From: a virus | Virus genome (UHGV): UHGV-0088365 | Strand: one strand, 5' to 3' | Length of the DNA stretch: 16,601 bases | Shown here: positions 1 through 16,601 of the stretch, in pieces | Numbering within the stretch: position 1 is the stretch's first letter | Layout of the letters: the number at the start of each line of letters is the position of its first letter | The notes under the pieces: model-generated | The model's database searches: none | What the model saw: only the letters and a program-made list of their open reading frames with translations | What the model was told of the DNA's origin: nothing | Made by a program: the position numbers and the translations under genes

Positions 1-461
1 TATTCATTATCCGGATAGTCGGCATGGGCTATAACGATAGTTTCATGCCCGGTGTTCAGCTCAATGATATAGGGCAGACGCTTTACCAGCTCCACCAGCG
101 CCCTGGCTAATATTTCCTGATCAGTGTCCAGCATGAAGAACCATTGTCCGCCATTCATTAGCCAGTTATTCACGTTGCCATCAGGACTTAACGCATCAAG
201 CATCAACCGCTCATGGTTCCCCATCACTGCCCTGAACCAGGGCATCTGCAATAGTTCCAGACATTCGACATTTTCGGTGCCGCGATCGATAAGGTCGCCA
301 ACCGATATCAGTAAATCCTGTGTCGGGTCAAAATCCACACGATGGAGTTCATTCATAAGTAGGGTGCAGCAACCGTGCAAATCACCAACAACCCATATGT
401 TTCTGTAGCCTGAACCATCAATACGGCTATATAAATTCACTTCATGCAGCGCCTGATTCAT
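1..461 (-). CDS. Serine/threonine protein phosphatase, lambda-PPase/PrpA-like metallophosphoesterase (partial; C-terminal part runs off the window start)
   Basis: Minus-strand ORF with ATG at 461..459; translation [40 protein letters not shown]...[17 protein letters not shown]...VMGNHERLM carries the GDxHG / GDxxDRG / GNHE calcineurin-like phosphoesterase motifs. Its start overlaps the stop of the upstream gene (ATGA). Not in the ORF track because it is truncated by the window edge. Confidence 0.85.
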
Positions 462-769
462 GCGGCAACCTTCTCCCGCAGCCAGATACAAACCGGGCCA
501 TCTTCAGTGTCATGAATAGAGCCAACAAACCATCCTTCGCCCTCTGGTCGCTCTGGTTCCCAGGCGGCAATATCGGGACCATCTGCGTCCAGATTAAAAT
601 GATCTTCATCCATACTGCGAATAGTCCACTGAAGATTATTTTCCTTCATCCAGGCGTCAAATTCCTCAGTGGATATATATTCACGACCTGCGCAAAACTT
701 TTCATACTCCGGATGTGTCCAGCAGCCATATTCATCACGTTCTACCGGCATTTCTTTAATTGTGTTCAC
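458..769 (-). CDS. Hypothetical acidic protein, 103 aa
   Basis: ORF-track ORF; GTG start at 769 preceded by GGAGG with 7-nt spacing; GTGA overlap with the upstream gene and ATGA overlap with the downstream phosphatase gene. No family recognised. Confidence 0.6.
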
Positions 770-990
770 TCTTCATCCTCCAAATCAGCAACCGCGTCCA
801 TCACATCAGAACCGCGAATAACTTCAAAAGCGCGGCAGGCCATTTGAAATACCCGTTGCTCTTGCGGGTGCGGAGACTCCCAATATTTGAAGCCTGGGCG
901 ATGCGTGTACCCCATCATGGAATAAAAATCGCCAGCAAGTTCAATCGCGGCATCAACAAGTTCGCGATTTGTCATCGTCTGTTCTGTCAT
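766..990 (-). CDS. Hypothetical protein, 74 aa
   Basis: ORF-track ORF; ATG at 990 preceded by GGAGA with about 7-nt spacing; stop overlaps the next start. No family recognised. Confidence 0.55.
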   Translation of the reverse strand: MTEQTMTNRELVDAAIELAGDFYSMMGYTHRPGFKYWESPHPQEQRVFQMACRAFEVIRGSDVMDAVADLEDEE

Positions 991-1261
991 TTGGTTTCTC
1001 CTGTCTGAACATCACTATCATCAGGTCGCCTTTTGTCGCTATCCTCGCTGTTGTGCCTGGTTCAATGCGGCTAAGCTCAAATGCGTCATAGAACGCTTCT
1101 AATGCCTTCTGGCGTAGTTCCTGTTTGCGGCGCTTTCCCCACTGCTTTAGAAAAACAGAGGCCGCCCACTTCCCCGCACTGAACATGATGAAAAACCAAC
1201 CGAGAAGCGCCAGACCGGTATTCAGGAGCGTATCGATCGTTATTGTCGTGTCGATATTCAC
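953..1261 (-). CDS. Putative small membrane protein, 102 aa, GTG start
   Basis: Fills the gap between the Ea22-like gene and the 74-aa gene; GTGA overlap with the Ea22-like stop; one hydrophobic helix (LALLGWFFIMF) followed by a basic stretch. Overlaps the next gene by 38 nt, so start and reality are uncertain. Confidence 0.35.
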   Translation of the reverse strand: MNIDTTITIDTLLNTGLALLGWFFIMFSAGKWAASVFLKQWGKRRKQELRQKALEAFYDAFELSRIEPGTTARIATKGDLMIVMFRQEKPNDRTDDDKSRTC

Positions 1262-1938
1262 TGGCTGCTTCCTCTTCGAAGCTCATCGGCAAAGTCAGTT
1301 GCATGTTCACCGAGTAGTTTCCAGTTATCGCGTATATCAGATGCAAGCGACTGTTCGGATTTTGAGTTACATTTCTGTGCAAACATCTCCAATCCCTGCG
1401 CCCGGACTTCAGCCAGGAAAGCATCGGTGGCTGGCGTTTCCCGTGAACGGTAAGACCAAACAATGTCGTCTGTTTCACTGGGTTCTTCATGAGAGCAATT
1501 TGGGCAGACAGCAGTACAACCAGCATGATCTTCTATGAGCATCTTCAGCCACGAGTTCTCCTCCGCCAGCGTCACGCGACTGGCCTCCAGTTCTGCTACG
1601 CGCTGTTTTGCAGCATCCAGTTCAATCGACAATTTTTCCAACTGCTCTTTATGCTTTTTATATTCCTGATATGCGTGCCAGGACTGACCTTTGCGCACAC
1701 TATCAGTAATATCAGTAATCTGTTCTGGTGTTAGCGTGGTCAGTGGCTGTGCTGGGAAAATCAGCACTTTCCCGGAATCCCAATCAAAACCAGCGTGAAT
1801 TGACTGAACCTCAACTGAAGGTGTTGAACCAATGCTGCCAGGCGAATGAACAACGATCGTTACATCCATATCGCGATGATGGCTGTGGTTGTTGGACAAA
1901 ATACGATTCACCAACTCAGAAAATTTGGAAAATTTCAT
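1258..1938 (-). CDS. Ea22-like (ead/Ea22 family) lambdoid early protein with central coiled coil, about 226 aa
   Basis: ORF-track ORF 1258..1998 trimmed to the internal ATG at 1938 ([17 protein letters not shown]...), which forms an ATGA overlap with the stop of the upstream gene. Coiled-coil segment ([39 protein letters not shown]) and Cys pair CPNC are as I recall for Ea22-family proteins of lambdoid prophages. Confidence 0.65.
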
Positions 1939-2297
1939 GCTGATTCCCTTTGATCTTCCTGGATAATGTTGTTGCAATCTTTCACGCACTCGTTGCATAT
2001 GAAAGCGTTGTCCCCGGCAATTAACTTTTTAACGGTGTGCTGGGATTTGTTGCAGAAGCTGCAATAAAGCGTTGGACTGGCTGATACGGATGGTGCGCCA
2101 GATGTCAGCCGCGCGATGTCGTTCTTGCGACGCAATATCACACGGCTGCACTCAACCAGCATCTCCGGGGATATCTCCTCCTCCGTAGAGAGCGTCTCTA
2201 ATCGTTCGAGTATGTGGAAGGCTTTTTCCTGGGTAATCCTGAGTAATTCAGCGTTACGCTCTGCCAGTTGTGCGGGCGTTAAACCTTCAGACTTCAT
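1935..2297 (-). CDS. Hypothetical protein with C-terminal ClpX-type C4 zinc-ribbon domain, 120 aa
   Basis: ATG at 2297 preceded by AAGGAGAG. C-terminus [38 protein letters not shown] closely matches the ClpX N-terminal zinc-binding domain as I recall it ([39 protein letters not shown]). Confidence 0.75.
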
Positions 2298-2571
2298 ACA
2301 CTCTCCTTTCGAAATAAACGTACTGATTAATCATGCCCAGGGGCATTTCGAGTTTTTCCGCGATCTCACGGCGGGGAACACCACACTGATGAAGCTGCCG
2401 TGCCAGTTCTATATCGCTCTGCCGGTATTTGGCTGACTGGTGAAAGTCTCCTTTCAGAATCATGCTGATCCGCAGTTGCCGCGCTTTAGTCCTGACAGCA
2501 CCACCGGTACGCCCGATCAGTCTCCCAATACCCTCGACTGTCATAGTCCCGGCGCACTGGCGGAGTATCAT
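2287..2571 (-). CDS. Small DNA-binding protein with two predicted HTH-like segments (first resembles a GcrA-type N-terminal HTH), about 94 aa
   Basis: ORF-track ORF 2287..2604 trimmed to the ATG at 2571, which has a GGGGAAGGG Shine-Dalgarno-like run upstream (a GTG at 2604 is the alternative). Segments [28 protein letters not shown] and [34 protein letters not shown] look like HTH units. Confidence 0.5.
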
Positions 2572-2600
2572 AATTTCTGCCCTTCCCCATCCCCGCCAGC

Positions 2601-3212
2601 TCACGCAGAACTCCTTCTAACCAAAAGAACGCCATCTTCAGAAACAACGTTGCAGGACTTCAGGTAATTCATTGCCTCTTTCGGTAATGGATTCTTTGGA
2701 TCGGCGTTTGCCAGGGATTTCGATAACCTCATGATAAATTTGATCATTACCTTCTGGCGAAGCTTGTGCTCATGAGATAAAGAAAGGTAATAGGAAATGG
2801 TATGGGCTAAACGCTCACGAAGCTGTTCTGTGCCGTGATATACAGCAGCGATATCACGCAGTGCATTGACCAGTTCCCGGTAAATATGCGGAGCAACCTG
2901 GCATTCAATGTTGGTTGGTGACTCATAAATTACATTCAGCCCCAGCTTTTGAGCCAGCTCGTGCTCTGCACGAGCGCCAACTGATTCCTCCCACCCCTTG
3001 AGCAAATAGACCGCATTAGCCGAACGCACCATTGCAAGGCAAATATCTATGTATTCGCTCTCGCAGAGGCCAGCAGGTAACAGCGCCGGATTCAGAACAA
3101 TATGCCCTACCTCCATCAGCTCTTTTGCTTTCGAAAAAAACGCTGTGCGGTTGTAGTCGGGATAACCAGTCATCGGCCCCGCGATGTAAATTTTCATAAT
3201 GCGTTTTGACAT
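2601..3212 (-). CDS. DUF4406-like (nucleoside 2-deoxyribosyltransferase-like fold) protein with an unrecognised C-terminal extension, about 203 aa
   Basis: ATG at 3212 (MSKRIMKIYIAGPMTGYPDYNRTAFF...VGHIVLNPALLP...) preceded by GGGGAAA; TGATG overlap with the upstream small ORF. The IYIAGPMTG...N...NP pattern is typical of the DUF4406 / deoxyribosyltransferase-like family. The track ORF 2601..3239 uses an upstream TTG. Confidence 0.65.
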   Translation of the reverse strand: MSKRIMKIYIAGPMTGYPDYNRTAFFSKAKELMEVGHIVLNPALLPAGLCESEYIDICLAMVRSANAVYLLKGWEESVGARAEHELAQKLGLNVIYESPTNIECQVAPHIYRELVNALRDIAAVYHGTEQLRERLAHTISYYLSLSHEHKLRQKVMIKFIMRLSKSLANADPKNPLPKEAMNYLKSCNVVSEDGVLLVRRSSA

Positions 3213-3367
3213 CAAAGTTTCCCCAGGAACGTTACGCAAAAGTTGATGAGAGCAAAGAGTTCAATGCCCAGCTCAAACAACGCCAGGACAGTGAAAAACA
3301 GGACATATAGCAACCCAATTTCTGAACCGGATTGCTGGTGGATTGCACTAATTGCGACAAGCATCAT
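3212..3367 (-). CDS. Small hydrophobic membrane peptide, about 51 aa, first gene of the leftward operon
   Basis: Not in the ORF track (too short). ATGATG at 3367..3362 preceded by AGGAGG; translation MMLVAISAIHQQSGSEIGLLYVLFFTVLALFELGIELFALINFCVTFLGKL; stop TGA overlaps the ATG of the DUF4406-like gene. Confidence 0.45.
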   Translation of the reverse strand: MMLVAISAIHQQSGSEIGLLYVLFFTVLALFELGIELFALINFCVTFLGKL

Positions 3368-3408
3368 GACCTCCTGATATAGCGTCTGAAAAAAGTATCT
3401 TCATTTTG

Positions 3409-3438
3409 TGTTAGAAAATCAATTTTGATTTTCTAACA
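3409..3438. promoter_or_regulatory. Perfect 30-bp palindrome TGTTAGAAAATCAATTTTGATTTTCTAACA in the divergent intergenic region; putative operator
   Basis: Read directly: the two 14-nt arms TGTTAGAAAATCAA and TTGATTTTCTAACA are exact reverse complements with a 2-nt centre (TT). It lies between the leftward operon start (3367) and the Ref-like gene start (3484). Related half-sites occur at 4060-4069 and in the 13973-14013 inverted repeat. Confidence 0.6.
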
Positions 3439-3483
3439 TGTTTGATCAACCATAGCGGCTATGTAGACAAACCGGGTATTTCT

Positions 3484-4059
3484 ATGAAGCAAAGCTATTG
3501 GGAGAAACAGACACAAAAAGCCCTGCAAAAACTGGCTGATCCGAAATGGCGAGAGGAACAAAGGGCAAAGCGTCTTCAGCAAGCTCAACGCCAGCAGCAG
3601 CGTGCGCGAGAAAAAGCCGCATCGCCTGAATATCGGCAAAAGAAAATTGAAAAAGCGAAGCAATATGAACAGCGAAGAAAAGAGAAGGCCGCTTCTGCTC
3701 CTGTCAAAAAAACTCGCGCGTCACGCGGCCTGAAAGGCAGAACACTCACAGCAGATGAGCGCCGGATACAAACTGCCATCGGTGCTCTCCCCTGCATTGC
3801 CTGCCATATGCACGGACAGCATAGCCCTGTGGTATCCCTGCACCACATCTTCGGAAGAACAGCAGAGAACGCGCATAAATACGTCCTCCCTTTGTGTAAA
3901 TGGCACCATCAACACGCAGCGCCAGCAGAGATCCGCGAGCAATACCCCTGGTTGGTTCCTGTTCATGCTGATGGAAAAATAGGCGGTAAAGCAGATTTCA
4001 GGCGGCACAATGCTGATGAAATGACGTTGTATCAGATGGCGATTGAATTGATGAATTAG
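3484..4059 (+). CDS. Ref-like recombination-enhancement HNH-family nuclease (basic disordered N-terminus plus Cys/His-rich C-terminal core), 191 aa
   Basis: ATG at 3484 (MKQSYWEKQ...). The N-terminal half is very K/R/Q-rich; the C-terminal half has CIACHMHGQ...LHHIFGRT...CKWHHQ, consistent with an HNH-type metal-binding nuclease core as described for phage P1 Ref. The track ORF starts further upstream at 3442. Confidence 0.65.
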   Translation: MKQSYWEKQTQKALQKLADPKWREEQRAKRLQQAQRQQQRAREKAASPEYRQKKIEKAKQYEQRRKEKAASAPVKKTRASRGLKGRTLTADERRIQTAIGALPCIACHMHGQHSPVVSLHHIFGRTAENAHKYVLPLCKWHHQHAAPAEIREQYPWLVPVHADGKIGGKADFRRHNADEMTLYQMAIELMN

Positions 4060-4075
4060 TTTTCTAACATTTTAA
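4056..4075. promoter_or_regulatory. Single copy of the TTTTCTAACA half-site immediately after the Ref-like stop codon
   Basis: TTTTCTAACA at 4060-4069 is identical to the right arm of the 3409-3438 palindrome; no convincing partner arm is seen upstream. Confidence 0.35.
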
Positions 4076-4390
4076 GTTGAATTATAAATTTCTCCGATGT
4101 ACATTCACTACCGATTGGCACACCGGTCAACTTTTTGAGACAAACTGTATAGTTTTTCGTATTATTGCCGCCGCCATACCTATGGCGGTGCAATATAGGT
4201 GGCTGAAAAGCCCCCGTTGACTCACGGTGTTCCAGCCTTTATTGCGCCGCCGCCAGACCGTGGAACAGTCGATGGCGGCTCCGAAAGCAAGGAGTCACTA
4301 CACTATGAACAGCTACTGTCTTTTCCCATCACTCGTTATCCGCCACTCACGCGATAATCTGCATTCTTTACTCGCGCTGGGGGTGTCAAA

Positions 4391-4558
4391 ATGACCGTTC
4401 GCTACCTCAACTTTCAAATCCAGAACATCACTGGCGGTTGCTATGACTGGTTTGTCACTCTCGGAAAAGAAGTGATCACCGGGAAGCTGGATGAAGTGAA
4501 AGCTAAAGCAATGGCCTACGCCTGCAAGCAAGCCCGGAAGAAATCCGCCAAAGCATAA
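4391..4558 (+). CDS. Hypothetical small basic protein, 55 aa, possibly coupled to a 29-aa leader ORF (4305-4394)
   Basis: ATG at 4391 with GGGGGTG upstream; translation MTVRYLNFQIQNITGGCYDWFVTLGKEVITGKLDEVKAKAMAYACKQARKKSAKA. A 29-aa ORF at 4305-4394 (AAGGAG upstream) ends in an ATGA overlap with this start. Both are below the ORF-track size cutoff; the antisense track ORF 4313..4531 looks less plausible. Confidence 0.3.
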   Translation: MTVRYLNFQIQNITGGCYDWFVTLGKEVITGKLDEVKAKAMAYACKQARKKSAKA

Positions 4559-4762
4559 AATACTGACTTTTGCGCCCTGGCCTTATCGTGGGGTATATTT
4601 CTACGGCACCTTAGAAAAACGGGTGCCGGGATTGGAACCTCACGCGGTAGCTCCTTAACTTAGTCAAAGGAGGCTGCCAATATCGCTACTATCCCCACCC
4701 CAACTCATTCTGAATTTATCTGGCGTTTCTATTCCTGCCAAAAACACCTGTATATCTGCGTC

Positions 4763-5140
4763 ATGGCTGCAACCGAAGCAGAAGCTCGTTCATACCTTCC
4801 TGAAGAACCCTGCATTTTTGCCGCACGCTTCACTCTTGATGCGATGGAGATCCTAAATTACTGGAATCTTCTTGTTTGGTGCTTTTCCAGCTTTGTTCAG
4901 GAAAGACTTTATAACTTTTATTGGGTATTTGTAGTGATGCTGATACTGGCATTCCTCACAGCCGGAATTGGCCCGTGGATTGCCTCATTTATCTGGGCGT
5001 TCATGTATAATAAATATTTCACCGTAAATAAGATAAAACAAGGCTTCATTTTTGCTGGTTCTCACACAGAAAATGAGTTGGCTGCTAGCAAGCTAGGATT
5101 GTCATTAAATCAAAACAACTGCAAAACTATTACCGAGTAA
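4763..5140 (+). CDS. Putative small inner-membrane protein (two predicted TM helices); start uncertain (4763 or 4844)
   Basis: ORF-track ORF; hydrophobic segments LLVWCFSSFV and YWVFVVMLILAFLTAGIGPWIASFIWAFM. The body is AT-rich relative to flanks. No clear Shine-Dalgarno at either candidate ATG. Confidence 0.45.
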   Translation: MAATEAEARSYLPEEPCIFAARFTLDAMEILNYWNLLVWCFSSFVQERLYNFYWVFVVMLILAFLTAGIGPWIASFIWAFMYNKYFTVNKIKQGFIFAGSHTENELAASKLGLSLNQNNCKTITE

Positions 5141-5147
5141 AGCCAAA

Positions 5148-5171
5148 AAGCAGGCTTAATAGTAAGCCTGC
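5148..5171. terminator. Hairpin GCAGGCTT-aatagt-AAGCCTGC between convergent genes; intrinsic terminator for the minus-strand gene, possibly bidirectional
   Basis: Perfect 8-bp stem with 6-nt loop. On the minus strand it is followed by TTTTTGGC; on the plus strand it is preceded by AAAAA. Confidence 0.55.
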
Positions 5172-5179
5172 TATGTCAA

Positions 5180-6013
5180 TCACGAATCTCTCTGACAATT
5201 CAGAAACATAAACGCCCGCTTGTCTGTTAAATCCGTAACATAATACTCTCTCATGCCTGTAGGTTTTATTCTACGAGCATATACAAACTTATGAACTGGT
5301 TGTTTTTCCCCATAACTTACATCAGTCCTAAATTCATCAACCACGCTACCATCTTTTTCAGTTTCCTTTCTCACTAGCTGATTTTCTAATACAGGCTTTG
5401 ATTCGTCCATGCCACTAAAAGCATCCTGACCTGTGCTGTTGCCTCGGTTTCCGCGTGGCAAATCCCATGAAAAATAAGTGCCATAGTCAGTAATCACACG
5501 ATCCCATGTTCCGGAATCCCCCATATAGTTAGAACGCTCCCCCTTGTAAGTTACAGCCACCTTACAGGCATACGTTTCACCATTATTTTTTTTATCATGT
5601 CCAGCCATGCTTGCAGGAGTTGCAGGGGAATTATGAATAGATGCGCTTACATCATCCTGCGTTAATTCCTCAACTGGAGCAAATTCATATATGGGTGTGC
5701 CGAGGCTATTTAAATATAACTTATATCTAACCCTAAGCGCACTTCCATCAGAAAATTCATACGTTCCCAGACATTGGAGCTTATTTTTTTCTCTTATCTC
5801 ATTGATCTGATTATAAGCATCAATTACAGAGATTGCTTCCTGATCGTCCTTCAGCAGTTCATTATAATCATCGATTAACATCTGTCTGGTTTTAGGGGCA
5901 TTACAGTCAATTTTGCTAAAATCATAAGCAAAGGCAAATGTGGGAACAGAGAGAGCAACAACAGTAGCAAGTATTGTTGAGGAACATCTTTTTCCATTTT
6001 TTATAAAAAACAT
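5180..6013 (-). CDS. Secreted or periplasmic protein of unknown function with Sec signal peptide, about 277 aa
   Basis: ORF-track ORF 5180..6091 trimmed to the ATG at 6013 (GGAG 8 nt upstream), giving MFFIKNGKRCSSTILATVVALSVPTFAFA-YDF: basic n-region, hydrophobic core and AFA cleavage-type motif. Mature part is rich in Gly, Tyr and Trp. AT-rich. No family recognised. Confidence 0.7.
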   Translation of the reverse strand: MFFIKNGKRCSSTILATVVALSVPTFAFAYDFSKIDCNAPKTRQMLIDDYNELLKDDQEAISVIDAYNQINEIREKNKLQCLGTYEFSDGSALRVRYKLYLNSLGTPIYEFAPVEELTQDDVSASIHNSPATPASMAGHDKKNNGETYACKVAVTYKGERSNYMGDSGTWDRVITDYGTYFSWDLPRGNRGNSTGQDAFSGMDESKPVLENQLVRKETEKDGSVVDEFRTDVSYGEKQPVHKFVYARRIKPTGMREYYVTDLTDKRAFMFLNCQRDS

Positions 6014-6305
6014 TTCATTAACTCCATACTTTACCATCTTAGCCGCGAGCGCGGTCCCTAAAACCCTTAACTTCACTACACCGTCCTTCATGTAAACAAA
6101 ATGAGGTTTTATGTTATAAAAACAATCAACTTCATCAACATGATTTAGGCCAAGTTTCGGTCAAATAATAAAATCCTCAAAAAGTGGTTGACACTATTCT
6201 GGAAATCACAAACTGCACATAATCCATCGCGCTAACGGCTCCCGTTGAAGGTTCTTTTGACGATTAACTTTCAGCCGAAGCGCGGTAGGGAGTCATAACG
6301 CCAAA

Positions 6306-6333
6306 GCAGGCCGCCATGTGCGGCCTTTTTTTG
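6306..6333 (+). terminator. Intrinsic terminator or attenuator hairpin (GGCCGC-catgt-GCGGCC followed by TTTTTTT) 27 nt upstream of the next start codon
   Basis: Read directly: GC-rich 6-bp stem (7 with the flanking A-T pair), 5-nt loop, 7-T run at 6326-6332. It lies between a TTGACA hexamer at 6188 and the GGAGG/ATG of the 217-aa gene at 6360. Confidence 0.6.
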
Positions 6334-6359
6334 TATCCGTCATCCGTGGAGGAAGGACA

Positions 6360-7013
6360 ATGGAAAAGATCGCAATATTCAGCCTGACCACCAGCAAGCC
6401 TCAAATGCTCACTGCAATACTGAAAGACGGTGCTCTCATTATTAACGAAGTAAAACCCCTTCCCGCGTCAGCATTGGAGCAAAAGCAAAAAATTCCTCCA
6501 GCTATAGCAGCCCTGCGGAAAAGCAAATTTAAGGTACTGGTAGACGAAATTACGCCAACGATCTCCGCTGGCACCGGAGCAAGCCAGGTGACTCTCAAGA
6601 CCCGTCATGCCGATGGCAGAGCAGCAATCATCGTCGGGATGGAAAGATACAGAGAGTTAAAACTCCAGAAGCTATTATCCCTGCCGCAAAATAACAAAGG
6701 TGCTTTCGAAATCCCTGACTCCATCGTTGACACCGAATACAACGGTAACGGAGAAGAAGTCTACCGGGTGAACTGGCAGGATATCAGGCCGGAGCATATT
6801 TTGATGATCCTGTGTTGCTACGCGACCGTATACCACAATGTAGCCAGTGCGGATTACGTAGAGCAGATGACCGGTACAGTCGAGAAAGAGCAAAAAACAG
6901 GCATACTCGCTTCGTTCCTGTCCATTATTGGGCATGAAAAAGTTAAAGCAGGCACCTCCCAGCCAAAGACACTGACTGGGAAAGAAGTTGATGAAGATAC
7001 CGTGATACTTTGA
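6360..7013 (+). CDS. Hypothetical protein, 217 aa
   Basis: ORF-track ORF 6318..7013 trimmed to the ATG at 6360 (MEKIAIFSL...), which has GGAGGAAGG upstream. No family recognised. Confidence 0.7.
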   Translation: MEKIAIFSLTTSKPQMLTAILKDGALIINEVKPLPASALEQKQKIPPAIAALRKSKFKVLVDEITPTISAGTGASQVTLKTRHADGRAAIIVGMERYRELKLQKLLSLPQNNKGAFEIPDSIVDTEYNGNGEEVYRVNWQDIRPEHILMILCCYATVYHNVASADYVEQMTGTVEKEQKTGILASFLSIIGHEKVKAGTSQPKTLTGKEVDEDTVIL

Positions 7014-7148
7014 TCACATTAGTAGCTTTGTTAACTCCCTCAATACCAGGTAGAAGAGTAACAAAAATATTGACGCCAGTATTTGCGTGGTCAATGAAGC
7101 GTTCATAAACAGATCAATTAGCATTAATAATTCGAAGATAACATCCAT
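7014..7148 (-). CDS. Putative small hydrophobic peptide, 44 aa
   Basis: Not in the ORF track. ATG at 7148..7146 with GGAG about 8 nt upstream; translation MDVIFELLMLIDLFMNASLTTQILASIFLLLFYLVLRELTKLLM; its stop abuts the stop of the convergent 217-aa gene. Confidence 0.3.
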   Translation of the reverse strand: MDVIFELLMLIDLFMNASLTTQILASIFLLLFYLVLRELTKLLM

Positions 7149-7341
7149 GTCATTCACTCCGTTTAATTTTTAATCTAATGCCAGCAAATGAAGCTGGCCC
7201 CCGCATAAAGATTAATGAAAGTCACTTGTCACCAGTGAGGGGATTTATGAACCACATCCCCCTGAACTGGTGGCCTGTCTGTTTCTCGCATTTCACACCC
7301 TGCATACAGTTTCCCCCAGGTTATGACTGAGAGGCTTTGTT

Positions 7342-7671
7342 ATGGGCTATAGCAGACTCGACGATAGGTACATTGAAGACGATATTTTTCGTGCGCTGTT
7401 TCACCAGGAAATGATTAAGAGGGTATCGGAGTATCACTCTGATAATTTCCAGTACACGATAAAGATTGATGAAGTATATCGTTCAGACCTTGCAGCCTAC
7501 AGGGCGTATGGCAATGCAGATTTGCGCTGGGTATTCCGGGTGCTGGTGGGCCATGAGTCAGAAATGGAAGAAATGCCCGCAGGGACCACGTTAACTCTTC
7601 CTGATGTGGCATGGCTGAGGAACAAGATCCGTGATTACGCAAGCGCGGAACCGGAGATAGAAAATGCCTGA
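7342..7671 (+). CDS. Hypothetical protein, 109 aa, with weak resemblance to the LysM-like phage tail protein X family
   Basis: ORF-track ORF; its stop overlaps the next start by 8 nt. The segment YGNADLRWVFRVLVGHESEMEEMPAGTTLTLPDV loosely resembles the P2 gpX pattern (...YG...V..VL..N.G......LP.GT.v.LPDV) as I recall it; weak. Confidence 0.6.
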   Translation: MGYSRLDDRYIEDDIFRALFHQEMIKRVSEYHSDNFQYTIKIDEVYRSDLAAYRAYGNADLRWVFRVLVGHESEMEEMPAGTTLTLPDVAWLRNKIRDYASAEPEIENA

Positions 7672-8857
7672 TTTCCTGAAAAACCAGGATGGGCGCTATA
7701 TCACTGACGGCCTGTCCTCTAAGGACTTCACGCGTTTATTCGACCTTATCAGGAAAGAACAAACCCGTAAGCGCCGACAAGCTCACCGGACGCTGACGCC
7801 AGGTAGACTGAGGAACAAATCCGCCGAAGATATTCTCAAGTTAGGGAAGAAAAAAGGCGGCACGTTCTTCACGCGAGACGACCTGAAAGGTTTCGAAAAG
7901 CTACGGAGTAAAACGCGCGAAAAATATGACAGCAAGACGGCTGGCATCACATACGCCCAGCTGGTGGCATCCAGCCAGGCAATCGATATTAAGCGTGCAA
8001 ATAACGCCGTGGATGACGGATCTGGTATCAAAAGAGCTACACCCGTATCTCTTCGCCACAATGTGATTAATATCCGCGTAGAAGCATCGGATATATCCGT
8101 CCACCAGCACCATATCGTCCGGATACGCTTTGAAGAATGGGATCAGATGGTTGATGACATCGCAGAAGACGATAAATCAGCTCTCAAAATCACTAAATCA
8201 CTGTGCGCCGGGCGAGTGTCTTTCGATTGTGACTGTGGTCGTCATCAATACTGGTATCGTTACATCGCCACTGCGGGTAACTTTGCCCTGGCACCGCCAA
8301 AAGAATACGCCTATCCAAAAGTTCGCAACCCGAAGCTGCAAGGCGTCGCCTGTAAACACGTGATCCACTCAATGACGCGGTTACAGTCCGCCAGTTGGCA
8401 AATGAGTATTGCTCGTGCGCTACAAAAGGCTGCAACGCAAATTGCATTTGGTGACGATCGCCGCCGTACAACCAAACACTTCTCAAAAGAAGACGAGAAG
8501 GAGTTTAATCGCAATCGTAGCAGTAAAACGAACGTTGAAGCCGCCAAACGCGAATGGAGGCTCTATCAGAAGCGCCAGGCAGCTTTAAGTACAAAACTGG
8601 CAAAGGACAACGGCAAGATCGACAAACTACGTGACCAATTGACCAAGGCCAGAAAGTTGTCAGATGCACAGAAAAAACGGGCGGCAGCAAAAGAAGCGGC
8701 CTTGCAACGTGAGAAACAGAAAAACAAGGAGCTTCAGCAACGCCTTGCCGATCAGTTCGCACTGAAGAAGCAGGCGTTCATTGATGCGCTTGTCATGGCT
8801 GGAACACCACCAGCACAAGCTGAAAAAATGTTCATGGAGTATGTAAAAAAAGCATAA
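7664..8857 (+). CDS. Basic protein with SWIM-type zinc finger (CxC...CxH) and long C-terminal K/R/Q/A-rich coiled coil, 397 aa
   Basis: ORF-track ORF. FDCDCGRHQYWY...(about 40 aa)...GVACKHVIHS fits the SWIM CxCxnCxH signature; residues about 280-397 are predicted coiled coil (e.g. KRAAAKEAALQREKQKNKELQQRLADQFALKK). Confidence 0.75.
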   Translation: MPDFLKNQDGRYITDGLSSKDFTRLFDLIRKEQTRKRRQAHRTLTPGRLRNKSAEDILKLGKKKGGTFFTRDDLKGFEKLRSKTREKYDSKTAGITYAQLVASSQAIDIKRANNAVDDGSGIKRATPVSLRHNVINIRVEASDISVHQHHIVRIRFEEWDQMVDDIAEDDKSALKITKSLCAGRVSFDCDCGRHQYWYRYIATAGNFALAPPKEYAYPKVRNPKLQGVACKHVIHSMTRLQSASWQMSIARALQKAATQIAFGDDRRRTTKHFSKEDEKEFNRNRSSKTNVEAAKREWRLYQKRQAALSTKLAKDNGKIDKLRDQLTKARKLSDAQKKRAAAKEAALQREKQKNKELQQRLADQFALKKQAFIDALVMAGTPPAQAEKMFMEYVKKA

Positions 8858-8866
8858 ACCACACAT

Positions 8867-8900
8867 AGCCTAGTAGTTTATGCTGGGCTTTCATTTTTTT
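8867..8900 (+). terminator. Intrinsic terminator after the SWIM-protein gene
   Basis: Stem AGCCTAG / CTGGGCT (7 bp with one G-U pair), 9-nt loop, followed by TTCATTTTTTT. The stop of the convergent minus-strand gene (8891) lies inside the T-run. Confidence 0.5.
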
Positions 8901-9619
8901 GAAAGATCAATTCCAGTATTATCAAACAAACTGGAAATATCAGACACCAATTTATTAAAATGCTTGTCATCATTATAGAATGATGTGCTTTTTATAGCGA
9001 CTATAAAATCACATAAATCTTGCGGAGATTCAATGCTAACCCCCTTATTTTTATATAGTTCAATAATACTGCCAACATCAGTATGCAATAGTTTTATCGC
9101 GCCACAAATTTCTCGCTGTTTCGTAACCAAGTCATTAAGTTTATTTTCATTTTCATCTAAGATTTGTTTTGAATATTTAGCGTCATTGGTTGCTTGATTT
9201 AACTTTGTTTTCTTTCTTTGCAATTCTATTCTTTTATCATAATCAGCAACTTCATCTAAATATCTTATTTCAGTGTATAATTTACTTGTTAGCTTAGATA
9301 TCTTCAGTGTGAGAACAGGAGCTAACACAGATGCAAATACTCCATAAATAAATGGGATTACAACGTGATAAACCCACGGGGATACAATCCAATTATCAAT
9401 GAACGGGACATTACCACCAACAGAAACAATAGATAATGTATATAGGATGTCGTCCTTTGACTTTAATATAATTAAAATATCCTTCCAGTTAAAAATTAGA
9501 AAAGAAATGACAACATATGCAAAAACCTTGTTAAATATTTTATCTTTTATTATTTCAGAAAATGATTTTAGTTCTGTTTCATTTATAGACGGATTATCTT
9601 TAACTTTTTCTGACATCAT
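8891..9619 (-). CDS. AT-rich membrane protein (two predicted TM helices) with coiled-coil-rich C-terminal domain, 242 aa; candidate abortive-infection or exclusion-type effector
   Basis: ORF-track ORF; ATGATG start at 9619 with AGGA 7 nt upstream. Predicted TM segments FAYVVISFLIFNW and WVYHVVIPFIYGVFASVLAPVLTL; K/E/N-rich helical C-terminus. Markedly AT-rich. No family recognised. Confidence 0.75.
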   Translation of the reverse strand: MMSEKVKDNPSINETELKSFSEIIKDKIFNKVFAYVVISFLIFNWKDILIILKSKDDILYTLSIVSVGGNVPFIDNWIVSPWVYHVVIPFIYGVFASVLAPVLTLKISKLTSKLYTEIRYLDEVADYDKRIELQRKKTKLNQATNDAKYSKQILDENENKLNDLVTKQREICGAIKLLHTDVGSIIELYKNKGVSIESPQDLCDFIVAIKSTSFYNDDKHFNKLVSDISSLFDNTGIDLSKK

Positions 9620-9640
9620 AGCTTATCCTGATTACTTTTA

Positions 9641-9841
9641 TTATGGATAGTTAAAAGATTCAACAGGTGATGGTGGTTGAATTGGGTAATGTTTCTTCTC
9701 GTACTCCTCAATGAGAAGACTCATAACCTCAAAGAAATCACCTTCCGGAGTATTCATTTCCGGTTCGTTATCGAACATCGGTTCGACCGCACGCAGTGCG
9801 GCCTCATAATCTTGTTCTGTACGGATAGGTTTAATGTTCAT
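9641..9841 (-). CDS. Small protein resembling only the N-terminal (non-HTH) domain of YgjM/HigA-type antitoxins, 66 aa
   Basis: ORF-track ORF; MNIKPIRTEQDYEAALRAVEPMFDNEPEMNTPEGDFFEVMSLLIEEYEKKHYPI follows the pattern of the N-terminal domain of E. coli K-12 HigA (...NEEQYTQALELVDHLL.NDPENPLLDLV...ITAWEE...) as I recall it, but there is no HTH domain. No Shine-Dalgarno sequence is evident. Confidence 0.5.
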   Translation of the reverse strand: MNIKPIRTEQDYEAALRAVEPMFDNEPEMNTPEGDFFEVMSLLIEEYEKKHYPIQPPSPVESFNYP

Positions 9842-9854
9842 TAATTACAAAGGA

Positions 9855-9885
9855 AAGCCCACTTGCTAAGTGGGCTTTTTGTATG
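9855..9885. terminator. Hairpin AAAGCCCACTT-gct-AAGTGGGCTTT followed by TTGTATGTGTTTT; terminator, strongest in the plus orientation
   Basis: Perfect 11-bp stem with 3-nt loop between the higA stop (9898) and the 66-aa ORF start (9841). The T-run is on the plus strand; the minus orientation has only TTTCCTTT. Confidence 0.5.
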
Positions 9886-9897
9886 TGTTTTACTATA

Positions 9898-10236
9898 TCA
9901 GGCTGCTTTTTTATTCAGGTTCCGCTGAGAAATAAATTTTTCAGCAGTATTGATACGACTTAACTCTTCCTGAACGCGCATATCATTTTCGACTTCCCAC
10001 AGATCTACTGCGGTCTGAAGATTAATCCAAAAATCTACAGAAGTATCGAATGCTTTTGCCAGGCGATATGCCATATCCATCGTTAGCTTACGATTGTTAT
10101 TAACAAGAGCACTTACGGTGTTACGATGAACATGAAGTATTTCTGCTAACTCGTTGATCTTCAGCTCTAACGGCTCCAGGTATTCGTACAGCAGGATATC
10201 ACCTACGGTCGTCGGTTTTCTGGTTGCCTGTTTCAT
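9898..10236 (-). CDS. higA: HigA-family antitoxin (XRE-type HTH), 112 aa
   Basis: ORF-track ORF; PTTVGDILLYEYLEPLELKINELAEILHVHRNTVSALVNNNRKLTMDMAYRLAKAFDTSVDFWINLQTAVDLW matches the HigA/VapI HTH antitoxin pattern; it lies downstream of a HigB-like toxin gene (toxin-first order typical of higBA). Confidence 0.8.
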   Translation of the reverse strand: MKQATRKPTTVGDILLYEYLEPLELKINELAEILHVHRNTVSALVNNNRKLTMDMAYRLAKAFDTSVDFWINLQTAVDLWEVENDMRVQEELSRINTAEKFISQRNLNKKAA

Positions 10237-10306
10237 TTTTTGCCCTTACTAGCGTGCGTATTAAGTGGACTCTGGTCAGAACCCGGTCCGTAACCGGGTA
10301 TCTGTT

Positions 10307-10609
10307 TTAGTATTTGTGAGGGTCGAGATACAAGTCCTCGGCCTTTCCGTTAACCCACTTAAAAATTAACCTATATTGCTTATTCACCCTTACTGATGAA
10401 TAGCCATTTAGCTTCCCTGACAGTTCCTCATACCGATTACCTGGTGGTGATCTTAAATCCTTACAGGTAGTTGCGGCATTGATAATGTCCAACTTCCGTG
10501 ACAATGTCATATGAATATCAGGAGGTATCTTTCTATGTGGTGTTGAAAATTCAAAAAAATCATCAAGCCACGCATCCCTGAAATCCTTTATGTTAATTTT
10601 TTTGGTCAT
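10307..10609 (-). CDS. higB: HigB-like toxin (plasmid-maintenance killer protein, RelE/ParE superfamily), 100 aa
   Basis: ORF-track ORF; C-terminal half GNRYEELSGKLNGYSSVRVNKQYRLIFKWVNGKAEDLYLDPHKY follows the HigB pattern (...G.R.G.YS.RVN..YRL.F...NG.A..L...DYH) as I recall it; upstream GGAGGA. Confidence 0.8.
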   Translation of the reverse strand: MTKKINIKDFRDAWLDDFFEFSTPHRKIPPDIHMTLSRKLDIINAATTCKDLRSPPGNRYEELSGKLNGYSSVRVNKQYRLIFKWVNGKAEDLYLDPHKY

Positions 10610-10654
10610 TAGTCATTTGATCCTCCGTGATGATTACCGAATGCCATAACTATA

Positions 10655-10682
10655 GCGCACCGTTGCACTGTGCGCAAGTGCA
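10655..10682. promoter_or_regulatory. Nested palindromes (GCGCAC...GTGCGC and TGCACT-N7-AGTGCA) in the divergent promoter region between higB and the rightward operon; putative operator
   Basis: Read directly in GCGCACCGTTGCACTGTGCGCAAGTGCA; toxin-antitoxin promoters are typically autoregulated through palindromic operators. Confidence 0.4.
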
Positions 10683-10771
10683 TTTTATGAATTCCCCCTC
10701 CTTCATCCAAAATCACAATCTCCAGAAAATCTTCCTTTCGATACCTGACAGATCGACCTTTGAGGATGCTT

Positions 10772-11563
10772 ATGGGCCGTTTTGACGAATGGTTTGCTGA
10801 CGATGCAAACCTGGCAAGTAAGGAGTCAGAACATGACAGCACGCAGAGAGAAACGCCAGCGCCGATTGAAGCGAATGCAGGAGGCGCGCCGGAACATGGC
10901 AATACCGGTTCGGATTCATTCAGCATTCTGGAAGAGCAACCCGCCGCCCAAGCTGATAGCCATGATAATTTTGCTGATAGCAACGGTGGCCTTACTCCGG
11001 ATGCTGGCGAATCAGATATAGCCATACTTCCATCTTCCCTGGCTGGCAGAGAACCGACTCCACAGTTAAAAGCACGCTATAACGGGCATAAAGCCTTTAA
11101 CGACCAAATCCGCGCAGACTGGATGCTGATTATTGAATCCAGCCCAGACGCGTTTCAGGCTCTCTTATATCGACCAGATGTTGGCACATATGGGGTAGTC
11201 AGCGACGAAACAGGAGAAGAGTCATTCACTGAACTGGATAACAACCAACGCGAACTGACTTACCAGGAACCTGAAATCGTTTATGTGCTGGATAACCCTG
11301 ACGGGCGTGACTCTTTCCATGCGATTGACGCAGACGGTGAGCAGGATGGCTTAACCGATGATGTTCTGATTCTGCGTATTGCAGCAAATAACGTCCCCGT
11401 CGGCTCAATTCTTGAATGGAATGAAGAGATGGTAAACGGCGTAGCGCGCCGCTGGTGGTACGTGCACCGTATTTTTAGCTACGGCACACAGCATGTTGGT
11501 TCGCTTTACTACTGCATACCTGCCAGGAATTTTGATACGACTCAAAACGGAGTGATCGAATGA
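10772..11563 (+). CDS. Hypothetical protein with acidic, low-complexity N-terminal half, 263 aa
   Basis: ORF-track ORF 10760..11563 trimmed to the ATG at 10772 (GAGGA 5 nt upstream); ATGA overlap with the next gene. No family recognised. Confidence 0.7.
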   Translation: MGRFDEWFADDANLASKESEHDSTQRETPAPIEANAGGAPEHGNTGSDSFSILEEQPAAQADSHDNFADSNGGLTPDAGESDIAILPSSLAGREPTPQLKARYNGHKAFNDQIRADWMLIIESSPDAFQALLYRPDVGTYGVVSDETGEESFTELDNNQRELTYQEPEIVYVLDNPDGRDSFHAIDADGEQDGLTDDVLILRIAANNVPVGSILEWNEEMVNGVARRWWYVHRIFSYGTQHVGSLYYCIPARNFDTTQNGVIE

Positions 11564-12327
11564 CTTCAAATAAAACCCTCCTGGCGCGAACAGGTGAATG
11601 GCAAACCTCACGCACAGGAAAATTCCAGACCACGGGCTTTGAAAACGTGGATAACGCGTTTGCGACGCTAATCAGCAACATTTTTTCTGATATCTTACTG
11701 GTGGCCCCCGCGCCGGAAGAAAAACGCTTTGCGTCATTCCTGAATCGTCCACCAGCAGAGCGTGTCTATGTGGCCCGTTTCGACAATGCGATCGAGTTTC
11801 TTAAAGCAGTTCGTCGCGCAAATGCCGGGCAAGGGAGAAAACCTGAAAACCAGAACATTAACCGGGATGCTCTCCCCCTGGTCAATATCTCACGCACTAT
11901 GGATATCAATTATATCAACGATGATCAGCAGATTGACCGCAAAAAAGTAGCCAGTTTTTGCGAACCGGATACCGGAATGCCTTTAGCAGAACTGGAATAC
12001 ACCCAGGCCATTCTGACGTATGACGTTACGTTAATGGCAACTGATAAAGCGACCATGAGTCTGATGTGTAATTCGCTGGGCGCACGGCTTCGCCTGATGA
12101 CAGGTACACAATTTGAAGCAACCACTCACCTTGTTCGTGTCCCGGTCCCGCTGATTTGCTCGATACAGGATGCCAAAGAAGTCGGCTTTACGGATGTTTC
12201 AGCACCAATTGGAGAAGAGCGTATTTATGCCACACAAGCGCCGATAAGTGTGATTGCAGACGTGATCACAGCATGGGAGTTGGACGCAAAACGTATTATT
12301 ACCGAAACCTCGATATCTATGGGGTGA
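11560..12327 (+). CDS. Hypothetical protein, 255 aa
   Basis: ORF-track ORF; ATG at 11560 with GGAG upstream; translationally coupled to both neighbours. No family recognised. Confidence 0.7.
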   Translation: MTSNKTLLARTGEWQTSRTGKFQTTGFENVDNAFATLISNIFSDILLVAPAPEEKRFASFLNRPPAERVYVARFDNAIEFLKAVRRANAGQGRKPENQNINRDALPLVNISRTMDINYINDDQQIDRKKVASFCEPDTGMPLAELEYTQAILTYDVTLMATDKATMSLMCNSLGARLRLMTGTQFEATTHLVRVPVPLICSIQDAKEVGFTDVSAPIGEERIYATQAPISVIADVITAWELDAKRIITETSISMG

Positions 12328-12330
12328 TAA

Positions 12331-13311
12331 GTGGCCCAGGAGTTACAACAATATTTTCTACAGTCAGTGCTCATTAACGATAACAAAGTGCCACGAGACT
12401 GGATTTTTACCGCAGTATATGTAGAAAAAACCAGCCTCAAAGCCCCTTTGCTAAAACTGGAAATTCATGACGCTACCGGCACCGTAATTGATGACTGGAA
12501 AGCCAAATACGGTGCATCGCTGGTGGCTGAAATGGGCGATCCAAACGGTAATGCAGGCACTTTTAAAACAGATTTCTTTGTTACGTCTGCAATGCTGGCT
12601 GGTGATGTTGTTACCGTTATTGCTGTCAGTGAAGACGTGCGCAGGTTTAAGATCCCCTCCCCGCGCACAAATTTACATACCAACAAAACACCAGACGCTA
12701 TATTCAAGGCATATTCCGGCAAACTTAAAATTACCAGCAGCGTGCTAAAACGCGCAGTTACATATCATCTGAATGCCGGTGACAAACCGTCAAAAATGCT
12801 TTCGGAGATAGCGCGAGACAAAGGTGCATTGTGTTGGGTATGTCGGGGGGAATTTAACTTTTATACCCTGGCTGATCTGATGAAGCAAACGCCATCATTT
12901 ACCTACGAGGGGAATAACCCTAAAGCAGAATACACTTTGTCCAAAATGCGCCTACTCCAACAGGAACATGCGACAACAGCAAAGAATCAATATCGTTTTG
13001 TTGGGTATTCCATGACCGATGGCTACGTCGAATATGGCGATAGCTCACTCCCAGTGCGTTATATATCCGACTCTGATATGGAAACTCTTCGCAATATGCA
13101 GCTGTCTCTCGTCCCCAAAATGGATATAGAAGTCGCAGGCAATCCTGATATAAAACCGGGGATGGTAATAGAGATTATCGTATACCGCTATGACCAGGAA
13201 AACCGCATTGATGAATCAATGCCCCGTAAGCTGATAGTAAAAAATGTTGCGCACTTTGAGGACCGAGTAGGCTACACAACACGAATGATATTGGGAGTGC
13301 CTAACAAATGA
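12331..13311 (+). CDS. Hypothetical protein, 326 aa (GTG start); possibly a baseplate-hub-like protein given its position before the spike-like gene
   Basis: ORF-track ORF; GTG start 3 nt after the upstream stop; ATGA overlap with the downstream spike-like gene. The hub assignment is from gene order only, not from recognised sequence motifs. Confidence 0.65.
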   Translation: MAQELQQYFLQSVLINDNKVPRDWIFTAVYVEKTSLKAPLLKLEIHDATGTVIDDWKAKYGASLVAEMGDPNGNAGTFKTDFFVTSAMLAGDVVTVIAVSEDVRRFKIPSPRTNLHTNKTPDAIFKAYSGKLKITSSVLKRAVTYHLNAGDKPSKMLSEIARDKGALCWVCRGEFNFYTLADLMKQTPSFTYEGNNPKAEYTLSKMRLLQQEHATTAKNQYRFVGYSMTDGYVEYGDSSLPVRYISDSDMETLRNMQLSLVPKMDIEVAGNPDIKPGMVIEIIVYRYDQENRIDESMPRKLIVKNVAHFEDRVGYTTRMILGVPNK

Positions 13312-13961
13312 AGCGTAGAGCACAAATTGTTGGAACTGTGCACCCAGCAGGGCTTATGCGTGCTCAAGTCCGTGTTTTACCTGACTGGAATGGCGTTCCT
13401 GATGACGATCTACCCTGGGCGGAATACCTGTTACCCATCGGGAACGCTTTTGTACCTACAGTCAAAGGTGACCTGGTCTGGGTAGAGTTTCCTTATTTAG
13501 ATGTTAACGGTCGAATAGACACCAGACGCCCAATGATAGTTGGCGCGGCTCAGGATGCGCCTGGCGGAGTTCCAAACGTCGCGCCGGAGGCGTCAGGCAA
13601 TGGTAGCGGCTGGACGCCGCCGGAAGTAGATGGAGCACCTCCCCGCCCCCAAATCTCAGCAACGAAAGACTTCGTTATTCACCGCAACAATATTCTTGAA
13701 GTACGAACTGCTGGTGGCGGCTATGAAATTGCCAATACGGCAGCAGGCTCAAGGATTGGCATGAATGAGTCCGGGCAGATATATATCATTGGTCCGGCTG
13801 ATGTAATCGTGAATGCAGGAGGGAGTGTTAACGTCAAATCAGCCAACAACATCAATGTTAATGGGGAAAATATTGCTGTCACCGCTAACGGGGACATAGC
13901 TTTCAAGGCAGGGGGAACCTTTCAGGCCACTGCTGGCAACTTCGATTTCAAGAAAGGATAG
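13308..13961 (+). CDS. Baseplate-spike-like protein (gpV/gp45-type N-terminal OB-fold pattern plus Gly-rich beta-helix-like C-terminus), 217 aa
   Basis: ORF-track ORF. N-terminus IVGTV...RAQVRV...LPWAEYL...GDLVWVEF resembles the Phage_base_V pattern (compared from memory with Mu gp45 and P2 gpV); C-terminus has short repeats GGSVNVKSANNINVNGENIAVTANGDIAFKAGGTF typical of spike beta-helices. Confidence 0.6.
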   Translation: MKRRAQIVGTVHPAGLMRAQVRVLPDWNGVPDDDLPWAEYLLPIGNAFVPTVKGDLVWVEFPYLDVNGRIDTRRPMIVGAAQDAPGGVPNVAPEASGNGSGWTPPEVDGAPPRPQISATKDFVIHRNNILEVRTAGGGYEIANTAAGSRIGMNESGQIYIIGPADVIVNAGGSVNVKSANNINVNGENIAVTANGDIAFKAGGTFQATAGNFDFKKG

Positions 13962-13972
13962 AAAATGCACCC

Positions 13973-14013
13973 ATTTGTGTTAGATAATTAACGCATATTT
14001 TCTAACACAAATG
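13973..14013. promoter_or_regulatory. 13-bp perfect inverted repeat CATTTGTGTTAGA-N15-TCTAACACAAATG directly upstream of rdgC; related to the 3409-3438 palindrome
   Basis: Read directly; arms at 13973-13985 and 14001-14013. It shares the core TGTTAGA / TCTAACA with the two sites at 3409-3438 and 4060-4069. No T-run follows, so it does not look like an intrinsic terminator. Confidence 0.55.
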
Positions 14014-14020
14014 GTGAGAA

Positions 14021-14926
14021 ATGAGATCAGTCGCTTTCAAAAATATCTTCATCTATCGTCTTTCACGCGAAGTTAACTGGGATACCGCAGTAGTAAATGC
14101 AGCCCTTAGCAAGTTTGTGTTTACCCCATGCGGTTCTCAGGATATGGCTAAAGCTGGTTGGACCCCAATTCTTGGCGACAACCTCACCCATGAAAACCAG
14201 GGTTTTCTTCTGATGCAGCATAAACGAGAGGAAAAAATCCTGCCTTCTCAAGTACTCAAAGAAGAGTTACAGAAAAAAATCCTGAAACTTGAAGAAGAGC
14301 AAGACAGAAAGCTGAAGAAGACCGAAAAAGATTCGCTGAAGGATGAAGTGCTTCACTCTCTTCTTCCTCGTGCTTTCACGAGAAAATCACTCGCAAAAAT
14401 CCTGATCGACCGCAGCAACCATCTGGTATTCGTTGAGGCAAGCAGCGCCAAAAAGGCAGAGGACCAGCTGGCTTTATTGCGAAAATCGCTCGGCAGCCTG
14501 CCTGTCATTCCATTCACACCACGCGAACCGCTGGAAATTACAATGACCGAGTGGTTTAAAAACGGCTTCCCTGCCGGATTTACAGCAGGTGAAGACGCCA
14601 CATTAAAGGGTCTGCTCGATAATGGTGGTGCCGTTCGCTGTAACAAAGTTGATCTACAGTCCGACGAGATTATGTCTCACATTGAGGCGGGGAAAGTAGC
14701 TACGACCGTTGCAATTAACTGGATGGACCGCGCGTCGTTCAGAGTCAACGATGATATGAGTATCAAAGCCCTGACATTCTGTGATGATCTCTATGACCAG
14801 AACGACGATATCGACCGGGAGGATGTAGCACAACGATTTGATGCTGATTTCGTGCTCTTTACGGGCGAATTATCTGCACTGTTTAACGCGCTGGTGGAGG
14901 CCATTGGCGGTGAAGCAGAACGATAA
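14021..14926 (+). CDS. rdgC: RdgC-family recombination-associated protein, 301 aa
   Basis: ORF-track ORF; long colinear identity with E. coli RdgC as I recall it (FKN..YRLSRE..., FTPCGSQDMAKAGW, REEKILPS, KKTEKDSLKDEVLHSLLPRAF, ASSAKKAEDQLALLRKSLGSLPV). Confidence 0.9.
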   Translation: MRSVAFKNIFIYRLSREVNWDTAVVNAALSKFVFTPCGSQDMAKAGWTPILGDNLTHENQGFLLMQHKREEKILPSQVLKEELQKKILKLEEEQDRKLKKTEKDSLKDEVLHSLLPRAFTRKSLAKILIDRSNHLVFVEASSAKKAEDQLALLRKSLGSLPVIPFTPREPLEITMTEWFKNGFPAGFTAGEDATLKGLLDNGGAVRCNKVDLQSDEIMSHIEAGKVATTVAINWMDRASFRVNDDMSIKALTFCDDLYDQNDDIDREDVAQRFDADFVLFTGELSALFNALVEAIGGEAER

Positions 14927-15590
14927 TAACCGACCGCTTGTTGTGAGTCTTTGTGATTTTACGGGGGCAATGGTTGCCCCCTGGCTGGAATACGGTGTCG
15001 ATGCCGCTATCGTCGATCCACAGCACTTATCGACCAGTGACGAGCGGATGCAATCAGGTGCCGTTCTGACGCGTATTAGTGCGATCATCGATAGCGATGA
15101 AGTATACGCTTTTCTCCGTAAGAATTTGCAGCGCATCGTGTTTCTGGCCGGGTTCCCACCGTGTACTGACCTGGCTGTTTCCGGCGCGCGCTGGTTTTCG
15201 GACAAGGCTAATAAAGATCCGGTTTTCCAGTTCAAAGCAATGCAGGTTGTCTGGCAGTGTTATGACATTGCAAAGATGATCGGTTGTCCGTACATGATTG
15301 AAAATCCGGTCAGCAAAATATCGACATTCTGGCGTAAGCCAGATCACATCTTTCACCCTTACTTCTTCACTGCATATTGTCAGGAAGATAACTACACCAA
15401 AAAAACATGCCTCTGGAGCGGCCAGGGCTTTGTCATGCCTGATGCCCTAATGGACGAATCATTAGGCAAGCCAGATAACAGAATCCATGCCGCGCCACCA
15501 GGGCCTGACAGGGCTAATTTTCGAAGTGCTACTCCACATGGATTCGCAAAGGCAGTTTTCGAAGCGAATAAGGGGGTGCTCTATGAGTAA
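14910..15590 (+). CDS. Short DNA cytosine-5 methyltransferase-like protein (PC and ENV-like motifs), about 226 aa; start uncertain
   Basis: ORF-track ORF 14838..15590. I place the start at GTG 14910 (GGAGG 9 nt upstream), overlapping the rdgC 3' end; ATG 14970 is the alternative. GFPPCTDLAVSGARW resembles C5-MTase motif IV (GFPCQ.FS.AGK), MIENPVSKI resembles motif VI (ENV), and VVSLCDFTGAM sits where motif I would be but lacks the Gly-rich loop. Too short for a canonical stand-alone C5-MTase. Confidence 0.55.
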   Translation: MKQNDNNRPLVVSLCDFTGAMVAPWLEYGVDAAIVDPQHLSTSDERMQSGAVLTRISAIIDSDEVYAFLRKNLQRIVFLAGFPPCTDLAVSGARWFSDKANKDPVFQFKAMQVVWQCYDIAKMIGCPYMIENPVSKISTFWRKPDHIFHPYFFTAYCQEDNYTKKTCLWSGQGFVMPDALMDESLGKPDNRIHAAPPGPDRANFRSATPHGFAKAVFEANKGVLYE

Positions 15591-16488
15591 ATCTATAGCA
15601 AGCATAGCCATAGAAAAACAGGATACGATGGCTGAAATTAGCTATATGCGCACCATTCGGACTCCGGATGAATATGAGCGTCCGATCTTCAAATGGGTAG
15701 GCGGTAAATTCTCAGAGTTGCCTACAGTGCTTGAGCATCTACCACACGGCAAGCGGTTAATAGAACCGTTCGTTGGTGGCGGTTCTGTATTTACGAATGC
15801 AGGATTTCGCCACAACCTGCTTAATGATATTAACGGTGACCTGATTAACTTCTATCAGACATTGCAGCGAGAAGGACATTCGCTCGTCACGCTGTCATAT
15901 AGTTTTTTCCAAAATTACAACAACGCTGACGGTTACCTCGAAGTGCGTGAGGCATTTAACAGAGGAAAGTATGACCAGCTACATCATGCTGCCGCCTTTT
16001 TGTACCTTAATCGGCACTGTTTTAATGGCGTAACGCGGTACAACCAAAATCGCGAGTTCAACGTGGGGTATGGCAAATACAAAGCGCCCTACTTCCCACA
16101 TGCAGAGATGGAGGCATTTTTGGCTGATGACGTACTCAAAAACACGTCCTTTGTATCAGGTGACTTTGCTGGCGTCATCGAGGCGGCTGGTGAAGGCGAT
16201 GTGATTTTTTGCGATCCGCCGTATGAACCGCTGCCGGATACAGAAGGGTTTACCAGTTATTCAGGAAATAGCTTCCGTTTCGACGAACAGAAACGGCTGG
16301 TATCTCTATTGGTGGAAGCCCACCAGCGCGGCGCTAAGGTAGTGATTACAAATAGTGGTGCGCCAAGCATCCGTGAACTATATGAAGGAAACGGGTTTAA
16401 AGTACATCATATGGCAGCCAGACGGTCGGTTTCCTGCAAGGCGTCAACACGTGTAGTTGCTAACGATATAATTGCAATAATGAAGTAA
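15583..16488 (+). CDS. dam: DNA adenine methyltransferase, Dam family (N6-adenine, GATC-type), 301 aa
   Basis: ORF-track ORF 15487..16488 trimmed to the ATG at 15583 (AGGGGG upstream), overlapping the preceding stop by 8 nt. Motifs FKWVGGK, EPFVGGGSVF, FLYLNR...NG..RYN..EFNV and DPPY match E. coli Dam as I recall it. Confidence 0.9.
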   Translation: MSKSIASIAIEKQDTMAEISYMRTIRTPDEYERPIFKWVGGKFSELPTVLEHLPHGKRLIEPFVGGGSVFTNAGFRHNLLNDINGDLINFYQTLQREGHSLVTLSYSFFQNYNNADGYLEVREAFNRGKYDQLHHAAAFLYLNRHCFNGVTRYNQNREFNVGYGKYKAPYFPHAEMEAFLADDVLKNTSFVSGDFAGVIEAAGEGDVIFCDPPYEPLPDTEGFTSYSGNSFRFDEQKRLVSLLVEAHQRGAKVVITNSGAPSIRELYEGNGFKVHHMAARRSVSCKASTRVVANDIIAIMK

Positions 16489-16520
16489 AAAACGCCGCAG
16501 TAGCGGCGTTTACTTTTTTA
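16489..16520. terminator. Bidirectional intrinsic terminator (AACGCCGC-agta-GCGGCGTT with A-run upstream and T-run downstream)
   Basis: Read directly after the dam stop codon; it also lies 3' of the converging minus-strand partial ORF. Confidence 0.7.
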
Positions 16521-16541
16521 TGTGGCGAAATACCTATTAAC

Positions 16542-16601
16542 CTAACTTCGCCCAGGTATCACGCAGCCCAACGGTGCGGTTAAATACCGGTTTTTCCGCC
16601 G
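16542..16601 (-). CDS. 3' end of a converging gene (last about 19 codons, ...RRKNRYLTAPLGCVIPGRS-stop); identity unknown
   Basis: Minus-strand open frame from the window edge to a TAG at 16544..16542, followed by the bidirectional terminator. Too short to identify. Confidence 0.35.
   Translation of the reverse strand, partial: RRKNRYLTAPLGCVIPGRS

Follow-up and report, generated by a model that had tools for sequence, protein, structure and literature searches.

A probable bivalent C1-type operator between ref and a divergent early operon in a phage D6-like prophage

The locus around the inverted repeat

The window (the whole stretch of 16,601 nucleotides that we analysed) contains a 30-bp element, TGTTAGAAAATCAATTTTGATTTTCTAACA, at 3409–3438. 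The element lies between two genes that point away from each other. To its right is ref (3484–4059, plus strand), which encodes a Ref-like RecA-dependent nuclease of 191 amino acids (Pfam PF16786, RecA_dep_nuc; E = 1.7e-36) that is 58% identical to the Ref of phage P1. To its left, on the minus strand, is a 51-amino-acid ORF from the family phrog_8890 (3212–3367, with its ATG at 3367). This ORF is the first gene of a tightly packed leftward early operon, which also includes DUF4406, a D5-like regulator, Ea22-like genes, and others.

Judging from sequence comparisons, the window is a D6-like (P1-related) plasmid prophage. Over positions 2600–4600, identity is 99.3% with the E. coli plasmid NZ_CP029365.1 and about 90% with phage D6. 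This 2-kb stretch is matched by 118 plasmids in PLSDB, from Escherichia, Salmonella, and Shigella. When genome contigs were scanned for Ref, only two distant loci were found, and both lack the motif that is described below.

The original prediction was that 3409–3438 is a perfect, or exact, palindrome. The sequence bears out the position of the 30-mer, but the symmetry is slightly less than was claimed. Two 14-nt arms (3409–3422 and 3425–3438) form a perfect inverted repeat with a gap of 2 nt, and because the TT in the centre (positions 15 and 16 of the element; 3423–3424) is not palindromic, 28 of the 30 positions are paired. The left half-site reads TGTTAGAAAATCAA on the plus strand (with its flanks, TGTGTTAGAAAATCAATTT at 3407–3425), and the right half-site reads TGTTAGAAAATCAA on the minus strand. 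Against the position weight matrix (PWM) for the motif, the left half-site scores 27.4 bits and the right half-site scores 23.4 bits. The left half-site is invariant in nearly all relatives, while its flanks have diverged.

The AT-richness of this intergenic DNA is the one reason to consider a chance palindrome. But in 200 Markov shuffles of the window, the longest perfect arm (allowing gaps of up to 4 nt) was 11 nt, versus 14 nt at 3409–3438. Furthermore, the 10-mer TGTTAGAAAA occurs four times in the window versus 0.07 expected, and the element is conserved amid diverged flanks. We consider the probability of a chance origin to be negligible. Just three close inverted repeats in the whole window have arms of at least 12 nt, and two of these (3409–3438 and 13978–14007) are built from the motif.

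Each arm appears to hold the −35 hexamer of a promoter that points away from the element, because the −35 hexamers of the top candidates fall within the arms. On the minus strand, the predicted sigma-70 promoter at 3394–3422 has TTGATT (3422–3417) as its −35, a 17-bp spacer, and GATACT (3399–3394) as its −10. With a score of 9.32, it is the best minus-strand candidate in the intergenic region (the 90th and 95th percentiles of the background are 8.42 and 9.55), and relatives keep a promoter at this position as TTGATT-16-TAATAT. It is predicted to drive the small ORF at 3212–3367 and the early operon beyond. On the plus strand, the predicted ref promoter at 3425–3453 has TTGATT (3425–3430), a 17-bp spacer, and AACCAT (3448–3453); in relatives, the −10 is AATCAT. 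This was the top plus-strand candidate in the window and in all relatives that we tested, with scores of 7.44–8.73. By this simple sigma-70 scoring, the promoters are moderate (7.4 and 9.3 versus 9.6 at the 95th percentile of the background). Yet in relatives with different hexamers, both positions still rank at the top, with one exception: in contig L038, the leftward promoter is second (8.24 versus 8.41). Overlapping candidates include a rightward promoter with both hexamers within the arms (TTAGAA or TAGAAA with TAACAT at 3434–3439; scores of 6.4–7.1) and a leftward TTGATC-16-CAAAAT (8.41). The exact predicted start varies among these candidates, and every plausible promoter would be covered by the operator.

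Four base pairs from the element is a conserved 8-bp palindrome, TTGATCAA (3442–3449), which contains a Dam site (GATC at 3444–3447). When 25 unique sequences from upstream of ref are aligned, the operator and the GATCAAYCAT block downstream of it are seen to be conserved; GATCAA itself is invariant, and the neighbouring bases vary. In contrast, little of the sequence from the leftward start codon to the operator is shared by the window's lineage and D6 proper. The 8-bp palindrome overlaps the −10 region of the predicted ref promoter, or else it serves as the −35 of the alternative leftward promoter. The Dam site and the invariant GATCAA suggest that promoter activity may be sensitive to methylation, as is annotated for the cre and kilA promoters of P1.

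A dispersed family of asymmetric sites

The half-site is one copy of a dispersed and asymmetric motif with the consensus TR-TGTTAGAAAA-YTAA-WWT (from 21 aligned sites). The information content of the motif spans about 17–19 positions. In the 89-kb plasmid NZ_CP029365.1, the 9-mer TGTTAGAAA has 16 exact copies, versus 0.74 expected, and all 16 are in non-coding DNA, which makes up 15% of that genome. The distribution of PWM scores in this plasmid is bimodal: 19 sites reach 18.6 bits or more, and the remainder score around 15 bits or less. In D6, 18 sites score at least 15 bits, and 16 of these are intergenic, although just 10.5% of the D6 genome is non-coding. Overall, the closest complete plasmid has about 19–20 strong copies and D6 has 18, nearly all of them intergenic.

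Most of the sites are single. The closest plasmid has four inverted pairs, each spanning exactly 30 bp from outer end to outer end. Across these pairs, the arms are conserved but the centres differ, and the centres of the pairs other than the one at ref are not complementary. The second pair in the window, TGTTAGATAATTAA / TGTTAGAAAATATG at 13978–14007, is another putative bivalent operator and lies 14 bp upstream of hrdC/rdgC (14021–14926). The fourth copy of TGTTAGAAAA in the window (13998–14007) is part of this pair. We also noticed that the symmetry of the second pair extends to 18-nt arms (CCATTTGTGTTAGATAAT / ATTTTCTAACACAAATGG, within 13971–14014), and that an A-to-T variant in its left arm creates a −10-like GATAAT (13983–13988).

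A weaker single site, TGTTATAAAAACAA, is at 6112–6125 on the plus strand. It scores 15.9 bits in the window, 18.6 bits in the closest plasmid, and 17.2 bits in D6. It lies between a simB-like gene (minus strand, starting at 6091, 21 bp away) and mat (6318), and it overlaps a predicted minus-strand −10 (TAACAT). Another weak copy, TGTATTAGAAAATCAG (5378–5391; 16 bits), is within the coding sequence of the simB-like gene. Both of these weak copies are conserved in D6.

The predominance of single sites bears on whether the element acts as a nucleic-acid structure, that is, as an RNA hairpin or terminator or as a DNA cruciform extruded at the AT-rich dyad. If it were transcribed, then the element would form a 14-bp stem with a folding energy of −16.9 kcal/mol (z-score of −5.7). 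However, it lies between divergent starts, with both flanking genes and the predicted transcription starts downstream of it. No U tract follows the A/U-rich stem, and a scan for terminators was negative at 3409–3438. Furthermore, most copies of the motif are half-sites that cannot form a hairpin, yet they are just as conserved and as intergenic, and the other pairs keep their arms despite having non-complementary centres. These observations make a structural role extremely improbable.

The right arm of the element is perfect in the window's lineage and in contig L038, but it is degenerate in D6 proper (TTGAATATCTAAC, under 14 bits). Because of this, the pairing of sites is not universal at ref. 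In L038 (1416–1445) and L093 (IMGVR_UViG_2908543018_000007), which come from a relative whose C1 is 69% identical, the palindrome at ref is TGTTAGAAATTCAA TT TTGAATTTCTAACA. It is perfect, with the same A-to-T change in both arms; gene conversion between the arms is one possibility. Three sites in L038 and L093 have AAATT instead of AAAAT, so we also considered that the specificity had shifted in this relative. We rejected this idea because AAAA-type sites are present there as well, including upstream of c1.

The C1 homologue and the comparison with P1

In phage P1, the repressor C1 binds 22 dispersed and asymmetric 17-bp sites with the consensus ATTGCTCTAATAAATTT (PMC8546580). The D6-type sites occupy the positions of curated C1 operators of P1: at the ref promoter (Oref), at the ref stop codon (Omat), and 28 bp upstream of c1 (Oc1). 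Other shared positions are upstream of lpa (Olpa; the Lpa homologue is 31% identical to that of P1), before and after repL (OrepL and Orlf), upstream of icd/ant (Oc4), and upstream of hrdC (Odmt). For instance, the pair at 13978–14007 corresponds by synteny to P1's Odmt (Op68), upstream of uhr-hrdC-dmt.

The sequences of the sites are different. Searching for the P1 consensus ATTGCTCTAATAAATTT with up to three mismatches gave no hits in the window or in the whole plasmid, versus 15 in 55 kb of P1. Conversely, the 55 kb of P1 yielded just one borderline match to the D6-type motif, at 14.1 bits, and no clear site. Since the sites and pairs mirror those of P1 while the two motifs do not cross-match, the D6-type sites have the same architecture as P1's with a different sequence.

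The D6-like element does encode a homologue of C1. Its gene lies outside of the window (54487–55524 in NZ_CP029365.1) and is syntenic with the c1 of P1, with pacB and cre as neighbours. The protein, of 345 amino acids, shares 21% identity with P1 C1 over 268 amino acids (E = 1e-8), and both proteins match phrog_1678 (E = 5e-170 for the D6-type protein and E = 3e-140 for P1 C1). In the D6 record, the corresponding gene (orf1) carries the annotation of a C1-like prophage repressor. Neither C1 protein matches a Pfam family or has a relative in the PDB. The original prediction had named the element's small helix-turn-helix proteins as candidate binders; from sequence, the C1 homologue is the likelier one. 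We assign the motif to C1 because of synteny, co-occurrence, and analogy.

The motif also follows the type of C1. Among relatives from IMG/VR, the site 28 bp upstream of c1 is identical across C1 alleles that are 79–100% identical. The contig whose C1 is 69% identical has D6-type sites at c1, at lpa, at ref, and after ref. However, we found no D6-type site in the 7.5-kb c1 loci of relatives whose C1 is 29–35% identical, even though their PacB is 73–78% identical. Because the motif is present with C1 proteins that are 69–100% identical and absent with those that are 29–35% identical, the two appear to go together, as a repressor and its operator would, although this evidence is correlative. A search for repeated 10-mers in the 7.5-kb loci of the 29–35% relatives did not reveal a clear motif.

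We also considered that another global factor might bind the motif, such as the host's IHF, Fis, ArgR, or LexA, or the phage's late activator Lpa. The site is AT-rich with an ATCAA-like sequence, and P1-family phages use dispersed late-promoter boxes. But no LexA box is present, as the original prediction had noted: nothing at the element matches CTGT-N8-ACAG with up to one mismatch, and across the window, such dyads are as frequent as expected by chance. By inspection, neither WATCAANNNNTTR nor the ARG-box consensus is matched. Furthermore, the genes that follow the sites have early and immunity functions (c1, lpa itself, repL, ref, hrdC, and c4) and are not the structural late operons, and the motif tracks the type of C1 among related phages. 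We therefore think that such a factor is very unlikely.

A local operator deserves somewhat more weight, though it too seems unlikely. The leftward operon that the element would control encodes a D5-like regulator of 105 amino acids (2287–2604; phrog_323, E = 1e-26), and this or another small DNA-binding protein nearby might regulate the divergent pair, including its own gene, independently of C1. The perfect symmetry of the arms in the window's lineage would suit a dimeric helix-turn-helix protein. However, about 20 copies of the motif are present across the genome, mostly as single asymmetric sites, including 28 bp upstream of c1 and at the positions of P1's C1 operators, and one arm is degenerate in D6 proper. 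A local autoregulator would leave this P1-like, genome-wide regulon unexplained.

Instead, we propose that ref and the divergent early operon are both controlled from this element, acting as a bivalent C1-type operator with D6 specificity (with a probability of roughly 0.85). Each 14-bp arm would be the core of an asymmetric C1 site of about 17–19 bp that fits the consensus above. The two sites would be inverted so that their A/T-rich ends meet in the centre, as in the Obanab and Oc1ab operators of P1. In a lysogen, each arm would be occupied by one repressor molecule, covering the −35 hexamer and the spacer of one of the two back-to-back promoters, and C1 would keep both the rightward ref and the leftward early operon silent. 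Upon loss of C1 activity, both would be switched on. That the sites are bound by monomers is an extrapolation from P1, because the motif has no convincing likeness to ATTGCTCTAATAAATTT and the geometry of the pair is off by 2 bp. As for the broader idea in the original prediction, that divergent promoters share an operator, the conservation footprint, the intergenic family of motifs, and the predicted −35 hexamers in both arms all support it well.

The closest known counterparts are the C1 operators around ref in P1 (ref at 2077–2637), namely Oref (formerly Op2a; 1962–1978) and Omat (formerly Op2b; 2628–2645). P1 has C1 operators at the ref promoter and overlapping the ref stop codon, as we propose for the D6-type sites, and in both cases, the sites are asymmetric, about 17 bp long, and part of a dispersed regulon of around 20 sites. 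But the recognition sequences are unrelated (TGTTAGAAAAYTAA here versus ATTGCTCTAATAAATTT in P1). Also, P1's Oref is monovalent and serves one promoter, whereas the D6-type site at ref is paired and would be common to a divergent operon. And while Omat precedes mat, the site after ref in the window has the opposite orientation and precedes a c4-like RNA. (In the P1 record, L005 or NC_005856, Omat at 2628–2645 is assigned to the minus strand, yet it is the plus strand that carries the consensus-like CATGCACTAATAAATAT, so the strand in the record looks inverted.)

The pairing itself resembles P1's Obanab (Op72ab) and Oc1ab (Op99ab), in which two asymmetric 17-mers are also inverted, with the G/C-containing ends outside and the A/T-rich ends overlapping in the centre. 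Both the P1 operators and the D6-type pair are imperfect palindromes that overlap promoter hexamers. The D6-type pair spans 30 bp (14 + 2 + 14) instead of 28 bp (14 + 14), and it would serve two divergent promoters, whereas the bivalent operators of P1 serve tandem promoters of one operon. In the operators of lambdoid phages (OR and OL, bound by CI and Cro), repressor sites also cover divergent promoters at a control point between lysis and lysogeny. However, the lambdoid operators are symmetric, are bound by dimers, and are clustered in threes at one or two loci by the repressor gene, unlike the D6-type sites, which are asymmetric, mostly single, and scattered across the genome. The co-repressor Lxc of P1 is reportedly absent from the D6 lineage (PMC6799933).

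More tentatively, and at somewhat less than even odds, the D6 lineage may have a distinct C1-family immunity specificity, with an unannotated code (TR-TGTTAGAAAA-YTAA-WWT, and pairs of 30 bp), and the operator at ref may have been upgraded so as to give tighter co-repression. The ancestral arrangement would be one strong and one degenerate half-site, as in D6, which would have become a perfect pair in the window's sub-lineage. The perfect pair would tighten the co-repression of the RecA-dependent nuclease Ref and of the multi-gene early operon, possibly along with Dam methylation at GATC.

Plasmid prophages of the D6 type are often found in E. coli, Salmonella, and Shigella; operators are not annotated in the D6 GenBank record or in the RefSeq plasmids. 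Full-text searches for the motif string or for operators of D6 gave no relevant match, though the D6 genome paper (Gilcrease & Casjens 2018) may already list the sites. The operator consensus and the map of about 20 sites give the likely C1 regulon, and the genes that are predicted to be silent in lysogens are ref, hrdC, lpa, repL, and the early accessory operons. With such different motifs, D6-type and P1-type repressors are not expected to cross-react, and the sequences themselves offer the reason. As a principle, this arrangement is familiar from P1 and ordinary for the P1 family; as far as these comparisons indicate, it is the recognition sequence and the geometry of the 30-bp pairs that are specific to the D6 lineage. 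This analysis is useful as annotation and does not put forward a new regulatory principle.

The site after ref and the C4-like RNA

The original prediction also noted that a half-site recurs after ref, and we confirmed the 10-mer TTTTCTAACA at 4060–4069. The site extends to 4056–4069 (TTAGTTTTCTAACA), which agrees with the arm at 12 of its 14 positions and takes in the stop codon of ref (TAG at 4057–4059). On the minus strand, it reads TGTTAGAAAACTAA and scores 25.1 bits. It is kept in all of the relatives, including those whose Ref is just 72–86% identical.

The site is 7 bp upstream of the −35 of a predicted plus-strand promoter at 4077–4105, which comprises TTGAAT (4077–4082), a 17-bp spacer, and TACATT (4100–4105). 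This promoter's score of 11.61 is near the maximum for the window (12.24), and the promoter is conserved in relatives. It reads into a putative C4-like antisense RNA (immI-type immunity RNA; Rfam RF01695) at 4178–4257 on the plus strand. No Rfam family matches the window at the gathering thresholds; the match to RF01695 covers the full length of the model with 37.7 bits, versus a gathering score of 45, and has E = 3.4e-05 in a 1.5-kb search. In D6, the position equivalent to that of the C4-like RNA lies upstream of icd.

Because the half-site is directly upstream of a promoter that reads into the C4-like RNA, it is probably the operator of the next, immI-like unit. In functional terms, then, and contrary to what had been suggested, the motif does not bracket ref; instead, the site after ref adjoins a conserved rightward promoter. 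We propose that this site belongs to the same regulon but stands by itself, as a single operator located where the C4-like RNA has its promoter region, and that it functions like P1's Oc4 (Op51). In P1's immI region, Oc4 and the tandem promoters P2c4 and P1c4 are upstream of the c4 antisense RNA, and similarly, the site after ref adjoins the promoter or promoters leading into the C4-like RNA. Among the differences, the D6-type site is set back from the strong promoter, ending 7 bp short of its −35 rather than overlapping it; the window's antirepressor gene has been deleted relative to D6; and the RNA match is below the Rfam gathering score.

In D6, this region precedes icd and the antirepressor gene; in the window, about 1.5 kb that includes the antirepressor gene is deleted. 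Since this stretch is missing relative to D6, the immI-like module appears to be a remnant that lacks the antirepressor. The missing sequence corresponds to 16170–17705 of the D6 record (L002), which contains the rest of icd, the antirepressor gene orf82, pmgF, and the start of orf80. Just the 5' part of icd remains (4630–4869 of the window), and it is fused to downstream sequence. The ORF at 4763–5140 matches phrog_1426 and then phrog_4915.

We noticed two other features of the window. First, positions 4800–6034 do not align to NZ_CP029365.1, yet they are about 94% identical to D6. Because this segment aligns to D6 and not to the plasmid that is otherwise closest, the window seems to be a mosaic. 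The simB-like ORF (5180–6091, 303 amino acids) is intact in the window, while the plasmid has two shorter CDSs there. Second, going by the annotation of the matching plasmid, a HigB/HigA-type toxin-antitoxin pair is inserted among the tail and baseplate genes at 9898–10609 on the minus strand (a RelE/ParE toxin at 10307–10609 and a HigA antitoxin at 9898–10236).

Follow-up and report, generated by a model that had tools for sequence, protein, structure and literature searches.

The gene at 3484-4059 (+ strand) of virus genome UHGV-0088365, whose entire stretch of 16,601 nucleotides we refer to as the window, is very probably ref of a D6-like, P1-family phage-plasmid, and this, together with the regulation that we infer for it, is our best overall explanation of the locus. 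The window as a whole is a D6-like member of the P1 family of phage-plasmids, and its ref is an ordinary and previously annotated representative of a gene that is already known.

Identity of the ref product and of the element

The ref coding sequence runs from an ATG at 3484 to a TAG at 4057-4059 and specifies a protein of 191 amino acids. We rejected a TTG at 3442 as the start of a longer open reading frame because the residues that it would add are unconserved among relatives. The Shine-Dalgarno sequence ahead of the ATG at 3484 is poor. The original prediction had called the product a Ref-like HNH nuclease, and the profile and structure-sequence searches bear this out, each of them giving the Ref family; the lack of similarity that would have refuted the prediction was not seen. 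Similarity to the Pfam profile PF16786 (RecA_dep_nuc) reached 124.9 bits (E 1.7e-36; gathering score 26.9), with residues 89-190 covering positions 2-102 of the 103 in the profile. PHROG 2321, "Ref-like RecA filament endonuclease", was matched at E 5.5e-82, and a phmmer search of PDB chains returned a single match, the crystal structure of P1 Ref (3PLW; E 9.4e-53), which aligned query residues 27-191 with chain residues 10-183. The classical HNH profile PF01844 gave no match at E values up to 1. The name "Ref family recombination enhancement nuclease" is in use for some 100 plasmids of E. coli and Salmonella; none of the NCBIfam models matches window Ref, so the PGAP name must stem from another rule.

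Ref has been assigned to the His-Me finger superfamily from its structure (PMC5714182), and the sequence match to 3PLW settles the fold of the window protein. A single-sequence AlphaFold model had pLDDT values below 50 across the entire nuclease core (residues 76-191), too low for fold matches to carry meaning. In alignment, the protein is 92.1% identical to D6 Ref. It is 54.7% identical to P1 Ref overall, 33% identical in the N-terminal region and 67.3% identical in the core, which corresponds to the crystallised P1 residues 77-186. The Cys/His-rich, HNH-like core that had been described can thus be placed at residues 85-191 (3736-4056, + strand) as an HNH (His-Me finger) nuclease domain that is indeed rich in both residues. 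We regard it as practically certain that the window protein is a Ref orthologue.

The ref region is 87% identical at the DNA level to that of phage D6, in which orf87 is the orthologue and carries the annotation "similar to P1 gene ref", and the order of genes on both sides of ref is the same in the window and in D6. Among phage relatives of the protein, D6 alone is close, at 92.6% protein identity; in the same phage comparison, the proteins of P1, P7, SJ46, RCS47 and phiW39 were about 57% identical to window Ref. A search of plasmid records gave 976 that match the whole window, the best at 97.8%, and 112 that match the ref segment. Of 5426 complete E. coli genomes, 99 carry ref, plasmid-borne and single-copy every time, and the reading frame is intact in about 100 plasmids, with protein conservation to D6 of 89-94%.

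It had also been proposed that ref is a single gene transcribed divergently from an accessory operon, and this arrangement was confirmed: a string of minus-strand genes starts at 3367, ref is read from the + strand from 3484 onward, and the layout is identical in D6 and related plasmids. The first gene of the divergent operon (3212-3367, - strand; start at 3367) encodes a hydrophobic protein of 51 aa, has an AGGAGG Shine-Dalgarno sequence and is homologous to D6 orf88. The second gene in the leftward string encodes a DUF4406 protein (2601-3239, - strand), and further genes follow it. Three antisense open reading frames within ref (3433-3663, 3585-3848 and 3721-4008, all on the minus strand) were unsupported and were taken as chance occurrences.

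A repeated motif at positions of known P1 operators

The flanking of ref on both sides by TTCTAACA, as originally described, is real and goes beyond chance. The motif occurs in four exact copies in the window against 0.49 expected, and none of 200 shuffles gave four; the copies lie at 3409-3416 (- strand) and at 3431-3438, 4062-4069 and 14000-14007 (+ strand), the first three of them around ref. A longer form, TTTTCTAACA, has a one-mismatch partner at 13978-13987 (- strand). TTCTAACA forms the core part of a longer motif of 19 bp. Across the whole D6 genome we counted 14 occurrences of TCTAACA, 13 of them with the common 19-bp consensus AWWTTARTTTTCTAACAYA, and the 9-mer TTTCTAACA is present 12 times against 0.86 expected, a 14-fold excess. 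Twelve of the 14 TCTAACA cores in D6 are intergenic, in a genome of which the unannotated share is 10.2% (binomial P about 1e-10).

The D6 sites are found 22 bp ahead of c1, in the interval from repL to a second icd, ahead of hrdC and of the c4 region, between ref and orf88, ahead of pdcB, and in the interval from cre to orf117. Annotated C1 operators of P1 occupy equivalent positions, namely Oc1, OrepL, Odmt (ahead of uhr-hrdC-dmt), Oc4, Oref and Omat, and a TCTAA core is common to the motif and to the P1 operator ATTGCTCTAATAAATTT, which itself gave no matches in the window at up to 3 mismatches. Using a position-weight matrix that we derived from the sites in D6, we obtained five strong sites at three loci in the window: 3407-3425 (- strand, 28.1 bits) and 3422-3440 (+ strand, 20.7 bits) upstream of ref, 4053-4071 (+ strand, 24.8 bits) at its end, and 13976-13994 (- strand, 21.0 bits) and 13991-14009 (+ strand, 14.8 bits) at the third locus.

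The motif statistics and the positional match to the P1 C1 operators lead us to propose that the motif is quite probably the operator of a D6-type C1 repressor. A C1-type repressor gene was not found within the window. The D6-type C1 protein has 345 aa. Between D6 and the window's closest relative the repressor sequences share 99% identity, and the D6 repressor shares just 21% with P1 C1, so that the operator assignment is one by analogy; a search of the accessible literature gave nothing relevant on D6-type operators. We consider it unlikely that TTCTAACA belongs instead to something other than the prophage repressor, be it another phage regulator, host IHF or H-NS, or an early-class promoter element. 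The AT-richness of the motif and of the intergenic DNA around it would suit such a factor, as would the -35-like TTGATT embedded in each arm of the upstream site, the low identity of the D6 repressor to P1 C1, and the binding of H-NS to the P1 ref regulatory region (PMC4713147). However, the sites of H-NS or IHF are far less specific than this asymmetric 19-bp consensus, in which a 7-bp core is invariant, one D6 copy lies 22 bp upstream of c1 itself, and the sites match in position experimentally known C1 operators of P1, those at c4 and ref, at hrdC-dmt and in the repL region, with the TCTAA core in common; these observations argue for the repressor.

Taking the motif as a D6-type C1 operator, the two sites upstream of ref overlap by 4 bp and form a double (bivalent) putative operator at 3407-3440 on both strands, recognized by its inverted repeat and by the matrix. 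The repeat is perfect over 14+14 bp (3409-3422 / 3425-3438), and the upstream TTCTAACA copies are its outer ends. The left arm of this palindrome is invariant in seven relatives. The right, ref-side arm varies among them, reading TTTCTAACA in the window and AP027414 and ATCTAATCA in D6, so that the leftward operon may be what the conserved site chiefly serves.

By eye, we identified a weak candidate ref promoter at 3425-3453 (+ strand; TTGATT, 17 bp, AACCAT; 7/12 matches), the position of which is retained in D6 (TTGAAT, 17 bp, AATCAT), and a candidate promoter for the leftward operon at 3394-3422 (- strand; TTGATT, 17 bp, GATACT; 8/12 matches), which is followed by the AGGAGG and the start codon at 3367. 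Both candidates have the TCTAAC core in their spacer, the geometry known from P1, in which Oref lies between the -35 and -10 elements of P2ref. In a promoter scan with a 9-of-12 threshold, the + strand from 3400 to 3484 gave no sigma-70 site that could serve ref, and the candidate leftward-operon promoter was not detected; we offer both positions as predictions. The upstream pair is best seen as a single double site common to two divergent promoters, not as one private to ref.

The site at the ref stop codon and the C4-like element

The downstream putative operator, GAATTAGTTTTCTAACATT (4053-4071, + strand), overlaps the last ref codons and the TAG, and the TTCTAACA copy that it contains starts 3 bp past the stop codon. 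The sequence AATTA[G/A]TTTTCTAACATTTTAAGTTGAATT is identical in seven relatives save for the single G/A position. About 110 bp past this site lies a C4-like antisense RNA element of 80 nt (4178-4257, + strand), which was found as a permissive match to Rfam RF01695. The match covers the full length of the model (1-87) at E 3.6e-5, with a score of 37.7 bits that is below the gathering score of 45, and an Rfam scan of the whole window at the gathering threshold gave no matches. Permissive matches to isrJ, a trypanosomatid snoRNA and isrK were at chance level and were discarded. The fold energy of the C4-like element is -35.5 kcal/mol (z -4.5). A promoter-like sequence (GAGACA, 17 bp, TATTAT; 4137-4165) lies ahead of it, and small open reading frames and an icd-like reading frame lie on its 3' side. 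Its position suggests that 4178-4257 works like C4 RNA, while formal membership of the Rfam family was not reached. Homologues of c4 have been reported in D6-like plasmids (PMC6799933).

The corresponding order in P1 is Oc4, P2c4, P1c4, c4, icd and ant. The c4 leader regions of P1 and the window gave no alignment, and the P1 promoter positions are therefore not transferable to the window. P1 also has an operator, Omat, that overlaps the ref stop codon, and this operator is annotated as the controller of the next gene, mat. The downstream site of the window would thus be the functional counterpart of P1 Oc4 and the positional counterpart of P1 Omat. Because a C4-like RNA with a promoter-like site follows it, and given the parallel with Omat and Oc4 and the presence of c4 homologues in D6-like plasmids, the downstream site likely serves the c4/immI unit rather than ref. 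The description of ref as "operator-bracketed" therefore stands in so far as putative operators are present on both sides. The further notion of two operators serving ref does not, as the upstream one appears to be shared with the divergent operon and the downstream one most likely belongs to the next unit.

We found no convincing terminator in the interval between ref and c4, so that read-through is possible and we do not claim that ref is insulated transcriptionally from c4. We weighed a weak hairpin at 4113-4128, with TTTTT after it, as a terminator for ref and rejected it, its stem having only 6 pairs, G-T pairs among them.

P1 C1 reportedly loops DNA between operators, and repressors bound at 3407-3440 and 4053-4071 might in principle act jointly on ref by looping out the gene of about 630 bp. 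The gene does lie between repressor sites both in P1 (about 666 bp from Oref to Omat) and in the D6-type element, with the ref stop codon inside the downstream site in each, and the bracket persists although the downstream neighbor differs (mat in P1, c4 in the window) and the operator sequences have diverged. The repressors, too, are only 21% identical. Such looping could silence a toxic nuclease; alternatively, the flanking could couple read-through from ref to the immunity RNA C4. Nevertheless, each site is explained by its own adjacent unit, the P1 site being annotated for mat and the window site being followed by a C4-like RNA with promoter-like sequences. We therefore regard joint action by looping as distinctly improbable, and hold it just as doubtful that the flanking of ref by repressor sites is a device conserved for its function rather than a side effect of the neighboring operons. 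Assignment of the downstream site to the c4/immI unit is the reading that we carry forward.

A second RecA-pathway gene, rdgC

The third locus with motif copies precedes rdgC (14021-14926, + strand), the orthologue of P1 hrdC, which matched PF04381 at E 6e-102 and 341.4 bits (cut-off 25) and NF001462 at 381.8 bits (cut-off 330). A second double putative operator (13976-14009, both strands) lies 12 bp upstream of the gene. The core-to-core spacing is 23 bp in both the rdgC and the ref double sites, and orthologous D6 sites are located at 64116 and 64139, upstream of hrdC. P1 has the order Odmt, uhr, hrdC, dmt, and in the window, too, a Dam-type methyltransferase gene comes after rdgC.

That the element carries two RecA-pathway genes, as had been pointed out, is confirmed by the rdgC profile matches. 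The pair is not peculiar to this element, since P1 carries both ref and hrdC (of the RdgC family) behind C1 operators. Given that P1 has hrdC in an Odmt-controlled operon and a C1-repressed ref, the pairing of ref with rdgC is not new: a ref gene and an RdgC homologue, both behind repressor sites, are part of the inherited plan of the P1 family.

Predicted activity of window Ref

Alignment with P1 Ref allowed the catalytic histidines to be located. P1 H134 and H153, the residues mutated in nuclease-dead P1 Ref (PMC4713147), align with H142 and H161 of the window protein, and H153 coordinates the active-site Zn of P1 Ref (PMC3973344). The zinc-ligand cysteines that had also been sought can be named more cautiously: C104, C107, C138 and H141, which align with C96, C99, C130 and H133 of P1 (CxxC...C-H), may in our view be the ligands of a second (structural) zinc site, the zinc knuckle ahead of the beta-hairpin. 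The window allele retains all of the P1 core histidines and three of the four core cysteines. P1 Cys11 and Cys122 are absent from window Ref. In P1, Cys11 gives rise to a non-essential disulfide dimer, and phiW39 Ref, which has no Cys11, is fully active (PMC4330346). At the position of P1 His136, most D6-type alleles have Tyr; the window has His144.

The N-terminal region (3484-3735, + strand; residues 1-84) is presumed, from its composition and by analogy with P1, to be the anchor to DNA or to the RecA filament. It had been described as K/R-rich, and it is: it contains 27 K/R and 9 D/E residues, much like the 76-aa N-terminus of P1 Ref with its 25 K/R and 9 D/E. It is 8 residues longer than its P1 counterpart and has a 21-aa insertion. 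In the Ref proteins of P1 and phiW39, this segment is needed to bind DNA and to cleave efficiently (PMC4330346). The disorder that had been ascribed to the region would be expected by analogy with P1 Ref; the single-sequence AlphaFold model, which is weak evidence, has long helices instead, at residues 5-71.

Since the core is 67% identical to that of P1 Ref and every key residue is kept, we expect the same chemistry, and judge from the sequence that the window protein is very likely an active RecA-dependent nuclease. A relative with lost or altered activity (one that only binds DNA, say, or that nicks independently of RecA) is highly improbable: the divergent N-terminus with its insertion, the loss of Cys11 and Cys122, and the Tyr found at P1 His136 in most D6-type alleles could point that way, but the window allele keeps all core histidines, including the counterparts of H134 and H153, together with three of the four cysteines, some 100 plasmids each carry a single, intact copy of the open reading frame, its protein being 89-94% conserved relative to D6, and phiW39 Ref dispenses with Cys11 at no cost in activity.

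Proposed mechanism

Experiments on P1 have established ref as a lytic gene under C1 repression. The N-terminal domain of its product binds DNA and raises SOS, the HNH core cuts RecA-bound DNA, and the whole protein blocks cell division and sensitizes cells to ciprofloxacin (PMC4713147). In D-loops, P1 Ref nicks the paired strand and then the displaced strand (PMC3973344).

By homology, the basic N-terminus of about 84 residues would tether window Ref to DNA or to the groove of the RecA filament, and the zinc-containing HNH core would nick DNA solely where RecA is bound, that is, in RecA-coated single-stranded DNA and in both strands of a D-loop. The outcome known from P1, with more SOS signaling, blocked cell division and help to lytic growth, may well apply to the window protein. 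In the prophage state, ref would most likely be switched off by a C1-type repressor encoded outside the window. We envisage that this repressor binds the palindromic double site at 3407-3440, over the spacers of the two back-to-back promoters, so that induction would derepress ref and the leftward accessory operon together. The third motif copy, within 4053-4071, most likely belongs to the unit of the C4-like RNA and the immI (icd/ant) remnant.

Comparison with known systems

Beyond the right annotation, the gene has little significance, ref being a textbook accessory function among plasmid prophages of the P1 family. D6-type Ref is a natural divergent variant, with 55% identity to P1 Ref and a longer N-terminal tether, and is present in about 2% of the complete E. 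coli genomes; as such, it may interest groups working on programmable nucleases and on phage-antibiotic synergy. The 19-bp motif, as a candidate operator set for a D6-type repressor, is the sole mildly new by-product of our analysis.

The closest relative of the system is that of D6, where orf87 (YP_009914764, "Ref-like RecA filament endonuclease") has about 92% protein and 87% DNA identity to window ref and shares both flanking neighbors, the site downstream of the gene and the left arm of the upstream one. The two differ at the start of the protein, which is MKQS in the window and MQKQS in D6, and at His144, where D6 has Tyr. The 5' untranslated stretch of the window (3456-3483) differs from that of D6 as well, the right arm of the palindrome is perfect in the window and reads TTGAATATCTAATCA in D6, and the window is without the downstream ant region.

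Like P1 Ref, the window protein combines a basic N-terminus with an HNH core, at 191 aa compared with 186 aa in P1. In both cases, ref stands alone as a gene of a plasmid prophage of the P1 family, and repressor sites (putative in the window) lie in its promoter region and over its stop codon. The neighbors differ: ref stands between c8 and mat in P1, whereas in the window it lies between the divergent accessory operon and the c4/immI unit. P1 ref has a leader hairpin and a T-run directly before its start; we saw none at window ref. The upstream site is palindromic and double in the window, whereas P1 Oref is single.

The putative operators resemble P1 C1 operators in being asymmetric, about 17-19 bp long and repeated genome-wide before early and immunity genes in either orientation, in forming overlapping inverted pairs in some instances, and in having the TCTAA core. 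They depart from the P1 operators in their D6-type consensus AWWTTARTTTTCTAACAYA and in the geometry of the double sites, where the cores are outermost (TTAGA-N16-TCTAA), unlike the inward-facing cores of P1 Oc1ab. Further afield, Gp16 of Staphylococcus phage PhiNM1 is reported to be a phage RecA-dependent nuclease, and is thus a functional analogue of Ref from another host and another phage group (PMC12817073).

Paired putative operators and the ref regulatory region

The double putative operator of the D6-type C1 repressor that separates ref from the divergent accessory operon (3407-3440) and the one located 12 bp upstream of rdgC (13976-14009) are alike in geometry, each consisting of TGTTAGA, 16 bp and TCTAACA and measuring 30 bp end to end, and their inner 16 bp are wholly unlike. 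Since no divergent gene is found at the rdgC double site, the paired arrangement seems to reflect how the repressor binds rather than the presence of divergent promoters. The cores of both double sites point outwards, whereas those of P1 Oc1ab are in the opposite orientation. Phage D6 carries two more copies of the TCTAACA-core motif (8920-8926 and 9076-9082), both within an unannotated 1.2-kb gap extending from the tRNA genes to pmgS, and this gap may contain an unannotated repressor-controlled unit.

Just beyond the putative operator upstream of ref is TTGATCAA (3442-3449), which is unchanged in all seven relatives and includes a Dam GATC site; in P1, the regulatory regions of cre and kilA contain Dam sites. 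Because the ref 5' untranslated stretch and start (3456-3483) have no homology to D6 or most relatives and are common to the window and plasmid AP027414, we place a mosaic boundary at this position, inside the ref regulatory region. The Shine-Dalgarno sequence of D6 ref, AAGAGG, is stronger than that of the window.

Features of the predicted Ref protein

Residue 144 of the Ref homologue (codon 3913-3915), which adjoins the active-site His pair, is His in the window allele, as is the corresponding His136 of P1 Ref, whereas D6 and most D6-like plasmids encode Tyr. Single-sequence AlphaFold modeling of residues 5-71 (3496-3696) gave three long helices with pLDDT > 90, in contrast to the P1 Ref crystal, in which the basic N-terminus is disordered. 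The modeled segment may represent a single-alpha-helix or induced-helix segment, or may be an artefact of single-sequence prediction.

A candidate toxin-antitoxin pair

Judged by their homology to the genes of D6 and CP056796 with which they align, two minus-strand ORFs (9898-10236 and 10307-10609) resemble a toxin-antitoxin pair located between tail genes. Their counterparts in plasmid CP056796 are annotated as "HigA family addiction module antidote protein" and "RelE/ParE family toxin."

The immunity region downstream of ref

Compared to D6 and CP056796, the c4/icd/ant-type immunity region (immI) of the window is missing ~1.5 kb, which in those two covers the 3'-terminal part of icd, the gene for the Rha/Ant antirepressor, pmgF and the beginning of orf80. 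The junction lies at 4858-4869, and the loss has produced an icd'-orf80 fusion ORF (4763-5140). An "ash family" ORF region of ~180 bp is also absent near 4635 (4630-4639). Given that the missing stretch includes Rha/Ant, this immI copy no longer has its antirepressor.

A putative C4-like antisense RNA is encoded on the plus strand at 4178-4257; it scores 37.7 bits with Rfam model RF01695, short of the gathering score, and its fold has a z of -4.5. Blocks of GCCGCCGCCA and TGGCGGC recur within this RNA and directly 5' and 3' of it (flanks 4167-4180 and 4246-4292; repeats D3, direct, and I1, inverted), and alternative pairings could form between them, in the manner of the a/b target sites known for c4 in P1. 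Immediately 3' is a small ORF of 29-40 aa (4272/4305-4394) preceded by a GGAG Shine-Dalgarno sequence, whose stop overlaps the start of a 55-aa ORF (4391-4558). This ATGA overlap suggests that the two are translationally coupled, as are icd and ant of P1.

Follow-up and report, generated by a model that had tools for sequence, protein, structure and literature searches.

A probable C4-type antisense RNA circuit beside a decayed IsrK/c4 module in the immunity region of a D6-like phage-plasmid

The DNA analysed here, which we refer to as the window, is the 16,601-nucleotide stretch of virus genome UHGV-0088365, and this study concerns the region around positions 4060-4762. Judged from its sequence, the window is part of a D6-like P1-family phage-plasmid of Escherichia coli, and 4060-4762 is an immI-type immunity region. 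Superinfection immunity and induction in P1-family phage-plasmids are governed by C4-type RNAs, and resistance genes in E. coli and Salmonella are often carried on such elements. The best explanation for the region, and one that we consider likely, is that it is made up of one apparently working module (module I, ~4060-4558) and one wrecked module (module II, ~4570-4869). Module I would be a circuit in which a C4-type antisense RNA, here called c4-I, acts on a 29-amino-acid (29-aa) leader open reading frame (ORF) and a 55-aa protein gene, and module II is its decayed neighbour. The region is genuinely regulatory and belongs to a type that was known before, the logic of C4, IsrK and immI being established. 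The initial annotation of this DNA, made from the letters alone, had proposed a regulatory RNA or leader region in place of ordinary intergenic DNA, and this agrees well with the C4-type RNA and the coupled, translated leader described below. Its alternative of an antitermination-type region does not, since the evidence points to an antisense RNA that blocks a ribosome-binding site, in the manner of P1 c4. The region had also been called mostly non-coding, which is correct for 4060-4304 and 4559-4681, but the 254 bp in between are occupied by two ORFs, one of which is a real gene. The features discussed are listed in Table 1.

Table 1. Positions of the features of modules I and II in the window
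Feature	Position	Strand	Remarks
Operator-like motif TTTTCTAACAT	4060-4070	+	Immediately 3' of the ref stop codon, upstream of module I
Promoter-like element TTGAAT-17 nt-TACATT	4077-4105	+	Adjoins the operator-like motif; putative, read from the sequence
Promoter-like element GAGACA-17 nt-TATTAT	4137-4165	+	Just 5' of c4-I; promoter scan, 9/12 matches
c4-I, divergent C4-family antisense RNA gene	4178-4257	+	Covariance models, fold
b', hairpin-2 loop of c4-I, UGACUC	4218-4223	+	Fold; complement of 4292-4297
a', single-stranded stretch of c4-I, UGUUCCA	4228-4234	+	Fold; perfect 7-nt complement of 4261-4267
a2 target site TGGAACA	4261-4267	+	Complement of a'
Shine-Dalgarno sequence AAGGAG of the leader ORF	4289-4294	+	Overlapped by b2
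b2 target site GAGTCA	4292-4297	+	6-nt perfect complement of b'
29-aa leader ORF	4305-4394	+	ATGA overlap with the 55-aa gene at 4391-4394
55-aa protein gene, phrog_7786	4391-4558	+	dN/dS, PHROG match
Putative promoter TTGCGC-18 nt-TATATT	4570-4599	+	Predicted
5' stem-loop of truncated IsrK-like RNA, CGGCACC/GGTGCCG	4604-4610 / 4622-4628	+	11-nt loop
Deletion junction GATTGGAACC, merged a1/a2 sites of lost c4-II	4630-4639	+	Alignment with 29 c4-II loci
b2 site of lost c4-II, GTCAAAGG	4663-4670	+	Overlaps the icd Shine-Dalgarno sequence
icd Shine-Dalgarno sequence AAGGAGG	4667-4673	+	Sole AAGGAGG in the 16.6-kb window
icd pseudogene	4682-4869	+	ATG to ATC at 4682-4684; D6 icd homology stops at 4869

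Over 4060-4762 the window shares 99.9% identity with ~89-kb E. coli plasmids and 97.6% identity with the P1-family phage-plasmid D6, and in the matching records this region is flanked by ref on one side and an Icd-like gene on the other. In P1 and P7, the order of immI is, following the P7 annotation, C1 operator, c4 antisense RNA, icd and ant, and c4-I occupies the corresponding place between ref and the icd remnant of a D6-like element. Conservation in related elements, which had been suggested as a check on the region, is clear, as homologous regions are retained across dozens of D6-like plasmids.

At the gathering level of Rfam the whole window returned no match, and the Rfam scan recommended in the initial annotation is empty at that setting. 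In E-value mode, however, the C4 model (RF01695) matched 4178-4257 over its full length with 37.7 bits (E 2.5e-5), which is under the gathering score of 45 bits; canonical C4 copies in relatives reach 70-77 bits on the same model. A second covariance model was based on seven canonical C4 genes only, with c4-I excluded (P7, RCS47, three D6-type c4-II variants, a metagenomic relative and the third copy of the closest plasmid), and gave c4-I a score of 41.5 bits (E 2.5e-7). When 119 kb were scanned with this model, the sole matches beyond the training set were c4-I copies, including those of relatives, and there were 0 false matches. The 80-nt core of c4-I (4178-4257) has a folding energy of -35.5 kcal/mol compared to -22.8 +/- 2.8 kcal/mol for 200 dinucleotide shuffles (z -4.47), none of which folded as well, and the early description of the region as highly structured is therefore justified. 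Both the minimum-energy and the centroid fold show a long closing stem around two hairpins, with a single strand 3' of the second. By alignment to P7 c4, the mature RNA is predicted to span about 4184-4254, and its predicted ends carry GG at the 5' end (4184) and GCCGCCA on the 3' side, as in P7, a likeness that is a resemblance only. A degenerate c4-I pattern scan of IMG/VR found only the same D6-like contigs and unrelated GC-rich chance matches, and thus detected no c4-I subfamily outside D6-like elements.

In the alignment to the model of the seven canonical C4 genes, 95.3% of the pair cells are standard and 19 of the 27 pairs have changed on both sides; none of 500 shuffles reached these values and slid controls pair at 29-56%, with the caveat that the alignment behind both figures was fitted to that model. 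Covariation, which had likewise been proposed as a check, is thus found at the level of the C4 family, but not among the six c4-I variants alone, whose stem changes are one-sided only. All but two of these changes keep pairing, and a U.U opposition has become C-G or U-G; the exceptions are one broken G-C and one broken U-A pair, each in one variant. The lack of two-sided covariation within the c4-I variants, together with the Rfam score below threshold, would fit a different explanation, in which c4-I is a decaying, non-functional C4 duplicate, 4060-4762 is dead, and the 55-aa gene is constitutive or controlled by C1 only. We regard this as unlikely, and the fact that nearly all stem changes maintain pairing is a first argument against it; further points on both sides are mentioned below where they arise.

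The palindromes that were originally noticed in this region had been listed one by one; they are no separate hairpins but parts of one known RNA fold and its target sites. The first of them, reported as an 18-bp palindrome at 4171-4188, is present although it is not perfect, as it consists of the 8-nt arms CCGCCATA (4171-4178) and TATGGCGG (4181-4188), 100% complementary, around a 2-nt centre. It is formed by the 5' flank of c4-I and the first bases of its stem. The second stem, GCCGCCA/TGGCGGC, was found as described (4249-4255 and 4273-4279), and comprises the 3' strand of the c4-I stem and a downstream complement. There is a further 8-nt pair between GCCGCCAT (4170-4177) and ATGGCGGC (4272-4279). 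It is extremely unlikely that the palindromes act at the level of DNA, for instance as a ref terminator or as sites of protein binding or recombination, instead of belonging to an RNA. Downstream of ref, at 4113-4128, there is indeed a weak terminator-like hairpin that has a T-run, and the operator-like motif (4060-4070) may be a true DNA site. The palindromes at 4171-4188 and 4249-4279, however, have no T-run and coincide exactly with the stem strands of the C4-model fold, and the changes seen in relatives preserve pairing at the RNA level; the G-U pairs among them would be meaningless for duplex DNA.

The same repeats might instead form a switch in cis. The GCCGCC/GGCGG repeats would then hide or expose the Shine-Dalgarno sequence at 4289 without any trans-acting RNA, by pairing either as 4170-4178/4181-4188 together with 4236-4255/4273-4292, or as 4184-4199/4236-4251. 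The 3' strand of the c4-I stem is indeed 75% complementary over 20 nt to 4273-4292, which reaches the AAGG of the Shine-Dalgarno sequence; the minimum-energy fold of a 151-nt context takes the 4171-4188 hairpin and not the C4 stem; and relative L026 carries one compensatory change for each alternative helix, in an alignment judged by eye. On the other hand, this long-context fold is poorly defined (ensemble frequency 0.005), whereas the C4 fold is backed by two covariance models and family-wide covariation. In addition, shuffling showed no significant complementarity of the 5' leader to the 5' stem strand in ten C4 genes (P 0.02-0.35), a result that also made us reject leader-stem pairing as a conserved feature of C4 precursors. 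Taken together, a cis switch seems quite improbable.

C4 RNAs act through antisense pairing of two segments, b' and a', with target sites of which b2 lies on the ribosome-binding site (PMC5320573). In P7, the loop of hairpin 2 (b') and the single strand that follows it (a') are complementary to b2 and a2 located 5' of icd. The equivalent segments of c4-I are perfectly complementary to two sites just downstream of it, the second of which overlaps the Shine-Dalgarno sequence of the leader ORF (Table 1). When the whole window was scanned for ordered a-then-b complements of at least 6 nt, only two pairs were found on the + strand. One is the pair on the leader Shine-Dalgarno sequence (4261-4267 and 4292-4297), for which the local chance of an ordered combination of a (at least 7 nt) and b (at least 6 nt) in a 47-nt stretch is 2.6e-4, and the other is located 5' of the icd remnant (4633-4638 and 4662-4667; P 1.1e-3). 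In the six c4-I variants a' and b' are invariant, with one exception: in b' of L028 and L041 a U to G change extends the match with b2 from 6 to 7 nt. The a2 and b2 sites are invariant in relatives with ~80% identical flanks, while the a2-b2 spacer varies, and b2 is retained in L026 and L034 despite a 5-nt deletion directly after it. Both the conservation of all four segments and the lengthened match speak against decay of c4-I. A point that can be cited in favour of decay is the short b' loop with its weak duplex: the predicted duplexes of c4-I on its own target amount to -8.7 kcal/mol for b' and -9.5 kcal/mol for a', compared to -14 to -15 and about -9 kcal/mol, respectively, for canonical C4 RNAs, so that the b' contact of c4-I is clearly weaker. 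Searches with the Rfam models for c4-a1b1 and isrK gave no match for a1/b1 sites upstream of c4-I, where only a 9/10 complement of a' is present, at 4116-4125. The a and b sequences are different in c4-III, an RNA of the closest complete relative, and no binding of c4-III to the sites in the window is predicted.

Upstream of c4-I lie an operator-like motif and two promoter-like elements. The motif TTTTCTAACAT, with at most 1 mismatch, occurs in 6 copies in the window where 0.49 are expected, a number that was reached in none of 200 shuffles. It is also present 5' of ref as an inverted pair (3408-3439), and 5' of module III in a relative. By comparison with the C1 operators annotated before c4 in P7, it is probably a binding site of a D6-type C1 repressor. 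The adjoining element at 4077-4105 scores under the threshold of the promoter scan, and its hexamers and 17-nt spacing are retained in relatives at ~80% identity, as TTGAGT/TACATT in L026 and TTGATC/TAAATT in L028. The proximal element at 4137-4165 has a predicted start near 4172, which would result in a short 5' leader, and in divergent relatives GAGACA and a TAnnnT -10 hexamer (TATTAT, TATGAT or TAATAT) occur at a fixed spacing, with a spacer of varying sequence. Thus, both promoter-like elements are kept, or keep their consensus, at ~80% identity, which is again difficult to reconcile with a dead duplicate.

The two coupled mini-ORFs of 29 and 55 aa are present as originally annotated, including their ATGA overlap at 4391. 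The start, frame and 4-nt overlap of the leader ORF are kept in 13 of 16 alleles, as well as in the 31-aa allele of L026, and its length hardly varies among the alleles; this maintenance of frame and overlap is another argument against decay of module I. The nucleotide changes in the leader are mostly non-synonymous (dN 0.08, dS 0.05), and it appears from this pattern that its translation is conserved and the peptide is not. In L028 and L041, a 61-aa Icd-like ORF is found in place of the 29-aa leader, and in L041 this ORF is preceded by c4-I, as in P1. The presence of an Icd-like ORF at the leader position in L041-type relatives indicates that module I is a true paralogue of c4-icd.

Purifying selection acts on the 55-aa gene, with a dN/dS of about 0.12-0.2 (for example, dN 0.063 and dS 0.52 compared with L028). 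The protein matches PHROG 7786 (E 1.8e-43), a family without assigned function, and its match to Pfam DUF3319 is below the cutoff of that family. An AlphaFold model of the protein contains four strands and a helix (pLDDT 86), and a fold search with this model against PDB and BFVD gave no match at E <= 0.001; a search of species-representative genomes found no relative. The family is narrow and consists of 16 clusters, all from D6-like elements of E. coli or Salmonella. In the most divergent relative, L038, the 55-aa homologue is located directly behind the operator and promoter without c4-I, so the RNA is dispensable in some contexts, and this arrangement would also be compatible with c4-I being a decaying duplicate.

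Based on homology, covariation and complementarity, we infer the following for a C4-type circuit in module I. Transcription would start at the operator-adjacent promoter, the proximal promoter, or both, and a single transcript would carry c4-I and, just 3' of it, the target of c4-I itself. As for P1 c4, c4-I would then be cut out of this transcript by RNase P, after which b' and a' may pair with b2 and a2 and so cover the Shine-Dalgarno sequence of the leader ORF. With the leader blocked, the 55-aa gene would be silenced too, by way of the ATGA coupling, transcriptional polarity, or both. The 55-aa protein is a candidate new small phage regulator. Downstream of it, the terminator scan predicted no terminator before the IsrK-like remnant.

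In 29 related loci, the region downstream contains an IsrK-like RNA with a 5' hairpin, a1 and b1 sites and an intrinsic terminator, followed on its 3' side by c4-II (canonical, 73-77 bits), a2/b2, icd and an antirepressor gene. Intact IsrK-like copies in relatives score 59-63 bits on the Rfam isrK model (RF01394; gathering score 50). The 29 loci contain three a-types and two b-types, and in every locus a1, a' and a2 match, as do b1, b' and b2, the latter three co-varying across relatives as GTCAAAGG or GCAAAAGG. This perfect co-variation of a and b over 3 x 2 specificity types, which occurs in nature, strongly supports the pairing rule.

In the window, this module has been dismantled: 189 bp between the a1 and a2 repeats are deleted, the icd start codon is mutated and the antirepressor gene is lost. 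The GGCACC-N11-GGTGCC hairpin mentioned in the initial annotation was found with an 11-nt loop, and the AAGGAGG without start codon is present as well, a base or so from the approximate position given for it (4668). However, these elements are what remains of module II after the 189-bp deletion and an ATG-to-ATC mutation and not, as had been assumed, working regulatory parts. At the junction 189 bp are absent, a segment that is flanked by the 10-bp repeat GATTGGAACC in L013-type relatives, and with it the 3' half of the IsrK-like RNA, the terminator and c4-II were lost. What is left of the IsrK-like RNA (4606-4656) scores 14.5 bits on the isrK model (E 2.4), and does not reach its threshold. 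There is no ATG, GTG or TTG at initiation distance after the AAGGAGG at 4667-4673. At the position of the start codon, ATC is present in all 5 loci that lack c4-II and ATG in all 29 loci that have it, which identifies the orphan AAGGAGG as the ribosome-binding site of a pseudogene. After 4869, ~1.5 kb is deleted, comprising the 3' end of icd, ant, pmgF and the 5' end of orf80, and homology to D6 picks up again inside D6 orf80. The icd remnant still matches phrog_1426 (E 5e-37), is not an intact ORF, and corresponds to a partial Icd-like pseudogene in the PGAP annotation of relatives. Having lost the terminator, c4-II, the start codon of icd and the antirepressor gene, module II cannot work as described for IsrK.

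The junction variant was found in 8 of the 82 E. coli records (D6-like plasmids among complete E. coli genomes) that covered at least 80% of a 111-nt junction-spanning query, and in other deletion-variant plasmids ant was lost in a different way. In the loci examined, antisense loss, knockout of the icd start and antirepressor loss co-occur without exception. The window thus records the decay of a circuit, in which loss of the antisense RNA is accompanied by start-codon knockout of the repressed gene and loss of the antirepressor, and it is likely that unrepressed icd and ant were selected against once c4-II had disappeared. We also considered that, with c4-II lost, c4-I might have become the repressor acting at the icd site, where the only other a-plus-b complement pair of the window is located, and we rate this as possible but unsupported: GGAAC and GTCAAAGG are the cognate sites of the common c4-II type, and the duplexes of c4-I at the icd sites are weak (-5.9 and -8.1 versus -14.2 and -8.8 kcal/mol for c4-II). 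The demonstrable decay of module II, which adjoins c4-I, is a last point that would favour c4-I being a decaying duplicate as well; as indicated above, we prefer a C4-type circuit that still acts on the leader and the 55-aa gene.

In a re-annotation of the D6-like pYU39_89, isrK and c4 are listed beside icd, and a second c4-icd-kilA set is listed near repL, and there are no entries from ref to the 55-aa gene (PMC6799933 S1 Table). Neither the D6 GenBank record nor RefSeq contains an RNA between ref and the 55-aa gene, and the D6 genome paper may mention c4-I. Given that no RNA is listed in this interval, c4-I would be a third, unannotated copy with its own target. Its sub-threshold score and missing annotation imply that standard Rfam-based annotation undercounts C4-type regulators, and three antisense circuits, each with its own specificity, may operate in D6-like elements. 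It is conceivable, although we are doubtful about it, that c4-I, the leader and the 55-aa gene constitute a third antisense immunity circuit upstream of IsrK/c4-II/icd/ant that gates both an effector and read-through. If true, this would amount to a two-tier antisense RNA cascade, with the 55-aa protein as an effector, for example a mini-antirepressor or an anti-immunity protein without a known fold, and in the lineage of the window the c4-I circuit would be the only one left at the locus.

Several known systems can be compared with this arrangement. The CI RNA of P4 (seqA/seqC) is by description similar, being a processed immunity RNA that resembles C4 and pairs with two short sites of the transcript from which it comes, but it acts through premature transcription termination, whereas occlusion of a ribosome-binding site is proposed for c4-I. 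P4 CI has been named as a structural relative of IsrK/SeqA (PMC4825925). In the Salmonella Gifsy-1 IsrK-orf45-anrP locus, IsrK is followed by a processed C4-type RNA, a small ORF and an antirepressor gene coupled to it (PMC4825925). D6-like relatives share this order of an isrK-family RNA, C4-type RNA, small ORF and coupled antirepressor gene, of which in the window the 5' hairpin (4604-4628) alone survives.

With c4-icd-ant of P1 and P7, module I shares a C1-type operator and promoter followed by an RNA of the C4 fold, a2, and then b2 on a ribosome-binding site, as well as a b2-controlled small ORF that is translationally coupled to the next gene. The RNA has the same three-helix fold with an unpaired a' 3' of the b' hairpin, and in some c4-I relatives the first ORF is Icd-like, as in P1 and P7. 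Differences are that c4-I is below the Rfam gathering threshold, that its hairpin-2 loop has 6 nt compared to ~12 nt in canonical C4 RNAs, with b' pairing over 6 instead of 8-12 bp, and that there are no clear a1/b1 sites for c4-I. In P1 and P7 the targets are Icd and a ~300-aa antirepressor, whereas here they are a non-conserved 29-aa leader and a 55-aa protein. Finally, different from P1 and P7, c4-I is arranged in tandem upstream of a canonical c4 module, and a third module is located elsewhere on this plasmid type.

The motif TTTTCTAACAT occurs six times in the window when at most one mismatch is allowed, versus 0.49 copies expected. As listed in the table below, copies precede ref, where they form an inverted pair, and module I, which carries the C4-family antisense RNA gene c4-I; a simB-like gene and one further operon are also preceded by copies. 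The D6-type C1 repressor probably uses this motif as its operator, a site for which there is apparently no earlier definition.

Copies of the operator-like motif TTTTCTAACAT in the window
Position	Strand	Remark
3408-3418	-	half of inverted pair before ref
3429-3439	+	half of inverted pair before ref
4060-4070	+	before module I
6111-6121	-	further copy
9606-9616	+	further copy
13998-14008	+	further copy

In the closest complete relative (L044, NZ_CP029365.1), two inverted copies of the operator-like motif also lie upstream of a third module (34060-35329), which consists of a c4-a1b1 motif, a C4 gene with a score of 69.6 bits, the icd gene and a gene for a Rha antirepressor. The a and b segments of this module, TTTGACAG and ACTTACG, respectively, give it a distinct specificity, and a TnpB insertion sequence lies between the module and repL.

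Within module I of the window, the 3' stem strand of c4-I (4239-4259) is directly repeated in the 5' flank (4162-4180), according to the pattern TTATTGC(C)GCCGCCGCCA(T/G)ACC, and the sequence ATGGCGG at 4182-4188 is found again downstream at 4272-4278. Two alternative pairings are possible among the four repeat strands around c4-I. In a shuffle test across ten C4 genes, leader-to-stem complementarity was not significant. The leader ORF and the 55-aa gene of this module are joined by an indel into a single ORF of 84 aa in the related locus L031, and in L039 and L040 (3001-4400) the C-terminus of the 55-aa gene is replaced by an IS200/IS605 element encoding TnpB and a Y1 transposase.

In the window, the icd remnant is fused to the 3' part of a homologue of D6 orf80 (phrog_4915), resulting in an ORF of 125 aa (4763-5140) with the junction near 4869. 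This chimera arose when approximately 1.5 kb of DNA, including ant and pmgF, was deleted, and its exact arrangement is absent from complete E. coli RefSeq records. Plasmid ptetA (NZ_CP047013.1) carries another ant-less variant, which is different again.

The canonical C4 gene of module II, c4-II, coincides exactly with a CDS annotated by PGAP as 'ash family protein' (975-1094 in L090, and in many relatives). An RNA gene seems to be systematically annotated as a small protein. The module II copies of L002, L013, L034, L004 and L038 comprise three a-types (TTGGAAC, TTGAGAC and TTGGTCT) and two b-types (GTCAAAGG and GCAAAAGG), whose mosaic combination represents natural specificity swaps. In every module II locus, the unpaired RNA segments match their upstream and downstream target sites (a1 = a' = a2 and b1 = b' = b2). 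The c4-II types therefore provide a ready-made map of heteroimmunity groups for D6-like and RCS47-like phage-plasmids.

Follow-up and report, generated by a model that had tools for sequence, protein, structure and literature searches.

The closest described relatives of the locus are phage-plasmids of the P1 family. D6-like plasmid prophages have been treated previously (Gilcrease & Casjens 2018, as cited in PMC6799933), and the higA-higB genes of D6 itself (MF356679 / NC_050154) are already described as a second addiction system (PMC6799933). In P1 (NC_005856; annotation of Lobocka et al. 2004) Omat, LPmat and mat come immediately after ref, with only 79 nt from ref to mat; res/mod come after mat and genes 26-25 are located elsewhere in the genome. 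Both in P1 and in JK004 genes 26-25-7-24-6-5 are contiguous, gene 7 following 25 after a gap of 3 nt. The window, by which we mean the whole 16,601-nt stretch analysed, is 95.7% identical overall to Escherichia phage D6 and 99% identical to plasmids of E. coli, among them pLD93-1-90kb; judged by its sequence, it belongs to an E. coli phage-plasmid of the D6-like, P1-family kind. It shares with D6 (orf70-orf87) the gene order between ref and gene 7, and its higB, higA, mat, 26 and 25, like genes 7-5, differ little from those of D6. Unlike D6, the window lacks a canonical C4 RNA, ant, pmgF, an intact icd and an intact orf80; its orf73 allele is only ~58-60% identical and its orf72 comprises 66 rather than 119 residues. 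Searches of PLSDB and of 5426 complete genomes of E. coli found no record with this configuration. The baseplate/tail genes are homologous to those of P1 and in the same order, but the intervals from 25 to 7 and from ref to mat are 1.9 kb and 2.3 kb, respectively, and genes 26-25 sit downstream of mat.

The original prediction regarded positions 4080 to 10610 as a single cargo region placed between two phage operons. Comparison with 45 fetched related loci (slot contents were compared across 36-45 of these) points to a different architecture. Taken jointly, from the immI-type operon and the simB-like slot through the core and the 25|7 hotspot to the proposal for orf73 made below, the explanation we consider probable is that four types of sequence are patched together in the flagged 6.5 kb:

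4060-5140, plus strand: decayed immI-type operon (operator, C4-family RNAs, icd, antirepressor region)
5180-6033, minus strand: variable slot upstream of mat, with an AT-rich gene for a secreted SimB-domain protein
6034-8852, plus strand: core sequence (mat leader, mat, 26, 25)
8853-10709, no strand assigned: recombination hotspot, a variable region of minus-strand cassettes between genes 25 and 7, splitting the late operon 26-25|7-24-6-5

The AT-rich blocks said to alternate with GC-normal ones are indeed present (39% and 29% GC against 48% elsewhere). The GC content is 0.392 at 4850-6100 (outside windows of the same length: mean 0.480, sd 0.010, minimum 0.452) and 0.290 at 8890-9640 (mean 0.479, sd 0.017, minimum 0.433). 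The deviating genes are orf73 (GC 0.291 and GC3 0.228, z = -10.7; core genes have a GC3 of 0.44-0.53), the simB-like gene (0.398, z = -4.6) and higBA (0.410, z = -3.9); mat (0.477), 26 and 25 are normal at 0.477-0.491. Genes mat, 26, 25, 7, 24, 6 and 5, of normal GC, occur in essentially all 45 loci; simB-like, orf80, orf73, orf72 and higBA are variable or missing. We think it scarcely credible that the low-GC blocks reflect amino-acid and codon constraints on native membrane and secreted proteins and not foreign origin. Such constraints would partly account for orf73 through its hydrophobic codon usage: Ile, Leu, Phe, Lys and Asn are abundant in both orf73 and the orf80 part, and synonymous-usage scores are only slightly below those of core genes (-0.02 vs +0.03 to +0.10). 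The GC3 of orf73 nevertheless argues for foreign composition, the low-GC genes are the same genes that vary or are absent in relatives, and other cargo in these slots of the relatives is likewise 36-37% GC. Core-congruent phylogenies and universal presence of orf73 and the simB-like gene are both contradicted.

Gene orientation changes repeatedly, as had been noted, with four flips along the block: plus (4391-5140), minus (5180-6091), plus (6360-8857), minus (8891-10609) and plus again (10772 onward). Terminator-like hairpins number 24, compared with 6.6 +/- 3.1 in shuffled sequence, and strong ones lie at gene ends (5149-5172, 6308-6326, 8867-8889, 9854-9878). A sigma-70 scan returned 15 promoter-like hits where 14.8 were expected, that is, no enrichment. 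The proposal of independent transcription units with their own terminators thus rests on the terminators, strand flips and conserved motifs instead of on promoters, and activity of these units in lysogeny is predicted only. Could the whole of 4080-10610 still be one horizontally acquired cargo or defence island? The strand flips and terminators, a GC of 0.428 overall against 0.48 in the flanks, and the presence of a toxin-antitoxin module with unknown proteins would fit such an island. We judge it very improbable, with ~2.8 kb in the middle made up of core genes of normal GC that have P1 homologues, with a left end that is the phage's own repressor-controlled immI-type operon, and with variable parts that form two separate slots of independent content.

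In P1, immI encodes the c4 antisense RNA, icd and ant1/2, and the C1 operator Omat lies over the ref stop codon. Relatives of the window show the same succession of C4 (RF01695), icd and antirepressor; the version in the window is degenerate. Its features are:

4059-4069, plus strand: operator-like site GTTTTCTAACA at the head of the operon, extending over the stop codon of ref as Omat does in P1
4178-4257, plus strand: sub-threshold C4-like antisense RNA (Rfam RF01695, 37.7 bits against a gathering score of 45, E 1.7e-5, full-length model match)
4391-4558, plus strand: orf85-like gene of 55 aa (phrog_7786, E 1.8e-43), found in most D6-like loci
4630-4639, no strand assigned: junction of deletion 1 (~180 bp) at direct repeat GATTGGAACC, from blastn against pLD93-1 (L002)
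4682-5140, plus strand: icd'-'orf80 chimera, for which only the internal ATG at 4763 offers a callable start (4763-5140)
4858-4869, no strand assigned: junction of deletion 2 (1523 bp), from comparison with pLD93-1 and the annotation of D6 and pLD93-1
5149-5172, minus strand: intrinsic terminator (10-bp stem and T-run) between the convergent chimera and simB-like gene

The motif ATTTTCTAACA occurs six times with at most one mismatch (0.41 expected), and inverted pairs of it are found upstream of ref (3409-3438) and rdgC (13978-14007). Repressor binding at these operator-like sites is predicted from their recurrence and position. A promoter-like site (4137-4165) lies just upstream of the C4-like RNA. 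Deletion 1 takes out the 3′ part of an isrK-like RNA and the entire canonical C4 RNA; neither canonical C4 nor isrK was found in the window, though both are present in D6 and pLD93-1 (found in L001 and L002 at 77 bits for C4 and 61 bits for isrK). Deletion 2 removes the 3′ end of icd, ant (a Rha-type antirepressor), pmgF and the 5′ end of orf80. The icd start codon has changed from ATG to ATC at 4682, and the icd frame enters orf80 out of frame, regaining it further on. Residues 1-40 of the chimera match phrog_1426 and NF033153 (Icd-like) and residues 41-124 match phrog_4915 (D6 orf80). Hydrophobic helices are present in both proteins originally predicted to be membrane proteins (4763-5140 and 8891-9619), but by alignment the first is this icd'-'orf80 deletion chimera. 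The c4-icd-ant operon is the phage's own and is probably inactive here, owing to two deletions at microhomology or direct repeats together with the lost icd start and the frame change.

The slot downstream has no counterpart in P1 between ref and mat. The secreted protein of the original prediction lies here:

5180-6013, minus strand: AT-rich accessory gene for a secreted SimB-domain protein, with a likely start at M27 (6013) in an ORF open to 6091

A signal peptide is predicted, phrog_13054 spans residues 27-303 of the ORF, and residues 34-142 are 46% identical to the entire P1 SimB (E 2e-27). The P1 superimmunity locus sim (simA-simB-simC) adjoins c4, and the simB-homologous gene likewise adjoins the immI-type operon here. 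The arrangement differs from P1 in that there is a single protein of 277 aa (mature ORF), whose C-terminal ~160 aa showed no relation to SimC on comparison, and in that the gene and the immI-type operon converge on each other instead of diverging. Among the relatives, 18 loci have the simB-like gene in this slot, 16 a different 277-aa secreted protein, and three both.

The core sequence comprises:

6203-6223, plus strand: candidate late-promoter motif AAATCACAA-N6-CATAAT upstream of mat, kept there in relatives
6308-6326, plus strand: conserved intrinsic terminator in the mat leader, 33 nt upstream of the start codon
6360-7013, plus strand: mat (maturation control), assigned from the D6 annotation and phrog_1837
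7342-7671, plus strand: gene 26 (baseplate wedge; phrog_1269), in all loci
7664-8857, plus strand: gene 25 (tail protein; phrog_1722), in all loci

The candidate motif occupies the place of LPmat, the late-type promoter before mat in P1, and by analogy would serve the same role; it has two exact copies in the window (6203-6223 and 10710-10730). The P1 late-promoter consensus has no match upstream of genes 7 or 26. Late-promoter and operator motifs alike are recurring sequences whose roles are predicted. The hairpin at 6308-6326 is retained in divergent relatives with changed stem and loop, albeit with weak covariation, and is a candidate leader attenuator or small RNA end. All three genes have P1 homologues, the gene 25 product being 56-57% identical to P1 gp25. 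Only two of the 45 loci appear to lack mat: L003 is a P1 stretch, with mat beyond the DNA fetched, and in L015 just 53% of the protein is matched.

Homology among all D6-like loci ends at ~8844-8852 and resumes at 10710. Between these points the window contains:

8867-8889, plus strand: terminator following gene 25, directly next to the stop codon of orf73
8891-9619, minus strand: orf73, a hypervariable cassette of 29% GC encoding a 242-aa membrane/coiled-coil protein of an unnamed family
9641-9841, minus strand: 66-aa relic of an orphan HigA-type antitoxin (D6 orf72, 119 aa) with the HTH half lost
9854-9878, minus strand: bidirectional terminator after higA (11-13 bp stem, both strands)
9898-10236, minus strand: higA (TIGR02607, 102.5 bits; cutoff 47.7)
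10307-10609, minus strand: higB (PF05015, 4.4e-35), type II toxin of the pair at 9898-10609
10664-10682, no strand assigned: palindrome TGCACTGTGCGCAAGTGCA in the higBA upstream region
10710-10730, plus strand: second exact copy of the late-promoter-like motif, at the right edge of the cassettes and upstream of gene 7 (ATG 10772)

The 25-to-7 interval of D6-like loci varies from 316 to 2900 nt and holds toxin-antitoxin pairs of three types, orf73 alleles or other ORFs, the sizeable ones all on the minus strand. Across the relatives both slots vary in content, with mat-26-25 conserved. No naive empty 25|7 site was present among the D6-like elements examined, the shortest (L034) retaining a relic of a PF09907 toxin; we therefore infer insertion from the synteny of P1 and JK004, and gene loss in the P1 lineage could in principle give the same picture. 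The hotspot would interrupt the late operon with independently exchangeable minus-strand cassettes, and the late-promoter-like motif at their edge would give gene 7 a promoter of its own again. Morons of lambdoid phages (reportedly Juhala and colleagues, 2000) and the P2/P4 defence hotspots (reportedly Rousset and colleagues, 2022) resemble this arrangement in their deviant composition, own terminators, opposite strand and position between genes adjacent in related phages, and in having fixed flanks with changing contents. As far as searched, the site within the P1-family baseplate/tail operon and the orf73 family as main occupant set it apart from described hotspots.

The toxin-antitoxin module is as originally predicted. 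The gene order, a PF05015 toxin upstream of a TIGR02607 HTH antitoxin, is that of known HigBA systems (Proteus vulgaris Rts1 HigB, P. putida GraTA), and the toxin resembles GraT (6F8S) and Proteus HigB (4MCT/4PX8); we see no difference of note. By homology HigB and HigA are predicted to act as a ribosome-dependent mRNA endonuclease and its antidote, with a role in plasmid addiction and perhaps also in abortive infection, and the palindrome may be the HigA operator. The adjacent relic is 91% identical to the first 55% of D6 orf72, which at full length resembles E. coli HigA (5IFG, E 8.7e-8). In relatives orf72 comes after a HigB toxin of the PF09907 type. Loci with the PF05015 type all retain orf72 or its stump and none carries the PF09907 toxin; the stump always accompanies the orf73 allele of 97-100% identity. 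Plausibly the present higBA took the place of the cognate PF09907 HigB, and the arrival of the present orf73 allele cost orf72 its HTH half.

PADLOC identified no complete known defence system in the window, only this relic, which matches positions 1-65 of 402 of PD-Lambda-2_B (E 2.5e-16). The hotspot part of the original prediction thus stands, with two variable slots where P1 genes adjoin, but a defence island was not recovered. PD-lambda-2 (Vassallo et al. 2022, PMC9519451) requires its third gene, which is P4-antitoxin-like, for defence; its B component is toxic and is defined by an ImmA/IrrE peptidase domain (PMC9519451). HigB (PF09907-type), orf72 and orf73 might form one related three-gene system, degenerate in the window with orf73 as surviving effector. 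The three genes do occur in this order with short spacers in L007, L021-L023, L030 and L031, the first matching PD-Lambda-2_A over its full length (1e-41) and the second the HigA-like N-terminal third of PD-Lambda-2_B (first 119 positions, 4e-43). We nevertheless find this decidedly unlikely. The peptidase domain is absent from orf72; orf73 has no PADLOC match at E <= 0.01 and so none to the PD-lambda-2 models; and orf73 occurs with no toxin-antitoxin pair in L037 and L038, as do such pairs with no orf73 in L017, L018 and L040. The window itself has neither an A nor a C component, its B-like ORF lacks both HTH and peptidase domain, and yet orf73 is intact.

The flagged stretch is ordinary phage mosaicism with the exception of orf73, a fast-diverging membrane protein. 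Several proteins of the block belong to no Pfam family, as anticipated; the expectation that an undescribed system would most likely be found here narrows to orf73 as the only plausible candidate. Hydrophobic helices span residues 32-52 and 82-108, and the AF2 model (pLDDT 83) consists of a transmembrane hairpin, a helix of ~110 aa and a C-terminal helical bundle. No match was found in Pfam, NCBIfam or PADLOC, nor for the fold in PDB or BFVD, and in the PADLOC, PDB and BFVD searches no characterised exclusion or defence protein was similar. The family has 50 representatives among 1.8 billion proteins and falls into PHROGs 8191, 13369 and 4780, all with no assigned function. Alleles are 33-60% or 97-100% identical between elements, against 94-100% for gp25 and flanks. 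From context, topology, composition and allele turnover, we suggest that orf73 is a lysogen-expressed inner-membrane protein (N-in/C-in), anchored by two TM helices and extending a long coiled coil into the cytoplasm, which would act in superinfection exclusion or abortive infection. An accessory role in the phage cycle (lysis timing, membrane tail/baseplate assembly or plasmid-prophage partition), with divergence driven by co-evolution with phage parts, would suit its place beside the baseplate/tail genes in 28 of 36 D6-like loci, a long coiled coil as in many structural and scaffolding proteins, and the lack of defence-model matches. Such a role appears unlikely, since orf73 is encoded opposite to the late operon with terminators between, is missing from P1, from JK004 and from the other eight loci, which are otherwise nearly identical, and exchanges alleles with no matching change in neighbouring structural genes. 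Distant members of the family also speak against a phage-cycle role, lying in the early/replication region of unrelated prophages of Klebsiella and there, too, on the opposite strand. In favour of the preferred exclusion or abortive-infection role, distant members within lytic modules of prophages from Klebsiella and Raoultella are single genes encoded on the opposite strand.

Positions 4000–10700 of the window share 95.7% identity with Escherichia phage D6, a plasmid prophage related to P1, and 97–99% with non-mobilizable plasmids of about 90 kb from E. coli and Salmonella, for example pLD93-1-90kb. The region is a patchwork belonging to this known phage-plasmid: its immunity operon has decayed, a sim-like slot and core late genes follow, and toxin–antitoxin (TA) and orf73 cassettes occupy a hotspot. 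We drew the gene map from the annotations of D6 and RefSeq and from scans against PHROG, Pfam and NCBIfam.

Genes of positions 3442–10609 and their right-hand neighbours
3442–4059, plus strand, ref
4391–4558, plus strand, orf85-like gene
4763–5140, plus strand, 125-aa ORF
5180–6091, minus strand, simB-like gene
6360–7013, plus strand, mat
7342–7671, plus strand, gene 26
7664–8857, plus strand, gene 25
8891–9619, minus strand, orf73-like gene
9641–9841, minus strand, 66-aa ORF
9898–10236, minus strand, higA
10307–10609, minus strand, higB
right of higB, plus strand, genes 7, 24, 6, 5, rdgC and dam

The original prediction took positions 4080–10610 for a mosaic cargo region. Its observations on composition, strand and terminators stand; its interpretation stands only in part. 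GC content is 0.392 across 4850–6100 and 0.290 across 8890–9640, whereas windows of the same lengths outside the region never fall below 0.452 and 0.433, respectively; both AT-rich blocks are therefore real and extreme in the GC scan. The composition is not uniform, the accessory genes having a GC content of 0.29–0.41 versus 0.48 (orf73, GC 29.1%, GC3 22.8%, z = −10.7; the simB-like gene, GC 39.8%, z = −4.6; higBA, GC 41%, z = −3.9). Between them sit mat, 26 and 25 at 47.7–49.1%, like the remaining window. The repeated orientation flips are also confirmed, four being counted along the block. Terminator-like hairpins are enriched (24 against 6.6 ± 3.1 expected), with strong ones at 5149–5172, 6308–6326, 8867–8889 and 9854–9878. 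Promoter-like sites are at chance level (15 against 14.8 expected), so that of the terminators and promoters looked for as the marks of morons only the terminators are enriched. It is from the terminators and the orientation that we infer separate transcription units in the block; the promoter scan does not add to the case for their independence.

The block cannot, however, be a single inserted cargo island, since core genes lie in the middle of it. The window's gp25 is 56–57% identical to that of P1. Genes 26-25-7-24-6-5 form a single unbroken operon both in P1, where it starts from the late promoter LP26, and in JK004, a Cronobacter phage; genes 25 and 7 are adjacent in both phages, only 3 nt separating the stop of gene 25 from the start of gene 7 in P1, and in P1 ref and mat are neighbours as well. 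We compared 45 related loci (D6, plasmids, 38 IMG/VR contigs and metagenome contigs; numbered with an L below). The genes mat, 26, 25, 7, 24, 6 and 5 were found in every locus whose fetched stretch covers them and are 94–100% identical among the D6-likes. Half of the block is core phage machinery or what appears to be the phage's own broken immunity operon, and the cargo-island call was too broad. Nor is the idea of a defence island borne out: PADLOC-DB v2 found no complete known anti-phage system in the block, the only matches being a partial PD-Lambda-2_B and weak HTH matches for HigA.

At the left end, D6 and pLD93-1 carry after ref an isrK-like RNA (59–61 bits), a C4 antisense RNA (RF01695, 76–77 bits), icd, a Rha-type antirepressor gene (ant), pmgF and orf80. 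Relative to pLD93-1 the window has two deletions. One, of about 180 bp between the direct repeats GATTGGAACC, takes C4 entirely, along with the 3′ part of isrK; the other, of 1523 bp with short microhomology, takes the 3′ end of icd, ant, pmgF and the 5′ end of orf80. The icd start codon is changed from ATG to ATC, and the icd reading frame crosses into orf80 in the wrong frame, regaining that of orf80 only later. The 125-aa ORF at 4763–5140 is therefore a chimera, Icd-like over residues 1–40 (phrog_1426, NF033153) and orf80-like over residues 41–124 (phrog_4915); it had been put forward as the first of the block's membrane proteins. No Rfam family reaches its gathering score in the window, and ant has no tblastn match there. 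Among the parts of the P1 immunity operon (immI, c4-icd-ant), intact icd and antirepressor genes are missing from the window, as is a C4 (RF01695) at the gathering score, the canonical 77-bit copy of the relatives having been deleted. Loss of icd-ant recurs in the D6-like loci L021, L028, L034, L035 and L044; the window's exact deletion configuration was not found in PLSDB or in any of 5426 complete E. coli genomes. Some sequence of the 1-kb stretch 4400–5400 is matched in 226 of these 5426 genomes, a count that includes more distant P1-family elements since most matches are only 80–95% identical.

The 11-nt motif ATTTTCTAACA has six copies, where 0.41 would be expected. Inverted pairs of it with 8-nt spacing are found upstream of ref (3409–3438) and of rdgC (13978–14007), and a single copy lies at the ref stop (4059–4069). 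In P1 the C1 operator Omat is at this same place, over the ref stop, with LPmat and mat directly following, and Oref is at the place matching the pair before ref. By analogy, the motifs are probably operators of a D6-type C1 repressor. Our reading of 4060–5140 is an antirepressor operon native to the phage and under repressor control, which has since been inactivated. A relaxed-threshold scan picked up a sub-threshold C4-like antisense RNA at 4178–4257 on the plus strand (RF01695 at 37.7 bits; gathering score 45), immediately following a promoter-like site. In D6-likes this operon seems to have a tandem of C4-family RNAs, of which the window would keep only the divergent one.

Comparison with the relatives bore out the predicted hotspot pattern at two slots, where varying content lies between conserved flanks. 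The first is upstream of mat. Whatever lies further upstream, homology common to all D6-likes starts at about 6034. Left of this point 18 loci have a simB-like gene, 16 have a gene for a different 277-aa signal-peptide protein and three have both; some loci add a pair encoding a 361-aa and a dCTP-deaminase-like protein (36–37% GC), or a zeta toxin. The likeliest start of the window's simB-like protein is M27 (6013), and the protein carries a signal peptide, making it the secreted protein that had been predicted. Its residues 34–142 are 46% identical to the whole 111-aa SimB of P1 (E 2e-27). SimC is the P1 protein that confers superimmunity. The C-terminal half (about 160 residues) was tested as SimC and rejected, the similarity being insignificant (E 0.96), and no other SimC-like ORF was found in the block; the window thus differs from the P1 sim locus in having a SimB homologue without SimC. 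We regard the simB-like gene as a genuine variable, AT-rich accessory gene with a function that may at best be termed “sim-related”.

In some relatives the slot between pmgF and mat holds an AT-rich (36–37% GC) trio encoding proteins of 101 aa, 357–361 aa (no Pfam match) and 205–209 aa (dCTP-deaminase-like, PF22769). The trio lies about 2650–4660 nt downstream of the ref stop in L030 (IMGVR_UViG_2778261177_000004), at 12654–14646 in L005 and at 11811–13803 in L006. PADLOC gave no match for it; it could be a defence of the nucleotide-depletion type or a dNTP-metabolism moron. In the more distant D6-like L038 (IMGVR_UViG_3300025735_000294) ref and mat are 8.3 kb apart, with a zeta-toxin gene (PF06414) and several unknown ORFs between them, which shows the capacity of this slot.

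The second slot, 8853–10709, separates genes 25 and 7. In the 36 loci that have both flanks, the interval measures between 316 and 2900 nt and shows at least eight distinct configurations. Common homology ends at about 8844–8852 and resumes at 10710, and all sizeable ORFs in between are on the minus strand. Beside gene 25 there is an orf73-family gene in 28 of the 36 loci. Beside gene 7 sits one of three TA pairs.

TA pairs beside gene 7
PF05015 HigB with TIGR02607 HigA: the window and D6
PF09907 HigB with a 119-aa HigA-type antitoxin (D6 orf72): L007, L017, L018, L021–L023, L030 and L031
ygjN/ygjM-like pair: L035 and L040

Two loci (L037, L038) have orf73 without a TA pair and three (L017, L018, L040) the reverse, so the cassettes are independent. 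The shortest interval, in L034, retains a 5′ remnant of the PF09907 toxin gene and is therefore a deletion product, not a virgin site. Given that its flanking genes are adjacent in P1 and JK004, that its composition is deviant and that its content varies, the interval fits a moron or accessory hotspot. An extra ORF of 150–179 aa (MSQEVEKWRAFEHPDG...) was also seen in the hotspot, alone in L036 and together with orf73 and higBA in L029; it has no Pfam or PADLOC match. The comparison places two exchange hotspots precisely on the map of the D6-like phage-plasmids, a group common in E. coli and Salmonella. The novelty is modest: morons, TA cassettes and accessory hotspots are already known kinds, to which one uncharacterised small protein family is added.

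An exact 21-nt motif, AAATCACAA-N6-(C/G)A(T/A)AAT (also written -N6-NANAAT), has just two copies in the window, both on the plus strand: at 6203–6223 before mat and at 10710–10730 before gene 7, the latter falling precisely on the right cassette boundary. It differs from the −22 boxes of P1 (AAATGACTA / AAGTGACTT, N4 to the −10 element), and the P1 late-promoter consensus has no plus-strand match upstream of genes 26 and 7. The motif is a candidate D6-specific late promoter, and at 10710 it would re-drive genes 7-24-6-5 past the hotspot cassettes. The P1 consensus has one minus-strand match with two mismatches, at 7209–7227. A very hydrophobic 47-aa ORF (D6 orf77; 7014–7157, minus strand) abuts the mat stop codon and is preceded on its own strand, at this same site, by AAGTGACTT-TCAT-TAATCT, which resembles a P1 late promoter of the LPmat type; orf77 may be a small membrane peptide made late. 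We note that the strong intrinsic terminator at 6308–6326 (plus strand) sits in the conserved leader 6034–6359, downstream of the candidate promoter and 33 nt before the mat start. The hairpin is retained, with stem and loop altered, in divergent relatives including JK004, covariation being weak with six sequences, few of them divergent. It may act as a transcription attenuator, or else mark where an RNA of about 100 nt ends.

The TA module predicted in the block is present as higBA. HigB matches PF05015 (E 4.4e-35; 120.5 bits, cutoff 27) and resembles the GraT and Proteus HigB structures 6F8S, 4MCT and 4PX8; HigA matches TIGR02607 antidote_HigA (102.5 bits, cutoff 47.7) and PF01381 (7e-11). 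The order on the minus strand is toxin first, higB (10609–10307) preceding higA (10236–9898), which a terminator follows. By sequence criteria the pair is a classical HigBA, for which the class traits of ribosome-dependent mRNA cleavage, neutralisation and post-segregational killing are predicted. It has already been treated as the second addiction system of D6 (PMC6799933). The 100-nt region upstream of higB contains the palindrome TGCACTGTGCGCAAGTGCA (10664–10682), a plausible HigA operator.

The neighbouring 66-aa ORF corresponds to the first 55% of D6 orf72, a protein similar to E. coli HigA (5IFG) whose gene in relatives comes directly after that of the PF09907 HigB. In PADLOC models, that toxin matches PD-Lambda-2_A (1e-41), and orf72 matches the first 119 of the 402 positions of PD-Lambda-2_B (4e-43). 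PD-lambda-2 comprises a HigB-like protein, a fusion of a HigA-like HTH with an ImmA/IrrE peptidase, and a third, P4-antitoxin-like component that defence requires (PMC9519451). In the window the PF05015 HigB has no match to component A, the matching PF09907 HigB occurring only in relatives. Component B is likewise missing, as even full-length orf72 covers just positions 1–119 and the 66-aa ORF only 1–65 of 402. For component C, no protein of the block matches other PD-lambda-2 models at E ≤ 0.01. With its defining components absent, the window is not a member of PD-lambda-2; we also rejected orf73 as part of such a system, since its parts are found apart from one another and the domains that define it are lacking. 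The PF09907 toxin is missing from all PF05015-type loci, each of which still has orf72 or the stump of it; the stump is always found together with a 97–100% identical orf73 allele. In the simplest history, the present higBA would have taken the place of the PF09907 toxin, and the breakpoint of a subsequent swap of the orf73 cassette would have fallen inside orf72. Replacement of a TA cassette would in this way leave an orphan antitoxin behind.

The block had also been singled out as the likely place for an undescribed system; no complete known defence system is present, and orf73 is the only candidate. It has hydrophobic helices at residues 32–52 and 82–108. An AF2 model from a four-sequence alignment was unusable (pLDDT 54); the 30-sequence run gave a confident model (pLDDT 83), with a TM hairpin that has a short helix between, a helix of about 110 residues that prolongs TM2 and, at the C terminus, a small bundle of helices. 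An exhaustive HMMER search gave 50 cluster representatives at E ≤ 1e-3, all in PHROGs of unknown function and with only coiled-coil noise as Pfam domains. The family combines a two-TM anchor, an N-terminal signature (K-D-x-L-x-N...S....N-W...KSK-x-D-I..T-L, then P...G..A....P..T; in short N-W...KSK.DI..TL / P..G..A....P..T), a long variable coiled coil and a variable C-terminal bundle or tail. Searches of PADLOC, PDB sequences, PDB folds and BFVD were negative; the fold and profile matches seen were coiled-coil noise and K+-channel pores at E > 3, and were not relied on.

The orf73 alleles of D6-likes are 33–60% identical to that of the window, against 94–100% for the flanking gp25. Among sequenced phages orf73 occurs only in D6 (allele 57.5% identical). 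Distant members of 334–339 aa are lone opposite-strand genes in integrated prophages of Klebsiella and Raoultella, located between the DnaB replication module and NinB/Ref-like genes, and those homologues found in temperate phages of Klebsiella carry the annotation “hypothetical”. Exclusion or defence genes expressed by lysogens are typically recognised by lying on the opposite strand within lytic operons, by a foreign composition, by being dispensable and by the turnover of their alleles. Since orf73 bears such marks, its context, composition and allele turnover fitting a lysogen-protecting membrane protein, we tentatively favour an inner-membrane exclusion or abortive-infection protein, with an accessory of the phage cycle as the main rival. 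A fuller reading, which we think unlikely, is that the family (phrog_8191/13369/4780) would be a hitherto unrecognised single-gene module of enterobacterial prophages for superinfection exclusion or abortive infection at the membrane, exchanged as alleles at the baseplate-operon hotspot of D6-like phage-plasmids, and that the orphan HigA-type antitoxin, or its 66-aa stump, would counter addiction, so that PF05015-type elements could oust sibling plasmids carrying the PF09907 HigB. If orf73 blocks infection, it would define a new small family for prophage-encoded exclusion or defence; if not, the region is ordinary.

Mosaicism is not confined to the flagged block, since D6 and pLD93-1 match only patches of a leftward early-gene block at 1274–2248 (ea22-like, ClpX zinc-finger protein); blastn against the two leaves gaps at 1274–1954 and shows lower identity across 2248–4634.

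Follow-up and report, generated by a model that had tools for sequence, protein, structure and literature searches.

Genes and signals of the low-GC segment

The stretch of DNA analyzed here (the window, 16,601 nt) belongs to an E. coli phage-plasmid of the D6-like, P1-related type, a temperate element maintained as a plasmid prophage, in agreement with the lysogenic setting implied by a preliminary description. Both ORFs announced in that description are present, a 125-aa ORF and, convergent with it, a gene coding for a protein of 277 aa (Table 1). The AT-richness of the segment was also confirmed: its GC content is 0.397 (0.458 on average for the window), only one further low-GC trough being present, at about 8250-10800, and the 277-aa gene has a GC3 of 0.313, whereas values of 0.43-0.53 are found in the neighboring phage genes.

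Table 1. Coordinates of the features in the segment (window numbering)
Feature	Position	Strand	Basis
125-aa chimeric ORF, icd'-'orf80	4763..5140	+	BLASTN and alignment to D6 and ptetA
Deletion junction icd'/'orf80	4858..4869	+	Alignment to the D6 locus
Intrinsic-terminator hairpin (10-bp stem, 4-nt loop)	5149..5172	-	Terminator scan, RNAfold
Gene for the secreted two-domain protein, 277 aa, "simB-like"	5180..6013	-	ORF, stop codon included
Beta-barrel domain, aa 146-277, with G-N-R-G-(N/D)-S-T-G loop and Cys150/Cys273 pair	5183..5578	-	
Linker, low-complexity, length-variable, aa 117-145 (about 30 aa)	5579..5665	-	AF2, homolog indels
SimB-like domain, aa 30-116, with invariant Cys37 and Cys81	5666..5926	-	BLASTP, family alignment, AF2
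Predicted signal peptide, aa 1-29, MFFIKNGKRCSSTILATVVALSVPTFAFA, predicted cleavage AFA|YD	5927..6013	-	n/h/c-region anatomy, hydropathy
Shine-Dalgarno GGAG	6022..6025	-	Sequence inspection; 8 nt upstream of ATG 6013
Promoter-like site GTGTCA, 18 nt, TATTAT (putative function)	6165..6194	-	Consensus scan, 9/12 matches

The 277-aa protein is 97.5% identical to the product of D6 orf79, itself annotated as "similar to P1 simB", and matches phrog_13054 over its full length (E 3e-191). Its start is supported by the GGAG located 8 nt before ATG 6013; an ATG further upstream (6091) lacks a comparable Shine-Dalgarno, and the RefSeq annotation of ptetA, the closest plasmid, uses the same start. In the consensus scan, promoter-like sites (including the one ahead of this gene) were not more frequent in the region than expected by chance, and no match to the P1 C1-operator consensus was found allowing up to 3 mismatches. 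The hairpin lies between the stop codons of the convergent ORFs, with a folding energy of -15.9 kcal/mol on the plus strand and -17.8 kcal/mol on the minus strand. It had been proposed as a terminator shared by both genes, but of the two strands only the minus one has a U-tract (TTTTGGCTTT, also given as UUUUGGCUUU) after it, the plus strand continuing with AUGUCAAUCA. The convergent arrangement and the hairpin stand; the terminator looks unidirectional, serving the minus strand.

Homology between the window and another D6-like plasmid ends at 6188, within the promoter region (in the -35 element of the promoter-like site), and a different allele occupies the slot there, which in D6-like plasmid prophages has tail and maturation genes on one side and the immI region on the other. 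The low GC3 together with this homology break marks the 277-aa gene as a cassette, in line with the different origin that had been proposed for the segment. The best explanation is that the gene forms the undamaged half of a self-contained cargo cassette of low GC that has its own promoter-like site, Shine-Dalgarno and terminator, and the data support a variable, moron-like insert. P1-like phage-plasmids have eight hypervariable regions, of which sim is one (PMC9603915), and other genes take the place of the simB region in a D6-like variant from Salmonella (PMC6799933). The C-terminal domain of the secreted protein is encoded in 59 PLSDB plasmids, all from E. coli or Salmonella and mostly of 74-96 kb, 57 of them non-mobilizable, and plasmid-borne copies of the protein are confined to D6-like phage-plasmids.

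The 125-aa ORF, which had been described as a small membrane protein, proved on alignment to D6 and ptetA to be a chimera made by a deletion and not a native gene. Residues 28 to about 62 of Icd (4763-4867) are followed by 19 orf80 codons read out of frame (4868-4924) and by the last 71 codons of orf80 in frame (residues 46-116 of the 116 aa; 4925-5140); the first 26 codons of orf80 are deleted, and the frame is regained at 4923-4925, where GGGG has become GGG. Window positions 4630-4869 correspond to 4225-4464 of the D6 locus and those from 4869 onwards to 6001 onwards, about 1.5 kb of D6 being absent (the end of icd, genes of the Rha-type antirepressor and pmgF-like kinds, and the beginning of orf80). 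When a 151-nt junction probe was aligned, its halves overlapped at the junction given in Table 1, which had no match in PLSDB or in complete E. coli genomes. NF033153 (Icd-like) matches aa 1-23 of the chimera (positions 23-46 of the 48-position profile; 25.7 bits, with the cut-off at 25), phrog_1426 matches aa 1-40 and phrog_4915 aa 41-124. Neither a complete Icd reading frame nor a full orf80 (phrog_4915) membrane protein can be read at this place: the icd start, ATG in D6 and ptetA, reads ATC here (4682-4684) and the 3' end of icd is deleted, and only residues 46-116 of orf80 are kept. No Shine-Dalgarno was found ahead of ATG 4763, and the chimeric ORF is probably translated poorly or not at all. 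Both the antirepressor gene and the gene for C4 RNA are deleted in the window and, unlike in D6, orf80 and the immI genes beside this copy are deleted or fused; Rfam gave no match over the whole window or within 4300-6400. Judged from the alignment, the 125-aa ORF is a private, non-native deletion scar and not a partner gene in this window; this is a correction of consequence for annotation, and the scar marks the element as having lost the antirepressor circuit.

Architecture of the secreted protein

The Sec signal peptide claimed for the 277-aa protein was borne out by heuristic inspection, which found the parts of a signal peptidase I substrate (K5, K8 and R9, a hydrophobic core and AFA ahead of the cleavage site). 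All homologs, P1 SimB included, have an equivalent signal peptide of divergent sequence. On these grounds the protein is very probably exported and, considering also its two conserved Cys pairs, is consistent with a periplasmic protein. The mature part had been called Gly/Tyr/Trp-rich, which is true for Tyr (6.5%) and not for Gly (6.5%) or Trp (0.8%).

The first mature domain aligns with P1 SimB over its full length (46% identity, E 1e-27, BLASTP) and keeps the marks of the SimB family: a mature domain of about 85 aa, the motifs DFSxVDCN, C-x-G-T-Y-E-F-S-D-G and NSLG, and two invariant Cys. Four residues (C37, R43, C81 and S103) are invariant in the family alignment of 18 members. AF2 models this domain as one helix and a 4-stranded sheet (pLDDT 72-86), and a Foldseek search against the PDB returned nothing at E <=1e-3. 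Stand-alone SimB homologs are 101-148 aa long; several SimB-only genes have no SimC neighbor, among them one on a 4.67-Mb chromosome, and one SimB-only homolog is flanked by housekeeping genes, so the idea that SimB-like genes are always paired with a SimC-like partner was discarded.

The full-length AF2 model is poor (pLDDT 57, below 50 across residues 116-145), and the C-terminal domain was therefore modeled separately. Alone, its about 130 aa gave a confident model (pLDDT 91), a small closed beta-barrel of ten strands in which the Cys150/Cys273 pair closes the first and last strands and a long GNRG(N/D)STG loop is invariant among homologs. This domain is strongly conserved (100% identical in 21 PLSDB plasmids) and modular: in a variant at the same D6 locus it is preceded by an unrelated helical N-domain, and it is also found alone with a signal peptide. 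One stand-alone copy lies among ordinary chromosomal genes, and in a Buttiauxella island the gene adjoins a DNA methylase and an integrase. The C-domain had no match in Pfam, NCBIfam or PADLOC, 11 of its homologs had none in Pfam, and its HMM had none among PDB sequences. Its fold matches were generic barrels with <=14% identity, ranked no better than unrelated barrels. Pfam, NCBIfam and PADLOC searches with the 277-aa and 125-aa proteins gave nothing meaningful, a Lactamase_B_2 match (E 0.13) being dismissed as noise, and PADLOC-DB had no match for the window proteins or for P0009, P0012 and P0027. The 277-aa protein shows that a SimB module can be joined to another domain, strongly conserved, putatively periplasmic and not represented in Pfam.

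Possible roles of the secreted protein

The preliminary description proposed a lysogenic-conversion factor acting in serum resistance, adhesion or exclusion at the envelope. The SimB homology of the N-domain favors the last of these, the first two having no backing from homology, and the 277-aa product is tentatively regarded as a periplasmic superinfection-exclusion or envelope-guard factor of the Sim type, a reading to which we give somewhat less than an even chance. The product would be exported through Sec, cleaved after AFA29 and folded in the periplasm into two disulfide-stabilized modules joined by a flexible linker, the first being the alpha/beta domain, whose homolog SimB is encoded in the P1 sim operon, and the second the ten-stranded barrel, with the invariant loop as its likely working surface. 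Expressed in the lysogen, the factor would be directed by the resident prophage against incoming P1/D6-type phages, after adsorption and before their DNA reaches the cytoplasm, with the barrel as effector and the exchangeable N-domain as adaptor or specificity module. No study addressing the function of D6 orf79 or SimB turned up in literature searches.

Several observations count against exclusion: the P1 annotation gives the superimmunity function to SimC and only a putative accessory one to SimB, the 277-aa protein has no similarity to SimC, and D6-like elements have neither simA nor simC; moreover, the gene is convergent with immI, SimB-only and stand-alone C-domain homologs are found in chromosomes, PADLOC gave no match, the barrel resembles only generic folds, and promoter-like sites in the region do not exceed chance.

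These chromosomal homologs also bear on an unlikely alternative, a host-directed lysogenic-conversion factor whose barrel would bind a small hydrophobic ligand or, in the manner of MliC/PliC/PhiA-type inhibitors, act on a muramidase or lytic transglycosylase, protecting or remodeling the envelope of the lysogen instead of excluding phages. The non-phage context of the stand-alone C-domain genes and the SimB-only homolog between housekeeping genes would fit such a role. On the other hand, the fold matches are as weak as stated above, Pfam links the protein to neither MliC/PliC nor any other family, plasmid occurrence is confined to D6-like phage-plasmids, and SimB is the only sequence-level relative carrying any functional label.

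That the secreted protein and the orf80 membrane protein form a single two-gene system, which would then be broken in this window, seems quite unlikely in spite of their linkage: the SimB-type allele is found in 56 PLSDB plasmids, exactly the 56 that carry orf80, the two genes converging in every case with about 45 nt between them, and the three plasmids with the alternative allele lack orf80. The 56 plasmids are all close relatives, so this linkage perhaps reflects only shared descent. Relatives of orf80 are present without the secreted protein on plasmids of Variovorax, Azospirillum, Bacillus and Fusobacterium, C-domain proteins occur without orf80, and the gene for the secreted protein is intact here (97-100% identity) despite the disruption of orf80.

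A lytic-cycle accessory of D6, expressed together with the maturation and tail genes beside it and acting in lysis timing, release or the blocking of progeny re-adsorption or injection into lysing cells, is very unlikely: the gene adjoins mat and tail/baseplate genes and no P1-type C1 operator was found to tie it to the lysogenic program, but it lies on the strand opposite to mat and tail with its own terminator, differs from structural genes in GC3, occupies a slot filled by another allele elsewhere (the simB region being swapped in the Salmonella variant, PMC6799933), and the sim genes of P1 are non-essential for its growth (PMC10695390).

Returning to exclusion by a Sim-type factor, a more specific version is that the barrel is a new periplasmic effector domain keeping P1/D6-type myophages from delivering their genomes, for instance through inhibition of the injection transglycosylase Sit or capping of the tape-measure/tail-tip complex, with exchangeable N-domains (SimB-like or helical) setting target or partner specificity. 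This we consider a long shot; if true, such proteins would constitute a modular family of gatekeepers of DNA entry in the periplasm, common to chromosomal islands and plasmid prophages. E. coli and Salmonella of food-animal and patient origin commonly harbor D6-like phage-plasmids, and exclusion, if real, would affect the range of phage-plasmids and P1-type transducing particles able to enter such strains.

Comparison with P1 Sim and other envelope systems

The sim genes of P1 were described in the 1980s, and the fusion of SimB to a barrel offers a compact, single-gene handle on what Sim-type proteins do. With the 277-aa protein as query, tblastn matched only D6 orf79 and the simB stretch of P1. 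P1 SimB (P1_gp042, 111 aa, "putative superimmunity accessory function") shares with it the Sec-type signal peptide, the mature domain aligned end to end, the DFSK(I/V)DCN and NSLG motifs and the two invariant Cys, and both are borne by a P1-group plasmid prophage near the immI region. However, P1 SimB has a single domain (its family measures about 100-120 aa), whereas the protein described here has in addition the linker and the 130-aa barrel. P1 simB is part of the simA-simB-simC operon, which encodes three signal-peptide proteins beside immI, is annotated as superimmunity and is divergent from the c4/immI promoter, whereas the present gene is monocistronic and convergent with immI. The annotated neighbors of D6 orf79 include neither simA nor simC, and D6-like elements have been reported to lack both (PMC6799933). 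D6 orf79 and the D6-like alleles of phrog_13054 are the same gene as the one described here, with no difference of substance in the secreted protein.

Other phage or prophage envelope proteins, such as T4 Sp and Imm and the lipoprotein-type Cor and Llp, halt incoming phages at or just after adsorption, and no relationship in sequence or specific fold was found between them and the 277-aa protein. The latter has no lipobox Cys at position +1 of the predicted mature protein and is, for this reason, not expected to be a lipoprotein, unlike Cor and Llp; nor is it expected in the inner membrane, because no transmembrane segment follows the signal peptide. Nitrobindin/calycin-like proteins, the Cap15 barrel and PliC/PhiA share <=14% identity with the C-domain and no common motif was identified, the C-domain family being defined by its loop and Cys pair; sequence and profile searches gave no link to any of them.

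In the annotation of P1, the superimmunity function is assigned to SimC, SimB being only a "putative accessory". A reading of the 277-aa protein as a SimB-SimC fusion was ruled out, since no similarity to SimC was detected (BLASTP E 0.89, hhalign probability 0.05%), and SimC gives a weak OB-fold (tRNA_anti-like) hint in Pfam, unlike the ten-stranded barrel found here. P1 sim causes superinfection exclusion at a step after adsorption, according to Kliem & Dreiseikelmann (1989) as cited in PMC8546580. By analogy, P1 SimC (264 aa), which is likewise an exported signal-peptide prophage protein, of similar size and in an equivalent genome neighborhood, would be the likeliest functional analog of the secreted protein, through exclusion after adsorption.

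The plasmid prophage and its immI region

Positions 4500-6300 of the window matched 234 E. coli records by megablast. Plasmids (about 87-95 kb among the matches listed) account for 318 of the 319 places matched. The best match is pTetA of strain 19-5 (98%) and, in a search among phages, D6 (97.6%); the window is collinear with both at 90-99% identity, indels excepted. The annotated neighbourhoods in D6 and pTetA contain a Ref nuclease, icd, a Rha-type antirepressor, mat and a HigB/HigA module, and likewise homologues of P1 genes 26, 25, 7 and 24, showing a P1-related plasmid prophage.

The immunity region has suffered several losses. A 181-nt stretch of pTetA, comprising the C4 antisense RNA in full (RF01695, 76.7 bits in pTetA; compare 6107-6318 of its locus, L002) and the greater part of an isrK-like RNA, is absent from the window, across which no Rfam family was detected; this loss falls between two direct GATTGGAACC repeats, leaving a single copy at 4630-4639. 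The icd start ATG annotated in D6 and pTetA reads ATC (4682-4684), and the Rha/KilA-type antirepressor gene is missing (junction 4858-4869). The loss of c4, the antirepressor deletion and the lost icd start codon together inactivate the whole immI (c4-icd-ant) circuit. pTetA carries a separate, independent and smaller ant deletion.

The second deletion explains the neighbour of the secreted-protein gene. A 125-aa ORF exists where the preliminary description had placed a small membrane protein, but alignment with D6 and pTetA refutes a native gene and identifies an icd/orf80 deletion chimera: 4630-4869 is icd region and 4869 onward is D6 orf80 from its nucleotide 79, with about 1.5 kb of D6 absent (the end of icd, the gene for the 313-aa antirepressor, a pmgF-like gene and the first 26 orf80 codons). 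Since the icd ATG is ATC, the ORF starts only at Met28, inside Icd, where there is no SD. Directly past the junction, 19 orf80 codons are out of frame (4868-4924), until one base fewer in a G run (GGGG to GGG, 4923-4925) puts the final 71 codons, which keep the hydrophobic segment, back in the orf80 frame; the shortened run could reflect selection, a chance event or a sequencing error in the homopolymer. Family scans match residues 1-23 to the C-terminal half of an Icd-like model, residues 1-40 to phrog_1426 and residues 41-124 to phrog_4915. The contiguous junction occurs in none of the PLSDB plasmids or complete E. coli genomes, which indicates a chimera private to this element and probably expressed poorly, if at all. 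Intact orf80 (5923-6273 of the D6 locus, L001) has relatives of about 56% identity on Variovorax megaplasmids and weaker ones (<60% identity) on Azospirillum, Bacillus and Fusobacterium plasmids; the family is widespread and not tied to the SimB-like gene.

The secreted protein and its gene

The 277-aa ORF of the preliminary description is present from the ATG chosen there (6013). Mechanically it reaches an ATG at 6091; the inner start is preferred because of a GGAG 8 nt upstream, which ATG 6091 lacks, and the 277-aa form is that annotated for pTetA in RefSeq. The proposed AT-richness of the gene pair was borne out by window-wise GC (0.397 at 4763-6013 versus a mean of 0.458), and GC3 is 0.313 in the 277-aa gene versus 0.43-0.53 in neighbouring phage genes. 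The terminator said to be shared by the two genes holds only in part: a 10-bp hairpin (dG -15.9 kcal/mol) does lie between the convergent stops, but its U-tract is on the minus strand only, making it a convincing terminator just for the secreted-protein gene. Similarly, of the richness in Gly, Tyr and Trp ascribed to the mature protein, only that in Tyr (6.5%) stands. The predicted signal peptide has the Sec-type parts, and the protein shows all the sequence features expected of one that is exported by Sec and forms disulfides in the periplasm.

GC is equally low in just one more stretch, around 8250-10800 of the window. The window's most AT-rich gene (8891-9619), whose product has no match in Pfam or PADLOC, adjoins the HigB/HigA module and appears to be a further piece of moron-like cargo. 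The HigB-like toxin matches PF05015 (E 4e-35). D6 orf72, a second HTH gene by this module, is a remnant in the window and a pseudogene in the pTetA annotation, and about 310 nt of D6 are replaced by window 9550-9660.

Features of the window and of the secreted protein
Feature	Position	Strand	Remarks
125-aa ORF	4763-5140	(+)	icd/orf80 chimera
Hairpin	5149-5172		between convergent stops
Secreted-protein gene	5180-6013	(-)	277 aa; D6 orf79 homologue
Promoter-like site	6165-6194	(-)	of secreted-protein gene
AT-rich gene	8891-9619	(-)	242 aa; GC 0.291, GC3 0.23; D6 orf73 homologue
HigB/HigA module region	9641-9841, 9898-10236, 10307-10609	(-)	HigB-like toxin and HTH_3 antitoxin
Signal peptide	residues 1-29		Sec-type, cut after AFA
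SimB-like domain	residues 30-116		C37 and C81 invariant
Linker	residues 117-145		variable length, low model confidence
C-terminal domain	residues 146-277		holds 63 of the 66 columns that do not vary among all 11 full-length sequences (identity to the window protein as low as 37%)

The secreted protein is 97.5% identical to D6 orf79. Residues 8-116 align to the entire P1 SimB (111 aa; 46% identity, E 1e-27), and by alignment the likeness is confined to this N-terminal part; what lies beyond has no similarity to SimC or any other P1 protein. The C-terminal domain contains the motifs DYGxYFSWDLP(R/H)GNRGNSTGQD and VYARRIKPxGxREYYVTD, of which distant members retain only the core G-x-R-G-(D/N)-S-T-G, together with C150 and C273. 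The family is tiny (11 clusters in a collection of 5.8 billion proteins; 31 representatives in 1.84 billion), and its two modules are separable: SimB-like proteins of about 101-148 aa stand alone, and the C-domain is found alone behind a signal peptide (homologues P0013, P0027 and P0029), behind an unrelated helical N-domain (P0009-P0012, P0022) or behind a membrane-spanning N-terminus (P0016).

The full-length AF2 model is poor (pLDDT 57), with the SimB-like domain as one helix against a four-stranded sheet (pLDDT 72-86), for which Foldseek returned nothing significant, only local resemblance to cystatin/NTF2-like folds. Modelled by itself, the C-domain (pLDDT 91, pTM 0.86) is ten-stranded and all-beta, with the invariant motif within a long loop. 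Its BFVD matches are uncharacterised phage proteins only (TM about 0.55), and profile searches against PDB sequences and Pfam gave no matches; the predicted fold class is clear, and names no function.

Cassette exchange and distribution

The C-domain occurs in 59 PLSDB plasmids (49 from E. coli, 10 from Salmonella), 57 of them non-mobilizable and most of 74-96 kb, with a 216-kb record as the exception; its gene is labelled "hypothetical protein" in 58, the remaining record being unannotated. Three of the 59 carry the helical-N allele. In L007, a D6-like plasmid, this allele occupies the same slot, bounded by mat and the antirepressor: nucleotide homology with the window is 98% as far as 6188, within the promoter-like -35 element, is gone over the 5' UTR, signal peptide, N-domain and linker, returns over the C-domain at only 76%, and is lost again over the terminator and orf80. 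The promoter-to-terminator unit thus behaves as an exchangeable cassette. In the intergenic region, 98% conserved between the cassette alleles, a strong GC-rich hairpin followed by T7 (6308-6326, plus strand) lies 34 nt ahead of mat, which starts at ATG 6360 and is preceded by GGAGGAAGG; it may terminate or attenuate transcription, or mark where a small transcript from TTGACA 6188-6193 ends.

Homologues also turned up in two settings other than phage-plasmids. Buttiauxella massiliensis (L010 2886-10307) has a 270-aa helical-N/C-domain protein at 5593-6405, with an 809-aa ORF on one side whose sequence suggests an N6-adenine DNA methylase and an unknown 582-aa protein on the other; about 2.5 kb away, the ORF at 8889-10307 reads as a tyrosine integrase, giving the context an integrative- or defence-island-like look. 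A stand-alone C-domain gene on a chromosome (P0027, 170 aa) lies among ordinary genes and follows two others, for a multi-TM protein of 143 aa and a secreted, His/Asn/Asp-rich one of 133 aa. The trio (L004 7057-8513), flanked by a LysR regulator and a chaperone-usher fimbrial operon, may be a small envelope gene cluster.

Possible function and the sim locus of P1

The gene is intact, conserved cargo of atypical composition in a variable slot of the plasmid prophage, and its product joins a SimB-homologous module to a conserved barrel. We tentatively favour a periplasmic exclusion or envelope-guard role, a reading that falls a little short of even chances: the protein would work as the P1 sim locus does, its barrel loop being the effector surface and its exchangeable N-domain an adaptor. 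It is favoured because published work describes the sim locus as conferring superinfection exclusion (Kliem & Dreiseikelmann 1989, as cited in PMC8546580), as dispensable for P1 growth (PMC10695390) and as hypervariable among P1-like phage-plasmids (PMC9603915). It is weakened because SimB is only a putative accessory in the P1 annotation, as is SimA, SimC being the superimmunity protein, because SimC is absent here, because catalogued defence systems gave no match, and because some homologues are chromosomal.

Alternatively, the protein could be directed at the host, as a ligand-binding protein or muramidase inhibitor, or could serve in the lytic cycle of D6 itself. A third alternative is an obligate two-gene system with orf80. 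The 56 SimB-type PLSDB plasmids are exactly the 56 with orf80, a coincidence that either functional coupling or simple shared descent would produce, but orf80 relatives are found without the secreted protein, C-domain proteins without orf80, and the gene is intact in the window beside a wrecked orf80; all three points argue for a secreted protein that is independent of orf80.

As for the exclusion reading, the P1 simA-simB-simC operon diverges from the c4/immI promoter and all three products have N-terminal signal peptides. Residues 67-159 of the P1 simC product (L003 4326-5120) match the Pfam family tRNA_anti-like (OB-fold) below threshold (E 0.0011), a hint that the classical Sim protein may contain an OB-type barrel. 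SimB-only genes were seen in other P1-like elements and one 4.67-Mb chromosome, with no SimC-like neighbour at the loci examined, and PMC6799933, on Salmonella D6-like prophages, notes a simB homologue in them but neither simA nor simC. Both the gene and the simB label it bears were already known, from that paper and the D6 record; what is new is that the 125-aa neighbouring ORF is a deletion artefact, that the SimB similarity spans just one third of the secreted protein, and that the rest is a barrel domain, confidently modelled and not yet catalogued, that recurs as a module in both phage-plasmids and chromosomes. Whereas P1 SimB is a single 111-aa protein encoded in an operon, the D6-type protein combines a SimB-like part with a further C-terminal domain.

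Follow-up and report, generated by a model that had tools for sequence, protein, structure and literature searches.

The mat region of a D6-like phage-plasmid

Phage-plasmids of the P1 family are common among Enterobacterales and frequently bear resistance genes. The window analysed here, a stretch of 16,601 nucleotides of viral DNA (UHGV-0088365), stems from a D6-like phage-plasmid of this family and is 97% identical to phage D6. The features of its mat region are collected in Table 1.

Behind a GGAGG Shine-Dalgarno (SD) sequence, as an earlier sequence-only reading had described, lies a 217-aa gene. That reading had left the protein unrecognised; it is a homologue of phage P1 Mat, and the gene is named mat (maturation control) in the D6 annotation. 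In tblastn the protein shows 34% identity to Mat of phages P1 and P7 over 95% of their length, and it matches the PHROG family phrog_1837, and the gene keeps its place beside genes 26 and 25, the order mat-26-25 being retained in all clades. In phage P1, mat has been reported to be essential. The literature searched holds no description of the function of Mat. A contig search with a single Mat protein returned a near-identical locus only. The structural model of Mat resembles a terminase nuclease domain, which led to the rejection of Mat as a chaperone of the RNA described below.

On the opposite strand, a 44-aa hydrophobic reading frame (orf77 of D6) runs towards mat, and the tail-to-tail arrangement reported before is exact: its stop codon (7014-7016) abuts that of mat (7011-7013). 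This ORF appears to be a genuine coding gene. Of 31 distinct variants, 29 keep the reading frame intact, 21 of the 34 sites that vary are in the third position of codons, and the C-terminal half is hydrophobic, a pattern of a small hydrophobic protein under purifying selection. This is one trait of the type I toxins with which the ORF had been compared earlier. Its homologues are close ones only and all reside within D6-like elements; a diverged homologue adjoins a HigB/HigA-like pair. The ORF matches the PHROG family phrog_38362. The scan of the window recognised no promoter- or terminator-like site for the ORF or for an antisense partner, and it is only a possibility that a read-through mRNA of mat would be antisense to it. 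A link between the ORF and the RNA upstream of mat was ruled out by four clades that carry the RNA without the ORF.

Table 1. Features of the mat region (window coordinates; strand as given)
Feature	Position	Strand	Remarks
Conserved TTGACA	6188..6193	+	24 nt upstream of the -10; too distant for a sigma-70 -35
Late-class promoter	6206..6223	+	box TCACAAACT, 3 nt, -10 CATAAT (6218-6223); motif counts
Structured small RNA, ~105 nt, predicted three-way junction and intrinsic terminator	6229..6332	+	covariance model, covariation
P1 closing helix, 5' strand	6229..6243	+	outer 6229-6234/6296-6301; inner 6237-6243/6288-6294
Site A', P2 5' arm (6247-6253) and loop CUUUUGAC (6254-6261)	6246..6261	+	complementary to gene 23 mRNA +1..+16
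P2 3' arm, partner of 6247-6253	6266..6272	+	5/7 pairs double-changed
P3, small GC hairpin (6274-6277/6283-6286)	6274..6286	+	contains GCGCGG 6280-6285, possible second pairing site B'
Intrinsic terminator	6308..6332	+	stem 6308-6314/6320-6326, U7 tract 6326-6332; scan, cross-clade pairing
SD GGAGG and mat gene (217 aa)	SD 6348-6352; mat 6360-7013	+	transcribable by terminator read-through only
44-aa hydrophobic ORF (D6 orf77)	7014..7148	-	SD GGAG 7157-7160 (+ strand coordinates), 8 nt upstream of ATG
Second late promoter of the same class, before gene 26 (7342-7671)	7293..7310	+	motif match; D6 equivalent at 71030

A late-class promoter and a terminator upstream of mat

The TTGACA hexamer on which the earlier description was built is present and has no -10 at a spacing of 16-18 bp. 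It was ruled out as a -35 by the spacing of 24 nt to any -10. TTGAC(A/G/C) recurs 24-26 nt from the -10 in five of six clades; the Enterobacter clade lacks it, as does the gene 7 late promoter. The statement that a -10 is missing holds for the hexamer and not for the locus, since CATAAT is a usable -10 and forms part of a phage late-type promoter. The motif of this class, TCACANNCT-N3-NANNNT, has three matches in the window against 0.13 expected, and the strict form occurs eight times across the D6 genome, where by our own arithmetic about 0.7 would be expected. All eight are co-oriented with late operons; seven are located 45-60 nt upstream of protein-coding operons, and the eighth precedes the RNA. 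Two other late promoters were read in the window, and neither has a terminator between promoter and gene. D6 encodes a homologue of lpa, and the late promoter LPmat is annotated at the equivalent place in phage P1. The promoter before the RNA is presumably Lpa-dependent, and its spacing predicts a transcription start at ~6229-6231.

A strong terminator hairpin, formerly placed at 6306-6333, is confirmed as the top-ranked terminator-like site of the scan. The GC-rich stem has seven pairs and a loop at 6315-6319, and 97.5% of its cells are paired across clades. Between the last U and the mat ATG there are only 27 nt, which leaves no space for a separate mat promoter. As the sequence is laid out, mat mRNA can arise solely through read-through of this terminator.

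A conserved three-way junction

The structured RNA proposed between promoter and terminator, previously given as about 110 nt, is borne out at ~105 nt. Its helices covary, and among ten relatives the block 6188-6335 is far more conserved than both flanks and the 5' end of mat; for an Enterobacter plasmid, the blastn alignment is restricted to 6206-6337. In the closing helix P1, all six pairs of the outer part and five of the seven pairs of the inner part have changed on both sides, as in the replacement of CCC/GGG by UUU/AAA in L218. Hairpin P2 has a loop of 12 nt bearing a nearly invariant UUUUGAC. The helix of P3 shows little covariation, almost none, and the invariance of its GCGCGG across clades arises by construction, the collection patterns having demanded GCGCGG.

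Over the whole alignment, which was fitted to the model structure and thereby favours it, 90.6% of cells are paired and compensatory changes are found in 19 of 31 pairs. None of 500 shuffles reached the observed pairing values, and slid controls were 34-52% paired. Of eight representatives folded one at a time, five have P1, P2, P3 and the terminator as their minimum-energy fold. For the window itself, the fold of lowest energy has a differing outer pairing, 6224-6233 with 6279-6289, which was set aside: it is not shared by other clades and would take in bases upstream of the predicted start. As the fold z-score alone is modest (-2.0), conservation is the weightier argument against chance.

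With the covariance model R1, the RNA was located before mat in each of the clades tested. It is found there in at least seven clades (Escherichia/Salmonella, Enterobacter, Klebsiella, Leclercia, Pantoea and metagenomes), and it precedes every mat examined with at least 49% identity to the Mat of the window; phages P1 and P7 and a Vibrio relative gave no match. Among 5426 complete E. coli genomes, 101 have the element on a plasmid of ~90 kb. A megablast of the locus of the UUUUGGC clade, described in the next section, against plasmids returned no match. On Klebsiella conjugative plasmids the RNA is perfectly conserved inside a relic block, and the sole record examined (L013) has no capsid gene nearby; the RNA might have a second role, or be merely recent.

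No Rfam family matches the window at gathering score, and permissive scans also gave no relevant match; the weak hit to isrK (14.7 bits, E 2.7) covers the terminator portion only. The RNA is without annotation in every record seen and without description in the literature searched, and it looks like a previously undescribed structured RNA. It would be a well-supported family missed by Rfam and by current annotation pipelines.

Complementarity to the capsid mRNA

In D6, site A' and the 5' end of the leader of gene 23, which encodes the major capsid protein, form 16 contiguous Watson-Crick pairs. Gene 23 is outside the window, ~18 kb away, and this duplex is the best non-self match in the D6 genome (-29.6 vs -25.6 for the next). 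The complementarity is preserved by compensatory changes in six clades, for example GGUUC/GAACC in D6, GGUAC/GUA(A)C in the Klebsiella type, and GGAAU/AUUCC in Pantoea, and the changes in the Enterobacter clade are wobble-compatible. With cognate RNA and leader drawn from the same contigs, the pairing is present in every clade, and the longest cognate runs measure 10-16 nt as against 5-10 nt between different specificity groups. The capsid site (site A) has a fixed position in every clade: it starts exactly 7 nt downstream of the -10 in the late promoter of the capsid gene. In Pantoea, of which half the plasmid was scanned, the capsid site is not the top duplex (-19.7, with random matches at -20 to -22), so that position and covariation, rather than energy, carry this case.

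In one clade the loop UUUUGAC is switched to UUUUGGC. A GCCAAAA leader was predicted beforehand for this clade in place of GUCAAAA. The capsid leader on the same contig indeed carries GCCAAAA at +1, where 13 contiguous pairs can form with the RNA; the search pattern demanded GCCAAAAAAC...CCGCGC, and the independent evidence consists of the location and the contig only. The hexamer CCGCGC follows site A by 2-4 nt in all capsid leaders. It never varies, which makes a covariation test of this putative site B impossible. Within the window, TCGTCAAAAG with up to two mismatches is no commoner than in shuffles. A cis target at the start of mat was also ruled out as chance, the loop complementarity found there by eye being a 7-nt match in the Klebsiella clade only. 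Judged from these alignments, the loop of the small RNA (sRNA) and the start of the major capsid mRNA look as if they have evolved together.

These observations bear on two explanations that need no trans-acting sRNA. The first regards the terminator as a mere insulator or by-product and the RNA upstream as functionless, in the manner of lambda 6S between PR' and tR'; the succession of promoter, short RNA, strong terminator and late gene does resemble that region. We find this scarcely credible for an RNA that is so much better conserved in sequence than its surroundings, whose helices are maintained by the 19 compensatory pairs, and whose loop co-evolves with the capsid leader. The short distances at the other seven D6 promoters, and the two terminator-free examples in the window, argue in the same direction.

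The second explanation is a cis-acting mat leader, either an attenuator or a switch responding to a protein or ligand, in which the junction serves as a sensor that sets the passage of polymerase. The capsid complementarity would then be secondary or would itself be the signal, with the capsid mRNA pairing to the nascent mat leader. The constant linkage of the element to mat and the dependence of mat on read-through are in keeping with such a leader, and many riboswitches are likewise laid out as a closing helix with two hairpins, followed by a terminator. We nevertheless hold it to be very unlikely. The Rfam riboswitch and leader families gave no match in the window or in six loci of other clades, which speaks against the riboswitch-like leader suggested earlier. 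In every clade the predicted folds keep the junction separate from the terminator, and inspection of alignments and folds found only a 4-5 bp GCGG/CCGC alternative between the two, with none conserved beyond that. Furthermore, the most conserved single-stranded bases co-vary with another mRNA, which is unexpected for a ligand sensor. Attenuation, a riboswitch and a separate small RNA had been left side by side in the sequence-only reading. The late promoter, the covarying fold, the terminator and the co-evolving target favour the last; on inspection, attenuation seems to apply only in the trivial sense that mat needs read-through.

The capsid leader and the direction of regulation

A hairpin is predicted in the capsid leader of all clades, with energies of -11.6 to -17 kcal/mol. 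The consensus has 10 pairs, of which two covary, and its outer stem lies on GUG. In the predicted structure the inner GCCC/GGGC stem holds an SD-like AGGG and the outer stem pairs with the GUG start codon. The sRNA site would overlap the 5' arm of the outer stem by 3-4 nt. On co-folding the outer stem is predicted to be lost, whereas the prediction for pairing at site A alone retains the inner SD hairpin.

Because the sRNA site overlaps the hairpin that is predicted to hide the capsid SD and GUG, translational activation of capsid is probably the mechanism, the likeliest of those considered. The same sRNA acting on the same target could also have a negative effect or an effect on timing, decay of the capsid mRNA or blocked ribosome loading limiting or delaying the capsid. 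The pairing evidence is identical for repression and for activation, most known base-pairing sRNAs repress, and an inner SD hairpin that persists when site A is paired would suit repression. We nonetheless judge a negative effect to be rather unlikely: a repressor adds little to a leader whose hairpin already hides the SD and the GUG, the capsid is the most abundant late product and requires high translation, and the binding site is located upstream of the ribosome-binding site, where it shares bases with the strand hiding the start codon.

Proposed mechanism

We consider it likely that 6206-6332 is an independent late sRNA gene in front of mat, whose product pairs with the capsid mRNA and opens its translation. 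According to this proposal, the late-class promoter would initiate near 6230, presumably under Lpa, and the RNA would adopt a three-way junction composed of a long P1, P2 with its UUUUGAC loop, and the GC hairpin P3. Most transcripts would stop at the U tract and give a free sRNA of ~105 nt, and the fraction that reads through would be the sole supply of mat mRNA. The free sRNA would pair, P2 loop first, with about the first 16 nt of the gene 23 late mRNA, whose leader would be kept in the conserved hairpin, with SD and GUG hidden, until the 5' arm of the outer stem is bound. The GCGCGG of P3 could also bind CCGCGC, which overlaps the inner stem. In the complex, sRNA and leader would once more form a three-way junction about P1, the capsid ribosome-binding site would open, and translation would be activated in an "anti-antisense" manner.

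A stricter form of this model is possible, and we advance it tentatively. The sRNA may constitute an obligatory late checkpoint, with no capsid protein made until it opens the locked leader through the intermolecular three-way junction, and the sRNA/leader specificity groups GUCAAAAGAACC, GUCAAAAGUAAC, GUCAAAAAUUCC and GCCAAAAAACC may act as a compatibility code for virion production. If so, the specificity groups would decide mutual help or exclusion among related phage-plasmids in one cell.

Late gene control in P1-family phages is thought to rest on the activator Lpa alone. An RNA layer on the major capsid gene would, if true, be new for these phages, and the sRNA reading would account for the seemingly paradoxical strong terminator before mat. 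The co-evolving pairs would also provide ready-made orthogonal sRNA/leader sets.

Comparison with known systems

The mat region of phage P1 (Omat, Pmat, LPmat) has the same gene with a late promoter in front. It differs in its leader of ~20 nt, which lacks an RNA element and a terminator, and in the additional C1 operator. The capsid leader of phage P1 likewise lacks the GUCAAAAG and CCGCGC sites and has self-pairing of CUCUUCC with GGAAGAG instead.

The lambda PR'-6S-tR' region is similar in having a short terminated transcript between the late-operon promoter and the first late gene, which requires read-through. In lambda, the Q antiterminator acts at the promoter to bring about read-through, and 6S RNA is not known to have a function of its own. 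The promoter before mat, by contrast, belongs to the phage's common late class, and it precedes a conserved, structured RNA with which a target co-evolves.

The C4 antisense RNA of phages P1 and P7 (RF01695; the group of P4 CI and N15 CA) is likewise an RNA of the P1 family, and at 77 nt it is close in size to the ~75 nt junction. In C4 of phage P1, as folded here and with a2/b2 as annotated, a long closing helix also surrounds a junction whose hairpins expose bases that pair with a short site in an mRNA leader, by which translation is controlled, and the sRNA loop, with its UUUUGAC(A/G), is similar to the motif UUUGACAG targeted by C4. The RF01695 model itself gives no match in 6050-7400 at E<=10 or in six loci of other clades at E<=1. 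C4 is excised from the leader of icd-ant, the operon that encodes it, with RNase P forming the 5' end; its complementary sites lie over the ribosome-binding site of the adjacent downstream gene, which it represses in cis. The sRNA upstream of mat has its own late promoter and terminator and a target 18 kb away, and is expected to be an activator; inspection by eye found no conserved complementarity of its loop to the start of mat. The sites of C4 are colinear with the RNA, whereas the two candidate sites of the sRNA are arranged around the junction.

The activating sRNAs of enterobacteria are trans-encoded, end in a Rho-independent terminator, and pair with part of a 5' leader to free a ribosome-binding site hidden in a hairpin. 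The same anti-antisense logic as that of DsrA, RprA and ArcZ on rpoS, GlmZ on glmS, and RyhB on shiA is predicted for the sRNA upstream of mat. Three features of the DsrA/rpoS type, namely a promoter and terminator of its own, an exposed seed that co-varies with the target, and a leader predicted to mask the ribosome-binding site, can be recognised in the D6-type sequences and folds. Unlike DsrA-type sRNAs, the D6-type RNA is phage-encoded, is placed under a late promoter, and has the phage's own major capsid gene as its target; the pairing begins at +1 of the mRNA, and a three-way junction takes the place of the usual linear seed.

The sRNA element and its distribution

The predicted structured RNA of ~105 nt upstream of the 217-aa gene mat (6229-6332, plus strand; hereafter the sRNA) defines a new family of structured sRNAs in P1-like phage-plasmids. 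The family is well supported, and its target, at the 5' end of the major capsid mRNA, co-evolves with it. Sequence identity of 5900-7400 is 97-98% both to D6, a P1-family phage-plasmid, and to ~100 plasmids of ~90 kb found in Escherichia, Salmonella and Shigella. Homology with a near-identical plasmid places an icd-like gene at ~3160-3375; despite its presence, the window yields no Rfam C4 RNA at any position. Two icd-antirepressor loci occur in D6. Genes for a RelE/ParE-type toxin (10307-10609) and a HigA-type antitoxin (9898-10236), both on the minus strand, lie between tail gene blocks, and the arrangement is the same in D6.

Features of the sRNA-mat region (positions in the window)
Feature	Position	Strand	Description or basis
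sRNA promoter	6206-6223	+	box TCACAAACT, 3 nt, CATAAT
Same motif before gene 26	7293-7310	+	motif match
Same motif before gene 7	10713-10730	+	motif match
P1			long closing helix, outer and inner part; single-sequence folds
P2			hairpin, loop holds UUUUGAC; single-sequence folds
P3			small GC hairpin; single-sequence folds
Spacer, then terminator	3' of P1-P3		single-sequence folds
217-aa ORF	6360-7013	+	D6 annotation: orf78, 'similar to P1 gene mat'
44-aa ORF	7014-7148	-	D6 annotation: orf77
simB-like gene, divergent	5180-6091 (upstream of mat)	-	D6 annotation
P1 genes 26 and 25 homologues	downstream of mat		D6 annotation

A structured leader ending in a terminator had been proposed in the sequence-only reading. 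The terminator is borne out as a GC-rich hairpin of 7 bp (6308-6326) with a U7 tract (6326-6332). The thermodynamic signal of the leader is present but modest (z = -2.0), and comparison with relatives was therefore relied on instead. Among 10 relatives, ~6188-6335 is far more conserved than both flanks and the start of mat, and the blastn alignment to an Enterobacter hormaechei plasmid is restricted to 6206-6337. Homologues lie directly upstream of mat in Klebsiella-type plasmids and phages, in Leclercia and Pantoea, and in many viral and metagenomic contigs; a homologue also precedes 5/5 further mat homologues looked up (49-66% protein identity). The element is single-copy and plasmid-borne in all of 101 complete E. 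coli genomes, where it is mostly unannotated and in some records appears as a 'hypothetical protein'. It is absent from P1, whose mat leader is only ~20 nt after operator and promoters, and was not found in the Vibrio relative. All clades were scanned against Rfam and matched no family. No description was found in the literature searched, which left most subscription journals outside, and an earlier mention is possible.

A relic block, ref - sRNA - mat - 26 - 25, lies beside an arsenic operon on large conjugative IncF plasmids from Klebsiella and Raoultella. Besides the plasmid L013, the one relic-block record examined, which shows no capsid gene nearby, a further 142 plasmid records share the block's sRNA region at 99% identity or more.

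A predicted late-type promoter

The promoter motif has three matches in the window versus 0.13 expected. Since the pattern was taken from these same sites, it was retested on the whole D6 genome, where simple arithmetic predicts ~0.7 strict matches and 8 were found, 8/8 co-oriented with a late operon. Seven of the eight lie 45-60 nt upstream of lysozyme, portal, ddrB, R-S-U, pmgB-sit, gene 7 and gene 26, and the remaining one is the sRNA's own promoter; the D6 capsid gene is preceded by a relaxed match. On the strength of this motif before late operons, an lpa homologue encoded in D6 and the annotation of LPmat at the equivalent place in P1, the sRNA promoter is taken to be a late, Lpa-type promoter, from which transcription would start near 6229-6231. 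The D6-type motif reads TCACANNCT-N3-NANNNT, and the P1 box differs (AAGTGACTT, at LPmat and LP23).

The TTGACA hexamer noted earlier is present at 6188-6193. As TTGAC(A/G/C), 24-26 nt upstream of the sRNA -10, it is kept in 5/6 clades and is not common to other late promoters; as a -35 of the sRNA promoter it was rejected, being too distant from the -10.

Structure of the sRNA

Eight representatives were folded singly, and the common architecture is the minimum-energy fold in the Enterobacter, Klebsiella, both Leclercia-type and one Pantoea-type (L160) sequence. A covariance model built with this structure from the D6 and Enterobacter clades was then used to align 24 sequences. Standard pairs occupy 90.6% of cells in this alignment versus 80.0 +/- 0.8% in shuffles, two-sided changes occur in 19/31 pairs, and 0/500 shuffles reach any of the five observed measures. 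P1 provides an example, in which CCC/GGG, elsewhere invariant, is swapped for UUU/AAA in one clade; P3 shows almost zero covariation. Fitting to the model biases the alignment towards the model's structure. Nevertheless, pairing falls to 34-52% when partners are slid by 1-3 columns, and these controls, together with the single-sequence folds, argue that the structure is real.

Probable pairing with the capsid leader

The P2 region was scanned against the D6 genome. Of the non-self duplexes, the best joins 6246-6261 (UGAAGGUUCUUUUGAC) to GUCAAAAGAACCUUCA by 16 contiguous Watson-Crick pairs; GUCAAAAGAACCUUCA starts 7 nt past the -10 of the gene 23 late promoter, and gene 23 is the major capsid gene. 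By simple arithmetic, ~4e-5 such 16-mer matches are expected by chance in 2 x 91 kb.

When sRNA and capsid leader from the same contig or plasmid were compared, every clade had a complement to the sRNA in the same place at the leader start, and the differences between clades are compensatory: GGUUCUUUUGAC in the sRNA faces GUCAAAAGAACC in the leader in the D6 type, GGUACUUUUGAC faces GUCAAAAGUA(A)CC or (A)CU in the Klebsiella and Leclercia types, and GGAAUUUUUGAC faces GUCAAAAAUUCC in Pantoea. Variation within clades is wobble-compatible (C to U facing G, A to G facing U). The longest runs reach 10-16 nt in cognate pairs versus 5-10 nt between different specificity groups. One further clade has UUUUGGC in the sRNA loop, which predicted the leader start GCCAAAAAACC; the 89.9-kb contig that carries this sRNA proved to have it at +1 of its capsid leader, giving 13 contiguous pairs. 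As the search pattern required GCCAAAAAACC, only its placement and its contig count as independent evidence. The start of gene 7 (10775-10784) has GUUUUGACGA, which resembles the sRNA loop itself and not its complement; this likeness is probably due to chance.

Attenuation, a riboswitch-like leader and a separate small RNA had been offered as readings of this region. The sRNA's own promoter, conserved covarying fold and co-evolving target support the separate small RNA as the correct one of the three, and the interpretation is partly right.

Predicted effect on capsid translation

The same hairpin is predicted in all capsid leaders (-11.6 to -17 kcal/mol). Its inner stem, GCCC/GGGC, includes an SD-like AGGG, and in its outer stem (C/U)UC(A/G)C faces the GUG start codon plus two following bases; the RNAalifold consensus has 10 pairs, 2 with compensatory changes. 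The start-codon-masking strand shares its first 3-4 nt with the sRNA site, and predicted co-folds of sRNA and leader lose the outer stem. The simplest reading is anti-antisense activation, in which sRNA pairing would open the leader and thereby activate capsid translation; the main alternative is that the same pairing represses or destabilises the capsid mRNA.

A second contact that might accompany activation involves the invariant GCGCGG of P3 (6280-6285), complementary to an invariant CCGCGC of the leaders, which sits 2-4 nt after the P2-complementary site and overlaps the inner stem. The two sites are not colinear; on geometric grounds, the junction from which P1 extends could also carry both intermolecular helices.

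The sRNA target is missing from the P1 capsid leader (L216 1775-1830, minus strand), which opens instead with CUCUUCC, the complement of the SD region GGAAGAG of the same leader; P1 may also lock capsid translation via this different pairing. In the Pantoea capsid leader, the inner hairpin GCCCUGAAAAAAGGGC (L165 28335-28350, minus strand) is nearly identical to lambda boxB.

mat and the 44-aa ORF

GGAGG is situated at 6348-6352 and the mat ATG at 6360, as first read. The U tract ends just 27 nt short of this ATG, and transcription of mat therefore necessarily depends on reading through the terminator, which may be plain leakage or regulated. By inspection, no convincing conserved antiterminator was seen in the sRNA-mat leader.

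The stop codons of mat and the 44-aa ORF do abut at 7013/7014. The 44-aa frame is intact in 29/31 distinct variants, 21/34 variable sites fall at third codon positions, GGAG lies 8 nt upstream of its ATG, and the variant in L143, whose N-terminal half has diverged, keeps frame and length. These features indicate a real gene, which appears to encode a small membrane protein in a variable cargo slot and is unrelated to the sRNA. The type I toxin role proposed for it may apply, although it is unsupported. Only close homologues were found; the ORF is absent in the Enterobacter, Klebsiella, Leclercia, Pantoea and Vibrio relatives examined, and in relatives without it mat abuts or overlaps gene 26.

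The slot lies between mat and gene 26 (7014-7341) and holds the 44-aa ORF in the window, a HigB/HigA-like pair adjoining the diverged copy in L143, and RelE/HigA in E. fergusonii (L003). It measures 60 bp in Enterobacter, and there is none in Klebsiella, Leclercia, Pantoea and Vibrio.

Comparison with known RNAs

The sRNA loop UUUUGAC(G/A) (6254-6262) resembles the P1 C4 target sites a1/a2 (UUUGACAG; L215 1256-1262, 1424-1430), and the capsid-leader site resembles the C4 a' segment (CUGUCAA). A C4-like RNA of the same phage could conceivably take part in cross-talk.

The C4 RNA of P1/P7 is the closest relative in kind. Both RNAs belong to the same phage family and combine a closing helix and hairpins with short exposed pairing sites. 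In contrast to C4, the sRNA fails the C4 model, is differently located, comes with a late promoter and a terminator of its own, and has a distant target gene. In mechanism, given the activation that we infer, its nearest likeness is to the DsrA/rpoS-type activating sRNAs.

Follow-up and report, generated by a model that had tools for sequence, protein, structure and literature searches.

Phages P1 and D6 hold the closest described counterparts of the genes considered here. The late operon of P1 is one unit, 26-25-7-24-6-5, with the late promoter LP26 in front of gene 26. Genes 26 and 25 have been known genetically for decades, and the structure of gp26 is now solved: it is a six-copy, LysM/T4-gp53-like baseplate plug that fastens the wedge ring to the hub (PMC12810830; bioRxiv 10.1101/2025.07.21.665459; PDB 9ay5/9vzk). 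The annotation of P1 gp25 is "tail stability," a label shared with gp7, the stopper, and gp24, the terminator, both located at the head-proximal end of the tail. HHpred suggested no role for gp25, and two cryo-EM studies covering the tail, baseplate, and neck neither modelled nor mentioned it (PMC12810830; bioRxiv 10.1101/2025.07.21.665459). Sit and other flexible parts of P1 were not resolved in the cryo-EM maps. Purified virions yielded two gp25 peptides (8.4% coverage) and likewise two from gp7, the stopper, which is a hexamer; virion mass spectrometry detected neither gp26 nor PmgA, both of them six-copy proteins. When gene 25 was knocked down by CRISPRi, plating fell only about 10-fold. 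A scaffold function in P1 has been hypothesised for the cleaved major capsid protein N-terminus, together with DarA (PMC12810830). In phage D6, the same pair is annotated as similar to P1 gene 26 (orf75) and P1 gene 25 (orf74).

The stretch of DNA analysed here (UHGV-0088365; the window, 16,601 nucleotides) is, judged by its sequence, a phage-D6-type P1-like plasmid prophage, with 98-99% identity both to phage D6 and to E. coli phage-plasmids of ~90 kb. Two of its ORFs (Table 1) are almost certainly orthologous to P1 genes 26 and 25. The first-pass annotation had described them as two genes overlapping by 8 nt, and this was borne out, with both translations present: the ATG of the gene 25-like ORF lies at 7664, ahead of the TGA that ends the gene 26-like ORF (7669-7671). 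This start/stop overlap, together with a GGAG inside the end of gene 26, suggests that the two genes may be translationally coupled. The order in the window is 26-like, 25-like, an insert, and then 7, 24, 6, and 5, with tail genes 7-5 at 10772-13958. The locus is an ordinary one, made up of the D6 copies of late tail-morphogenesis genes, and not an accessory module. It had been allowed at the outset that homology to structural proteins with conserved synteny might reduce the pair to ordinary structural genes, and in essence this is what we found.

Table 1. Features of the gene 26-25 locus, numbered along the whole window; assignments derive from sequence comparison, folding, and predicted structure.
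Feature	Position	Strand	Basis or remark
Inverted-repeat motif (possible lineage-specific promoter/operator), CACT-N8-AGTG-N5-ATTTATGAA	7223-7251	+	91 nt 5' of gene 26
Near-certain P1 gp26 orthologue (D6 orf75), 109 aa	7342-7671	+	phrog_1269, PDB 9ay5_S/9vzk, D6 annotation
Candidate GGAG ribosome-binding site of the gp25-like gene	7653-7656	+	Within gene 26 end; 7 nt 5' of ATG; read from sequence
Near-certain P1 gp25 orthologue (D6 orf74), 397 aa	7664-8857	+	D6 orf74, P1 gp25, phrog_1722
Predicted conserved alpha/beta core, residues 91-262	7934-8449	+	Helices and a sheet of three strands, running up to the SWIM-like finger
Putative zinc ligands C189 (8228-8230), C191 (8234-8236), C230 (8351-8353), H232 (8357-8359)	8228-8359	+	CDC...CKH
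Predicted basic coiled-coil-like helix, residues 291-378	8534-8797	+	AlphaFold single helix, heptad bias
Short C-terminal helical module after G380	8798-8854	+	Predicted helix 383-396
Intrinsic-terminator-like hairpin and T-run	8867-8900	+	Putative end of the 26-25 transcript in the D6 lineage; from folding

The terminator reported downstream of the pair also stood up to folding. The hairpin occupies 8867-8889, with a 9-bp stem followed by TTCATTTTTTT, and its folding energy is -14.7 kcal/mol (z = -3.2 vs shuffles). P1, in contrast, has no terminator after gene 25: gene 7 begins 3 nt downstream, and the two genes adjoin in 41 P1-type contigs. In D6-type elements, a cargo insert, low in GC and variable, parts gene 25 from gene 7, so that gene 25 is separated from 7-24-6-5 by both terminator and cargo; in the window the insert consists of a 242-aa ORF, an HTH remnant, and HigBA. 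The pair had been taken for a self-contained unit, but it has this appearance because cargo was inserted into what is a single operon in P1. By comparison of the two lineages, the stand-alone layout is derived and not autonomous by design. The junction of genes 25 and 7 can be seen as a cargo-insertion site in phage-plasmids, filled in the window by a HigBA toxin-antitoxin pair.

A second copy of the inverted repeat found upstream of gene 26 lies at 10666-10691, upstream of gene 7. The pattern was built from those two sites, which makes any estimate of its chance occurrence circular. It occurs in only two places in phage D6 and is confined to D6-type loci, and it is possible that the copy at 7223-7251 is a lineage-specific promoter or operator element. 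A general late promoter was considered and rejected, given that there is no other site in D6 and that the motif is absent from diverged lineages.

The 109-aa protein matches phrog_1269 (E 2e-36) and, by phmmer, the solved P1 Gp26 chain (9ay5_S / 9vzk; E 1e-16, residues 4-99). The weak gpX/LysM-like pattern noticed in its sequence is present in just that form: against Pfam, both Phage_tail_X (PF05489; E 0.067, 13.2 bits vs a cut-off of 22) and Phage_gp53 (PF11246; E 0.053, 13.6 bits vs 21) fell below threshold, yet the match to the P1 chain is clear-cut in comparison. Because the Pfam models are sub-threshold, the link to gpX and gp53 comes from the P1 structural papers and not from the tests made here. 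The likeness to P1 gp26 consists of sequence homology, gene position, and similar size; identity is only 40.6%, and the 16-residue N-terminal extension of the P1 protein is missing from that of the window.

The 397-aa protein (~45 kDa, pI 10.07) is 99.5% identical to D6 orf74 and matches phrog_1722 over residues 2-396 (E 4e-197). By tblastn, it shares 57% identity with P1 gene 25 over aa 1-334 (E 3e-113). It has in common with P1 gp25 the place directly after gene 26, the length class, and an invariant CxC...CxH; the coiled-coil sequence and the C-terminal ~60 residues differ. Neither protein had initially been placed in a known family, but both have one: phrog_1269 / P1 gp26 and phrog_1722 / P1 gp25. 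Other searches with the 397-aa protein gave little. Pfam and NCBIfam scans returned no meaningful match, PDB searches by single sequence and by profile returned only a chance pectin-lyase match and coiled-coil noise, and when the full-length model was compared with PDB structures by Foldseek, there was no match at E<=0.001.

The full-length model was moderately confident (pLDDT 75), and consequently the core was re-modelled with a deeper alignment, reaching a pLDDT of 95.5. As predicted, gp25 begins with a basic helical region and continues into an alpha/beta core that ends in the zinc finger; a coiled coil of variable length and a small terminal helical module follow. The long basic coiled coil of the first-pass annotation corresponds to one unbroken helix in the full-length AlphaFold model. 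Its heptads keep a single register, in which 65% of the a/d positions are hydrophobic vs 31% elsewhere; residues 263-385 hold 33 K/R vs 17 D/E, and the helix itself has a net charge of +13. Every representative of the family ends in a coiled coil, whose sequence shows no conservation, and between 93 and 288 residues follow CxH. Basic charge is general, with a pI >9 in 134/134 representatives and in all three regions. Around the C-terminal module, close homologues all keep G380 and A386, and some distant homologues (P0152, P0193) have the module in duplicate. The same module of one family member matched a SAP domain (E 0.003), which is a weak result and a hint only.

The CxC and CxH pairs flank the most conserved part of the family, an insert of ~37-38 residues (GRHQYWYRY...PKxRNPxLxGVACKH) rich in Arg, Lys, Trp, and Tyr, with the invariant positions R193, W197, R199, Y200, E214, P218, K219, and N222. 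The motif is invariant in 21 close-to-moderate homologues and present in every one of the 261 retrieved homologues of >=237 aa, with a spacer of n = 36-44; the eight homologues without it are fragments of <=230 aa. In 136 representatives with <=50% mutual identity, the ligand columns are 100% conserved. The SWIM-type CxC...CxH had been recognised from the sequence alone, and since homologues retain it, that reading is not refuted. In the core model, CxC closes the strand of residues 185-189, and the helix of residues 231-239 begins at CxH. Similarity in fold to annotated SWIM domains was found, with ZSWIM8 as the best structural match of the core. Several phage proteins in BFVD match the fold of the core, and some carry the name SWIM-type; such domains are less rare in phage proteins than the first-pass annotation supposed. 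With E-values of up to 10 allowed, the Pfam SWIM model (PF04434) found neither the 397-aa protein nor fragments of its core; across the gp25 family it is the most recurrent Pfam match, in 9/63 members, all sub-threshold (best E 0.01). Taken with the conserved ligands, the modelled core indicates that gp25 very probably has a SWIM-like zinc-binding fold. This finger has apparently gone unreported until now.

The family is large: at E <= 0.001 it comprises 649 representative clusters, which come from P1/D6-type plasmid prophages in enterobacteria and from prophages in other beta- and gamma-proteobacteria. The 21 cultured phage records that contain gene 26 are also those that contain gene 25, and both genes are found in addition in Acinetobacter phage ABMM1. 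The distant contexts come from a scan of genome contigs, as a scan of viral contigs gave close relatives only. A gp26-like ORF lies immediately upstream of the gp25-like gene in 64/79 distant prophage loci, with a stop-to-start distance of about -30 to +9 nt, and nearby in four more. Downstream, 67/81 distant loci have the acidic phrog_4597, followed in 42 by the major capsid gene; phrog_4597 is there the only gene between the gp25-like and major capsid genes, whereas in P1 and D6 gene 25 is far from gene 23. In variant neighbourhoods, the gp25-like gene stands beside a Sit-like transglycosylase/tape measure gene or near a PmgG-like tube-baseplate junction gene. In the contexts examined, it is always within a virion-morphogenesis cluster; the first-pass annotation had proposed co-occurrence and neighbourhood as a check on the pair. 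We found no match to phrog_4597 in PDB, Pfam, or NCBIfam, and neither D6 nor the segment of P1 that was examined contains a homologue. The idea that phrog_4597 might be a diverged P1 gp7 stopper was dropped, as BLASTP returned nothing and hhalign gave a probability of 0.4.

With chances that we regard as evenly balanced, gp25 has a role in tail or baseplate assembly and stability that is coupled to gp26. It would be made in step with gp26 from the presumably translationally coupled pair and would act at the baseplate hub or tube-initiation region, stabilised by zinc and present transiently or in low copy number. Without it, tails would be formed but would be unstable, in keeping with the P1 annotation. 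The SWIM core and its invariant insert could provide a partner-binding surface, and the basic coiled coil may reach an acidic partner, for which the lumen of the tube, the tape measure, and DNA are candidates. The present analysis shows the identity of the genes, their synteny, the conservation of the motif, and the predicted fold, and the P1 literature supplies the location of gp26 along with the annotation of gp25, its virion peptides, and its omission from the cryo-EM models; that gp25 binds zinc, contacts gp26 or the hub, and acts at the proposed site is inferred. A fixed, symmetric structural position is unlikely, since gp25 is missing from both P1 cryo-EM models. Other observations also count against this explanation: the other "tail stability" proteins, the stopper and the terminator, sit at the opposite, head-proximal end and speak against a baseplate site, the effect of the gene 25 knock-down is small, and the 397-aa protein falls short of the Pfam SWIM threshold. 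Acid-base pairing of gp26 with gp25 was discarded as a sign of direct binding, as it is not conserved across the family (gp26-like proteins have a median pI of 6.2). The uniformly basic character of gp25 is as suggestive of nucleic-acid binding as of protein binding, and the phrog_4597 and major capsid genes that follow in most distant prophages would be just as compatible with a role at the head or neck.

These last points lead to other readings. In the foremost of them, which we hold to be possible but on balance unlikely, gp25 is a low-copy virion protein in a place beyond the resolving power of symmetric cryo-EM, either the tail-tube lumen beside Sit or the neck channel. There its basic SWIM core and coiled coil would hold the DNA end, and it may leave with the DNA at infection, as a pilot or DNA-end-binding protein comparable to Mu gpN and T4 gp2. 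The charge, strongly basic in every region of all 134 representatives, and the Arg-, Lys-, Trp-, and Tyr-rich insert suit such a protein, as does the weak SAP-like match. In some prophages, the gene is directly beside that for a Sit-like transglycosylase, and Sit itself is among the parts that the cryo-EM maps do not resolve. Recovery of as many virion peptides as for the stopper, when six-copy gp26 and PmgA gave none, is consistent with a place in the particle, although two peptides may be carry-over contamination, and the cryo-EM studies report no unassigned lumen density given to such a protein. Moreover, no DNA-binding fold was recognised in gp25, and SWIM domains also mediate protein-protein contacts, for example in ZSWIM8. 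An extended form of this idea, which we think improbable, would make the gp25 family a hitherto overlooked class of virion proteins with a zinc finger in P1-type myophages: a basic SWIM fold in the tail lumen or neck that binds the leading DNA end or the tape measure, holds the tail metastably extended, and is ejected into the host with the DNA. If true, it would account together for the "tail stability" annotation, the faint signal in proteomics, and the invisibility in symmetric cryo-EM.

Scaffolding proteins typically combine a long coiled coil with a small helical module at its end, as in P22 gp8, and gp25 has the same build. It might thus be a head or neck morphogenetic protein, scaffold-like or acting in head completion, that docks by its C-terminal module, with the "tail stability" phenotype being indirect. 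The next gene in P1 encodes the head-tail stopper, and the arrangement of phrog_4597 and the major capsid gene in distant loci agrees with this. Still, the upstream partner gp26 is a baseplate protein, the P1 annotation describes a tail and not a head phenotype, and phrog_4597 shows no homology to gp7, and we consider this reading decidedly improbable. The scaffold-like role first conceived is itself unlikely, in that P1 scaffold function is already hypothesised to reside in the major capsid N-terminus and DarA. Tape measure, another early suggestion, was set aside: gp25 matched no tape-measure PHROG or Pfam model, and D6 has a separate 1260-aa Sit homologue (orf40) for that role. A regulatory reading, which we consider very improbable, has gp25 as a non-structural, DNA-binding zinc-finger protein that controls late gene expression or DNA maturation, with its gene only a passenger in the tail operon. 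A basic protein with a SWIM finger and a coiled coil fit for dimerisation could work in this way, and the D6 gene adjoins mat, a maturation control gene. However, that adjacency is specific to D6, the gene always lies inside virion-morphogenesis clusters, its product was detected in purified P1 virions, and late transcription in P1 already has an activator, Lpa, with a homologue in D6.

To return to the preferred reading, an assembly or stability factor coupled to gp26, a parallel for P1 orphans has been drawn with baseplate-hub assembly cofactors such as T4 gp51 and gp26 (PMC9024508), which are needed for proper tails and are found in at most trace amounts in the particle. The likeness of gp25 to these proteins in both respects is one of analogy only. 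Few other late morphogenesis proteins of P1 still lack a position in the particle or a mechanism, and for gp25 there is now a domain map, composed of a predicted SWIM-type finger with four invariant ligands, a conserved insert, basic charge, and a coiled coil of variable length. In the original description of SWIM domains, the spacer between CxC and CxH is reportedly about 6-25 residues. Compared with known SWIM domains, such as those of ZSWIM8 and of phages Motura and BcepSauron, gp25 has a spacer of 36-44 residues that is itself the most conserved part. Its domain also falls below the Pfam threshold for PF04434, and the protein that contains it belongs to virion morphogenesis and bears a long, basic coiled coil.

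Sequence comparison identifies the gene pair. Positions 6000–10500 of the window are 99% identical to ~90-kb E. coli plasmids, and positions 7000–9000 share 98.2% identity with the P1-like plasmid prophage D6. The D6 record lists the smaller ORF as orf75, “similar to P1 gene 26,” and the larger as orf74, “similar to P1 gene 25.” The first-pass annotation could assign neither protein to a known family, a statement that no longer holds. The 109-aa protein matches phrog_1269, annotated as “baseplate wedge subunit” (E 2e-36), and the “Gp26” chain of PDB entries 9ay5 and 9vzk (E 1e-16). The 397-aa protein is covered end to end by phrog_1722 (E 4e-197), with 99.5% identity to D6 orf74 and 57% identity to P1 gp25 over residues 1–334. 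The descriptive parts of that annotation are confirmed, since every element was found: two ORFs overlapping by 8 nt, with GGAG 7 nt 5′ of the second ATG; a terminator of their own, scored as a hairpin followed by a T-run (−14.7 kcal/mol, z = −3.2); a CxC...CxH motif; and a basic protein (pI 10.07) in which residues 291–378 form one long predicted helix with a single-register heptad bias of 0.65 versus 0.31. Even the weak gpX/LysM-like pattern in the smaller protein recurs, and it appeared weak because Pfam Phage_tail_X and Phage_gp53 both remain sub-threshold.

Coordinates of features in the window and in compared loci
Feature	Position	Strand	Basis
gp26-like ORF, 109 aa	7342-7671	+	ORF present
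gp25-like ORF, 397 aa	7664-8857	+	ORF present
Hairpin of terminator after the pair	8867-8889		terminator score
Low-GC (33-39%) cargo insert between genes 25 and 7	8891-10609	-	annotation and GC scan
242-aa ORF, phrog_8191	within 8891-10609	-	
HTH-gene remnant	9641-9841	-	
HigA antitoxin	9898-10236	-	
RelE/ParE-family toxin	10307-10609	-	
GC-rich hairpin 5' of mat	6308-6326		
Hairpin between HTH remnant and higA	9852-9880		
Repeat 5' of gene 26	7223-7251	+	
Repeat 5' of gene 7	10666-10691	+	
P1 genes 26 and 25 (P1 segment L003)	6614-8218		
phrog_4597 copy, locus L004	5699-6247		
phrog_4597 copy, locus L005	8884-9387		

The motif in the gp25-like protein had been read as a SWIM zinc finger. Its putative ligands (C189-D-C191 and C230-K-H232) do not vary across 21 aligned homologues with identities as low as 44%. 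All 261 homologues above 230 aa that were retrieved carry them, with a 36–44-residue spacer, and they are 100% conserved among 136 representatives sharing no more than 50% identity. In these representatives, G94, E214, P218, N222, G227, and K231 are conserved as fully as the ligands, and conservation along the protein peaks between CxC and CxH. In a core model (residues 91–262, built with 63 diverse sequences; pLDDT 95.5, pTM 0.91), a beta-strand ends at CxC and a helix begins at CxH. With Foldseek, this core had seven matches at E ≤ 0.001 among predicted viral structures, two of them named SWIM-type domain proteins, from phages Motura and BcepSauron. The Pfam SWIM model did not match the 397-aa protein itself; SWIM was the most recurrent sub-threshold Pfam family among homologues (9 of 63, best E 0.01). 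From the ligand conservation, the core model, and these Foldseek and Pfam signals, we conclude that the motif is a finger of the SWIM type, presumably zinc-binding, in which the insert is long and conserved. The literature searched yielded no description of SWIM fingers in tail or virion proteins of phages.

An exhaustive profile search recovered 649 representative clusters of the gp25 family (E ≤ 0.001). In source records, family members go only by “phage tail protein” or “tail stability protein.” The length of the part ahead of CxC is fairly uniform (median 189 residues). The part after CxH ranges from 93 to 288 residues and consists of a non-conserved charged helix, then one or two small helical modules at the end. 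All 134 representatives assessed have a pI above 9 (median 10.0), with all three parts (N-terminal, core, and C-terminal) basic in their own right.

In two cryo-EM studies of P1, gp26 is present in six copies and serves as a “plug,” positioned between the hub protein gp6 and the wedge proteins PmgA, gp16, and BplA (PMC12810830; bioRxiv 10.1101/2025.07.21.665459), and T4 gp53 has been assigned as its relative (PMC12810830; bioRxiv 10.1101/2025.07.21.665459; PMC9024508). Our comparison took in 81 prophage loci of beta- and gamma-proteobacteria. In 64 of 79, the gp25-like gene is immediately preceded by a gp26-like ORF, with an overlap or a gap of up to ~10 nt; four more have one nearby. In three betaproteobacterial prophages (L109, L110, and L115; ~9205–10002), an extra 265-aa ORF lies between the two genes, and in L109 and L110 the gp26-like domain is C-terminal in an open reading stretch of ~256 codons. 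Variant loci have a Sit-like transglycosylase/tape-measure gene 3′ of the gp25-like gene, or else an uncharacterised gene and then a PmgG-like gene (compare Xanthomonas phage Rb1). Given the close, widely conserved linkage to the gp26 plug gene (putatively with translational coupling), the P1 annotation of gene 25 as “tail stability,” and the tail-lumen and hub-related neighbors in variant loci, gp25 most likely acts at the baseplate hub or tube-initiation region. It could be a factor that seats or locks gp26, without which tails would be unstable and contract prematurely.

The strongest rival is that gp25 is a minor virion protein in the lumen or neck, binding the DNA end or the tape measure; its uniform basic charge fits either an acidic partner surface or DNA as the target. 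Virion proteomics of P1 detected gp25 at 8.4% coverage, past the two-peptide threshold; HHpred assigned it no function, and the study did not decide between a structural protein and an assembly cofactor (PMC9024508). It is neither modelled nor named in the two cryo-EM studies (PMC12810830; bioRxiv 10.1101/2025.07.21.665459), and our sequence and profile searches against PDB chains found no match. Its absence from the models and weak proteomic signal suggest that it is flexible, present only transiently, or in few copies. Two observations also suggest a role on the head or neck side: the stopper and the terminator are the products of the other P1 “tail stability” genes (PMC12810830), and in 67 of the 81 loci the gene directly 3′ is phrog_4597, usually just ahead of the major capsid gene. 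After phrog_4597 come the major capsid gene in 42 loci and the sheath gene in 37. The phrog_4597 product is an acidic protein of ~170 aa (median pI 4.6) with a conserved C-terminal NRRDDL; it has no detectable homology to P1 gp7, no match in Pfam, NCBIfam, or PDB, and no homologue was found in D6. Every gp25-like context is a virion-morphogenesis cluster of a contractile-tailed phage; a regulatory role is unlikely.

A genome-wide dCas12a CRISPRi screen of P1 gave plating of 0.11 with gene 25 targeted and 0.12 with gene 26, both scored as non-essential, and below 1e-5 for genes 7 and 5 (PMC10695390). That score is notable for gp26, which has been placed structurally. If CRISPRi is polar, the ~10-fold drop for 26 and 25 versus <1e-5 for 7 and 5 suggests either a promoter inside the operon, ahead of gene 7, or weak knock-down where the operon begins.

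The pair had also been described as self-contained, which is instead a derived state. In P1, the late promoter LP26 precedes genes 26-25-7-24-6-5, with a 3-nt gap between 25 and 7. Here, a mat homologue lies directly 5′ of the pair (D6 annotation), and a minus-strand gene block separates it from homologues of genes 7, 24, 6, and 5. Among 76 P1/D6-type viral contigs with both genes 26 and 25, 41 have genes 25 and 7 directly adjoining, and these all belong to lineages below 70% identity to D6; all D6-type contigs (≥95% identity) carry an insert of variable size (~0.5–3 kb). Cargo insertion thus split 26-25 from gene 7, and the pair is no independent module. A junction that is empty in some contigs and holds inserts of differing size in others resembles a hot spot for cargo in phage-plasmids. 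Within the insert, a strong hairpin (11–13-bp stem) has T-runs on both strands and is bidirectional-terminator-like. Another hairpin, just 5′ of the annotated mat start (~6360), has a 7-bp stem with six GC pairs followed by TTTTTTT and looks like a terminator for the plus-strand genes 5′ of it. Two copies of CACT-N7/8-AGTG-N1/5-ATTT(T)ATGAA precede genes 26 and 7. The pattern occurs only at these two places in D6, only in D6-type loci among those compared, and not in diverged lineages or P1; any chance estimate is circular, as the pattern was defined from the same two sites. The repeats are possible promoter or operator elements that arose or were retained when the operon was split.

The new points are modest: in the gp25 family, a SWIM-type fold whose long insert is conserved, together with invariant ligands and a basic character; how large the family is and which hosts it spans; how strong the 26-25 pairing is; and the identification of the 25|7 junction as a site of variable cargo. 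They provide a sound, testable lead on a small question of P1 biology and no surprise; the locus itself is already known as genes, orf75 and orf74 in D6 and 26 and 25 in P1.

Follow-up and report, generated by a model that had tools for sequence, protein, structure and literature searches.

The DNA between positions 9898 and 10609 of the window (the whole stretch of viral DNA that was analysed, 16,601 nucleotides of UHGV-0088365) encodes a genuine HigB/HigA-type toxin-antitoxin pair, which very probably forms a working type II operon of the GraT / HigB-1-YbaQ subfamily, travels as cargo on a D6-like phage-plasmid and acts in addiction with hairpin-tuned expression as proposed below. The module itself is nothing new, being annotated in phage D6 and in RefSeq and named in the literature. 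Of modest value are the observations that the junction between the two genes in the HigB-1/YbaQ clade is a hypervariable and often structured spacer, that the hairpin of the phage-plasmid spacer looks selected, that a conserved decoy start codon lies over the toxin start, and that the orphan ybaQ gene of the host has the same operator and might hamper plasmid addiction. These leads bear on the restraint of toxins in toxin-first operons and on the persistence of phage-plasmids, some of which carry resistance genes.

Genomic setting

The source stretch is a D6-like (P1-family) phage-plasmid. Comparison of the window with phage D6 gives 95.9% identity over 95% of its length, and E. coli plasmids match at 100% identity, the 100 matching places being all on plasmids and none on a chromosome; 116 of the 118 matches in PLSDB are to non-mobilizable plasmids. 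D6-like plasmid prophages are common in E. coli, Salmonella and Shigella. The earlier note had taken the module for phage cargo, which agrees with its insertion in antisense orientation between homologues of the P1 tail genes 25 and 7, two genes that are spaced only 3 nt apart in P1. In phage D6 the toxin is orf70, annotated 'toxin of TA system', and the antitoxin is orf71; the corresponding RefSeq entries are WP_000162415.1 and WP_000806445.1. In published papers higA-higB figures as a killing system of D6 and D6-like plasmid prophages, the latter being described with two such systems, phd-doc and higA-higB, and the post-segregational killing role of D6-like higBA in these papers is by annotation only.

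The cargo cassette extends beyond higBA and ends with orf73 (Table 1). It includes a remnant of D6 orf72 which lies outside the active module and has been orphaned: its toxin partner, a PF09907 HigB distinct from the HigB of the module, fills the same slot in sibling plasmids. The orf72 gene is intact in phage D6, whereas a deletion of about 200 bp has left the shortened form in the window. The bidirectional intrinsic terminator next to higA is predicted to close the higBA operon and to shield it from plus-strand transcription, and a terminator scan gives a second terminator at 8867-8889.

Table 1. Features of the higBA module and its surroundings in the window
Feature	Position	Strand	Basis and remarks
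orf73, 242 aa, function not assigned	8891-9619	-	phrog_8191 (unknown function); GC about 30%; final gene of the inserted cargo cassette
Truncated HTH antitoxin remnant, 66 aa of the 119-aa D6 orf72	9641-9841	-	98% identity; RefSeq pseudogene
Bidirectional intrinsic terminator (predicted)	about 9852-9880 (also given as 9854-9878)	both	stem of 11-13 bp, T runs on either strand
higA, antitoxin/repressor, 112 aa, XRE-HTH, YbaQ-type	9898-10236	-	TIGR02607, HTH_3, YbaQ
Independent higA Shine-Dalgarno, AAGGG	10243-10247	-	6 nt before the higA ATG
Toxin-antitoxin spacer, 70 nt	10237-10306	-	ORF boundaries
GC-rich hairpin, core ACCCGG-N7-CCGGGT (10281-10299) with outer CAGA/UCUG extension	10277-10304	-	folding and sequence reading
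higB, toxin, 100 aa, GraT-HigB subfamily of RelE-fold mRNA interferases	10307-10609	-	PF05015
Out-of-frame mini-ORF, 7 codons (MTNDQKN*)	10593-10616	-	sequence reading; overlaps the toxin start
Shine-Dalgarno, GGAGGA	10621-10626	-	4 nt before the out-of-frame ATG (10616), 11 nt before the toxin ATG (10609)
Putative sigma-70 higBA promoter: -35 TTGCGC (10672-10677), 17-nt spacer, -10 TATAGT (10649-10654)	10649-10677	-	sequence reading; overlapped by the operator
Operator, four GCAC/GTGC half-sites (GCACTTGCGCAC-A-GTGCAACGGTGC), nested palindromes	10657-10681	-	predicted HigA/YbaQ-type repressor site

The toxin and its antitoxin

The earlier note had recognised a HigB/HigA pair from the sequence and had proposed profile searches against PF05015 and HTH_3 as a check. 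The toxin matches PF05015 (HigB-like_toxin) over its full length (profile positions 1-91 of 91, 120.5 bits, E 4e-35, cut-off 27) and phrog_3066, 'toxin of TA system', with an E value of 4e-37, and the C-terminus that had been quoted as HigB-like, ...NKQYRLIFKWVNGKAEDLYLDPHKY, is correct. The nearest solved toxin by sequence is GraT (PDB 6f8s, E 3e-14). The AlphaFold model of the toxin (pLDDT 92.4) is predicted to adopt the HigB/RelE microbial RNase fold, its top Foldseek matches in the PDB being to Proteus vulgaris HigB (TM 0.82-0.88, rmsd 1.5-1.7 Å), with GraT next. Across 27 relatives R74, R80, H98 and Y100 are invariant. D96 and H98 of the toxin are aligned with D90 and H92 of HigB, but a proline takes the place of HigB Tyr91 and no residue is aligned with His54, the catalytic roles being assigned after Rts1 HigB.

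The antitoxin scores 102.5 bits against TIGR02607 (antidote_HigA, cut-off 47.7) and 42.4 bits against HTH_3, it shares about 80% of its residues with E. coli YbaQ (PDB 2eby, E 1e-53), and its PHROG label is 'plasmid antitoxin with HTH domain'. The two genes lie in the toxin-first order that had been described, both on the minus strand, with a single promoter region upstream and a single terminator downstream.

Operator, promoter and toxin leader

The nested palindromes which had been noticed in the promoter region at 10655-10682 resolve into four half-sites in the layout GCAC-N4-GCAC-N-GTGC-N4-GTGC. Of 65 distinct modules of the clade, which come from unrelated genomic contexts, 57 have this motif ahead of the toxin gene, versus none of 41 distant modules, and its palindromes are far above chance expectation. 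In E. coli a YbaQ binding motif has been described in the higB-1 promoter, and knockdown of ybaQ derepresses higB-1 (Rousset et al., bioRxiv 10.1101/2020.05.25.114553). From the arrangement of hexamers we infer a sigma-70 promoter that is overlapped by the operator; it scores under the stringency of the consensus scan, and a TAnnnT hexamer is located 2 nt after the last GTGC in nearly all clade members.

The leader of higB contains an ATG that is out of frame with the toxin and opens the mini-ORF over the toxin start. At a distance of 5 or 7 nt before the toxin ATG, 29 of 59 clade modules have an out-of-frame ATG compared to 5 of 41 distant ones, and it is present in nearly all relatives of at least 72% identity, a conservation pattern which suggests that the mini-ORF probably limits toxin translation. 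The same leader contains a 9-nt stretch (10610-10618) that is identical to the -22 box of the P1 late promoter LP26 (AAATGACTA). A late promoter at this site is treated as a chance match; no -10 element follows on either strand, and a search of the window for the box followed by N4 and TAnnnT gives 1 match versus 1.65 expected.

A separate promoter for higA was also considered. The sole minus-strand match of the promoter scan, 10482-10510, lies inside higB, where its conservation is uninformative because its -10 element overlaps the invariant LDIINAA codons, and the scan reveals no convincing candidate within the spacer proper.

The intergenic spacer

The gap of about 70 nt between toxin and antitoxin which had been reported measures exactly that length. 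That the genes do not overlap is correct, but to call this unusual is not, since none of 106 distinct related modules shows an overlap. A longer HigA that would shrink the spacer is ruled out because a TAA stands in frame 12 nt ahead of the start codon (ATG) of higA. In the enterobacterial clade the spacers range from 10 to 254 nt, compared to 5-14 nt in distant relatives, and the spacer of the window is close to the clade median; by this sequence comparison, which leaves out L089 (pSa1423-160k) on account of the many frameshifts in its region, the lack of overlap and the long spacer are typical of enterobacterial HigB-1/YbaQ relatives. The clade spacers are mutually non-homologous and often carry hairpins or tandem repeats, including octamers in 3 to about 30 copies, as well as large perfect palindromes. 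When the non-repeat spacers are folded, the mean z-score is -1.14, and 10 of 38 fall below -2.

A hairpin had been placed at 10268-10290 in the spacer of the window; it does exist, but its core is located about 10 nt away, at 10281-10299, and reads ACCCGG-TTACGGA-CCGGGT. Folding, which had been suggested as a test of the spacer, gives -20.8 kcal/mol for an 86-nt RNA region (z = -2.39), with 3 of 200 shuffled sequences folding as well. The hairpin lies 30 nt upstream of the higA Shine-Dalgarno sequence and is preceded by an A-rich run on the sense strand. Its sense-strand tail is UUCUG in the window, UACUG in the variant L083 and CCGUUU in the Salmonella variant; the sequence after the stem on this strand (UUCUGACC in the window, UACUGACC in L083) contains no canonical U tract, and the sense-strand terminator scan does not match the hairpin. 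Since the sense strand is without a real U tract, termination in this direction may be negligible. An Rfam scan of 9500-10900 at a permissive E-value gives nothing at the hairpin and only sub-threshold chance matches at the terminator. A second helix which was predicted to sequester the Shine-Dalgarno sequence is absent from the Salmonella variant and was rejected.

The evidence for selection on the hairpin comes from a comparison of 9 distinct sequences: beside that of the window itself, D6-like elements contribute 6 variant spacers and a Salmonella P1-like lineage 2, and the stem is retained in all of them. The changes in the stem include double changes from A-U to G-C and from U-A to C-G, and the loop is variable. 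In the Salmonella lineage the 10 bases of the core stem are all the same as in the window and the outer pair shows a compensated change from A-U to G-C, at a distance where third-codon identity is 0.49-0.51 and fourfold sites match at 11 of 24 and 17 of 38 positions (about 45%). The similarity of the whole spacer between the two is better than that of 993 of 1000 shuffles, the signal residing in the hairpin part. The formal covariation signal is thin; it consists of 2 doubly changed pairs and 5 invariant ones, and 40 of 500 shuffles reach the same score. Template switching at quasi-palindromes can also mimic compensatory changes. The retention of the stem in the Salmonella lineage, where synonymous sites are nearly saturated, suggests that the hairpin has a function, which most likely is to set the ratio of toxin to antitoxin expression. 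It is not required for toxin-antitoxin function as such because many clade members, among them E. coli higB-1/ybaQ with 35 nt, have unstructured spacers of 10-35 nt.

A different explanation would be that spacer and hairpin are functionless, the junction tolerating insertions because higA has its own ribosome-binding site, and thus collecting hairpins, REP/MITE-like palindromes and tandem repeats, while inheritance and the correction of quasi-palindromes preserve the stem. The diversity of the clade spacers in sequence, length and repeat content fits this reading, as does the existence of short unstructured modules such as the functional E. coli pair; moreover, the loop of the hairpin is a hotspot of change and the Salmonella spacer outside the hairpin resembles shuffled sequence, 655 of 1000 shuffles aligning to the window equally well. 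However, a core stem that is kept in full with a compensated outer pair at this level of fourfold divergence would be expected about once in 1000 under neutrality, and stable structure is enriched in the non-repeat spacers, which makes a functionless spacer rather unlikely.

Still less probable is that the hairpin acts on the opposite strand, either as a plus-strand intrinsic terminator that halts antisense transcripts from within or beyond higA before they enter higB, or as the 3' end of a cis-antisense RNA over the higA ribosome-binding site. The consensus scan does call it a plus-strand terminator, with the stem followed by ATCTGTTTTA; in every lineage the A-rich run of the sense strand provides a U-rich tail on the antisense strand, and the Salmonella variant is a textbook antisense terminator (GCCCGGAGTTCACCGGGC-TTTTATTTTAG). 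Among 47 distinct clade spacers terminator-like hairpins are found on the antisense strand in 18 versus 1 on the sense strand. Yet the T-rich tail largely reflects the conserved Lys-Tyr-stop codons (AAATACTAA), read as their reverse complement, and the strand asymmetry is to be expected regardless, given that sense-strand terminators would also be selected against. Transcription of the tail operon on the plus strand is already stopped by the two terminators downstream of higA, and a terminator between the genes makes little sense, as the gene thereby guarded from interference would be that of the toxin and not that of the antitoxin. The scan also shows a plus-strand promoter-like site inside higA at 10100-10127, but synonymous changes have removed this candidate antisense promoter from the Salmonella lineage, where the hairpin is still present, and the candidate was rejected.

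Proposed mode of action

It is by analogy with its family and with the homologue on the E. coli chromosome that higBA is credited with toxicity, neutralisation, binding to the operator and stabilisation of the plasmid. On its own or together with HigB, HigA would bind to the operator and repress the operon, and would neutralise HigB, which by the same analogy is a ribosome-dependent mRNA endonuclease. Upon loss of the low-copy plasmid prophage HigB would outlast HigA and arrest the cell, an addiction function that would operate beside phd-doc. As judged from conservation, the 70-nt spacer would uncouple the translation of higA from that of higB since higA has its own Shine-Dalgarno sequence, the GC hairpin may be an RNA element under selection, by which the expression ratio of higB to higA is set, and the mini-ORF probably curbs translation of the toxin. 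The hairpin would most likely work as an internal terminator of a weak, non-canonical kind, or else in processing or stability.

Chromosomal ybaQ is present in nearly all E. coli (4854 of 5426 genomes, of which 643 also have the toxin) and its product is about 80% identical to HigA; it is mostly an orphan because the toxin has been lost from most E. coli. It might neutralise the toxin of the plasmid and so blunt addiction. A further-reaching proposal, which we regard as doubtful in its entirety, is that higBA is under layered post-transcriptional control, in which the hairpin skews the higB:higA transcripts and the mini-ORF captures ribosomes, with the hypervariable spacer serving as a tuning knob and orphan ybaQ as an anti-addiction gene against D6-like phage-plasmids. 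Layered post-transcriptional control of this sort has not been described for HigBA systems.

That higBA serves mainly in anti-phage defence, by abortive infection or exclusion of competitors as opposed to plasmid addiction, is improbable. In its favour, the module has the look of a moron, being of low GC and inserted in antisense orientation into a late operon beside other cargo; the exchange of toxin-antitoxin pairs in its slot among sibling plasmids is a turnover typical of defence hotspots; phd-doc already serves addiction in D6-like elements; and the orphan antitoxin next door is similar to PD-Lambda-2_B in the N-terminal domain of the latter. Against it, that match spans only 119 of 402 profile positions (1-119) and falls in the decayed neighbour gene instead of higBA, PADLOC gives no match for the toxin and only weak generic helix-turn-helix matches for the antitoxin, and an experimental report of a defence role for higBA was not found in the literature. 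As for PD-Lambda-2 itself, only D6 orf72 matches it; the toxin and orf73 are without a PADLOC match and the antitoxin matches no component of that system. Of the two possible roles that the earlier note had named, stabilisation of the element and phage exclusion, the former, as plasmid addiction, is preferred here.

Comparison with known systems

The orf70/orf71 pair of phage D6 is the same module, with 100% protein identity, an identical 70-nt spacer and the same site between tail genes 25 and 7. The chromosomal higB-1/ybaQ pair of E. coli belongs to the same clade (toxin about 78-80% and antitoxin about 80% identical to those of the window) and likewise is toxin-first with the four-half-site operator and -10 arrangement, and its relatives share the out-of-frame ATG before the toxin start. 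It differs in being located on the chromosome between ybaP and copA and in its short spacer, which is without the GC hairpin. It is experimentally supported as a toxin-antitoxin pair: in phylogroups B2 and F, ybaQ is essential only in strains with higB-1 (Rousset et al., 10.1101/2020.05.25.114553).

GraT/GraA of Pseudomonas putida (PDB 6f8s) combines a toxin of about 40% identity over the core with a HigA-type HTH antitoxin, but is chromosomal and much more divergent. HigB/HigA of the Proteus vulgaris plasmid Rts1 (PDB 4mct, 4ypb) is the prototype of the family and has the same fold, the toxin-first order and a role in plasmid addiction, while its toxin is only about 26% identical to that of the window and its operator sequence is different.

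An analogy for the hairpin is provided by HicA(T)B of IncI2 plasmids, whose HicA and HicB families are unrelated to HigB and HigA and whose spacer is 24 bp with UUU after the hairpin, compared to 70 nt and UUCUG in the window. Like higBA, this toxin-first plasmid system carries a GC-rich hairpin between its two genes, ahead of the ribosome-binding site of the antitoxin. Together with a tract of three U residues the hairpin between hicA and hicB leads to approximately 10-fold more toxin mRNA and stronger plasmid competition, and by raising the toxin:antitoxin ratio it strengthens addiction (Lin et al., NAR 2025, PMC11878559).

Identity and origin of the module

The toxin encoded by higB matches the PF05015 HigB-like_toxin profile from end to end (120.5 bits, E 4e-35) as well as a PHROG described as 'toxin of TA system', and its closest solved relative by sequence is GraT of P. 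putida (6f8s, E 3e-14). A confident AlphaFold model of the toxin (pLDDT 92.4), for which 27 relatives served as input, superposes on P. vulgaris HigB with a TM score of 0.82-0.88 and an rmsd of 1.5-1.7 Å, followed by GraT, and residues R74, R80, H98 and Y100 are invariant across the alignment of the toxin family. The antitoxin matches TIGR02607 antidote_HigA (102.5 bits) and HTH_3, and is about 80% identical to YbaQ of E. coli K-12 (PDB 2eby, E 1e-53). Since the toxin is matched to the HigB/RelE fold by profile, by solved relative and by predicted structure, the module observed in the earlier note, with its HigB-like toxin and XRE-HTH antitoxin, is confirmed and the HigB/HigA interpretation of the locus is supported. 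A TAA stop in frame with higA, 12 nt before its ATG, rules out a longer HigA and fixes the spacer (10237-10306), put at about 70 nt in that note, at exactly 70 nt.

The module is a known one: Escherichia phage D6 has a 'toxin of TA system' annotated at orf70 and a 'plasmid antitoxin with HTH domain' at orf71, and RefSeq calls the first (WP_000162415.1) a RelE/ParE family toxin and the second (WP_000806445.1) a HigA family antitoxin. Compared with D6, a P1-family phage-plasmid, the window shows 95.9% identity over 95% of its length, and the region is 100% identical to E. coli plasmids of about 90 kb. In 5426 complete E. coli genomes the region has 100 matches, every one of them on a plasmid, and of 118 matches in PLSDB 116 are to non-mobilizable plasmids from Escherichia, Salmonella and Shigella.

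Features of the module and of the cassette that carries it
Feature	Position	Strand	Basis or detail
Whole cassette (orf73, orf72 remnant, higA, higB)	8858-10771	antisense to tail genes	comparison with P1
Terminator after gene 25	8867-8889	+	terminator call
orf73, 242 aa, phrog_8191 (unknown function)	8891-9619	-	hydrophobic N-terminal segments, polar C-terminal half
orf72 remnant, 66 aa	9641-9841	-	intact D6 orf72: 119 aa (locus L001, 12298-12657)
Bidirectional terminator, clean, 3' of antitoxin gene	9854-9878	both	scan
higA antitoxin ORF, 112 aa	9898-10236	-	ORF reading
SD of higA, AAGGG	10243-10247	-	sequence; own ribosome site of higA
Extended hairpin stem, CAGA.../...UCUG	10277-10304		spacer
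Hairpin core, ACCCGG-tccgtaa-CCGGGT	10281-10299		spacer; plus-strand reading
higB toxin ORF, 100 aa	10307-10609	-	ORF reading
7-codon mini-ORF from out-of-frame ATG 10616	10593-10616 (region 10593-10629)	-	ends inside toxin codons 6-7
SD GGAGGA, strong	10621-10626	-	4 nt to ATG 10616, 11 nt to toxin ATG 10609
Putative -10, TATAGT	10649-10654	-	after four-half-site motif
Putative -35, TTGCGC		-	sequence; inside motif, 17 nt upstream of -10
Predicted operator palindrome, GCAC-N4-GCAC-N-GTGC-N4-GTGC	10657-10681		sequence; four half-sites

Predicted operator and toxin start

The nested palindromes noticed earlier in the promoter region are present as a motif of four half-sites, which is predicted to be a HigA/YbaQ operator overlapping the promoter. 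Of 65 distinct modules of the enterobacterial HigB-1/YbaQ type (the clade), 57 have the motif no more than 130 nt before the toxin, amid unrelated flanks, and all of 41 more distant related modules lack it. Two nucleotides after the motif comes a TAnnnT hexamer, which in the window is TATAGT. A Salmonella lineage of P1-like elements with a divergent copy of the module retains the element although the flanks are wholly different, which assigns it to the toxin-antitoxin module and not to the adjacent tail gene.

Among clade modules, 29 of 59 have an out-of-frame ATG located 5 or 7 nt before the toxin ATG, compared with 5 of 41 among the distant modules; so do nearly all relatives of at least 72% identity, although the sequences differ. 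Some 35 nt before the toxin ATG (position 2001), the higB leader of E. albertii NBRC 107761 (L004) contains the heptamer AATGACC five times, and these repeats shift the SD 21 nt farther from that ATG and give rise to several short out-of-frame ORFs; the leader in the window has two imperfect copies. The upstream mini-ORF is a candidate ribosome decoy, which may limit translation of the toxin in a toxin-first operon.

A cassette between tail genes 25 and 7

The late operon 26-25-7-24-6-5 of P1 is continuous, with genes 25 and 7 lying 3 nt apart, and in the window and D6 the homologues of these two genes are split by a cassette of about 1.9 kb on the opposite strand, in agreement with the earlier description of the module as phage cargo. 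The cassette is GC-poor, with about 30% GC in orf73. orf73 has no match in Pfam, NCBIfam or PADLOC, is absent from the sibling D6-like plasmid NZ_CP069886, and is unexplained cargo. In the same slot this sibling carries another pair (L133 3655-4320), a PF09907 HigB toxin with a 119-residue HTH antitoxin 3 nt downstream. The latter is 98% identical to D6 orf72, which marks orf72 as the orphaned antitoxin of a pair that has been displaced; a deletion of about 200 bp has cut it to the remnant in the window. Of the PF09907-type cassette, 24 plasmids have a complete copy and most others retain an antitoxin fragment only. The remnant thus records replacement of one module by another, the orphan decaying in the lineage of the window, and toxin-antitoxin modules turn over at this slot. 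D6 orf72 also matches PADLOC PD-Lambda-2_B over the first 119 of 402 positions (E 4e-43); it therefore has an N-terminal antitoxin-like domain in common with one component of a validated anti-phage system, but lacks the remainder of that protein.

Given the plus-strand terminator after gene 25 and the antisense cassette, genes 7-24-6-5 must be expressed from a new promoter, predicted to lie in 10610-10771, an interval with no recognisable P1-type late promoter for these genes. About 65 nt of it (10707-10771) are common to the window and the sibling plasmid with its different cassette. The minus-strand sequence AAATGACTA (10610-10618) agrees in all 9 nt with the annotated '-22 region' of the P1 late promoters LP26 and LPpmgL, but no -10 hexamer follows on either strand; the identity is probably due to chance.

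Biological role

Homologues of the toxin are common in chromosomes and prophages of Enterobacterales, the E. coli chromosomal counterpart being located between ybaP and copA (L131, L132). Of 5426 complete E. coli genomes, 4854 carry ybaQ and 643 carry the toxin together with ybaQ; toxin and operator are both gone from the ybaP-copA interval of K-12. The ybaQ gene is essential only in strains with the upstream toxin higB-1, whose promoter contains a YbaQ binding motif, and knockdown of ybaQ strongly derepresses higB-1 (Rousset et al., bioRxiv 10.1101/2020.05.25.114553). These data are the best available functional support for the family of the module, as distinct from the module of the window.

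The most economical role is addiction, or post-segregational killing, on behalf of a low-copy plasmid prophage, and this is the role taken in the literature. A possible complication is that the near-ubiquitous chromosomal ybaQ shares about 80% identity with the antitoxin of the phage-plasmid, has an operator of the same family, and might repress or neutralise the plasmid module (cross-repression or anti-addiction). Anti-phage defence is a possible role in view of the hotspot-like turnover of the slot, but received no direct support from the PADLOC search.

Spacer length and content

The spacer had been regarded as unusual in replacing an overlap, a view at odds with the relatives, as none of 106 distinct related modules has overlapping genes. 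Gaps are 5-19 nt, mostly 10 or 14, in the 41 distant modules (Vibrio, Marinobacter, Idiomarina and others), except for two outliers bearing large palindromic insertions, and 10-254 nt with a median of about 60-70 in the 65 modules with a YbaQ-like antitoxin. Genes that do not overlap are therefore the rule in this family, and a gap of 70 nt is unexceptional in the clade.

Clade spacers are mostly non-homologous, some having GC hairpins, some tandem octamers and some being short and unstructured, among them the 35-nt spacer of E. coli higB-1/ybaQ. Stable folding is enriched among those free of repeats (mean z -1.14; 10 of 38 below -2). Spacers of Pectobacterium prophages contain the octamer CCCGTAGA in 3 to about 30 tandem copies (L018, L020, L021, L047, L107-L112; Pectobacterium genomes and IMG/VR prophage contigs), and the copy number differs among near-identical modules, a variable-number repeat exactly at the toxin-antitoxin junction; L108 has another 8-mer repeat, ACTTAACT, and a hairpin. 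In Marinobacter, near-perfect palindromic insertions of 124 and 178 nt (L060 and L066; -64 and -96 kcal/mol), in a lineage otherwise with 14-nt spacers, resemble MITE-like elements at the junction.

The spacer hairpin

The hairpin exists, but lies about 10 nt to the right of the position first assigned to it (10268-10290). As RNA the 86-nt junction folds stably (-20.8 kcal/mol, z = -2.39; equalled by 3 of 200 shuffles). Across nine distinct spacers (that of the window, six D6-like variants and two Salmonella P1-like ones) the CCCGG/CCGGG core is invariant, the outer stem pair changes from A-U to G-C, one variant has C-G in place of U-A at an inner pair, and the loop takes several forms (TTACGGA, CGGATGGA, CGGATGAA, TGAACT). 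Covariation support is weak, with two-sided change in two pairs only and a score reached by 40 of 500 shuffles. Third codon positions of the window and the Salmonella lineage have an identity of 0.49-0.51, and 11 of 24 and 17 of 38 of the 4-fold sites are the same, but the two share all 10 bases of the stem core and show a compensated change in the outer pair. Similarity over the whole spacer is above 993 of 1000 shuffles, and beyond the hairpin is no better than that of shuffled sequence. On this argument from rate, stronger than that from covariation (an unchanged stem core where only about half of the third-codon sites are identical), the hairpin is probably under selection and probably functional, with the caveat that quasi-palindromes can self-correct via template switching.

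The hairpin is tentatively interpreted as an RNA element setting the relative expression of higB and higA, as a weak non-canonical internal terminator or a processing or stability element. Its position between the cistrons would fit a role in their balance, as would the SD that higA has of its own. A neutral spacer, a permissive junction accumulating palindromes and repeats, is still plausible because clade spacers, mostly non-homologous and 10-254 nt long, include hairpins, repeats and short types alike. A terminator for the opposite strand would account for the A-rich run before the stem in every variant and for terminator-like hairpins in clade spacers being antisense in 18 of 47 distinct spacers versus sense in 1 of 47, but the tail is largely the reverse complement of conserved Lys-Tyr-stop codons, plus-strand transcription arriving there has already been stopped twice, and the sole candidate antisense promoter is not conserved.

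The sense-strand tail, UUCUG in the window and UACUG in one variant, speaks against the favoured role in relative expression. In favour of that role is a direct experimental precedent from another toxin-first plasmid operon, where a GC hairpin with only three U in the hicA-hicB spacer results in about 10-fold more toxin mRNA, lowers translation of the antitoxin and strengthens plasmid competition (PMC11878559).

Follow-up and report, generated by a model that had tools for sequence, protein, structure and literature searches.

The 16,601-nt stretch of DNA analyzed here (the window, 16.6 kb) almost certainly comes from a D6-like, P1-type temperate myovirus kept as a plasmid of ~90 kb (a phage-plasmid), and its four genes at positions 10772-13961 are homologs of the P1 genes 7, 24, 6 and 5, expected to build the stopper, terminator, hub and spike. 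The initial annotation had regarded the spike gene as unusual and orphaned and had proposed a remnant or a minimal injection module. This view could not be maintained: the four genes correspond to 7-24-6-5 within the P1 late operon 26-25-7-24-6-5, and other tail clusters are found elsewhere on D6. They are ordinary, already characterized virion genes of a D6-like, P1-type plasmid prophage, and two of the four proteins, the head-tail stopper and the tail terminator, are not baseplate proteins. The gene identities were already known, and the result is mainly a correction.

The region 10772-13961 contains four adjoining or overlapping ORFs on the plus strand, as had been described before, and the ORF coordinates gave two 4-nt ATGA overlaps and one 3-nt gap at the junctions. 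A Shine-Dalgarno-like purine run precedes the start codon of each ORF, and the overlaps between stop and start codons probably couple the translation of the four genes. All four proteins matched PHROG tail families (E = 1e-45 to 1e-144), and comparison of the four genes with plasmid pEc1079_2 revealed 30 synonymous and 7 non-synonymous differences. It is concluded that the four ORFs are real genes. Pfam gave no match for the three proteins other than the spike, which itself matched DUF2345 only below threshold; on its own, this outcome would have been misread as novelty. At the DNA level the four-gene region is 98.8% identical to Escherichia phage D6, in whose annotation the counterparts are named after P1 genes 7, 24, 6 and 5. 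The proteins share 98-100% identity with D6 orf69-orf66 and 22-46% with their P1 homologs, and each matched by sequence a solved chain of P1 gp7, gp24, gp6 or gp5, for all of which cryo-EM structures are available (PMC10304247, PMC12810830). The three proteins preceding the spike, previously listed as unrecognized, thus all match both PHROGs and solved P1 structures. These recent structures permit exact role transfer to D6-like plasmid prophages; the stoichiometry and virion positions of the four proteins are taken from them, and the homology, two folds, synteny, plasmid location and tail genes of relatives were established here.

The first gene (10772-11563, plus strand, ATG start, 263 aa) is the homolog of P1 gene 7 and D6 orf69. 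Its product is 98.5% identical to D6 orf69 and 46% identical to P1 gp7 over residues 99-255, and it matched chain B ('Gp7') of PDB entry 9ums with residues 97-256 (E = 6.2e-43) and phrog_1906 from end to end (E = 4.8e-116). P1 gp7 is the hexameric stopper of the head-to-tail connector (PMC12810830). The long acidic N-terminus noticed earlier was confirmed: the N-terminal 96 residues are acidic, of low complexity and disordered-looking, with 20 D/E versus 4 K/R, and the first 78 residues of P1 gp7 contain 25 D/E and 0 K/R. Both proteins have an MGxFDxxF start and an acidic N-terminus, and the N-terminal ~96 residues of the homolog align with P1 only at the first ~10 positions. A TTG at 10760 was rejected as start codon, as it falls within the Shine-Dalgarno region and the start annotated in D6 is the ATG equivalent to 10772. 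The minus-strand ORF of 138 aa at 10609-11025 was discarded as spurious; it is antisense to the phrog_1906-matched gene, and D6 has no gene there.

The second gene (11560-12327, plus strand, ATG start, 255 aa) is the homolog of P1 gene 24 and D6 orf68, which in public records still carries the outdated label 'baseplate'. P1 gp24 is the hexameric tail terminator, which forms a ring on the last layer of tube and sheath (PMC10304247). The 255-aa protein has the same sequence as D6 orf68 (100% identity) and shares only 22% identity with P1 gp24 (E = 4e-19), and its sequence matched 'Gp24' of PDB entry 8jan (E = 1.6e-14). Its AF2 model (pLDDT 77) was compared using Foldseek and was most similar to 8jan_A (E = 3.9e-21, TM 0.80), followed by T4 gp15 (1.4e-6) and the T5 terminator p142 (2.4e-4). 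The core fold is common to T4 gp15, T5 p142, the pyocin collar and the eCIS cap (Foldseek E = 1e-6 to 1e-2), whereas the sequence identity to T4 gp15-type terminators is only 9-11%. Compared with the T4 gp15 type, the long N- and C-terminal strands and a beta-hairpin of P1 gp24 are specific for the P1 lineage (PMC10304247).

The third gene (12331-13311, plus strand, GTG start, 326 aa) is the homolog of P1 gene 6 and D6 orf67. Its product is 100% identical to D6 orf67 and 38% identical to P1 gp6, and it matched phrog_1390 (E = 2.6e-144) and 'Gp6' of PDB entry 9vzk (E = 7.6e-72, residues 6-325 against 16-337). P1 gp6 is the trimeric baseplate hub (PMC12810830, PMC9024508) and has been linked by HHpred to T4 gp27 and Mu gp44 (PMC9024508). 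By sequence homology the 326-aa protein is identified as a baseplate hub of the gp27/Mu gp44 class, so that the gp27/gpD-like hub which the initial annotation had suggested looking for was indeed found. The protein matches the P1 gp6 hub over its full length and is not a tape measure; outdated public annotations nevertheless call it 'tail length tape measure protein'.

The fourth gene (13308-13961, plus strand, ATG start, 217 aa) is the homolog of P1 gene 5 and D6 orf66, annotated in outdated public records as 'carbohydrate-binding domain-containing protein'. Its product is 98% identical to D6 orf66 and 46% identical to P1 gp5, and its sequence matched 'Gp5' of PDB entry 9vzk (E = 2.6e-55). 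P1 gp5 is a trimeric, lysozyme-less central spike at the tail tip, which is capped by the PAAR protein UpfC (PMC12810830). The AF2 model of the 217-aa protein (pLDDT 93.9) had P1 gp5 as best fold match (9vzk_q, E = 8e-22, TM 0.74-0.77, alignment of 216 columns), followed by the spikes of eCIS, AFP, PVC, T6SS VgrG, R2 pyocin, P2 gpV and Mu. Strands in residues 3-80 of the model form an N-terminal OB-fold that matches spike OB domains and IF1-type OB folds, and residues ~125-210 gave weak sequence matches to the beta-helices of VgrG and T4 gp5. The protein is modeled as an N-terminal OB-fold followed by a C-terminal beta-helix needle, in a monomer model that cannot show the intertwined trimer. 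The earlier recognition of a gpV/gp45-type spike with OB-fold and beta-helix is therefore borne out by the P1 gp5 match in both sequence and fold, and the structural comparison proposed for this protein returned gp5/gpV-like spikes.

No match of the 217-aa protein to PF04717 (Phage_base_V) was found at E ≤ 1, and DUF2345 scored below threshold (17.5 bits versus a cut-off of 30.7). Precomputed PF04717 matches are present on many, more distant homologs of the spike family; the missing match reflects the reach of the profile and does not contradict the fold result. The spikes of T4 gp5, P2 gpV, Mu gp45, R2 pyocin, VgrG and eCIS/AFP/PVC have the OB-fold and beta-helix needle in common with the 217-aa protein (fold E = 1e-7 to 1e-2), but its sequence identity to the contractile-system spikes of T4, P2, Mu, pyocin, T6SS and eCIS is only 12-18%. 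In contrast to T4 gp5 it has no lysozyme domain, and in contrast to VgrG it has no gp27-like N-terminal fusion. The spike without lysozyme domain and the acidic N-terminus of the stopper are features of both this system and P1. The PAAR gene lies outside the window; it is orf57 in D6, and in relatives it adjoins the spike gene or sits two genes after it.

Phage D6 (NC_050154 / MF356679) is a P1-type myovirus living as a ~91-kb plasmid, for which the record lists E. coli C600 as host. It is collinear with the window in six blocks, with 95.9% identity over 95%, and the six structural proteins of the window are 98-100% identical to D6 and 22-56% identical to P1. The four genes have an identical order in D6 and the flanks are alike, with the HigBA cassette upstream and hrdC-MTase-dmt downstream. 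Differences comprise small indels, ~1.5 kb with ant and pmgF that is absent from the window, a differing ead-like region at 1275-1953 and a 66-aa ORF that takes the place of D6 orf72 around 9550-9660. The segment 8800-14100 was present in 102 of 5426 complete E. coli genomes at 103 places, all on plasmids and none chromosomal. The plasmid relatives are 74-216 kb in size, those listed being mostly of about 87-96 kb; overall, the plasmid matches were predominantly typed as non-mobilizable. D6-like plasmid prophages are known from E. coli and Salmonella (PMC6799933), and in the former they occur in about 2% of complete genomes.

The initial annotation had stressed that no sheath, tube, wedge or fiber genes accompany the spike. 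For sheath, tube and fiber genes this is correct within the 16.6-kb window and is a matter of window size, whereas the statement fails for the wedge, as a gene 26 homolog is located at 7342-7671. D6 encodes sheath (22), tube (bplB), tub, pmgG, sit, pmgA, bplA, 16, the R/S/U fibers, upfC (PAAR) and upfB, as well as capsid, portal, terminase, lpa, lysis and lysogeny genes, and its sheath, tube, tube initiator, tape measure, wedges, fibers and PAAR tip are spread over other clusters of the ~91-kb replicon. The D6 sheath-to-tube block (sheath-21-pmgG-bplB) was also detected on three of the close plasmid relatives covering the window (NZ_CP122910.1, NZ_CP047663.1 and NZ_CP047013.1). From D6 and from the plasmid relatives, the latter at 94-98% identity, sheath, tube and fiber genes are expected on the window's own replicon. 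That P1 scatters its tail genes has been described (PMC9024508). Because the tail genes are distributed over several late operons, a short window of a P1-type phage-plasmid can resemble an orphan spike module.

It was considered whether the genes are survivors in a plasmid prophage that has decayed, cannot be induced and makes no more virions from them. This is very unlikely, since the four ORFs are intact at 98-100% identity to a phage with E. coli C600 as recorded host, the substitutions are mostly synonymous, the neighboring 26, 25, mat and hrdC are intact too, and 86 plasmids retain at least 80% of the window. The source replicon is known only as the 16.6-kb window, the ant and pmgF segment is missing and the differences at 1275-1953 and 9550-9660 exist, and the plasmid relatives vary in size, all of which would be compatible with decay; nevertheless, this copy is presumably active. 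The proposal that the 263-aa protein is ejected anti-defense cargo, its acidic N-terminus being injected with the genome as a DNA mimic, is highly improbable. P1 does co-eject Dar anti-restriction proteins with its DNA (PMC12810830), and the strong excess of D/E over K/R in the N-termini of both the 263-aa protein and P1 gp7 would suit a mimic. However, D6 encodes the Dar proteins at another location, and neither PADLOC nor Pfam gave a match for the 263-aa protein; mimicry would at most be an extra role of the N-terminal tail and would leave the gene identity unchanged.

Contractile systems, i.e., phage tails, eCIS and T6SS, share a common ancestry. The fold matches of the spike that come after P1 gp5 (eCIS, AFP, PVC, VgrG and R2 pyocin) might be taken to indicate a non-phage contractile injection system, such as a tailocin, an eCIS or a T6SS-like system, or a minimal injection module on a plasmid, but the eCIS/T6SS resemblance reflects this known ancestry. 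Moreover, the nearest relatives are complete genomes of phages that encode capsid, portal and terminase as well as lysis and lysogeny functions, and the stopper homolog is a head-to-tail connector protein, which would have no place in a headless system. This explanation can practically be dismissed.

As virion components of a D6-like, P1-type phage-plasmid, the four proteins would act in the neck and baseplate. The 263-aa protein would form a hexameric stopper ring that shuts the portal-adaptor channel after packaging and offers a docking surface for the tail, and the 255-aa protein a hexameric terminator that closes off tube and sheath at the head-proximal end and binds to the stopper. The trimeric hub of the 326-aa protein would extend the tube as a pseudo-hexameric ring and nucleate the baseplate, and the 217-aa protein would make up the tail tip as a trimeric spike of OB-fold and beta-helix, on which the PAAR protein UpfC, encoded elsewhere, forms a cap. 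Sheath contraction would then drive the spike through the outer membrane, and the P1 literature names the transglycosylase domain of Sit, the tape-measure protein, as the likely source of peptidoglycan cleavage.

The remaining genes of the P1 operon were identified 1.9 kb upstream of the four genes, with a minus-strand HigBA cassette in between. The gene 26 homolog (7342-7671, plus strand) is 100% identical to D6 orf75 and 41% identical to P1 gp26, and it matched phrog_1269, 'baseplate wedge subunit' (E = 2.3e-36); P1 gp26 is the baseplate plug, which links wedges and hub (PMC12810830). The gene 25 homolog (7664-8857, plus strand) is 99.5% identical to D6 orf74 and 56% identical to P1 gp25, matched phrog_1722 (E = 4e-197), and is a virion-associated protein with a putative role in tail stability; P1 gp25 was weakly detected in virions (PMC9024508). 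The cassette (8891-10609, minus strand) consists of a 242-aa ORF in DNA of 31-35% GC, a 66-aa HTH ORF, HigA (HTH_3, E = 7e-11) and HigB (Pfam E = 4.4e-35), with terminator-like hairpins at 8867-8889 and 9852-9880. In P1, the late operon transcribed from LP26 has the same gene order, with six contiguous genes under one late promoter followed by dbn/ban on the other strand, and the four protein families are the same, whereas here the cassette parts 26-25 from 7-24-6-5. Genes 25 and 7 are adjacent or overlapping in P1 and in a Yersinia ruckeri relative. It is concluded that the cassette interrupts the ancestral 26-25-7-24-6-5 operon.

A search with the -22/-10 pattern of P1 LP26 stayed at chance level (17 sites found versus 17.7 expected), and the same was true for a sigma-70 scan (11 versus 11.8). 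The D6 late motif was therefore derived anew from D6 upstream regions, which resulted in a PWM built from seven sites of the form AAATCACAnnCT-N3-TAnnnT located 29-51 nt upstream of D6 late operons; the -22 element of P1 LP26 is AAATGACTA compared to AAATCACAnnCT in D6, and D6 encodes an Lpa homolog. The three top matches in the window (7290-7310, 6203-6223 and 10710-10730) are all intergenic on the plus strand and upstream of plus-strand operons. The highest score (19.7 bits) was obtained for the site at 7290-7310 before the gene 26 homolog, which is homologous to one of the PWM training sites and has the same relative place as the annotated P1 late promoter LP26. The third-ranked site, a candidate Lpa-type promoter with the sequence AAATCACAATCT-cca-GAAAAT (10710-10730, plus strand), lies 41 nt before the first ATG. 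Its score of 16.2 bits barely exceeds the 95th percentile of the shuffle maxima (15.8), and its -10 element GAAAAT departs from TAnnnT. From this candidate site, we infer that the four genes are probably transcribed late.

Directly downstream of the spike gene, as the initial annotation had correctly stated, are hrdC of the RdgC family (14021-14926, Pfam RdgC E = 6e-102), an MTase (14910-15590) and a D12/Dam-type MTase (15583-16488, E = 9e-56), all on the plus strand; they are neighbors and not part of the virion module. The 59-nt spacer between spike and hrdC contains a stable stem-loop (13968-14016, plus strand; RNA fold -22.1 kcal/mol, z = -5.9), and none of 200 shuffles folded as well. The stem-loop has no U-tract, and its 3' arm reaches the hrdC Shine-Dalgarno sequence GGTGAG. 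Upstream of hrdC, the PWM scan detected nothing resembling a late promoter. Compared with pEc1079_2, hrdC differs at 139 of 906 nt and the four virion genes at 1-22 nt each, a contrast that places a mosaic boundary at the spacer (13962-14020). As a tentative scenario, which we regard as possible but doubtful, insertion of the HigBA/HTH/242-aa cassette between 25 and 7 split the operon in the D6 lineage, 7-24-6-5 acquired the Lpa-type promoter at 10710-10730 as their own, and transcription reads through the stem-loop, or is modulated by it, into hrdC-MTase-dam. If this were true, neck and baseplate genes would be co-expressed with recombination and methylation functions at a late stage of infection.

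In P1, hrdC-dmt is located ~5 kb away on the opposite strand, whereas here gene 5 is followed by hrdC-MTase-dam in the same orientation. The gene order is partly kept in Spartinivicinus (26-25...hub-spike-PAAR). The adjacency of gene 5, rdgC and MTase recurs in D6-like plasmids and in the Yersinia ruckeri relative, where the order is 26-25-7-24-6-5-RdgC-MTase-PAAR-upfB.

The four genes preceding rdgC/hrdC were identified by ORF reading on the plus strand at 10772-11563 (263 aa), 11560-12327 (255 aa), 12331-13311 (326 aa, GTG start) and 13308-13961 (217 aa), and code for homologues of the P1 stopper (gp7), tail terminator (gp24), baseplate hub (gp6) and central spike (gp5), respectively. When ORFs and overlaps were re-read in the window, the coordinates, sizes and coupled layout proposed in the initial annotation were confirmed. 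Within the cluster, stop and start codons overlap as ATGA at two junctions, the third junction has a gap of 3 nt, and a purine-rich Shine-Dalgarno-like run is located upstream of every start; judged from the overlaps, the four genes are probably translationally coupled. After a spacer of 59 nt the spike gene is followed by rdgC/hrdC (14021-14926), an MTase (14910-15590) and a Dam-type D12 MTase (15583-16488), which overlap by 17 and 8 nt.

A Pfam search did not recognize the first three proteins and gave only a sub-threshold DUF2345 match for the spike; PHROG tail families matched all four proteins end to end (E=1e-45 to 1e-144). By Megablast the 3.19-kb four-gene region is 98.8% identical to Escherichia phage D6, a P1-type myovirus whose 91-kb genome is circular; D6 is collinear with the whole window (95.9% identity across 95% of its length). 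In D6 the genes are annotated as orf69-66, 'similar to P1 genes 7, 24, 6, 5', and the encoded proteins are 98-100% identical to those of the window. Identity to the P1 proteins is 46% for gp7, 22% for gp24, 38% for gp6 and 46% for gp5, and all four sequences matched solved P1 structures: Gp7 (9ums, E=6.2e-43), Gp24 (8jan, E=1.6e-14), Gp6 (9vzk, E=7.6e-72) and Gp5 (9vzk, E=2.6e-55). The Gp6 match showed that the earlier guess of a hub had been right.

For structure prediction of the 217-aa protein, 85 homologues were collected, of which 49 were aligned; several of the 85 carried a precomputed PF04717 assignment, and most of the long homologue contigs measured 80-92 kb. The resulting model had a mean pLDDT of 93.9. 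Foldseek against the PDB placed P1 gp5 on top (E=8e-22, TM 0.74-0.77), followed by the spikes of the Anabaena and Algoriphagus eCIS, AFP, PVC, T6SS VgrG, R2 pyocin, P2 gpV, phi92 and Mu; IF1-type OB folds were also matched by the N-terminal domain. The initial annotation had made its spike assignment depend on structural similarity to such proteins, and the assignment holds because P1 gp5 ranks first and other spikes next. The 255-aa protein, the weakest link among the four, was modeled likewise (pLDDT 77), and its best Foldseek match was P1 gp24 (E=3.9e-21, TM 0.80), followed by T4 gp15 and other tail terminators. For P1, proteomics and HHpred had already led an earlier study to reassign gp24 as terminator and gp6, formerly 'tail length', as hub (PMC9024508). 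Annotations in public records of relatives are outdated or inconsistent: the hub homologue is labeled 'tail length tape measure protein', the terminator homologue 'baseplate protein' or 'hypothetical', and in the RefSeq plasmid NZ_CP081308.1 the spike homologue 'carbohydrate-binding domain-containing protein'.

The initial annotation regarded the four genes as unusual in being separated from any recognisable tail module, and possibly a remnant, a minimal injection module or ejected anti-defence proteins. The reading as an unusual, orphan or minimal injection module proved wrong, as D6 carries the remaining tail genes at other places (sit, pmgA, bplA, 16, R, S, U, sheath 22, 21, pmgG, bplB, tub, upfC and upfB) and also encodes capsid, portal, terminase and lpa. 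Scattering of tail genes through the genome has been stressed for P1 (PMC9024508). The acidic N-terminus of the stopper homologue (20 D/E versus 4 K/R in residues 1-96) is shared with P1 gp7, where 78 residues contain 25 D/E and no K/R and the same first motif, MGxFDxxF, is present; this makes it a conserved feature of the family rather than a novelty of this locus. A DNA-mimic or anti-defence role of this region, though conceivable, has no support, with no PADLOC match for the stopper homologue. The four-gene locus belongs to what is already known of D6/P1-type plasmid prophages (for D6-like elements, see PMC6799933); mildly new are only the division of the operon by an accessory cassette, which is lineage-specific, a candidate late promoter and the fact that public annotations are outdated.

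The gene neighborhood on the spike side was compared with that of relatives. A Yersinia ruckeri relative carries an unbroken mat-26-25-7-24-6-5 order, followed by RdgC, D12 MTase, a PAAR protein and upfB; since spike, rdgC and MTase are adjacent there too, this arrangement is recurrent in the group. In the distant Spartinivicinus element the order is 26-25...hub-spike-PAAR. In Y. ruckeri, RdgC and the D12 MTase are immediately followed by the PAAR tip gene and upfB (8001-11549 of that contig), and in Spartinivicinus PAAR comes directly after the spike gene (8001-9028 of that locus); the latter may be the older layout. These PAAR positions suggest that rdgC-MTase was inserted between the spike and spike-tip genes.

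The segment 8800-14100 was found in 102 of 5426 complete E. coli genomes, on plasmids every time, and the D6 sheath-to-tube block was found on plasmids among those covering the window. Compared with plasmid pEc1079_2, the four genes showed 30 synonymous and 7 non-synonymous changes, and these virion genes differed at 1-22 nt each. In hrdC 139 of 906 nt differed, with a dS of 0.77. A sharp mosaic boundary is therefore present directly after the spike gene (window 13962-14926 compared with 15768-16732 of the plasmid), so that the recombination and methylation genes are neighbors with a separate history and do not form a single functional unit with the spike gene. The MTase region downstream of hrdC is organized otherwise in pEc1079_2. 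Compared with D6, the window lacks at ∼4858-4869 about 1.5 kb carrying the anti-repressor ant and pmgF (D6 locus 12361-13885), and its ead/Ea22-like region 1275-1953 is replaced by unrelated sequence.

In P1, genes 26-25-7-24-6-5 form a single operon behind the late promoter LP26. Homologues of gene 26 (7342-7671) and gene 25 (7664-8857) are present in the window, and a minus-strand cassette (8891-10609), flanked by terminator-like hairpins, stands between genes 25 and 7 and splits the ancestral operon. It contains, all on the minus strand, a 242-aa ORF in DNA of 31-35% GC, which had no Pfam or PADLOC match and belongs to phrog_8191 (function unknown), a 66-aa HTH ORF (9641-9841), HigA (9898-10236) and HigB (10307-10609). 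Accessory or defence genes seem to have a hot spot here in D6-like phage-plasmids. The 66-aa ORF matched the first 65 of 402 positions of the PADLOC profile PD-Lambda-2_B (E=2.5e-16) as well as a PHROG transcriptional regulator; it may be a truncated remnant or stand alone as an HTH protein. The corresponding place in D6 is taken by a different 'transcriptional regulator' of 119 aa.

As a terminator-like hairpin follows gene 25, the 7-24-6-5 cluster would need its own promoter. The P1 LP26 pattern could not be transferred to the window. A different motif, AAATCACAnnCT-N3-TAnnnT, is common to the regions upstream of D6 late operons, lying 29-51 nt ahead of the start codons, and a PWM was built from these sites. 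Its three best window sites were all intergenic and on the plus strand. Late-promoter-like sites were located at 7290-7310, upstream of gene 26, and at 6203-6223 (AAATCACAAACTGCACATAAT), upstream of the homologue of the maturation control gene mat (6318-7013); the latter, second-best with 18.8 bits, was outside the training set and outscored all 100 shuffle maxima. The site at 10710-10730, ahead of the first gene in the four-gene cluster, scored 16.2 bits, compared to 15.8 bits for the 95th percentile of shuffle maxima, which fits, short of proof, a candidate independent late promoter for the cluster.

The gene 25 homologue had no Pfam match. Its residues 189-232 (8228-8359) include a CxC-x38-CxH motif similar to SWIM-type zinc fingers, and the C-terminus beyond it is long, rich in K/R/E/Q and coiled-coil-like; in the text retrieved for the P1 cryo-EM study (PMC12810830), gp25 is not mentioned. 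Between the spike stop and the hrdC start, a long, near-perfect stem-loop (13968-14016; RNA fold −22.1 kcal/mol, z=−5.9) lacks a U-tract and overlaps with its 3' arm the Shine-Dalgarno ribosome-binding site of hrdC. It could act in translation or RNA stability, or mark a recombination boundary.

Follow-up and report, generated by a model that had tools for sequence, protein, structure and literature searches.

A probable bivalent operator of a D6-type C1-family immunity repressor upstream of hrdC in a P1-related phage-plasmid

The inverted repeat in front of the hrdC (rdgC) gene of a D6-like phage-plasmid is probably a bivalent operator of the D6-type C1-family immunity repressor, lying over the hrdC promoter and predicted to be bound by that repressor. 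The DNA analysed here, referred to as the window, is a stretch of 16,601 nucleotides from UHGV virus genome UHGV-0088365. It shares 97.5% identity with Escherichia phage D6, a plasmid prophage related to P1, and 99.6% with E. coli plasmids, and we assign it to a D6-like, P1-related phage-plasmid. As the c1 gene falls outside the 16.6-kb window, the identity of the regulator is deduced from near-identical complete elements. The kind of system is already known, namely that of the P1-type C1 operators. As far as we have checked, the sequence of the D6-type operator, the head-to-head geometry of its pairs, and the co-varying outer arms of the hrdC site are new details, and a search of literature text for the motif strings found no relevant paper.

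The inverted repeat and its setting

The repeat consists of two perfect 14-bp arms, CCATTTGTGTTAGA (13971-13984) and TCTAACACAAATGG (14001-14014), that flank a 16-bp spacer, TAATTAACGCATATTT (Table 1). If one mismatch is allowed, each arm reaches further inward, to 18 nt, and 8 nt remain between the two. The preliminary description of this DNA was right that an inverted repeat is present, although it gave arms of 13 bp around an N15 spacer at 13973-14013, slightly short of the true extent. The repeat is located between the stop codon of a homologue of P1 gene 5, a baseplate gene (13308-13961), and the rdgC/hrdC start codon. In the D6 annotation the genes on the 3' side of the repeat are hrdC, of the RdgC family, a cytosine methylase, and dmt.

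Table 1. Features of the hrdC, ref, and immI-like regions of the window; promoters and half-site extents are predictions
Feature	Coordinates	Strand	Remarks
Whole inverted repeat	13971-14014		14-bp perfect arms and 16-bp spacer; read as a bivalent (head-to-head) operator before hrdC/rdgC
Left half-site gcgTTAATTATCTAACAca	13976-13994	-	Overlaps the -10 box; extent estimated from information content
Right half-site acgcaTATTTTCTAACAca	13991-14009	+	Spans the predicted transcription start and early 5' UTR
Left arm outer extension CCATTTG	13971-13977		Co-varies with 14008-14014
Right arm outer extension CAAATGG	14008-14014		Final GG within the rdgC ribosome-binding site GGTGAG
Sigma-70-like promoter	13959-13988	+	-35 TAGAAA (13959-13964), 18-bp spacer, -10 GATAAT (13983-13988); predicted start near 13995; putative function
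rdgC/hrdC	14021-14926	+	Leads the hrdC-dcm-dmt operon; Pfam RdgC, E 6e-102; D6 orf65 annotated 'similar to P1 hrdC'
Second bivalent operator (putative)	3409-3438		Same 16-bp core spacing; between divergent ref (ATG 3484) and the orf88-like early operon
Ref-family RecA-dependent nuclease gene (ref)	3484-4059	+	Pfam RecA_dep_nuc, E 1.7e-36; named ref in the D6 annotation
Lone (monovalent) half-site gaaTTAGTTTTCTAACAtt	4053-4071	+	Begins directly past the ref stop; position equals that of P1 Omat
Promoter-like TTGAAT-17-TACATT	4077-4105	+	Abuts the lone operator; putative, from a hexamer scan in D6; kept in 4 of 5 relatives
Second promoter-like GAGACA-17-TATTAT	4137-4165	+	Directly 5' of the C4-like RNA; conserved
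C4-like antisense RNA (immI-type)	4178-4257	+	Rfam RF01695, 37.7 bits, below the gathering score of 45; E 2.8e-5; full-length model match

The geometry TGTTAGA-N16-TCTAACA is common to this repeat and to the 30-bp palindrome at 3409-3438. The palindrome had been reported before and is present, with perfect 14-bp arms and 2 nt between them; the common geometry had gone unnoticed. At two or fewer mismatches the pattern has only two matches in the window, compared with a mean of 0.04 in shuffled sequences, and none of 200 shuffles reached two. The repeats at 13971-14014 and 3409-3438 are also the two strongest short-range inverted repeats of the entire window. A third copy of the motif, likewise noted earlier, is present as a lone TCTAACA at 4063-4069, 4 nt past the ref stop codon. 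The recurrence of one motif at three sites greatly exceeds what chance would give and is best explained by a shared regulator that binds DNA at promoters; a common regulator was one of the two possibilities that the preliminary description had raised. A scan of genome contigs for GTTAGATAAT-N10-TTTCTAAC returned 67 matching stretches, mostly from Sphingomonadales, all of them unrelated and with no enterobacterial relative among them.

Other readings of the repeat were considered and rejected. No rho-independent terminator was called; the stem is rich in A and T, its loop measures 8-16 nt, and it is followed by GAGAAATG rather than by a U-tract. It is also extremely improbable that the repeat belongs to an Lpa-dependent late promoter or that it is a palindrome arisen by chance in an AT-rich intergenic region. 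A late promoter would suit the adjoining late tail genes, and the late promoters of P1 do carry a small palindrome. However, the -22 box of the P1 late promoters, AAGTGACTT (9 bp, from LPmat), is unrelated to TGTTAGA and is not found at the repeat, and it is because of this difference in sequence that we reject a late promoter here. A good copy of AAGTGACTT does occur in the window at 7219-7227, in the expected place upstream of gene 26. Chance is ruled out by the shuffled controls, by the enrichment of the motif in D6, and by its invariance across relatives whose flanking genes are only ~70% identical, both of which are described below.

A family of half-sites in D6 and its relatives

The recognition unit is predicted to be an asymmetric half-site of ~19 bp, AnnTTAATTTTCTAACAca, and not the palindrome. 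This consensus was derived from 32 sites in D6 and a Shigella plasmid and is informative over ~19 positions. To list the sites, every TCTAA[CT] in the complete D6 genome was taken with its flanks, which gave ~16 sites with their neighboring genes. Chance would have been indicated, as the preliminary description pointed out, by a similar density of the motif throughout unrelated regions of the genome. Instead, the 9-mer TTTCTAACA has 12 copies in D6 compared with 0.98 expected (first-order Markov model, 100 simulations, maximum 4). All but one of the 12 copies are intergenic in a genome that is 10.2% non-coding, a placement with a binomial probability of ~1e-10.

Most of the D6 sites are single. 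Some form inverted pairs, and in these the core-to-core offset is always 17 nt; the paired sites include those at hrdC, at ref/orf88, and at pdcB. As for the other sites, c1 is preceded by one at 22 bp and lpa at 79-85 bp; further sites precede the icd/antirepressor operon, orf52, and the orf117-dut operon, follow ref directly, or belong to the pmgS region. The arrangement is shared by an E. marmotae plasmid whose C1 protein is 81% identical to that of D6 and by a complete Shigella plasmid whose C1 protein is 70% identical, and every paired site in these two plasmids has the same 17-nt offset. The Shigella plasmid (CP026808) has single or paired sites at pdcB, ref, the end of ref, hrdC, an orf52-like gene, the pmgS region, lpa, c1, and cre.

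This distribution bears on the kind of regulon. The presence of the motif in front of two recombination-related genes had been taken to suggest an accessory regulon, but the motif also precedes c1, lpa, pdcB, icd/antirepressor, and orf117-dut and is found in the pmgS region. Such a set is expected of a prophage immunity repressor, and the best reading of the sites is as a putative immunity (C1) regulon rather than a recombination regulon.

The candidate repressor

The protein encoded by D6 orf1, annotated as a prophage repressor, is collinear with P1 C1 (21% identity over 240 aa, E 2e-8), and both proteins belong to PHROG 1678. The match of D6 C1 to the NCBIfam model phage_rep_C1 (E 9e-6) is far below the equivalog cut-off. 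These comparisons place D6 C1 as a distant homologue of P1 C1. A D6-type C1 is encoded in 149 plasmids, with a distribution over host genera that closely matches that of the matches to the rdgC region.

A syntenic Citrobacter plasmid provides a comparison in which the repressor has diverged. Its C1 is only ~29% identical, the D6 motif is not enriched, and there is no paired site. A different motif, ATTCTAAGG, occurs in 6 copies against 0.54 expected, all of them intergenic, at positions upstream of rdgC, ref, and c1 and just downstream of cre. A TCTAA core is common to all three operator types, those of P1 (CTCTAATA), D6 (TTTCTAACA), and the Citrobacter plasmid (ATTCTAAGG). The sequence of the site tracks the repressor clade while its position stays fixed, which is the pattern expected if C1 is the protein that binds. 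The site 22 bp before the c1 ATG fits autoregulation, as in P1.

We consider it quite improbable that another regulator binds the motif, whether the 94-aa HTH protein encoded at 2287-2571, another protein of the element, or a host factor. The tie between C1 and the motif comes from sequence comparison, and the 94-aa protein, which had been put forward earlier as a candidate, has properties that would suit the role: it matches PHROG 323, 'transcriptional regulator, D5-like' (E 2e-23), with a weak match to sigma-70 region 4, and its gene belongs to the early operon that lies downstream of the ref/orf88 site. However, tblastn found no homologue of this protein in Shigella plasmid CP026808, which has kept the entire set of sites along with a C1 of 70% identity. 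The switch of motif to ATTCTAAGG takes place exactly where C1 is highly diverged, the c1-proximal site is suited to regulation by C1 itself, and a host factor would not explain why the motif switches among plasmids of related hosts.

Conservation of the hrdC site and its promoter

To follow the hrdC site through its relatives we used an alignment of 20 distinct versions of the site from plasmids and IMG/VR contigs, with flanking genes down to ~70% identity. The core TGTGTTAGATAATT..A.....ATTTTCTAACA shows no change in 19 of these, while the center of the spacer and the flanking genes diverge. The inner arms depart from symmetry at one point only, GATAAT on the left compared with GAAAAT (complement) on the right, and this asymmetry is itself invariant. 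GATAAT is retained in all 20 aligned sequences, including an Enterobacter plasmid that lacks the left half-site and in which the right half-site is the sole half kept. In a further relative the right half-site has a 2-bp deletion, and there rdgC has decayed too, with its ATG changed to ACG and the gene truncated.

A single promoter-like sequence was detected here, TAGAAA-18-GATAAT, with GATAAT as its -10 box; the sequence overlaps the left half-site. The DNA is AT-rich, and promoter calls of this kind match the consensus weakly, here at 9 of 12 positions with a spacer of 18 bp; in addition, a stop codon confounds the call of the -35 box. Near the other D6 sites promoter prediction gave ambiguous weak matches only. 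If the promoter is as predicted, the left half-site would overlap its -10 box and the right half-site would cover its start site, so that a bound repressor would occlude the promoter.

Outer-arm covariation

The outer parts of the arms behave differently from the core. They vary by lineage and stay complementary, as CCATTTG/CAAATGG, CCAATTG/CAATTGG, CCAATTA/TAATTGG, GCAAAACTG/CAGTTTTGC, and CAATG/CATTG. Seven pairs are changed on both sides, with the compensated changes coming from only ~4 lineages. Covariation in the outer 5-7 pairs is above both controls: the score of 0.276 compares with 0.098 in shuffles, of which 0 of 500 reached 0.276, and with at most 0.128 in slid controls. The folding energy of the element as RNA is -22.1 kcal/mol (z = -5.9), which was equaled by 0 of 200 shuffles. 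The other paired sites, at ref, pdcB, and lpa, are without such an outer extension. A change in the specificity of the repressor was tried as the cause of the covariation and rejected, because the other operators of the element with the CAGTTTT-type arm keep their usual flanks. The complementarity of the outer arms at 13971-14014 alone is left unexplained by the operator model, and suggests an RNA hairpin or concerted evolution.

The repeat might, then, be mainly or additionally an RNA hairpin in read-through transcripts from the late tail operon (genes 7-24-6-5), a reading that we regard as unlikely. Such a hairpin could be a stabilizer of the 3' end, a processing site, or an insulator between the late and early units, and with its last GG in the ribosome-binding site it could limit translation of rdgC from late messages. 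The stable fold, the compensated changes in excess of both controls, the restriction of the extension to this site, and the failure of a specificity shift to account for the change of arms all point in this direction. On the other side, the + strand has no U-tract after the stem and the terminator scan was negative at the repeat, and an Rfam search of the whole window at gathering thresholds gave nothing there. The predicted rdgC promoter starts inside the loop, which would leave early mRNA from it without the left arm. In the Enterobacter and Citrobacter relatives one half-site is left and the hairpin is absent; the operator together with the -10 box, and not pairing, accounts for the 25 invariant positions; and few lineages contribute to the compensated changes. 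Template switching can homogenize closely spaced inverted repeats without selection, and neutral homogenization by this route is a candidate explanation for the match of the outer arms.

The ref and immI-like regions

The orf88-like early operon starts at 3367 on the minus strand, and the palindrome between it and ref has a central AATCAATTTTGATT that appears to provide back-to-back TTGATT -35-like boxes, which would place a half-site in the spacer of each of the two divergent promoters. The lone half-site at the end of ref is followed by the two promoter-like sequences and the C4-like RNA of Table 1. The sequence of this RNA is nearly invariant across 5 diverged relatives, and an icd-like gene comes next. 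An antirepressor gene was not evident on the 3' side of the icd-like gene within the window.

Comparison with P1

P1 C1 acts at 22 asymmetric 17-bp operators with the consensus ATTGCTCTAATAAATTT and controls repL and lpa (PMC8546580). The genes ref, dmt, ssb, kilA, and ban are lytic genes of P1 under C1 control (PMC4713147), and Ant is regulated by C1, C4, and Icd (PMC8201110). The P1 annotation places experimentally derived C1 operators at ref, at the end of ref, at hrdC-dmt, at lpa, and at c1, positions that are orthologous to those of the sites in D6 and the window. At lpa the agreement extends to distance, with P1 Olpa 71-87 bp before the gene and the D6 site 79-85 bp before it. The operators Oc1a-e of P1 are arranged around c1 and include a bivalent inverted pair. 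The D6-type sites share with those of P1 an asymmetric operator of ~17-19 bp that occurs singly and as inverted overlapping pairs, and a dispersal around the genome before early and immunity genes, c1 included.

The sequences recognized are different. The P1 consensus ATTGCTCTAATAAATTT has no site at three or fewer mismatches in the window or in D6, and the D6 motif was not found in the P1 fragments compared, so the D6 motif would replace the P1 operator at the same promoters. With only TCTAA in common, the D6-type sites would form a separate specificity class within the family and would not belong to P1/P7 immunity.

The nearest counterpart of the hrdC site is P1 Odmt (formerly Op68), at Pdmt in the order uhr-hrdC-dmt, where an rdgC-family hrdC is followed by a DNA methylase as it is here. 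Both would be operators of an immunity repressor at a sigma-70 early promoter, and the two repressors belong to the same protein family. Odmt, however, is a single 17-bp operator that abuts the -35 box and matches ATTGCTCTAATAAATTT, whereas the hrdC site of the window has two head-to-head half-sites, TTTTCTAACA, that flank the predicted -10 box and start. For 3409-3438 and 4053-4071 the counterparts are P1 Oref and Omat (formerly Op2a and Op2b), which lie within the ref promoter and on or next to the ref stop codon, respectively. Oref is between the -35 and -10 boxes of P2ref, and the half-sites of the ref site in the window would likewise be in promoter spacers. Unlike Oref, the upstream site of the window is bivalent and shared with a divergent early operon, and unlike Omat, the downstream site precedes a c4-icd-type operon and not mat.

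The paired geometry is most readily compared with P1 Oc1ab (formerly Op99a/b), where inverted asymmetric sites for the monomer also form an incomplete palindrome at a promoter. In Oc1ab the two sites are convergent and overlap by 6 bp within 28 bp in total, whereas the D6-type pair is head-to-head (divergent), in a 17-bp register, and ~34-38 bp long. The immI region of P1 consists of a C1-controlled promoter, a constitutive promoter, the c4 antisense RNA, icd, and ant. The window has its elements in the same order, the lone operator first, then the pair of promoter-like sites, the C4-like RNA, and finally the icd-like gene, although the C4 match of the window does not reach the Rfam gathering score. 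The operator and promoters of the P1 counterpart are Op51, P51a, and P51b.

A model for repression

In the operator model the two half-sites of the hrdC repeat would lie head-to-head in a 17-bp register with a central overlap of ~4 bp. The left half-site would cover the -10 box GATAAT at 13983-13988, in a promoter whose predicted -35 box shares bases with the stop codon of the preceding tail gene, and the right half-site would cover the predicted start site and the first ~15 nt of the transcript. In a lysogen, one repressor molecule at each half-site would exclude RNA polymerase and silence hrdC(rdgC)-dcm-dmt; once the repressor is inactivated, these genes would be switched on as an early lytic function. 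The palindrome at 3409-3438 may have the same role for the divergent promoters of ref and orf88-ppp, and the lone half-site at 4053-4071 may control the first promoter of the c4-icd (immI-like) operon.

Structure of the C1 proteins

The C1 proteins have no Pfam match, and neither single-sequence nor profile searches found a relative in the PDB. A structural model of C1 resembles Tus, although at TM-scores of 0.31-0.41, which are low and make the likeness a structural lead and neither proof nor family membership. E. coli Tus and C1 have no sequence similarity even by profile search, and Tus-Ter serves in fork arrest, whereas the function proposed here is transcriptional repression. In one respect the two systems agree, as Tus is a monomer that clamps an asymmetric site and the C1 operators are asymmetric. 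C1 has been reported to bind as a monomer. A literature search for a link between Tus, the C1 repressor, and phage P1 found no relevant paper. On the basis of the model, we raise as a tentative proposal, held at low confidence, that the C1 family of the P1/D6-type phage-plasmids may be a Tus-fold monomeric DNA clamp, with half-sites that are Ter-like and a head-to-head pair that would act as a bidirectional roadblock. Were this true, it would explain the asymmetric, monomer-bound operators of the P1 type. The repeat at 13971-14014 would then, besides occluding the promoter, halt RNA polymerase that reads through from the late tail operon, and perhaps other translocating machines as well; selection for self-complementary outer arms at this junction would belong to the same insulator function.

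Significance

The finding in its original form, one site shared by two recombination genes, would otherwise come as no surprise to a specialist on P1. For the D6-type immunity repressor, the analysis yields an operator sequence and a likely regulon. D6-like phage-plasmids account for ~150-170 PLSDB records and are common in E. coli, Salmonella, and Shigella, and the operator may be used in predicting immunity groups and in annotating the lytic and lysogenic genes of D6-like plasmids. The repressor and its operator would also make an orthogonal pair from the same phage as the Dre/rox recombinase system. The operators of P1, D6, and the Citrobacter plasmid, which occupy orthologous promoters, offer a natural series for the change of specificity in a monomeric repressor, and the Tus-like model, if confirmed, would suggest how the C1 repressor reads asymmetric DNA.

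An immI-like operon with a C4-like RNA

The Rfam model RF01695 aligned over its full length with a C4-like antisense RNA in the window (E 2.8e-5), at a score of 37.7 bits that lies under the gathering threshold of 45. The sequence of this RNA is almost unchanged across five diverged relatives, and it is flanked by a promoter-like site and an icd-like reading frame. No antirepressor gene like D6 orf82 was evident ahead of the simB-like gene in the window (4763-5140 and on to 5180), and in the closest plasmid the stretch between the icd-like frame and the simB-like gene is an unannotated gap. This element may carry a truncated immI-like operon.

Features of the window and of a Citrobacter relative
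Feature	Position	Strand	Context
Promoter-like site	4137-4165		Upstream of C4-like RNA
C4-like antisense RNA	4178-4257	+	Rfam RF01695, sub-threshold match
icd-like reading frame	4763-5140		Downstream of C4-like RNA
Near-consensus half-site TTTTCTAATAC	5382-5392	+	Within simB-like ORF 5180-6091 (-)
-22 box match AAGTCACTT (other strand AAGTGACTT)	7219-7227		Upstream of gene-26 homologue at 7342
Perfect 11-bp hairpin, 3-nt loop, AAAGCCCACTT / AAGTGGGCTTT	9854-9878		
Operator-like word ATTCTAAGG	NZ_CP099368.1: 49192, 56960, 57031, 61791, 63295		

Other elements and look-alike palindromes

Both D6 and several relatives from IMG/VR keep the additional half-site in the simB-like coding region. The site at 7219-7227, which matches the -22 box of P1 late promoters, is likely to be a late promoter dependent on Lpa. 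The perfect hairpin, which lies between two minus-strand ORFs near a relE/higA module, is probably a terminator.

The pattern GTTAGATAAT-N10-TTTCTAAC was found repeatedly across many Sphingomonadales genomes (L038-L104, the matches from a genome contig collection, mostly Sphingomonadales). These matches form a conserved palindrome, GTTAGATAATAGCAYG..TTTTTCTAACAAGC, whose neighbours on the opposite strand are a ribosome-binding site and a start codon. This palindrome is an unrelated operator-like element, and the arm sequence is shared by coincidence.

Apparent operator variation among relatives

At ~500-560 of a relative, the E. coli plasmid NZ_CP069647.1, the right half-site has lost 2 bp (TTTTCTAACA to TTT--TAACA); the rdgC start codon has changed from ATG to ACG and the annotation of the gene is truncated. 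The operator and rdgC appear to be decaying jointly in this plasmid. The Citrobacter plasmid NZ_CP099368.1 (L113/L114) is a syntenic relative with a C1 identity of only ~29%. It contains six copies of the word ATTCTAAGG, compared with 0.54 expected, all of them intergenic (6/6), and the word occupies the rdgC, ref, and cre positions as well as that of c1. The word appears to represent a third operator specificity, with the TCTAA core in common.
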